Positions 1 through 27,750 of a stretch of DNA of 27,750 nucleotides are shown piece after piece. Every line of letters begins with the position of its first letter. Position 1 is the first letter of the stretch. This DNA is from Candidatus Heimdallarchaeota archaeon (GTDB lineage Archaea; Asgardarchaeota; Heimdallarchaeia; Heimdallarchaeales; Heimdallarchaeaceae): positions 1 to 27,750 of the forward strand of contig DXJF01000054.1 in assembly GCA_019057375.1 (NCBI GenBank), written 5' to 3'. Under the pieces are notes generated by a model that was not told the DNA's origin, made no database searches, and worked only from the letters and a program-made list of their open reading frames with translations. The position numbers and the translations under genes are program-made.

Positions 1-412
1 CTCCTATTGAAAGTCCTCCTTCAATTGTACAATTGATAACCTGGGATACACCAGAAGCAACACCATTCAAGTAGACACCATAAGTTGCTCCTTTGAGAGA
101 AGAGTCACGAAGAATAAAGTATGACGTAACATAATAAAATTCTATTGCAAGAGAATCTGTCGTATTAATCATCATATTATCAATAATGTAAGGATCATCT
201 GAAGCACCCGTTCCTGAAGAACTATACGAAGATATATTTGCATCATTGATTCTAATTCCATCAGATAAAGTTAAATTCAATTTGATTATCTGTTCATTTT
301 CATCCTTCATTCCTGTAGTCCAATTACTTGAAAATTGAAGTAATAAAACTAAAATGAAAAATATAACAAAGCAAATCCTTATTGTCAACTTTCTATTTCT
401 TCTATATTTCAT
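1..412 (-). CDS. Secreted or surface right-handed beta-helix (NosD-like) protein; N-terminal 137 aa only, runs off the left edge; paralog of 3486..5189
   Basis: Not in the ORF track. Hand translation from the ATG at 412 is open to the edge: MKYRRNRKLTIRICFVIFFILVLLLQFSS...INDANISSYSSSGTGASDDPYIIDNMMINTTDSLAIEF...VINCTIEGGLSIG. It has a basic-then-hydrophobic signal peptide and the same SSSGTGASDDPYIIDN motif as 3486..5189. Confidence 0.85.
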   Translation of the reverse strand, partial: MKYRRNRKLTIRICFVIFFILVLLLQFSSNWTTGMKDENEQIIKLNLTLSDGIRINDANISSYSSSGTGASDDPYIIDNMMINTTDSLAIEFYYVTSYFILRDSSLKGATYGVYLNGVASGVSQVINCTIEGGLSIG

Positions 413-547
413 TGAATTAACAATTATCATATCTGTTTATTAAATCTTTATACAAATTTATCTAAGAAAGTTATTTATCTAAAGCTTAATGCACCTTTAT
501 AGAATTGAGCAGCTATTTATTTAAGTGAAGAAACATCCAATGATTCA

Positions 548-1438
548 ATGAAACCTTCTGATGGTGTTAAGATTGACTATAGTTTTACTGAACTTACTCT
601 TCAATATCTTACTAATCCCTCAGAGGAATTAATGCTTCAAATTAGCAAACACATTGTAGCAAGGAAAATTTTCTCCAATGCTCAGATTTCTGATCCGAAT
701 CTCAAAGATATTAAGGAATTTTGGAAGGAAATTTTAGATCAAGAAAAAAATAAAGGAGAAGACCATCTCCATAAGATTAAATCTTGCATTGCTTACGTAA
801 GGGATAATACTGAATCCTTACTAGAGCATGTAAATGAGATTTATAGCTACCTCCCTGGTGATTTTATTTTTGATTGTACTCTTTACCTTCACATAGGTTA
901 CGATATTGGAATAGTTGCTGAGGGCGATGCTTTACTCAATGTTGGTCATGATATCTTCCAACAAAATAAGCGAGAACTAATCTATTTTGCATTGCATGAA
1001 CTGCATCATGTTGGATATACTCATTATAATGATCTAGAAATCTCATTTTCTGATATTCAAACAAGAGATGACTTTCTAAAACTCATAGAAAAACTTACAC
1101 ATCTTGAAGGTACAGCAACTTATGCAATTAAAGAAATAAGAGAAAGAGATAATCAATTATCATTCTTTGATTACGAAGTTCTGAATAACAAAGAAAAGAG
1201 AACTGAATCAGTAAATGAGTATATTCAGATATATGATAAATACAAATATGCCAAAAATCTTCTAGTAGAAGATAGTGATTTTGAAATACTTGATATAATG
1301 TTTGGAATGAATAAACGTTTGTGGTATATTACAGGTGCTCACATGGCTGAAGAAATAGATAAAAAACTTGGTAGAAAAGAGCTCAACCAGACAATCATTG
1401 AAGGCCCTGAATCCTTCTTTGAAAAGTATCTCTGTTGA
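548..1438 (+). CDS. Putative zinc-dependent peptidase (DUF5700-like, gluzincin-type)
   Basis: HExxH motif (LHELHHVGY) with a downstream Glu motif (HLEGTATY) as the likely third ligand. C-terminal WYITGAHMA...GPESFFEKY fits this family. No signal peptide. Confidence 0.7.
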   Translation: MKPSDGVKIDYSFTELTLQYLTNPSEELMLQISKHIVARKIFSNAQISDPNLKDIKEFWKEILDQEKNKGEDHLHKIKSCIAYVRDNTESLLEHVNEIYSYLPGDFIFDCTLYLHIGYDIGIVAEGDALLNVGHDIFQQNKRELIYFALHELHHVGYTHYNDLEISFSDIQTRDDFLKLIEKLTHLEGTATYAIKEIRERDNQLSFFDYEVLNNKEKRTESVNEYIQIYDKYKYAKNLLVEDSDFEILDIMFGMNKRLWYITGAHMAEEIDKKLGRKELNQTIIEGPESFFEKYLC

Positions 1439-1528
1439 TATCACCTTTGCTACTTTAGAATTTTAAAGCAAAAATATGATAAAATACAAATCTAGTGATT
1501 CTGCACTAAACAATAAAATGGTGACAAT

Positions 1529-2410
1529 ATGAAATATACAAAATTCTACTTTGTTTCCCTCATTTTCATTTCTAGTTTGTTTATTGGAGTGTTTGTTCCT
1601 GTAAGCTTTGCAAGCGCAGAAAGAGGAATTACCTTCGAACCTGAAGTACCTTCTCTTACCTCTGTTGATGTGACTATTAACCTTGAAGCTCCTTCTTATG
1701 GAAAAGCTGAGCATTGGGCTGTTATCGTAGGTATAAGTGATTATAAGGTTATAAACGATCTTCGTTTCTGTGATGAAGATGCTAATGATTGGTTTAACTA
1801 CTTTATTGGACTAGGGTACGAACATATTATTGTTCTAGGTGATAATTCAAGTGAATATTATCAATTTGATAGCATAGCTTCTGAATATAACATCAAACAA
1901 ACACTAAACTATGTTGTAGCAAATGCTGATGAAGACGATGTGATATCTTATGTAACATCCGGTCATGGATCAAGAGCTAAAGTTGGAGAAAGTCTTATCT
2001 GTGCATGGGATTATGGAGCTGGCGAAAACGATGAAGACGGAAGATTTTGGGACTATGAGTTATCTGCTATACTAGAATTAGCAGTCGCTAAGCAAATATT
2101 TGTTTTCATTGATCATTGCTTTGCTGGTGGTTTTGGACCTGAATTAATGGCTATGCCTAATTCTAAATATGTTTGGTTTGGTGCTGCTTGTGCTGAACAA
2201 GGAATGGGTTGGGATGCATATGAATTCAACAATGGTCTGTGGACTTACTATTTCTTAGAATTTACTCTAGTTGATCATTTTAATTCCAGTCCTAAGACAA
2301 CAATGGAAGAAGCTTTTAATTATGCTTTAGCAAATTTTTCATTTAAATTCGGAGTAATGGTTCCAGAAGAATATGATGGGGATTCACATAAATTGTTTAT
2401 ACTAATTTAA
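1529..2410 (+). CDS. Secreted caspase-family (peptidase C14, metacaspase-like) cysteine protease
   Basis: Signal peptide (MKYTKFYFVSLIFISSLFIGVFVPVSFASA), then WAVIVGISDY...LRFCDEDA. Catalytic His in YVTSGHGS and catalytic Cys in FVFIDHCFAGGF. Confidence 0.85.
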   Translation: MKYTKFYFVSLIFISSLFIGVFVPVSFASAERGITFEPEVPSLTSVDVTINLEAPSYGKAEHWAVIVGISDYKVINDLRFCDEDANDWFNYFIGLGYEHIIVLGDNSSEYYQFDSIASEYNIKQTLNYVVANADEDDVISYVTSGHGSRAKVGESLICAWDYGAGENDEDGRFWDYELSAILELAVAKQIFVFIDHCFAGGFGPELMAMPNSKYVWFGAACAEQGMGWDAYEFNNGLWTYYFLEFTLVDHFNSSPKTTMEEAFNYALANFSFKFGVMVPEEYDGDSHKLFILI

Positions 2411-2430
2411 CTTCTTTTTTTCTTTTTCTC
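2411..2430 (+). terminator. Oligo-T tract, probable archaeal terminator of the caspase gene
   Basis: CTTCTTTTTTTCTTTTTCTC directly after the stop codon, in a 33-bp gap between convergent genes. Confidence 0.45.
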
Positions 2431-2443
2431 TTATTCTATTTTA

Positions 2444-3367
2444 TTACTCAAATCCAAATTTAACTTTAGTTAGTTTTTCAGATAGTTCCCATAATTTCTT
2501 CGCATCTTCTTCATTGTGTGATGCTTCGTTAGATTCTACTTTGATAGGATAACCTCTATGTTCATTACGTCCTCTTGGACCGTAATATTCGCTACCTTTA
2601 ACGTCTGGATCAACAGATGAACGAATTGTGGGAAGCGCACCTTTAGCTGCACCTTGCATAAAGAAACCGAATAAACCCTTCAATATTGGTGCAAACCAAC
2701 CCATCATATGGTCAGCTAAACTTGTATTTGACATACCTGGATGTGCTGCGACAGAAATTGCATTAACATCTGCTTCTTTGAATCTCCTATCCAATTTATA
2801 AGTAAACAAAAGATTAGCTAGCTTCGAATTTCCATAGGCTTTCATTCTTGAATATTCTTTGCTATCCTCAAACATAAAATTATTAAAATCCATCTCTCCA
2901 AATTTGTGGCCATTACTACTCACATTCACTACTCGTGAGCCTTCTGTTTTCATAAGTAAATCATATAATAGTCCAGTTAAAGCAAAGTGTCCAAAATGGT
3001 TTGTGCCTATTTGACTCTCGAATCCATCTACAGTTTTTTGATAAGGTACCATCATTATTCCAGCATTGTTTACAAGCACATCTAAACGATCATATTTCTC
3101 TTTGAATTCAGAAGCAAATTTATTCACAGACTCCAAATTAGCTAAATCAAGTTTCATAATTTCAACAGAAGAATCAGGGATTTCTTTTTGAATTTTAGAT
3201 AGAGCTTTCTTTGCCTTTTCTAAGTTGCGACTAGCTAGAATGGTCTTCGCCCCCTTACGTGCAAATTCTTTAGCAGCTTCAAAACCTATACCACTGTTTG
3301 CACCTGTAACAATGAAAACCTTATCAGAAAGATTAGGTACATTCCTTGTTGTCCATTTCTCACTCAT
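2444..3367 (-). CDS. Classical short-chain dehydrogenase/reductase (retinol dehydrogenase/WWOX-like)
   Basis: Motifs TGANSGIG, NNAG, VSS, YGNSK (YxxxK) and HPG. Start placed at MSEKW (3367) rather than 3451 because AGGAGA lies 7 nt upstream. Confidence 0.9.
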   Translation of the reverse strand: MSEKWTTRNVPNLSDKVFIVTGANSGIGFEAAKEFARKGAKTILASRNLEKAKKALSKIQKEIPDSSVEIMKLDLANLESVNKFASEFKEKYDRLDVLVNNAGIMMVPYQKTVDGFESQIGTNHFGHFALTGLLYDLLMKTEGSRVVNVSSNGHKFGEMDFNNFMFEDSKEYSRMKAYGNSKLANLLFTYKLDRRFKEADVNAISVAAHPGMSNTSLADHMMGWFAPILKGLFGFFMQGAAKGALPTIRSSVDPDVKGSEYYGPRGRNEHRGYPIKVESNEASHNEEDAKKLWELSEKLTKVKFGFE

Positions 3368-3374
3368 TTGATTA

Positions 3375-3380
3375 TCTCCT
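3375..3380 (-). promoter_or_regulatory. Shine-Dalgarno-like ribosome binding site of the SDR gene
   Basis: AGGAGA on the minus strand, 7 nt upstream of the ATG at 3367. Confidence 0.5.
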
Positions 3381-3485
3381 ACAAGAAATTTTGCTCTTGA
3401 TGTTAAAAAGTTGCTTAAAATACAAAATTTTAGAATGGACATTCTATTCAAAACTAGATGAAAAAGAGAAGAGAGGGGTAAAATA

Positions 3486-5189
3486 CTATTTTCCTCTTAA
3501 GTTGGGTAGCTTGATTATACCTTTCTTTGACAGAAAGAAGACAGCTACACCTGCAGCTATACCTAGTCCAAATGCTAAACCTAAGACAATTCCTAAAACT
3601 CTACCTCTTCCAGGGTAATCCTTTCTATCCAATGGGTCAGTACCTGCTTGAATTTCCTCATAATCTGAGAAACCGTCACCATCAGAGTCGGCAGTGAACG
3701 GATCTGTAAAGTAAATTAATACTTCCTCGATTTCAGTAAGATTGTCTCCATCTATGTCTAAGAATGGATATAGGTCTATGTTTCCCCCATCACCCTCTAT
3801 TGCATAAGTTCCTGTTTCATTCCAGTTTGACCAGAAATTTCCAATTTCTGAAGAAGCATCGTACCACATTATATTTGTTGTTGACCAATCTTCTGCCAGA
3901 TGAGCTGTTTGATTTCCTATGCTGATAAAGACATTATAAAATACGGTTATATTTTCTGATGACCAGATTACTATAGGTACTTCAGTCCCTTCGTCTACTA
4001 TTAAGCAGGTTATAATATTGAAATTTATATCTACGTTACTTACCTCGTTTAAGTAAAGTCCATATTCAACCATATTTACGATAGTATTATTATTTATCTG
4101 GACATTATTCATATATTCAAATTCCAAACCATATTCAAAACCAGTTATGTAGTTGTTTTGAATAATACTATTATTTACACCTTCAAATTGCATTGCATCA
4201 CGGTACCCTTCAAAGCTAGAATCTTCTATCAATATCTCTTCAACATTTTCTGCATAAATTCCTGTGTTAGCTTTCACTTCCACATTTCTTACAGAAATAT
4301 CAGTACAATTATAGATTTGAATTCCGGAATAAACATCAACAAAAGAATGGTCTTCTATTAGTACGTTGGTTGAGTTAACTAGATATATTTGTCCATATTG
4401 GTCACCAGTTACAATTTCATCATTTTGATTATATAAAAATCCGAAAGGTTTACCATTGATAATATTGTTTTCAAATGTATTATTCAAAATATATTCAATT
4501 TCATCATCAGAGAAATAGAATCCTGAACTGTGAAGGATGTTGTCTCTAAAAGTGGTATTTGTAACACGATTTATTCTAATCGCTGAAGAATTTCCATAAA
4601 AAATATTATTCTCTACAATATTATTTTCATCTGTTATTCGAAAGATGGAGCTAGAGTAATCGCTTGTTAAATAAACTACGTTGTTTGTAAATTTCACACC
4701 TTCTCTAAAGTTAGAGCTCTGTCTTGCTTTAAGCGTATTGTTATGAATAGTTAGATACAAAGCGTTAGGTCCTCCGATTGACAATGCACCCTCAACTGTA
4801 CAGTTGATAACAGAAGCTTTTCCTGTCATAGAATCATGAAAGTAAGCCCCATAAGTTGAACCTATCAAATGGGAGTCACGAAGAACATAGTAGGTTGTTG
4901 ATGATACACCTTTAAAATCAACTGCTAATGAATCTGTTGTATTGATCATTAGATTGTCAATAATATATGGGTCATCTGAAGCACCTGTTCCTGAGGAACT
5001 ATAGGATGCTATGTTTGTATCATTAATTACGATTCCAGCTGTTGTAAATAGCTTTATTTCTGATTTCTGTTCATTTTCAACTATACTTCCAATATTTCCA
5101 TTACTCAAAAGTGGAATTAATAGAATGGTAACAAGAAGAGTAGTTAAGCCAATTTTTAAAGTTAGTTTATATTTCTTATAGCTTGTCAT
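3486..5189 (-). CDS. Cell-surface glycoprotein: signal peptide, right-handed parallel beta-helix (NosD/PbH1) repeats, TSP3-like Ca-binding DxDGD repeats, C-terminal TM anchor
   Basis: GTGASDDPYII motif; repeated I.NN.(I/F) beta-helix rungs; DIDGDNLTEIEE and DSDGDGFSDYEEIQAGTDPLD repeats; hydrophobic VLGIVLGLAFGLGIAAGVAVFFL followed by a basic tail. Many N-x-S/T sequons. Confidence 0.8.
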   Translation of the reverse strand: MTSYKKYKLTLKIGLTTLLVTILLIPLLSNGNIGSIVENEQKSEIKLFTTAGIVINDTNIASYSSSGTGASDDPYIIDNLMINTTDSLAVDFKGVSSTTYYVLRDSHLIGSTYGAYFHDSMTGKASVINCTVEGALSIGGPNALYLTIHNNTLKARQSSNFREGVKFTNNVVYLTSDYSSSIFRITDENNIVENNIFYGNSSAIRINRVTNTTFRDNILHSSGFYFSDDEIEYILNNTFENNIINGKPFGFLYNQNDEIVTGDQYGQIYLVNSTNVLIEDHSFVDVYSGIQIYNCTDISVRNVEVKANTGIYAENVEEILIEDSSFEGYRDAMQFEGVNNSIIQNNYITGFEYGLEFEYMNNVQINNNTIVNMVEYGLYLNEVSNVDINFNIITCLIVDEGTEVPIVIWSSENITVFYNVFISIGNQTAHLAEDWSTTNIMWYDASSEIGNFWSNWNETGTYAIEGDGGNIDLYPFLDIDGDNLTEIEEVLIYFTDPFTADSDGDGFSDYEEIQAGTDPLDRKDYPGRGRVLGIVLGLAFGLGIAAGVAVFFLSKKGIIKLPNLRGK

Positions 5190-5412
5190 TTTATGAGCAA
5201 AATTGCAGTTATTTAGTTCTTAACCTTTGTGTTATTATTAGTAGCATGTGAATACTTTAATGCAACCTTCCTTTTCGAGAAACACAAGGGTTACATATTT
5301 CTACTTCGCTCTGATATTCTTTCCAATAATTCTTTACAGTTTTTATTTGCATAGCTATAAAAGTGTTTGAAGGTTTTATTGAAGTACAAAAATCTATGGG
5401 GTTCTGATTCAC

Positions 5413-7179
5413 TTGAAATTGTTTAATAAAAAGAATATTTATGTTTCCTGTGCAATTCTCACTTTACTTACCATAACACTAATTGTTATCCCATATCCTC
5501 CTAGAAAACCTAGTAACATAATTCTTGATGATTTTACATATGCCATTGAATATACACAGTATGAGTTAAACAAGCTTGAGAAAAAACACAATCTTCCAAG
5601 TATAGCAGTCAGTTTACTAAGTGGGGAAGAAGTTATTTATCAGCAAACAACTGGTTTGTCAAATATCGAAGAAAATATCCCAGCTGATTTTGAAACAGTA
5701 TACAAAGCTGGTTCAATCTCGAAACTTTTTACTGCTATCGAAATTATGCGCCTATATGAAGAGAGTCTTATTGATTTAGATGAACCAATTACTACTTATC
5801 TTCCTGAATTCTCTATCAAGAGTCGTTTTAATGAAACTGGAGTAATTACTATAAGAAATATTTTAGCTCATCGTTCAGGATTACCTAGAAATGGAAACAT
5901 AGCGGTATGGGCTTGGGATAATCAAACCTATATTTTAAGAGATTTAGTAGCTTCTCTTGAGGAATCTTATGTTGCGTATCCTGCAGATTATAGATACAAA
6001 TATACTAATATTGGACCTAATATTCTAGGACGAATTATCGAATTAAAAAGAGGGCAATGGTTTGCAACTCATATGAGAGATTCATTGCTCTTGCCTATTG
6101 GTATGAATTCTAGTGGATTTTTAGCACAAGATATTGTAGATAGTGAGAAAATAGCTATCGGTTACTATAAAGAAAAGAAAAGCAATGTACCATACAATCA
6201 GCATGATCTAATCTACTTAGCATCTGGAAACTTATATACAACCTTGGAGGATTTGAATGAGTTTGCAAAATTTATATTCAATAAAGGAAATGTAAAAGGA
6301 CTACAAGTTTTAAATGAATCAACACTTTCTATGATGTTTCAACCTCAATTTTCTAAACCTACAGATCCTCAACAAGTAGGATTGGGTTTCTTTTTAGATC
6401 GAACTATATTGGCCAATAATGAGTTAATGGTTTTTCATGAAGGAATTAACCAAGGAACGGCCTCAATAGTTGCCTTAATACCAGAAAAACAACTCGGAGT
6501 TGTTATGTTTTCAAATTCTGATGAATTTGAAAGTATCTCAAAGAGCCTAGCTCTAGAAATTCTAGAATTGATGTATGAAACAAAAACTGGCTTGAATAAA
6601 GAAACAACAAAAGTAGAACTAGCTGAAATACATCCTTCTATTCTTAAGAACTATGTTGGCAAATATGCTGTTGAAGGAGATATATCTGAAGTGATGTTGA
6701 TATCAAATAAGTTTCTTATAATGCAATATCAAGGCTTTAGTTTCAACTTGTTGCCAATAAATGAAAGTACCTTCATTGCGAAACATTGGTTAGTTAATGT
6801 TGGAGATATTAAAGTAAGATTTTTCGAAGATTTTATGATTGTATCATTTGAAAATGTTTACCATTCTATTTGTCCACTCTATAATCAAAGCAATGATTTA
6901 ATCTCATTTTGGTCATCTTTCCTAGGAAATTATGATGTGTGGCTTCGACATTTTTCTATATACACAGGAGTAGAAATTCCAGGATCTATAGAATTCCAAA
7001 TTGTGGATGATATTCTTAGATTTTCGTGGAATAATTTCATCGTAACCCCAATAAGCCAGTCTGAACTAATAATATTGAGCGGTCCATTTGATGGAGAAAC
7101 AATGTATCGTAGTTCAGAAAGTGGGTATATCTATTGGCAAAATAGAGTGTTCAAACCAGCAGAGAATTATCCCTCTTAG
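5413..7179 (+). CDS. Serine hydrolase of the beta-lactamase/class C PBP-like family, N-terminally anchored or secreted
   Basis: SxxK (GSISKLFT), HRSGL, YxN (YTNIGPNILG), SGNLYTTLEDL and an HxG-type third motif (FHEG). Hydrophobic N-terminus, TTG start. Confidence 0.85.
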   Translation: MKLFNKKNIYVSCAILTLLTITLIVIPYPPRKPSNIILDDFTYAIEYTQYELNKLEKKHNLPSIAVSLLSGEEVIYQQTTGLSNIEENIPADFETVYKAGSISKLFTAIEIMRLYEESLIDLDEPITTYLPEFSIKSRFNETGVITIRNILAHRSGLPRNGNIAVWAWDNQTYILRDLVASLEESYVAYPADYRYKYTNIGPNILGRIIELKRGQWFATHMRDSLLLPIGMNSSGFLAQDIVDSEKIAIGYYKEKKSNVPYNQHDLIYLASGNLYTTLEDLNEFAKFIFNKGNVKGLQVLNESTLSMMFQPQFSKPTDPQQVGLGFFLDRTILANNELMVFHEGINQGTASIVALIPEKQLGVVMFSNSDEFESISKSLALEILELMYETKTGLNKETTKVELAEIHPSILKNYVGKYAVEGDISEVMLISNKFLIMQYQGFSFNLLPINESTFIAKHWLVNVGDIKVRFFEDFMIVSFENVYHSICPLYNQSNDLISFWSSFLGNYDVWLRHFSIYTGVEIPGSIEFQIVDDILRFSWNNFIVTPISQSELIILSGPFDGETMYRSSESGYIYWQNRVFKPAENYPS

Positions 7180-8039
7180 ATTTCAAAAAACTTACCACTA
7201 TAATAATTGTAGAAACTTCTCTTTATCCAATTTAGATAATTATCCAAAAACCGTAGAGCATTACTTCTTTGCTTCCTACTTTCGGCATCCTTGTGTGCTG
7301 CTTCGATTGGTTCTAGTCTAGGAAATTTAATTTCATCTAATCCTTTACCCTCTTCTATAGCTGAATTGAAGAAATCTTTGAGGGCATTGTAGAATGTTAT
7401 TTGTTCATCCAAATATTCTTGTGGATTCAGGATTACTTTTCCGTGTCCTGGAACAATTACATCAAGATTCATTTTCTTGAATTTATCAAAAGCTGCTAGA
7501 TATTCTTCAGGATTACCTGTCCTTTTTGGTTTATTCTGATAAAAACCCATAAAAGGAAGACCAAAATTTACAGGATTTGTAATAAAAAGATCTCCAGCAA
7601 AAAGAACTTTTTCGACTGGGAAATAAGCTATACTGGATCCTACACTATGACCTCCTACATGATGAAATTCCAAAGTTAAATTGTCTTCTTGAACTATCAA
7701 TTCCTGATCAAACAATTCCATTTTCCATTTGTTAAAACTGACGCTCTTTGGCATGTTATCTATACATTTTTGACTAGCAATGAGTGTAAGATCTTTGAAA
7801 GCTTCTCGCCCATTTCTATGATCATTATGAGTATGTGTTAGAAACAGATATTTCACTGGCACTTTGAAATATGTTTCTAATTCCTTAATTAAACCTATTC
7901 CTACTTCTAATGAATCTCCGCTATCTATTGCAATAGAATACTTACTAAGAGATATTCCCCCTAAGATGCACGATCTGCTTCCATATTGCGTCTCTTTGTC
8001 AACAACAACATGGTCAGATATTCGTTCTAATTTGGACAT
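7176..8039 (-). CDS. Metallo-beta-lactamase-fold hydrolase
   Basis: HxHxDH (THTHNDH), IDSG, GGHSVGS, FAGDL and VPGHG. Probable start MSKLE at 8039 (ORF track extends to 8090). Its stop codon overlaps that of the serine hydrolase. Confidence 0.85.
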   Translation of the reverse strand: MSKLERISDHVVVDKETQYGSRSCILGGISLSKYSIAIDSGDSLEVGIGLIKELETYFKVPVKYLFLTHTHNDHRNGREAFKDLTLIASQKCIDNMPKSVSFNKWKMELFDQELIVQEDNLTLEFHHVGGHSVGSSIAYFPVEKVLFAGDLFITNPVNFGLPFMGFYQNKPKRTGNPEEYLAAFDKFKKMNLDVIVPGHGKVILNPQEYLDEQITFYNALKDFFNSAIEEGKGLDEIKFPRLEPIEAAHKDAESRKQRSNALRFLDNYLNWIKRSFYNYYSGKFFEI

Positions 8040-8123
8040 TTTGTTCTTGATTATAAAAATTAGAATCTTTATATTCTTTGTTCTCTTCAATTCAGTAGCT
8101 TTGAATATAGAAAAAATATACGA

Positions 8124-8846
8124 CTAGAAATCTGGAGGACCTAAGAAGAGTGGTAATAATTCTCCTATTGAGGAAAGGGTTACGTCTGGTTCAAGTTTTT
8201 TAATACTTTCCTTAGTATATTTACCATTAACTCCAAGAATTGCTACAGTTTTAGTTCCAGTTGCTTTCCCTGCTCGAATGTCTTGAGGAAAATCCCCTAT
8301 CATAACACATGTTTCTGGGTGTTTATTCAATACTTCGCAAGCATAAAGAAGGGGTTCAGGATCAGGTTTTATCCTCTTCACTGTATTTCTAGTAACTAGA
8401 ACATCAAATGAATTCAGAATAGAGAGCTTCTTCTTAGCTCTAGCTACAGTCTTATCTCCTGCATTTGTAACTAGTCCCATCTTGTAACCTCTCGATTGTA
8501 GTGTGTTTAATACTTCTTCAACTCCTTCTAAAGGCACAATTTCCTTAAATGCTAGTGGATCTTTCCTTACTAATTTCATTGCTCTATAAGCATCAATCAG
8601 AGAAGCTTCCGAATCTTTGATTGCATTGAAAAATATTTTTAGTTTTAGTAGTTTAGATCGTCCCATCTCCATTCCCAAAACTCTCCCTAAGACCTTTTCG
8701 AATACTTCTTGTCTTTTCTCTCTATCATGGTCAGGTTTTAGCTTATCCATTGCTCTAAAGAAAGGTTCCCACCATCTTTTACCTAGATCGGTTAGAGTAC
8801 CATCCATATCGAAGAAAAGCGTGTCTACAACCTGAAATGATTTCAT
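8124..8846 (-). CDS. HAD-family hydrolase (phosphoglycolate phosphatase/PpaX-like, C1 cap)
   Basis: Motif I FDMDGTL, motif II LVTN, motif III KPDPEP, motif IV IGDFPQDI. Confidence 0.9.
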   Translation of the reverse strand: MKSFQVVDTLFFDMDGTLTDLGKRWWEPFFRAMDKLKPDHDREKRQEVFEKVLGRVLGMEMGRSKLLKLKIFFNAIKDSEASLIDAYRAMKLVRKDPLAFKEIVPLEGVEEVLNTLQSRGYKMGLVTNAGDKTVARAKKKLSILNSFDVLVTRNTVKRIKPDPEPLLYACEVLNKHPETCVMIGDFPQDIRAGKATGTKTVAILGVNGKYTKESIKKLEPDVTLSSIGELLPLFLGPPDF

Positions 8847-8936
8847 CGTTGATGAAATAACTTCGCACTTTTAAAAAGACTATCCTTTCTTCCATTTTCA
8901 AAATTCTTTATTTCCTCTTTCTTAAACGTGAAATTA

Positions 8937-10994
8937 TTAGGATTTATAGGTGATTTTTTTCTGAAGTTGTATTGAGTCTGATGAGTTTCCAATGTGAAGT
9001 ATGAAATCACCTGATTCTACTTTCCAATCTTTTGTCTTCATATCATAAAAAGCTAAATCTTTGGATTTTACAATTACTTTTACAGTTTTTGTTTCTCCTT
9101 TCTCTAAGTATACCTTCTCAAATCCTACCAGTTCTTTTACTGGTCTGCTTACAGAAGATTTTACATCTTCTGAATAAACTTGTATAACCTCACTTCCTGC
9201 TCTGTCTCCTGTATTGGTAACTGAGACATTTAGTACTAAGGAATCTTTCATTGATTTCAAGGTGTTTTTATCTGAGCTAACCTCATTGAATTTGAATGTT
9301 GTATAGGATAAGCCAAAACCAAATGGAAACAAAGGTTCAACATTGTTTTTCTCATAATGTCTATAACCAACATAAATTCCCTCTTCATAGTGAAGTTCAA
9401 GATTCTCACCAGGGAAAGATTTAGAAGATTTATGAGCTGGTGAATCTTCTATTCGTTTTGGAAAAGTATGTGGAAGTTTTCCTGAAGGATTCACATCCCC
9501 AAACAATACCCTTGCTATAGCTTTTCCACCCTCCATTCCTGGATACCAAGCTTCTATGAGTGCAGGAATATTGTCTAACCATTCATCCATTGAAACAGGA
9601 TTAGCGTTGATTAATATCACTACAGTGTTAGGATTGATTTTAGCAGTTTCATTGATCAGCTGAATTTGGAAAGCATTTAAACCTAGTTCTCTTCTGTCCA
9701 TTCCTTCTGTTTCATATCCATGTTCTTCTTTGCTTTTAGTTATCTTATCACTAAATAGACTTGATGGGGAATCATGATTCAGCCCCATAAACAAAAGAAC
9801 AACATCAGCTTTAGAAGGATCTTTGATGATTTTTACTCTTCCTTTGCATTTTTCTTTTAATCCTTGAAGTGGTGTAATCTCATAAGGAGGGGTAACAGCT
9901 GCAGCACCACCACTTAAAAATTTTCCAAATTTCCTTTTCAAATTGGGTCCTAAAACTGCGATTTTTTGTATTTTTGTTATATCTAGTGGAAGTACATTGT
10001 TTTCATTCTTTAATAGTACAATCCCTTCTTCTGACATTTTTCTTGCTAATTGTTGATGTCTTCTAGTATTTCTTTCTCCTTTTGGAAGATTTTTTTCATC
10101 TTCAAACATTCCAACTTTTGCATAAACTCTTAGTATTCGTCTAATCAGATGATCAATATCTTCTAAAGTAATTCTTTCTTCAGTAAATGCTTTGTATAAT
10201 TTTGTTTTTTCATACAGAATTGGAATAGGCATTTCAATTGATAGACCAGCTTTAACAGCTTCTTCTGTAGTTGGTTGGGCGATGTCTCTTTCTCTAGTTG
10301 CCCACCAATCAGTCATTACAAATCCAGTGAAACCCCACTTCTCAAAAAGAGTAGACTTTAGAAGTTTAGAACTTCCATTGACATAATCAGAGTTTACGCG
10401 GTTATAAGCTGTCATAATTGTCCAAGGATCAGCTTCTTCTACAATCTCCTTAAAAGCCTTCAAGTAAATTTCATGTAATGTTCTTTCATCGACCACTGAA
10501 TTGACTGTATGTCTGTTAGTTTCTTGGTTATTAGCAACATAGTGTTTGGGACAAGCAGCAATTCTTTGACTCTGTATTCCTTTAACGAATGGGATAGCTA
10601 TCTCCTTATTCAGGTAAGGATCTTCACTATAATACTCGAAAGTACGACCATTGAATGGTGTTCGATTAATGTTGATTCCTGGACCAAGAACGCAAAGTCT
10701 GTTAATAGCTCTAGCTTCTCTTCCTATTGCTTCTCCACATTCGTGTGCTAACTTACGATTCCAAGATGCTGCAAGATTAATTCCTGCTGGAAAATAAGTG
10801 TTTTTTCTAAGAAAACTTGAATGTCGTGAAATACCTAAAGGTCCATCAGTCATCTTGAATGTTTTTATCCCCAATCTAGGTATGGTATTAGTTTGAAATC
10901 TGAAATATCCAACCATCAGCTTAAATTTTTCTTCTAATGATAATTCTTTTAGTAAAGAATCGACTTTAAATTCTACTTCTTCTTCAGAAATCAC
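8937..10994 (-). CDS. Glycoside hydrolase family 3 beta-glucosidase with C-terminal Fn3-like domain, cytoplasmic
   Basis: MTDGPLG, LGPGININRTPFNGRTFEYYSEDP, CPKHY, nucleophile VMTDW, ETEGMDR, AWYPGMEGG, LFPFGFGLSYTTF. GTG start, no signal peptide, no PA14 insert. Confidence 0.95.
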   Translation of the reverse strand: MISEEEVEFKVDSLLKELSLEEKFKLMVGYFRFQTNTIPRLGIKTFKMTDGPLGISRHSSFLRKNTYFPAGINLAASWNRKLAHECGEAIGREARAINRLCVLGPGININRTPFNGRTFEYYSEDPYLNKEIAIPFVKGIQSQRIAACPKHYVANNQETNRHTVNSVVDERTLHEIYLKAFKEIVEEADPWTIMTAYNRVNSDYVNGSSKLLKSTLFEKWGFTGFVMTDWWATRERDIAQPTTEEAVKAGLSIEMPIPILYEKTKLYKAFTEERITLEDIDHLIRRILRVYAKVGMFEDEKNLPKGERNTRRHQQLARKMSEEGIVLLKNENNVLPLDITKIQKIAVLGPNLKRKFGKFLSGGAAAVTPPYEITPLQGLKEKCKGRVKIIKDPSKADVVLLFMGLNHDSPSSLFSDKITKSKEEHGYETEGMDRRELGLNAFQIQLINETAKINPNTVVILINANPVSMDEWLDNIPALIEAWYPGMEGGKAIARVLFGDVNPSGKLPHTFPKRIEDSPAHKSSKSFPGENLELHYEEGIYVGYRHYEKNNVEPLFPFGFGLSYTTFKFNEVSSDKNTLKSMKDSLVLNVSVTNTGDRAGSEVIQVYSEDVKSSVSRPVKELVGFEKVYLEKGETKTVKVIVKSKDLAFYDMKTKDWKVESGDFILHIGNSSDSIQLQKKITYKS

Positions 10995-11158
10995 AAGGTT
11001 ATCATTATTCTAGAAATAATAAATCTTCTGTAGAAAAATCGTTATTTTATTAGCAATTCAATGATTTAAACTAATTTGATTGATTTTACAGTTAGAAGAA
11101 ATATTCATTTACAATAGTTTTTATAGAAGATTCTTAGTGTAAGCTAAGGTTTAACATT

Positions 11159-12124
11159 ATGTCTAAAGGAGAAACTGTTCCAGTAATAGAATTCTGTAAT
11201 GTGTCAAAAAACTATGGAATGATTGAAGCGTTAAAGGATGCTACATTTGGAGTAAATAAAGGTGAAATTTTTGGGTACATAGGCCCTAATGGAGCAGGTA
11301 AAACTACTACTTTAAAGATACTTGTTGGTCTTATTAGTAATCATTCTGGTGATGTGAAAATTAATGGCCAACTTCCTTCAGAAAACCCCAACATCAACAG
11401 ACTAATTGGTTACTTACCTCAGGATGTGGGCTTTCAAGAGTGGAGAACTGTTGATCATGCTCTTGTTACTTTTGGACTATTATCTGGAATGACCAAAGCA
11501 GATTTAGTAGAACGTGTCCCTGAAGTCCTGAAAATAGTAGGTTTACCTGATGCTGGTAAAAGAAAGATTAAACATCTTTCCAGTGGTATGAAACAGAAGC
11601 TTAAACTAGCTCAAGCATTACTTCATAATCCCCCCATTTTGATTCTCGATGAACCTCTCTCTGGTTTAGACCCTACAAGCAGATGGCAGTTGAAGAAAAT
11701 TATAAGAGAATTATCAGAAACTAATGTGACCATTCTCTTTTCCTCACATATTCTTGATGATGTTGAGGATATTGCATCTTCAATTGGAATCATAAATAAA
11801 GGTAGTTTAGCAAAAGTTGGAAAACCCCAGGAATTGCAGAAAGAACTAATGGGAGGAGATGGTGTAGAAGTAACCAGTCCTAATATAGGTGAGAAAATCA
11901 AACAAATAGAATCTTTGTCTCTAGTTGATAGTGCTGTTTTAAACGAATTTGATTCTACTCAAATTACCATAATGTTTATTCCAGATGTGAACCTAGATAA
12001 AGGATTAATTCAACTAATGGACTTTTTTGTTAGCAATCAGATAATTATACATAATTTTAATTATCTTAAGCCGTCTTTAGAGAAGGTTTATCTAAAGTAT
12101 GTTATGGAGGGTGATTCTGCTTGA
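11159..12124 (+). CDS. ABC transporter ATP-binding subunit (ABC-2/drug-export type)
   Basis: Walker A GPNGAGKTT, Q-loop YLPQ, signature LSSGMKQ, Walker B ILDEP, H-loop SSH. Confidence 0.95.
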   Translation: MSKGETVPVIEFCNVSKNYGMIEALKDATFGVNKGEIFGYIGPNGAGKTTTLKILVGLISNHSGDVKINGQLPSENPNINRLIGYLPQDVGFQEWRTVDHALVTFGLLSGMTKADLVERVPEVLKIVGLPDAGKRKIKHLSSGMKQKLKLAQALLHNPPILILDEPLSGLDPTSRWQLKKIIRELSETNVTILFSSHILDDVEDIASSIGIINKGSLAKVGKPQELQKELMGGDGVEVTSPNIGEKIKQIESLSLVDSAVLNEFDSTQITIMFIPDVNLDKGLIQLMDFFVSNQIIIHNFNYLKPSLEKVYLKYVMEGDSA

Positions 12125-12795
12125 AAAGTTTGTTCATATTACTTTGGGACGAATTTAGAGGGTTTGCTAAATCAAAAACAGTGATAGCACTGTGGATAGG
12201 TATGCCTTTAGTGATCATAGTAATGCATTTTCTAAATCCTGTTCAAGGAGATTTTCCGATGACTTTGTTTTCTGGAATTGTTATTGCTAGTATAGGCGGT
12301 TTACTTGCTGCAGTAATTTTGAGTAGTACAATGGCTAATGAAATAAACGCTAATGTTTATGCTTTATTTCTAATTAGACCTGTAAAAAGATGGCAAATTG
12401 TCATTGCCAAATATATTGCATTTATGTTCTCTCTCACAATAGCGGCTCTATTGAGTTTTACTTCTGGTATCATTGTTGACCTAATTCAAAGTCCACTCCC
12501 ATCTGAAGTCTTTAAAGCGATCATTAGTTATTCCTTTGAGAATCTCTTGATATCATTGTCTGCAATGTCTATAGCTTGTGCAGCTGGTTTGGTGATAGGT
12601 ATGCTAGTAAAGTCTGTTGCAATGGCGGTAATTTTATCCATCTATCTAGGTCAACAGATGTCAGTGATAGCTATTTTACCAGGTTACTTTCTAGAAAATG
12701 TTGATCCATGGTTTTTTTCTATAGGCATTGGATTAGCTGCAACAGTTATCATTTTAGCTTTGGGAATATTTGTTTTTCAGAAGAAGCAATTTTAA
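12121..12795 (+). CDS. ABC-2 type transporter permease
   Basis: About six hydrophobic segments and LIRPVKRWQIVIAKY motif. TTG start overlaps the ATPase TGA stop by 4 bp (translational coupling). Confidence 0.85.
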   Translation: MKSLFILLWDEFRGFAKSKTVIALWIGMPLVIIVMHFLNPVQGDFPMTLFSGIVIASIGGLLAAVILSSTMANEINANVYALFLIRPVKRWQIVIAKYIAFMFSLTIAALLSFTSGIIVDLIQSPLPSEVFKAIISYSFENLLISLSAMSIACAAGLVIGMLVKSVAMAVILSIYLGQQMSVIAILPGYFLENVDPWFFSIGIGLAATVIILALGIFVFQKKQF

Positions 12796-12870
12796 TTCCC
12801 ATTATTGTTTTTTTCTCTTAAGTCATTTTGTGTTATTTTTTTCCTAGGTCATTATTTCTATAATGGTAAT

Positions 12871-12885
12871 AAAAAACTTATATAC
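12871..12885 (+). promoter_or_regulatory. BRE/TATA-like promoter of the RING gene
   Basis: AAAAAACTTATATAC, with the TATA element 21-27 nt upstream of the ATG at 12905, consistent with a leaderless transcript. Confidence 0.45.
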
Positions 12886-12904
12886 ACTTAATTTTCTTAT
12901 GCAT

Positions 12905-13435
12905 ATGGATTTGAAAAGCAGAAAATGTTCCTTTTGTGGAAAAAGTCCAGTTAACGTTTATTGGACATTCAAAACCACTGCCCATTGTTCATTTAGGTGC
13001 TATGCTACAAGTTCTGCAGGCCTTCTATTACTTCTATCTGTAATTTTTGGAGCACTTTTTGCAGGTTTGATGATAGGATTTGCTGTTTTAGAAATAAATC
13101 CAGTAATACATATACCTGTTATTGTTGCAATAGTTTTTGGTCCATTACCTGGTTTCATAATTTCGTTTCTAGGTTACAAATATAGGCGAGAAGATAAGAT
13201 TAATCCTCCTGTTAAAACTCAACATAAAGATTTAAAGGGTGTTGAAACAGATTCAAAGCTTATCTGTTCTATATGTAAAGAAGTGATTCTAGATAAACAA
13301 GAAAAAGCAATTGTGGAACCTTGTATGCACGCATTCCATCGTTCTCACTTAGCAAGCTGGACTGCTGAAAACTATAATTGTCCTAATTGTGATAAAAAAA
13401 TAGAAAAAATTACTTTTGTCCATAAAGACAATTAA
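12905..13435 (+). CDS. Membrane-anchored RING-H2-like protein (candidate E3 ubiquitin ligase) with an N-terminal treble-clef zinc finger
   Basis: N-terminal C-x2-C-x16-C-S-x2-C; two TM helices followed by KYRR; C-terminal C-x2-C-x15-C-x-H-x2-H-x2-H-x10-C-x2-C with conserved Trp (HLASW) and CP. Start could be 12863, 12899 or 12905. Confidence 0.75.
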   Translation: MDLKSRKCSFCGKSPVNVYWTFKTTAHCSFRCYATSSAGLLLLLSVIFGALFAGLMIGFAVLEINPVIHIPVIVAIVFGPLPGFIISFLGYKYRREDKINPPVKTQHKDLKGVETDSKLICSICKEVILDKQEKAIVEPCMHAFHRSHLASWTAENYNCPNCDKKIEKITFVHKDN

Positions 13436-13568
13436 TAGGAAATTATATTCTTTGTTTTGATGCAATAATTCTTCAGATATTTGCAAAAACTTCAGCAAAA
13501 ATTCATACTAAGATTTCCTATTACTTATTGGATTCATTGCTGCTAAATATATCGTGGAGAATCACTAA

Positions 13569-13880
13569 CTAAAAACTAACTGAATCATATTGTATTTTCT
13601 TTTCTTTCAACCATTCAAGATAATCGTTAGCATTATCAAATCGATCTTTAATCAACTCCAGAAGCACTGTATGGATATCTTTGACATCAACAGTATGCCA
13701 ATATTCGAAATCAAAGTCATCATAGTGTTTCTTGACAGAATCTCCTGCTTCGTAACCCTCTAGAACTAAATCTCCAGCGTTATTGATATATGCTTCTAGT
13801 CTATGTTGTTCGTTCTTTTCCCAAGTCTCATCTTTGAGTGTGATTCGTTTCATTAGGGTACCATAGAGTATCTTATTCAT
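13569..13880 (-). CDS. Hypothetical soluble protein
   Basis: Only substantial ORF in a 550-bp gap, with protein-like composition (GDLVLEGYEAG, DFEYWHTV, WLKEKKI). Alternative start at 13853. Confidence 0.65.
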   Translation of the reverse strand: MNKILYGTLMKRITLKDETWEKNEQHRLEAYINNAGDLVLEGYEAGDSVKKHYDDFDFEYWHTVDVKDIHTVLLELIKDRFDNANDYLEWLKEKKIQYDSVSF

Positions 13881-13984
13881 ATTTTTTACTGATTTTCATT
13901 AGGGAAAAAACTCCAAAGACAAAATAGTTTTTTAATTCTAAATCCCAATTTTTAAGAAGACCATTATTCAAGAAGGTAGTTCAA

Positions 13985-14467
13985 ATGAGCGTTAAATTCC
14001 TCAGAGAAAATCTTTCATGGAAGAATACGAGATCTGGAATTTTGTTTCTTTCTCTTAGTTCCATATTCTTTATTCTTGCATTTATGTTTATTTTTGCTGG
14101 ATCAAGCAATTTCCTTTATTTACTCAGAATACCTAAAATACCTGTAATTGTTTTACAGATTCTTATGATAGTCATGTCTCTAGCACTTTCATTTAGTCTA
14201 TCCTTTTTATTATCAGAGTGGATACTAGAAAAGAAAAATCCTTTCAAGGTTGATAAATTGTCAGTCAAACACCACGTTTTCTTCTCAATGTTAATGGTAA
14301 TTACAATATTGGATGTTTCATTGTTTTTTGTGAATATTGTGGCTATAATTTGTGCAACACTTGTTTTCTGGCTAGGAAAAACTCGTGTTTGGCGTATACT
14401 TGGCTTCCTAGCAATAAGTTGCTGTCTAGTTGCTCAGTTAACAATCTTCTTACTTATTTGGAGGTAA
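13985..14467 (+). CDS. Hypothetical integral membrane protein (about 4 TM)
   Basis: Four hydrophobic segments separated by basic loops; ends 4 bp before the next gene. Confidence 0.7.
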   Translation: MSVKFLRENLSWKNTRSGILFLSLSSIFFILAFMFIFAGSSNFLYLLRIPKIPVIVLQILMIVMSLALSFSLSFLLSEWILEKKNPFKVDKLSVKHHVFFSMLMVITILDVSLFFVNIVAIICATLVFWLGKTRVWRILGFLAISCCLVAQLTIFLLIWR

Positions 14468-14471
14468 AAAA

Positions 14472-16220
14472 ATGAACAAGATGAAACTCAAAAAAACTCT
14501 GAAAGTTTTAATGATAATCTATACTATAGCACCCTTTGTGGTATGGGGGGGTGTTAATATTGATCTTAAAGTACTCTTTGATCATAGTCCCAATATGTTT
14601 TGGATTCATCTTCCATCAACAGCTCAAATAGATGAAATAAATGAAATGGTAATTGAAGTATGGGATGAATTTGAAAGAATTAGTACTAGTTATAAAGGAC
14701 AGATTAATTTTAATCTTATTTCATATAATCTTACTGATTATCAGACTATCTCAGCATCTAGTGTGGTTTCTAATATTCCCACTAGTTATACTTTCGCGAA
14801 AGTTAATTTTGGGGTTGAAAGGCTCAGTTTTTCAATATCGACTCAAGGAATACATTATATTTTAGCGACAAATACACTAACTGGGAAAACTTTCTGGAGT
14901 AATCCTATACTTGTAGACTACAACCCTATTAAACTAATCTGGGGGGATGTTCATTCTCACTCAATATTTTGTGATGGTGGTGGCTTACCAAGGGAGCTTT
15001 ACAATTATGCAAGATATATTGCTTTGCTTGATTTCTGCTCAGTAACGAGTCATGGGGAATTTTTACATCTCAATGGGGGATTTAATGCACTAGAACAAGC
15101 AACTAATCGAGCTAACGATCCTGGAAAGTTCATCACTTCTCAGGGAGTTGAATGGACAAGTGGTACTGCACCACATGTACCATTAATTGGTTGGGGTCAT
15201 TTTACTAGTATTTTCTCTGGAACTAAACTTGCTCATCTTAGTTCGAGTATACAGAAAAACCCTTCAGAGCTTTGGTCAGAATTAGATCGTTTTACATCTG
15301 AATTTGGTTGTAGAGCTATAGCTCTACCACATCATACAGTTTCAGAGAAATATATCCAAGATTGGCCAGTCTGTTTTGATTATTCTCAATATGTTCGTTT
15401 AGGAGAAGTTTTCTCTGTTCATGGTAGCAGTTTGGTAAATCCATATTCAGAGTGGAATGTTACTGGAGAAATAGATCAGCCATCTTACCAAATTCAAGGA
15501 AGTTCAATTAATGAAGCACTGATGATGGGGTTAAGATTGGGACTAGTAGCAAACGGTGATTCTCATGATGGTTTTCCTGGTCACTCTCTCTCTCATACCA
15601 GAGCTTTTATTGGTCATCAGTATCCACCTACCTATATTCTATCAAGAGTTTCCCATCTATACCCAAGTGGGTTAACTGGTGCATTTGTTTCTGATATTAC
15701 AAGAGACAATATTTTTGATGCTTTATATGATCGAAGAGTACTTGCTAATTCAGACTTTGGAAGACCATATGTTACTTTCAAAATAAACGATGTGGAAGTA
15801 GGAGAAGATGATTCAACGGTTTTTGTAGCAAATTCAACAAGTTTACGAGAGTTAAAACTTTTCATAGCTCAAGATGGAACTCCTCCTGCTGCATATTTAC
15901 AGGCAGCTCAACCATGGAATGGAAATCCTAATTGGAATGCTAAAGTACAAATTTTCAAAAACGGATATTTGTGGAAGGAAGAACTAATTAATGCTCCAGT
16001 TACACAACTCTTTTTCTATGATAATGAAACTATAGTAGGTGCGTCCTATAATAATTGCATTGAAAAGGAAGGAGAGTTTTATATCAATGAAAAATCCCAC
16101 ACACCTGTTAATCCCTCTTCACTAAATACAAACGGAGTAGATTACTATTTTATCAGGATACTTTGTAGTAGAGGTAGAGTAACAGCAATTGGGCCTCTTT
16201 GGGTAGAATCTTTAACTTAA
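14472..16220 (+). CDS. DUF3604/PHP-superfamily metallo-phosphoesterase-like protein, membrane-anchored or secreted
   Basis: SNPILV followed by WGDVHSHS..CDG, DFCSVTSH, GVEWT, ALPHH, GEVFSVHG, GLVANGDSHDGFPG, GLTGAF...RDNIFDALYDRR. N-terminal hydrophobic segment. Confidence 0.8.
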   Translation: MNKMKLKKTLKVLMIIYTIAPFVVWGGVNIDLKVLFDHSPNMFWIHLPSTAQIDEINEMVIEVWDEFERISTSYKGQINFNLISYNLTDYQTISASSVVSNIPTSYTFAKVNFGVERLSFSISTQGIHYILATNTLTGKTFWSNPILVDYNPIKLIWGDVHSHSIFCDGGGLPRELYNYARYIALLDFCSVTSHGEFLHLNGGFNALEQATNRANDPGKFITSQGVEWTSGTAPHVPLIGWGHFTSIFSGTKLAHLSSSIQKNPSELWSELDRFTSEFGCRAIALPHHTVSEKYIQDWPVCFDYSQYVRLGEVFSVHGSSLVNPYSEWNVTGEIDQPSYQIQGSSINEALMMGLRLGLVANGDSHDGFPGHSLSHTRAFIGHQYPPTYILSRVSHLYPSGLTGAFVSDITRDNIFDALYDRRVLANSDFGRPYVTFKINDVEVGEDDSTVFVANSTSLRELKLFIAQDGTPPAAYLQAAQPWNGNPNWNAKVQIFKNGYLWKEELINAPVTQLFFYDNETIVGASYNNCIEKEGEFYINEKSHTPVNPSSLNTNGVDYYFIRILCSRGRVTAIGPLWVESLT

Positions 16221-16303
16221 ACTTATCTAGGATAATATTTGATTTATTTTCTTTAGAATTTGATTTGGCTAGTTTTTTATAGTAACAGTAGCCTATTCTA
16301 CTC

Positions 16304-17425
16304 ATGAGAACGAGAAACTTAATTGGTTTTCTCGTAGGTGGAGCTCTAATAATCACTGGAGTAAGTCTTGGTATTTGGTTAATAGTTGAAAACATTGGAA
16401 TAAACTATGTGACCTATGGAACTCTAACTACTTATGAGGAATTTCCAACAGAATATAGTAATCCAGATGTATATGTTGATTTTGATGGAATAACAGCAAG
16501 TCTGTTTTTAATTTCAGATGTCATGTCAAGTGACAATCTTGTAGAAATAGAGAATACAGTAAGAGGGCCCAAAAATCTAGAAGAACAATATCCTAATGAA
16601 ACAAATTATTGGAATATAACAGAAGGTCCGAATGGCTCATATTATTTGAAATATATAATTGCAAATCCAAGTGAAGTAGATTATCGCTTTAATCATGATA
16701 TTTACATGCAAATAGATAATAGAGCAAATCTATTTCTCGATTTAGATGTTACAACAGGAAGTATAGCAGTAATTACTGAACAAACTAATACTAATGTGGA
16801 CATTGAATCAATTACATGCACTACAGGATCAATTGAGGTTAATTTTGCTGATGCAACTCAAGTCAAAGGAAGTGGCTTAATTTCTACAACAACTGGTACG
16901 ATTACCTTTTCCTGTGATCAAAATGTTTTACTTGATTTAGACGTTTTTGAAGTCACAGCTACTACAGGTAGTATTTACATAGAATTTCATCAGAATACTA
17001 TTTTGAATTCATCCAATTTTCTAGTTAGTGTAATTACAGGGGATATTCAAATTGACTTTTTTGACAGCGTTTTAGTAAACGTTTCAACATTCTTTGCAAC
17101 AGCTGCAACTGGTAGTATTAGTTTTGATTTCGATGAAGTTCTTTTCAAAGATGGACTGAATTTTGATATTGACACAATCACTGGTTCAATTGATTTGTAC
17201 TGGACTCAAGTAAGTATTTTAACTGATCATACATTTACAATTGATATAGGAACAGGAGATATTGACCTAATTCTTAATTTGGATTCTGATATTGGAACTT
17301 TATTTACCGCTTCAGTTGGCACTGGTACCATTGATATCCCTACTGACTCCATAAGCCAAGGTGGTATGGGGCAACTCACATTCATTTTAGATGTTGGTAC
17401 TGGAGATATCGATGCAATAAGGTAG
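16304..17425 (+). CDS. Membrane-anchored protein with DUF4097-like (adhesin-type) beta-strand repeats
   Basis: N-terminal TM helix, then ten (T/G)TG(S/D/T)I repeats about 20-27 aa apart. Acidic, with several N-x-S/T sequons. Confidence 0.7.
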   Translation: MRTRNLIGFLVGGALIITGVSLGIWLIVENIGINYVTYGTLTTYEEFPTEYSNPDVYVDFDGITASLFLISDVMSSDNLVEIENTVRGPKNLEEQYPNETNYWNITEGPNGSYYLKYIIANPSEVDYRFNHDIYMQIDNRANLFLDLDVTTGSIAVITEQTNTNVDIESITCTTGSIEVNFADATQVKGSGLISTTTGTITFSCDQNVLLDLDVFEVTATTGSIYIEFHQNTILNSSNFLVSVITGDIQIDFFDSVLVNVSTFFATAATGSISFDFDEVLFKDGLNFDIDTITGSIDLYWTQVSILTDHTFTIDIGTGDIDLILNLDSDIGTLFTASVGTGTIDIPTDSISQGGMGQLTFILDVGTGDIDAIR

Positions 17426-17477
17426 ATTATTCACAATCTCCTTTCGTTTTTTATTTAACAGAAAAGTTATCAATTAA

Positions 17478-20609
<3,132 letters not shown>

Positions 20610-20622
20610 ATTTGGTAAGATT

Positions 20623-21738
20623 TCAAGAGAAGGAACTGGACTCTTTGTATTTTTTCCAATTTTCATTAAATACTTTGGGACCAAAAATACTCAATCCTAT
20701 TTTTGATTTCCAGATCTCTGGGGCATCTTGAACAAAAACTGATATTTTTCTGTCTTGCTTGAAATCCTCTTCCCAAGGTGAAAGACCTAGACCTGTCTTT
20801 GTGTCTACTACATAGAACCCATCCGGACAAGTTACATATAGTTTGTTGTTAATCCATGAAAGAAGATATTCATTCTGATACCAGATTTTTAAATTAACCC
20901 CTGTATTCATTGATGATTCCACTATTATTTCACCTGCTGTGAAACCTCCCTCTTCAACTCTGGAGAACAGCTTTACTCTTCCAGAGAAAACATGTTCTGC
21001 ATTTGGTAATGTATTTTTAATTGATTCAATTGGGTTAAATCCTTCTTCGTTAGCCTCCCTAACATTCTTTCCTAGTTCAACAGCTAATGAGTAGGTTTTT
21101 GGAATAACAGCTTTTTGAGCTTCCTCTATTCTCATGGGACATCTAGCCACACTTACTGAACCGCCTGATAACCTAGATGCATTTCTGGCAATCAACTCTC
21201 CTCTTACATCATCAATGGTCTCTTTTACGATTTGAATATCCCCGTATTGATTCACTATTGTAAATGGTGCTATAGGAATACCTGCAACTCTTGTTGTACT
21301 AATTGAAATTTTTGGTTTACTTCTTCCACAACAATCTCCATTAATTGCTACTTTTCCCATTTCTGCAGCTACCATCATTGGAATAACGCTATTATTCGGT
21401 CCAAGTTCAGTTGCAACAAATGCACTGAATTCTATATCTAAAAAATTTTCCAATTCTCTGATAGCTGTAATCATTGGCTTTTTCTGAACAATTTCCCGAT
21501 CTTTGACTAGTAGTTTGTCCTCCTCTGTAATGCCGCCCCCCACCATCCCTATTATGCAAATATATTCATCCTGTTTGAAATCGTCTAAATCTGCAATTGT
21601 AAAATTCAAGCCCCTTTCATATATTCTTTTGATATTTGCCAAAGCATTAATTTCACTTCCTCCTCCCCCACAAGCTAGAATTTTTGCTCCTATTACAAGA
21701 TCTATTGATTCTTGTTTTGTTAATTTTCTTATAGTCAT
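20623..21738 (-). CDS. DUF917 family protein
   Basis: GAKILACGGGG, IIGMVGG, ELGPNNS, NGDCCGRSKP, GGFTAG, YQNEYL, VTCPDGF; matches the DUF917 motif series. Confidence 0.8.
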   Translation of the reverse strand: MTIRKLTKQESIDLVIGAKILACGGGGSEINALANIKRIYERGLNFTIADLDDFKQDEYICIIGMVGGGITEEDKLLVKDREIVQKKPMITAIRELENFLDIEFSAFVATELGPNNSVIPMMVAAEMGKVAINGDCCGRSKPKISISTTRVAGIPIAPFTIVNQYGDIQIVKETIDDVRGELIARNASRLSGGSVSVARCPMRIEEAQKAVIPKTYSLAVELGKNVREANEEGFNPIESIKNTLPNAEHVFSGRVKLFSRVEEGGFTAGEIIVESSMNTGVNLKIWYQNEYLLSWINNKLYVTCPDGFYVVDTKTGLGLSPWEEDFKQDRKISVFVQDAPEIWKSKIGLSIFGPKVFNENWKKYKESSSFS

Positions 21739-21814
21739 GTTCTCTGTTTTTTATAAGAATGTGAAGGTTTTTATGCTTTTTCTGTTGAAATGGACAAAAA
21801 CAGTGCGAACGGAT

Positions 21815-23446
21815 GTGACACATTTGGGTACAAGCGTAATTACTACTGAGAAAAAAGAAGGGAGTTCTTATGACACCATTAATAAGGTTGAGGGCTCAGA
21901 AACAATTTCTTCAAAACATCCTGATTATATAATCGACGAATCGAAGTTAGCAGGAGGATCTGCTGAACTATTATTTTTTCCTAAGAATGAATCTGAAGTT
22001 ATTACTATCATAAAGAAGATGAAAGACAGAGGAATACCAATAACAATTTCGGGAGGTAGAACAGGAATTGTTGGGAGTGCTGTTCCTTTTGGTGGAGCCG
22101 TTGTATCAACAGATGATATGGCAGAAGTGCTTGGTTTTGGGTTTGATGAACCTAACCAGAAATACTTCGTAAGAGTTCAACCAGGTATTACTCTTGATGC
22201 TCTTGAAGATGTGATTAAACACAAAGAGTTCACTGAACAGCAGAATATTGGTGATACAAAATGGGTTGACAAATTCAAACATGATCCGGAAACATTCATG
22301 TTTGCTGTAGATCCAACCGAGATGTCAGCGGTTGTTGGGGGTGCCATTGCAGCTAATGCATCAGGTGCAAGATCATTCAAATACGGCGCAATGAGACCTT
22401 GGGTAAAGCGTATGAGAGTTATTTTAGCCAATGGTGATGTTCTCGATATGACTAGAGGACAATGCAATGCTGAAAATGGTAAATTCATTATAGAGACAAG
22501 TGATCAAAAACTAGAAGTCACCATTCCAACTTACCAAATGCCAAAAGCAAAAAATGCTGCTGGTTTCTATTCAAAACCTGGTATGGATGTAATTGAGCTT
22601 TTCATAGGTACAGAAGGAATGCTAGGTTTTATAACAGAAGTTGATCTTTGGATAGTTCCAACAGTAGAAGGATTACCAAATGTAATGTTCTTCACTTCAG
22701 AAGACGATGCAATTTCTTTTGTTGAGAAACTTAGAGCTGATGATGAGTTAATTGTTGAATATATGGAATACTTTGATGAACACTCATTTAATCTCCTGAA
22801 AAGTAAAAAAGACACAAATCCCGCATTAACCAATCTTCAAACAATACCTCCTGGAATTAAAACTGCAATTTTCTTTGAAGTTGTTTATAGTGAAGAAACT
22901 CTTGAGGACATAATTGTAAAACTAGATGAAATCGCTAGTGAATGTAATTCTTCAATTGATTCATGCTGGTCTGCATTTGATGAAGTTGAACGAGAAAATC
23001 TTAAAGTTATGCGACATGCAGTTCCTGAAACTGTCAATGCTATAATAGCTAAGAGAAAAAGCGAGCATCCTGCGATTCACAAACTGGGAACTGATATGTC
23101 TGTTGAGCATGAGCATTTCAGAGAAATGATGAATATCTATAGAGAATCTCTAGAAGAACACAACCTAGAAAGTGCTACATGGGGACATATAGGTGATTCT
23201 CATGTTCATGTGAATATACTACCTAGAAATCTTGAGGAGCTAGAATTGGGTAAGAAACTTTATAAAAAATTCGCTAAGAAAGCTGTTGAGTTTGGTGGTT
23301 CAGTTTCTGCTGAACATGGTATTGGTAAAATCAAAGCTGAATATTTGATAGTAATGTATGGCGAAGATGGAGTTAATCAAATGCGTGATGTTAAAAACGT
23401 CTTGGATCCTCAAAATTTATTCAATAAAGGTAACATGTTTGTATAA
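21815..23446 (+). CDS. FAD-binding oxidoreductase, D-2-hydroxyacid dehydrogenase family (D-lactate dehydrogenase/GlcD-like)
   Basis: PCMH-type FAD domain (ISGGRTGIVGSAVP, VQPGITL, DPTE, GGAIAANASG, FIGTEGMLG) and metal-binding C-terminus (GHIGDSHVH, SAEHGIGK, DPQNLFNKG). Start uncertain (TTG/GTG at 21785-21824); the ORF-track start at 21503 overlaps DUF917. Confidence 0.85.
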   Translation: MTHLGTSVITTEKKEGSSYDTINKVEGSETISSKHPDYIIDESKLAGGSAELLFFPKNESEVITIIKKMKDRGIPITISGGRTGIVGSAVPFGGAVVSTDDMAEVLGFGFDEPNQKYFVRVQPGITLDALEDVIKHKEFTEQQNIGDTKWVDKFKHDPETFMFAVDPTEMSAVVGGAIAANASGARSFKYGAMRPWVKRMRVILANGDVLDMTRGQCNAENGKFIIETSDQKLEVTIPTYQMPKAKNAAGFYSKPGMDVIELFIGTEGMLGFITEVDLWIVPTVEGLPNVMFFTSEDDAISFVEKLRADDELIVEYMEYFDEHSFNLLKSKKDTNPALTNLQTIPPGIKTAIFFEVVYSEETLEDIIVKLDEIASECNSSIDSCWSAFDEVERENLKVMRHAVPETVNAIIAKRKSEHPAIHKLGTDMSVEHEHFREMMNIYRESLEEHNLESATWGHIGDSHVHVNILPRNLEELELGKKLYKKFAKKAVEFGGSVSAEHGIGKIKAEYLIVMYGEDGVNQMRDVKNVLDPQNLFNKGNMFV

Positions 23447-23477
23447 TAAGGAAGTTTTCAATCTTCCTTCACACTTT

Positions 23478-23957
23478 TTATTTTTCTATTTCTTTCTTTA
23501 AAAGAATCAAAGCTTCTTTAGTTGCTTTTTCTTTGAAATCCTGTCTTGTTTCTTCTTGTAGAACTATTTCTTTACTGTTGATTCCCTTCTTAGTAGAAAT
23601 CCCAATTACTAGTTTTCCAGTCTTCTCTGTTGTTTGCTTATCTCCTGGAGGTGCAATCCCCGTAGTAGATAGTCCTATTGATGTTCCAAAGATTCTTCTA
23701 ATTGCATCTGCCATCGCTTCAGCGGTTTCTCTTGAGTAGATTCCTTGGTGCTCTAAAATCTTCAAATCGATTCTGAGGTCACGAATTTTTGAAGCTTTAG
23801 TATAAGTTACAAATCCTCCCTCAAAGAAATCTGAACTCCCTTCAGAATTGGTAATATTATGTGAGATATACCCTCCGGTACATGATTCAGCTGTAGATAA
23901 AGTTAAATTCTGATCTCGTAGATTTTTACTGATTTCCTTAATTAATTCCTCTATCAT
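23478..23957 (-). CDS. CinA C-terminal domain protein (nicotinamide-nucleotide amidohydrolase, PncC-like)
   Basis: TAESCTGG, GSSDFFEGGFVTY, downstream Lys (TKASK) and STTGIAPPG. Confidence 0.85.
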   Translation of the reverse strand: MIEELIKEISKNLRDQNLTLSTAESCTGGYISHNITNSEGSSDFFEGGFVTYTKASKIRDLRIDLKILEHQGIYSRETAEAMADAIRRIFGTSIGLSTTGIAPPGDKQTTEKTGKLVIGISTKKGINSKEIVLQEETRQDFKEKATKEALILLKKEIEK

Positions 23958-24101
23958 TATTGCACTATTCTATTTCTAGTTCTTTTCTTTTATTATCTCA
24001 TTATGGGTAAGTTGGAAATCCTGACTCCAAGAAAACATGAGTTTCTTCTCCAAACTAGAGATAAATAGATATCGTTTAGGGAAGACATTCTCACGCAATG
24101 A

Positions 24102-24113
24102 GAAAACTTATAA
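24102..24113 (+). promoter_or_regulatory. BRE/TATA-like promoter of the GNAT gene
   Basis: GAAAACTTATAA, with the TATA element 23-28 nt upstream of the ATG at 24136. Same shape as the element at 12871. Confidence 0.4.
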
Positions 24114-24135
24114 GGGCTTCTACTTGGTTAGTTTT

Positions 24136-25029
24136 ATGGAAGAATATACCCTTAAAATTTACGAGAAGGGTTTCGAAGAAGAACAAGCGAAAGTGGGTTA
24201 TGAGGTGGCTCGTACATGGAGTTTTGCTCACCAAACTCCTCCCGAAGAACTTCGTGAAGTTTATTCTAAACCAGACTTTGATCCTGAAACGCGTCATTAT
24301 TGTTTCAAGGATGGAAAAATGGTTGGTTTTCTCACCTCAAAAGTCATTGAACCCACAGAAGATGGAAGGAAGCGAGCTAGTCTCGTTTTTCCCTCTATCT
24401 TACCTGAACACAAAGAAACTACTGATTTACTTCTTGAGAGAGCTTTTGATTTTCTTAAGAAGAAAGATATAGAGATTGTTGAAACATATGTTTCCGCCTT
24501 ATCAGGAAATAATTATGATTTAGCTCACAAGTGGGATTACAAGTATGTTCAAGACACGGATAATTTGGTTTACATACTGAATGGAGTAGACATTAAAGCT
24601 AATTTAAAGACAGTAGAAATAAGAGATTTTGATAGAGAAAAGGATTTGGAGAAATGGCTTGCATTAGTTAGAAAATATGATGAACTATCTGAAGAAAGGA
24701 TTGAGAATTTAATTAAAGAACTTGACAATGAGAGCGGGAATATAGTTGCTCATCTAGTAATTGAGAAAGATGAGAAAATTGTAGGTACAACAATGATCTA
24801 CAAAAATGAACTCAAGCCAAATACAGCCAATTTAGCTTTTACTTATGTAACTGAGTCAGAATATCTAAAGAATCTTGCAGTCAAGGTGAAAGAAATTGGA
24901 AAACTGAGAAAAATTGACACATTCTTCATTTGGTTGTACAGAGGCCGTCTAAAATTCAGGAAGCATTTTGAAGAACTTAATTTTAAATATGGTCAACCTA
25001 GTGCTTCCCTATTTGAGAAATATCTCTAA
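24136..25029 (+). CDS. Tandem GNAT-fold protein (divergent acetyltransferase)
   Basis: Two GNAT-type strands (HYCFKDGKMVGF, HLVIEKDEKIVG) and PSILPEH...LLLERAFDFLKKKDI. Start placed at MEEYTL (24136) rather than 24037 because of the promoter position. Confidence 0.65.
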   Translation: MEEYTLKIYEKGFEEEQAKVGYEVARTWSFAHQTPPEELREVYSKPDFDPETRHYCFKDGKMVGFLTSKVIEPTEDGRKRASLVFPSILPEHKETTDLLLERAFDFLKKKDIEIVETYVSALSGNNYDLAHKWDYKYVQDTDNLVYILNGVDIKANLKTVEIRDFDREKDLEKWLALVRKYDELSEERIENLIKELDNESGNIVAHLVIEKDEKIVGTTMIYKNELKPNTANLAFTYVTESEYLKNLAVKVKEIGKLRKIDTFFIWLYRGRLKFRKHFEELNFKYGQPSASLFEKYL

Positions 25030-25085
25030 TAAAATTATGAGGATTGCGATTAAATCGCTTAGTCTTGATACAAGCAAACCAAACC

Positions 25086-25115
25086 GGGAAGGGGTCTGTT
25101 CTCTTCTTCTTTTTT
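25086..25115 (+). terminator. Hairpin plus U-tract, terminator-like
   Basis: GGGAAGGG (25086-25093) pairs with CTCTTCTT (25101-25108): 8 bp including 3 G-U pairs, 7-nt loop, then T6 at 25110-25115. Confidence 0.45.
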
Positions 25116-25141
25116 GTTAATTAGAAACAAGATACAAATAA

Positions 25142-26719
25142 TTATTCTTCTGTTGTTTCTTCCACTTCCTCATCTTCCTTATCTTGCCCAATTAGTTTCT
25201 TATAATCCTTAATCTTTCCTTCTTCGCTAGTCTCCTCTAAAACAAGAACATATTCTATACATCCTCTTGCCCTTTCTCTTCTTTGTATCATATCATCGAT
25301 ATTTGTTGTAATATCCAAATGAATGACTACATCTGCAGCTTCAAGATTGAGACCTCTTCCTCCTAAAGGTGTAAAGATAAGCACATTTACATTTCCTTCA
25401 TCAAAATTCTTGAGAACAATTCTACGAGTATCTTCTGTGCTCTGCCCAGAGAGATACTTTACTTCTGGAAATCCTAGGTTGTTTAACAATCTTGCAAGAT
25501 AATTCCCTAGAGCAATATATCTTGTAAAGACTAGAACATGCGCTCCTCTGAAAAGATGTTCGTGGATAATATCAATTGCTGTATAAATTTTGGGCTGCAC
25601 TAAAGCTCTTGTTACCTTTTCTTCTGGATTTTCATATTTTGGTAAATCTACTCTGTATGTAATCAGTTCTTTACTGGGTTCTAGAATGTTCCTGAAGATA
25701 TCTTTGTTTTCATCCATTTCAATATACTTCAGAAATTCTCCTGGAGTTGATTCTAGAAGCAGTAACCTGGAATGGCTCAGTTTGAAAAGCCTTCTAAAAG
25801 CTATTATTAGATCACTTTTAGCTTCTGTATCTTTTACTTCATATTTTCCAAGCTTTGCTGGAAATTGTTTCAATCTTTCTAATCTTTCTAAAACTCCGCT
25901 ATAGGATAATTTGATGATTTCTAATCGAGAAAGCTTTGGATCAAGAATCTTCTGTATTGTGTCAACTGGTTTAGTAAGCTGAGTTGAAATTTCTTTATCA
26001 ATCTTGATATAATCTTCCCTTCTAATATTGTGAATTTTAGTAACTGTCTCATATGGTGAAAGATCGAGTCTTTGCATCATCAAAGTTTCTTTTCCTAATA
26101 AACGTAAAATAGCATTAGCCTTGTGCCCGTCTCTTGTACCTGTTAATCCTAGCATAGGAAACTTATTACCCTTTTCTCTTACTTTGAATAACATCTCAAA
26201 ATATTTGCTCAATCTGAATCCTGACATATCTCTAGCTAGAACATCTGTAACCTCATCAATTACACAGATATCAATATTCTCTAGAATGTTTATCTTCAAC
26301 TTGGTTTTAATCTCAAAATAATCGTTCATAAGGGCTGTAATGGGTGAAAATATGACAGTTGAAGCTTCATACATTTTACTCTTCTGTCTAAGACTTAATC
26401 CCTTACCAGTAGGGTCGTAGAGATAACCTAAACTCTCAATATAACCAAATTTCTTACCCATTTCTAAAGCTTGACGACAACGTAAACCTGCAGCTTCACG
26501 AGCAGATGTGAAGATAAATTTAGCATTTTCTTTTTGCATTTTTACAGCTAAAAATGATAGAAGTGTGATAATTGTTTTACCTGTTCCATATGGATAGTTT
26601 AACAGAACTGACCTATCTGGAAGGACTTCAATTATCTCACTAACTGCAGATAGCTGATAATCTCTTTTCTCAATAGTTAAGTTATCTAATTTTACATCAA
26701 ATTCAGCAGGCAAGTTCAT
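25142..26719 (-). CDS. SF2 helicase-like protein, Hef/FANCM/Mph1 family, with non-canonical motifs and no nuclease domain
   Basis: Q motif RDYQ, Walker A PYGTGKT, motif II DEVT, III LTGT, IV VLVFTRY, V TPLGGRGLNL, VI IQRRERARG, and a helical insert between the RecA domains. Start at 26719 (ATG) or 26728 (TTG). Confidence 0.8.
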   Translation of the reverse strand: MNLPAEFDVKLDNLTIEKRDYQLSAVSEIIEVLPDRSVLLNYPYGTGKTIITLLSFLAVKMQKENAKFIFTSAREAAGLRCRQALEMGKKFGYIESLGYLYDPTGKGLSLRQKSKMYEASTVIFSPITALMNDYFEIKTKLKINILENIDICVIDEVTDVLARDMSGFRLSKYFEMLFKVREKGNKFPMLGLTGTRDGHKANAILRLLGKETLMMQRLDLSPYETVTKIHNIRREDYIKIDKEISTQLTKPVDTIQKILDPKLSRLEIIKLSYSGVLERLERLKQFPAKLGKYEVKDTEAKSDLIIAFRRLFKLSHSRLLLLESTPGEFLKYIEMDENKDIFRNILEPSKELITYRVDLPKYENPEEKVTRALVQPKIYTAIDIIHEHLFRGAHVLVFTRYIALGNYLARLLNNLGFPEVKYLSGQSTEDTRRIVLKNFDEGNVNVLIFTPLGGRGLNLEAADVVIHLDITTNIDDMIQRRERARGCIEYVLVLEETSEEGKIKDYKKLIGQDKEDEEVEETTEE

Positions 26720-26770
26720 TCTATTCAAGATAGATGAACTTGACCATTTTAAAGAATTTCTAAAACCTCG

Positions 26771-27163
26771 TTAACTCTCTTCAGCTATTTTCTTAAAGAA
26801 TTCTTCGAATTTATCCTTTATTTCTTTAGGAATTTTGTCTTCTATTTCTTCACCTTCTGCAGTATCACCAGCTTTCTTCTCAAAGAATTTACCGAATTTG
26901 TCCTTAATATCTTTAGGAATGAAGTCTGCTTTTTCTTCGTCCTTTTTCTTCTTCTTTCCACCTAATGAACCAAGAATACCAAATATTACGAATAGAATAA
27001 ACATTCCTATGAATAAGGGTACATAGAGAAGAGATATTGTTGTTTTATTAGTTACTAAACCAACATTAGTCCAAGTTACAATTCCCCATATAGTGAATGT
27101 AAACCAAGATCCAAAAAGCCCTAAGAAAATCAATCTTGATATCATTTTACCAATTTTTACCAT
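26771..27163 (-). CDS. Small two-TM membrane protein with a charged cytoplasmic tail containing a duplicated motif
   Basis: Two hydrophobic helices, then GGKKKKKDEE and two copies of D(F/K)IPK(D/E)IKDKF..FF.K. Confidence 0.7.
   Translation of the reverse strand: MVKIGKMISRLIFLGLFGSWFTFTIWGIVTWTNVGLVTNKTTISLLYVPLFIGMFILFVIFGILGSLGGKKKKKDEEKADFIPKDIKDKFGKFFEKKAGDTAEGEEIEDKIPKEIKDKFEEFFKKIAEES
26790..26926. repeat. Intragenic direct repeat: two 50-bp copies with an 87-bp period
   Basis: 26790-26839 versus 26877-26926: 40 of 50 positions identical by hand alignment; the 29-codon period keeps the frame. Confidence 0.8.
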
Positions 27164-27265
27164 TTTTTACACCTTTGTTTATCTATCTATGTCTGCACTT
27201 AGTAGTATATAAATTTTGTATGAAAAACTATATGTGAATAATGGAAGGAAACCTCAATTTCGTTT

Positions 27266-27750
27266 TTAAACTGGATTTTCTTTGAACCATTGAACCGTTC
27301 TCTCAAAAGCTTCCTTTTTTGATACTATTGGTTGATAACCAAAATCACGTTCAGCTTTTTCACTGATGAAAGTGTGATCAACACATGTTTGAATTACTGC
27401 AAATCTGTTGAAATTTGACTTTGGTGCGAATATTTCCGCTATTGAAGCTATGAAGTATGCAAGTTTGTAAGGAATGGATTTTGTTGGTACTGGCAAATCT
27501 AGAGCTTCAAGGAAAGGCTTCATAAAAGTAAATAAATTGTCTGCGGGTTGATGATCTACTATAAAATAGCATTCTCCAGCAACTTTGGAACCAGGGTATA
27601 AATTCTTAGCAGCTAAAATATGTGCATAAGCTGCATTTTCTGAATATACATGGCTGAAACAAGCTGTTCCATTTCCTAGTTTGATATTGTTCTTGCTCTT
27701 AGCAATCTCGATTATGTTAGCAATATGATATTTATCTCTAGGACCATACA
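27266..27750 (-). CDS. 3-beta-hydroxysteroid dehydrogenase / NSDHL-like extended SDR; C-terminal part, truncated at the right edge
   Basis: The frame stays open past the track start at 27523 to the window edge: YGPRDKYHIANII...LGNGTACFSHVYSENAAYAHILAAKNL...VAGECYFIVD...KAERDFGYQPIVSKKEAFERTVQWF. Confidence 0.85.
   Translation of the reverse strand, partial: YGPRDKYHIANIIEIAKSKNNIKLGNGTACFSHVYSENAAYAHILAAKNLYPGSKVAGECYFIVDHQPADNLFTFMKPFLEALDLPVPTKSIPYKLAYFIASIAEIFAPKSNFNRFAVIQTCVDHTFISEKAERDFGYQPIVSKKEAFERTVQWFKENPV

Follow-up and report, generated by a model that had tools for sequence, protein, structure and literature searches.

A gene in an Asgard genome had been predicted to encode a secreted, single-domain metacaspase with an intact His-Cys dyad. 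Proteases with a caspase fold are usually considered in connection with death or signalling inside the cell. The locus raises the question of whether such an enzyme acts outside the cell in this organism, and on what. The stretch of DNA analysed (the window) comprises 27,750 nt of contig DXJF01000054.1 of a Candidatus Heimdallarchaeota archaeon. The ORF map showed the gene to lie on the forward strand at positions 1529..2410, with an ATG at 1529, a stop codon ending at 2410 and a product of 293 amino acids. A DUF5700 gene ends upstream at position 1438, leaving an AT-rich intergenic leader of 90 nt (1439..1528, + strand) that probably includes the promoter; as read from the sequence, it contains a Shine-Dalgarno-like GGTGA (1520-1524), with the ATG 4 nt downstream. 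A T-rich tract found immediately 3′ of the stop codon (2411..2443, + strand) was terminator-like, archaeal transcription being known to stop at oligo-T tracts. The next gene downstream, coding for an SDR protein, is convergent and lies on the opposite strand (2444-3451). Homologues aligned over their full length, at identities from 100% down to about 40%. Matches at E ≤ 1e-3 were obtained for 140 database proteins and, in an all-against-all library, for 1019 cluster representatives (101 of these at E ≤ 1e-30). Given these matches, and the conservation of the dyad across the family, a chance ORF can be dismissed. Together with the Pfam match described below, the data indicate a complete gene for a C14 (orthocaspase-type), probably exported, cysteine peptidase, and the SGHG, DHCFAGG and CDEDA motifs were all found where they had been predicted.

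The catalytic domain covers residues 61-293 (1709..2407, + strand) and reaches the extreme C-terminus of the protein. It matched Pfam family Peptidase_C14 (PF00656) with an E-value of 7.3e-08 and a score of 32.8 bits (curated gathering cut-off, 21.4), over profile positions 2-136 of 233; the same family was detected at E ≤ 0.01 in 54 of 62 relatives. No other Pfam family matched the 293-amino-acid protein at E ≤ 1, and the caspase domain therefore stands alone, lacking NACHT, TPR, WD40 or other partner domains, as the original prediction had it. The AF2 model (mean pLDDT 89.3, about 97 in the core) showed a caspase/hemoglobinase alpha/beta fold. A family profile containing 62 sequences, searched against PDB sequences, retrieved 11 distinct sequences at E ≤ 0.01, all of them metacaspases or GSU0716. 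The C14B metacaspases (Yca1, Trypanosoma brucei MCA2, Arabidopsis MC4 and MC9) were the best matches among solved structures, with E-values from 5.2e-18 for Yca1 to 1.6e-9 for AtMC9; that of GSU0716 was 2.5e-10. When E-values up to 10 were considered, the only additional clan CD matches were MALT1 chains (0.02-0.7), and no C13, C25, C11 or caspase chain of the PDB was matched. By this sequence search, the protein sides with the metacaspases and not with C13 or C25. In the same domain, C158 and C221 may form a disulfide.

The label of metacaspase held only in part. The p20 half and the pocket (see below) are metacaspase-like, and the query shares with metacaspases the SGHG, D-x-C-x-[SA]-G and C-x-x-D-A motifs. 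However, the alignments to the PDB matches all stopped at residues 202-205, and the p10 region was recognised neither by Pfam nor in the PDB profile alignments, although the C-terminal half of the model (range 61-293) does superpose on the known structures. In addition, the Pro/Gln-rich or zinc-finger prodomain of type I metacaspases and the long p20-p10 linker of type II were both absent; in their place, residues 1-60 form a signal-like helix and then a disordered linker, and match no Pfam domain. Because only the p20 half is recognisable, and there is no type I prodomain, current usage would class the protein with the orthocaspases and not with the metacaspases. Orthocaspases are defined as prokaryotic p20-type C14 proteins with a His-Cys dyad and a p10 that cannot be detected by sequence (PMC6426788), a description that fits Microcystis MaOC1, Geobacter GSU0716 (structure 3bij) and the query alike. 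On its sequence, the protein is thus an orthocaspase-type peptidase of clan CD, family C14. What sets it apart from those orthocaspases is its place in a clade centred on Asgard archaea, where the caspase domain invariably forms the C-terminal end of the protein and is accompanied by an apparent export signal.

Family C13, which includes legumain, the asparaginyl endopeptidases and GPI8, has a compact single-chain caspase fold and an extracytoplasmic or lumenal site of action, as is predicted for the query. Structure comparison placed legumain and asparaginyl ligases within about 2 Z units of metacaspases. Weak Pfam C13 matches were seen in 16 of the 62 relatives (the best at 4.3e-6), and mixed C13/C14 clusters were present among the Atlas neighbours. 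These observations, and the predicted extracytoplasmic location, would suit an exported transpeptidase or ligase that joins or anchors surface proteins, as legumain-type asparaginyl ligases or GPI8 do. We consider this very unlikely, since neither the query (no PF01650 match at E ≤ 1, and no sequence similarity to C13 structures) nor the family profile reaches C13, the query pocket follows the metacaspase pattern C-x-x-D ... D-x-C, and genes resembling partners of a transamidase complex were not found in the neighbourhood. The pocket set of legumain, Arg-His...Glu...Asp, is a different one. The gingipains (C25) and clostripain (C11) are clan CD endopeptidases too, secreted for extracellular proteolysis and specific for Arg/Lys, and the likeness to them would be one of function only; no sequence or close structural similarity to the gingipains RgpB or Kgp was detected.

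The catalytic residues predicted for the protein were intact. The S144-G145-H146-G147 motif (1958..1969, + strand) aligns with the metacaspase SGHG and contains the predicted catalytic His146 (codon 1964-1966) and the putative S1 residue S144; in the AF2 model, H146-G147 follow strand 138-144. The D195-H196-C197-F-A-G-G motif, residues 195-201 (2111..2131, + strand), aligns with the metacaspase DSCHSG and includes the predicted catalytic Cys197 (codon 2117-2119), located after strand 189-195, and the putative S1 residue D195. The dyad thus sits where two neighbouring strands end on their C-terminal side, as expected of clan CD. The remaining S1 candidates, C81 and D84, belong to C81-D82-E83-D84-A85 (1769..1783, + strand), where helix 1 begins; this stretch aligns with GCINDA of Yca1. 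In the 264 family proteins collected, the dyad was retained almost without exception at the aligned positions (H146 in 260/262, C197 in 261/263), and the pocket residues were strongly conserved (C81 in 219/258, D84 in 256/258, S144 in 241/262 and D195 in 250/263). All these residues line up with the SGHG, DSCHSG and GCINDA motifs of Yca1 and AtMC4. Bacterial pseudo-orthocaspases are common (858 of 9,994 in PMC6426788), and a degenerate caspase-like domain is present on another contig (C103) of the same genome, so that a catalytically dead, caspase-fold binding protein had to be considered. The integrity and conservation of His146, Gly147, Cys197 and the four pocket residues make this reading very improbable.

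The S1 pocket of TbMCA2 is formed by Cys92, Asp95, Ser156 and Asp211, which are fully conserved in Yca1 (PMC4357240). Through the Yca1 alignment, C81, D84, S144 and D195 are the counterparts of these residues. The original prediction had assigned the acidic residues of DEDA and of the position preceding the catalytic Cys to an Arg/Lys pocket, and the alignment of D84 and D195 with the Asp residues of GCINDA and FDSCHSG in Yca1, equivalent to Asp95 and Asp211 of TbMCA2, agrees with this. The four-residue acidic pocket suggests Arg/Lys specificity, although the structural proximity of legumain and the asparaginyl ligases, and the weak C13 matches in relatives, leave room for a different P1 preference. 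The His preceding the catalytic Cys, described earlier as atypical, does differ from the Ser or Cys found in metacaspases, but is usual within this clade (176/263 relatives); elsewhere the position is occupied by N, S, A, T or C. Being a habit of the clade that is substituted in other relatives, His196 is unlikely to be essential for the mechanism, and its interpretation as a mechanistic novelty was rejected.

Between the His and Cys strands lies a conserved acidic loop, W160-D161...G-E-N-D-E-D-G...D175-Y-E177 (2006..2059, + strand), defined by family conservation: D161 was retained in 242/261, D170 in 190/252, G171 in 244/257, D175 in 253/263 and E177 in 257/263 relatives. The loop may bind a metal or serve in regulation. 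In the alignment, the D-D-E / D-D-D stretch of Yca1 and AtMC4 is matched by D175 and E177. The metacaspase Ca2+ site, formed in TbMCA2 by D173, D189, D190 and D220 (PMC4357240), appears from the alignment to be only partly kept: D175 corresponds to the first residue of the D189/D190 pair, the next residue is Tyr176, E177 falls opposite a further acidic residue, and for the other two positions no reliable counterpart can be assigned.

The N-terminus is laid out, as anticipated, like a Sec signal peptide, with n-, h- and c-regions. Residues 1-30 (1529..1618, + strand) comprise an n-region (MKYTK), a hydrophobic, uncharged h-region of about 20 residues (F6-V25) and a c-region (S-F-A-S-A30) followed by E31. 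Positive charge is found only N-terminal to the hydrophobic stretch, and the AF2 model shows a helix at residues 5-19 and then disorder. A signal-like n/h layout was present in 148 of the 225 family members starting with M, compared with 312 of the 2044 long ORFs of the genome (15%). The catalytic domain contains 4.7% K+R, while the median was 6.0% for exported-like ORFs and 12.1% for all long ORFs of the same genome; it thus falls in the 2nd percentile for the genome, yet 23% of the exported-like proteins have values as low or lower. This low K+R content therefore supports export rather than any special adaptation, and depletion of these residues as a means of avoiding autolysis was rejected.

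The residues that follow the signal-like segment, 31-60 (1619..1708, + strand), form a variable, disordered linker (mean pLDDT 51-67 per 10-residue block; poor column conservation in alignment A1) that could serve as a stalk or a short propeptide. Since the c-region is not conserved in the clade, with many Thor-type relatives having no clear A-x-A, and the h-region is long, the hydrophobic segment could remain as a membrane anchor. With an uncharged stretch of some 20-25 residues, enough to span the membrane, the protease would then be tethered on the 30-residue stalk and might mature or shed surface proteins of the same cell. Candidate examples are two NosD-type beta-helix proteins encoded close by (2-430 and 3486-5189), both with a signal-like N-terminus and the complete one (3486-5189) also with a C-terminal anchor; at identities as low as about 60%, relatives still have NosD-type genes nearby. 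On the other side, the query has a textbook cleavage motif, P24...A28-S-A30, many relatives share P-x-x-A-x-A, and the protein contains neither a lipobox nor a C-terminal sorting signal. Furthermore, when the seven neighbours in the window were searched by tblastn against 80 related loci, shared neighbours were found in close kin only (loci L006-L012), resembling ordinary synteny, and no partner gene conserved more widely, and hence no pointer to a substrate, emerged from these 80 loci. Tethering is thus possible but unlikely, and a signal peptide that is cleaved is favoured. A function derived from an operon with the DUF5700 gene was also dropped, because a signal-like N-terminus is missing from its product and, in L006, the two genes lie apart.

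The C14 enzymes characterised so far act mostly within cells, and an intracellular cell-death or defence caspase, whose hydrophobic N-terminus is no export signal, was therefore weighed too. The protein matched the generic 'caspase' p20 model of PADLOC (3.6e-8) and, weakly, the NCBIfam family caspase_w_EACC1 (E 0.0024; 17.4 bits, the cut-off being 140). However, the latter score is far below the cut-off, the two flanking genes gave no PADLOC match and the protein has no sensor or effector domains, so that the defence-system reading was rejected. The positive-inside charge and the acidic, K/R-poor composition moreover match exported proteins of the genome. The relatives point in the same direction: 27 of the 35 long ones scanned carry Big_7, PPC, CUB, PKD, fn3, He_PIG, cadherin-like, CARDB or Laminin_G modules, located N-terminal of the C-terminal caspase domain, and none of the 35 contains NACHT, TPR or WD40. 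An intracellular role is accordingly very improbable. Metacaspases are mostly cytosolic. Export is less unusual than the earlier prediction implied: catalogues of 2012 and 2019 already contain prokaryotic caspase homologues that have a helix or signal at the N-terminus, and archaeal ones that have Big_7 modules, the 2019 survey listing 15 archaeal orthocaspases with N-terminal Big_7 modules (PMC6426788).

Taken together, these results favour a compact, exported, orthocaspase-type C14 endopeptidase that cuts after Arg or Lys outside the cell of a marine-sediment, Heimdall-type Asgard archaeon, a reading to which we assign a probability of about 0.68. Residues 1-30 would direct Sec-dependent export and would probably be removed after A-S-A30, leaving outside the membrane a flexible 30-residue tail and a caspase-fold domain of 233 residues. 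Catalysis would proceed through the predicted His146/Cys197 dyad, with the acidic S1 pocket (C81, D84, S144, D195) selecting, in the manner of metacaspases, for Arg or Lys at P1. No conserved basic residue marking a p20/p10 cleavage was found C-terminal of Cys197, and the enzyme would therefore be expected to work as a single chain. Its most likely task would be the breakdown of extracellular protein, either to obtain nutrients from detrital protein or to trim proteins of the cell surface. In estuarine sediment, exported Arg-specific clan CD enzymes (C25-like) are reported to dominate the signal-bearing peptidase genes, and Arg-P1 hydrolysis to be fast (PMC6752024); transcripts of extracellular peptidases of Asgard archaea have also been reported (preprint 10.1101/858530). 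If active on Arg/Lys, the enzyme would represent a second clan CD family, beside the gingipain-like C25, in protein degradation in anoxic marine sediment, and a reference point for the origin of eukaryotic metacaspases and legumain-type enzymes.

Asgard archaea are the closest prokaryotic relatives of eukaryotes. The apparently exported orthocaspases with a C-terminal caspase domain, which are abundant across Asgard archaea, might be the archaeal stock of the eukaryotic clan CD enzymes, with either the metacaspases or the lumenal C13 enzymes (legumain, GPI8) as their sister group. Were this so, eukaryotic clan CD proteases would have originated in the archaeal host and not in the bacterial endosymbiont, and the caspase fold of that lineage would at first have served extracytoplasmic proteolysis, not cell death. 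Eukaryotic metacaspases do outrank the single bacterial structure among the sequence matches to solved structures, in a PDB sample too thin for the question of origin, and legumain and GPI8 are structurally nearly as close as metacaspases; we regard the proposal as improbable. A literature search on Asgard archaea and metacaspases or caspases returned incidental mentions only, and the literature searched contained no archaeal C14 peptidase that had been characterised biochemically or structurally. The 233 residues following the linker are a handy single-domain target that could yield the first.

The family to which the gene belongs is large, archaeal and of a type catalogued before, and the gene would represent the minimal form of its multi-copy, exported Asgard branch. 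Of 201 genomes sampled from the same phylum, 67 encode the family, often several times over, whereas the archaeal sequences in the 2019 survey numbered only 93 (PMC6426788). The related loci include two, L040 and L055, from Lokiarchaeum ossiferum, a cultured Asgard archaeon. A search of the query's own genome with PF00656 gave no match and missed even the query gene, this six-frame first look being too insensitive for so divergent a family; a search with the family alignment identified five places. In metatranscriptome run X20, a single 226-nt contig (depth 2) matched positions 1832-1946 with two differences; its sequence diverges beyond that match, and it was rejected as evidence of transcription of this gene. 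Relatives were present in marine-sediment and cold-seep metagenome runs, those in the DNA runs X3-X5 at about 85-99% identity.

The caspase-like gene at 1529..2410 (+) was confirmed as an open frame of 293 codons whose start is the first ATG following a stop; a GGTGA sequence lies at 1520-1524 (+), 4 nt 5′ of ATG 1529. A small opposite-strand ORF (1463-1714) was without any support and was set aside. The motifs quoted in the original prediction were found in the product as CDEDA (residues 81-85), SGHG (144-147) and DHCFAGG (195-201). Peptidase_C14 was the sole Pfam family matched at E ≤ 1 (32.8 bits, cut-off 21.4), so the 293-aa protein lacks a partner domain, as had been claimed. Among proteins of 161-513 aa, a word-indexed search retrieved 140 at E ≤ 1e-3; every match with a named organism was from Asgard archaea (Thor-, Heimdall-, Hod-, Hermod-, Promethearchaeota or ‘Asgard group’) except one from Bathyarchaeia. 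An exhaustive search of cluster representatives gave 1019 matches at E ≤ 1e-3, 277 at ≤ 1e-10 and 101 at ≤ 1e-30.

A profile made from an alignment of 62 family members (A2) was run against all PDB chain sequences. At E ≤ 0.01 it recovered 11 distinct sequences: Yca1 (5.2e-18) and its C276A mutant (5.8e-16), the Candida glabrata metacaspase (7.7e-16), AtMC4 (two sequences, 1.3e-15 and 1.5e-13), TbMCA2 (three, 9.3e-13 to 2.6e-12), AtMC9 (two, 5.7e-11 and 1.6e-9) and GSU0716 of Geobacter (2.5e-10). At the looser threshold of E 10 the only additions were chains of the MALT1 paracaspase (0.02-0.7) plus a few unrelated proteins; legumain, gingipain, clostripain, separase and caspase were all absent up to that value. 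Pfam found C14 in 54 of the 62 members, and also a weak C13 match in 16 (best 4.3e-6). Protein-atlas neighbours, taken as leads only, were C14 clusters (22 of 30 hits with that set) and a few mixed C13/C14 bacterial clusters.

The AlphaFold2 model, built on the 62-row alignment, had a mean pLDDT of 89.3 and a pTM of 0.80; residues 61-293 scored about 97, residues 5-19 were helical and residues 20-60 were of low confidence. The structure comparison called for originally put the metacaspases AtMC4 (Z 25.3; 214 residues, 2.3 Å) and AtMC9 (Z 24.9; 218, 2.5 Å) at the top and human legumain next (Z 23.4; 207, 2.2 Å), followed by OaAEP1 (23.0), GSU0716 (22.5), MALT1 (22.4), caspase-9 (21.2), GPI8 (21.1) and Yca1 (21.0). 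The gingipains RgpB (12.0) and Kgp (10.8), the separases (about 10) and clostripain (8.9) were far lower, and re-ranked Foldseek hits agreed with this order. A C25 or C11 identity was clearly ruled out. The predicted structure ranks C14B highest, with C13 close behind; it is the sequence matches that decide, and they point to C14B rather than C13. Since the structural alignments span approximately residues 59 to 293, the C-terminal half, recognised as a p10 domain by no sequence model, is predicted to complete the caspase fold. Orthocaspases have been defined as forms without p10 (Klemencic et al., PMC6426788), and the gene falls within that definition as worded there. The original interpretation is supported, but orthocaspase-type C14 is the more precise label.

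HMM alignments to Yca1 and AtMC4 paired the family motifs sGHG with SGHG, lDhCfSG with FDSCHSG, and yCdeDa with GCINDA. A review lists Cys92, Asp95, Ser156 and Asp211 as the S1 residues of TbMCA2 and Asp173, Asp189, Asp190 and Asp220 as its Ca2+ site, and describes both as fully conserved in Yca1 (McLuskey and Mottram, PMC4357240). Given the spacings C-x-x-D, S-G-H and D-x-C, residues C81, D84, S144 and D195 are the putative counterparts of these S1 residues; the motif alignment agrees with the earlier proposal that the Asp of DEDA (D84) and the Asp before the catalytic Cys (D195) fit a metacaspase S1 pocket. Conservation was counted in 264 proteins from the word-indexed and exhaustive searches, aligned to the HMM of a second family alignment (A1). 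The His-Cys dyad was intact, as anticipated, with H146 kept in 260/262 relatives and C197 in 261/263; the pocket residues D84 (256/258), D195 (250/263), S144 (241/262) and C81 (219/258) were also retained. H196, flagged at the outset as atypical, was kept in 176/263 and replaced by Asn (26), Ser (22), Ala (15), Thr (11) or Cys (7), and appears to be a habit of the clade, not a requirement. At the Ca2+ site, the first Asp of the D-D pair is matched by D175 and the second by Tyr176, and E177 aligned with the acidic residue that comes next; the remaining two Asp were unplaceable. A conserved acidic insertion peculiar to the family (W160-D161-x-G-x-G-E-x-x-E-D-G) may bind a metal. In alignment A1 no Lys or Arg was conserved C-terminal of Cys197, which leaves no evident site for p20/p10 autoprocessing. 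Beyond Cys197 and Cys81, C158 (221/260) and C221 (249/261) are also strongly conserved; they could pair as a disulfide, the protein being a putatively exported one, or lie along the active site.

At the N-terminus, two Lys within residues 1-5 are followed by an uncharged stretch F6-A30 with a hydrophobic core (F6-V25, including Pro24); A28-S-A30 directly precedes E31-R32. Net-negative charge beyond the hydrophobic segment indicates an N-in, C-out orientation; no twin-Arg, lipobox Cys or pilin-type motif was seen in this N-terminal sequence. A signal-like rule (a charge-free 12-mer of mean Kyte-Doolittle ≥ 2.2 starting within 30 residues, with K or R before it) held for 148 of 225 family proteins with an initial M and a complete domain, versus 312 of 2044 ORFs of ≥ 200 aa from the same genome (a 3.47-Mb assembly of 159 contigs, 89% complete, of which the window is contig C154). 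Of the 77 negatives, many begin within the hydrophobic segment or an Ig-like module, which suggests that their gene calls are truncated; in a few others a hydrophobic N-terminus falls below the strict rule. Most relatives are longer proteins that end in the caspase domain. Among 35 long relatives scanned, 27 carried extracellular-type modules (Big_7, PPC, CUB, PKD, fn3, He_PIG, cadherin-like, Big_5, CARDB, Laminin_G), eight had C14 alone or no domain, and none had an intracellular signalling domain. The catalytic domain is acidic, and its low K+R content (4.7%) matches the exported-like proteins of the genome (median 6.0%), not the proteome at large (12.1%). Taken together, N-terminal layout, family enrichment, domain context and composition make an extracytoplasmic location likely.

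Additional peptidase-type or deiminase domains in the 35 long relatives were one subtilase and one PAD_porph. The former belongs to P0146 (1152 aa; subtilase S8 domain, Ig-like repeats, family caspase domain) and the latter to P0153 (1396 aa), in which a Porphyromonas-type peptidyl-arginine deiminase domain is fused, along with P-domains and PKD repeats, to the family caspase domain. The P0153 fusion recalls the gingipain/PPAD pairing known in Porphyromonas and, by analogy, would fit an Arg specificity.

The same hydrophobic N-terminus could instead be kept as an anchor, making the product a membrane-tethered protease that matures surface proteins; this main rival is unlikely. Relatives down to ~60% identity keep NosD-like genes close to their caspase gene; the neighbourhood comparison over related loci found no conserved neighbour or operon that would indicate a substrate. 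Genes of the window (G+C 31-35%) include those for a RING-finger protein, NosD-type beta-helix surface proteins, glycosidases and a probably exported hydrolase of beta-lactamase fold. An AT-rich spacer of 90 nt separates the caspase gene from an upstream DUF5700 gene, and T-rich tracts and then a convergent short-chain dehydrogenase gene follow its stop. The NosD/beta-helix proteins at 3486-5189 (-) and 2-430 (-) are a paralogous pair with signal-like N-termini, the complete one (3486-5189) also containing a TSP3 repeat and ending in a transmembrane anchor; both are likely cell-surface proteins. The 588-aa beta-lactamase-fold (serine hydrolase) protein at 5413-7179 (+) has a hydrophobic N-terminus and is probably a further exported hydrolase. 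The 190-aa protein at 12863-13435 (+) ends in a RING finger (Pfam zf-RING_2, E 3.4e-8), a eukaryote-like signature consistent with an Asgard genome.

The closest loci (L006, L007, L012 and L008; 84-91% identity) are in Candidatus Heimdallarchaeota MAGs, and near-identical or related DNA occurs in marine-sediment and cold-seep metagenome runs. Matches at E ≤ 1e-10 were present in 67 of 201 sampled genomes of the phylum (34/85 high-quality genomes, 33/59 genera, 17/21 genomes of the window's own family), at up to six places per genome. Outside the Asgard group, weaker relatives were found in Bathyarchaeia, Thermoplasmata, Methanobacteriota and a few bacterial MAGs. A tree of 246 catalytic domains was built with FastTree, the 18 proteins (of 264) with <200 aligned domain residues having been dropped; in it the query fell in a clade of 62 leaves (support 0.978), 55 of them short and stand-alone, nested among lineages mostly with long N-terminal extensions (overall 157 long, 89 short). 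This suggests that the short form arose by loss of modules, a polarity only suggested because the root is a midpoint one.

Expression of genes for extracellular peptidases is reported for Asgard MAGs from coastal sediment (preprint 10.1101/858530). A study of estuarine sediment describes Arg-specific clan CD enzymes of family C25 as dominating signal-peptide-bearing peptidase genes, and Arg-P1 endopeptidase substrates as among those hydrolysed fastest (PMC6752024). Habitat and lineage suit extracellular protein degradation, and the best explanation is therefore judged to be an exported endopeptidase directed at Arg/Lys, to which we give roughly two chances in three.

The finding is correct and ordinary in kind, since the gene fits the published orthocaspase definition and comparable forms are already catalogued: one survey lists, among prokaryotic caspase homologues, 46 whose single N-terminal helix is ‘possibly a signal peptide’ and 30 assigned to an extracellular class (Asplund-Samuelsson et al., PMC3501461), and another reports 93 p20 proteins from Archaea, the dyad being intact in every one and 15 carrying an N-terminal Big_7 (Klemencic et al., PMC6426788). 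At issue is an uncharacterised and surprisingly abundant Asgard family. Literature searches on Asgard metacaspase/caspase and archaeal metacaspase/orthocaspase/caspase found no publication describing or assaying it; one ‘archaeal caspase’ study reportedly concerns caspase-like activity in Haloferax.

The same genome holds four more family-profile matches, two of which were analysed. On contig C61 (L002:1456-1929), a 157-aa ORF corresponds to the C-terminal half of the caspase domain only (44% identity to residues 153-293), with D-N-C replacing D-H-C; tblastn found no His-bearing N-terminal half 5′ of it. The ORF is a truncated paralogue or else the remnant of a pseudogene. On contig C103 (L004:22-2631, minus strand), an 869-aa ORF whose N-terminus is not signal-like contains a distant, degenerate caspase-like domain (profile E 1.5e-6), in which SLGE replaces SGHG, and N-R the H-C of the aligned D-H-C motif. 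It is a candidate archaeal pseudo-orthocaspase, a type that the 2019 survey did not encounter among Archaea (PMC6426788). Its C-terminal region has repeated Cys motifs and a weak Ada Zn-binding match.
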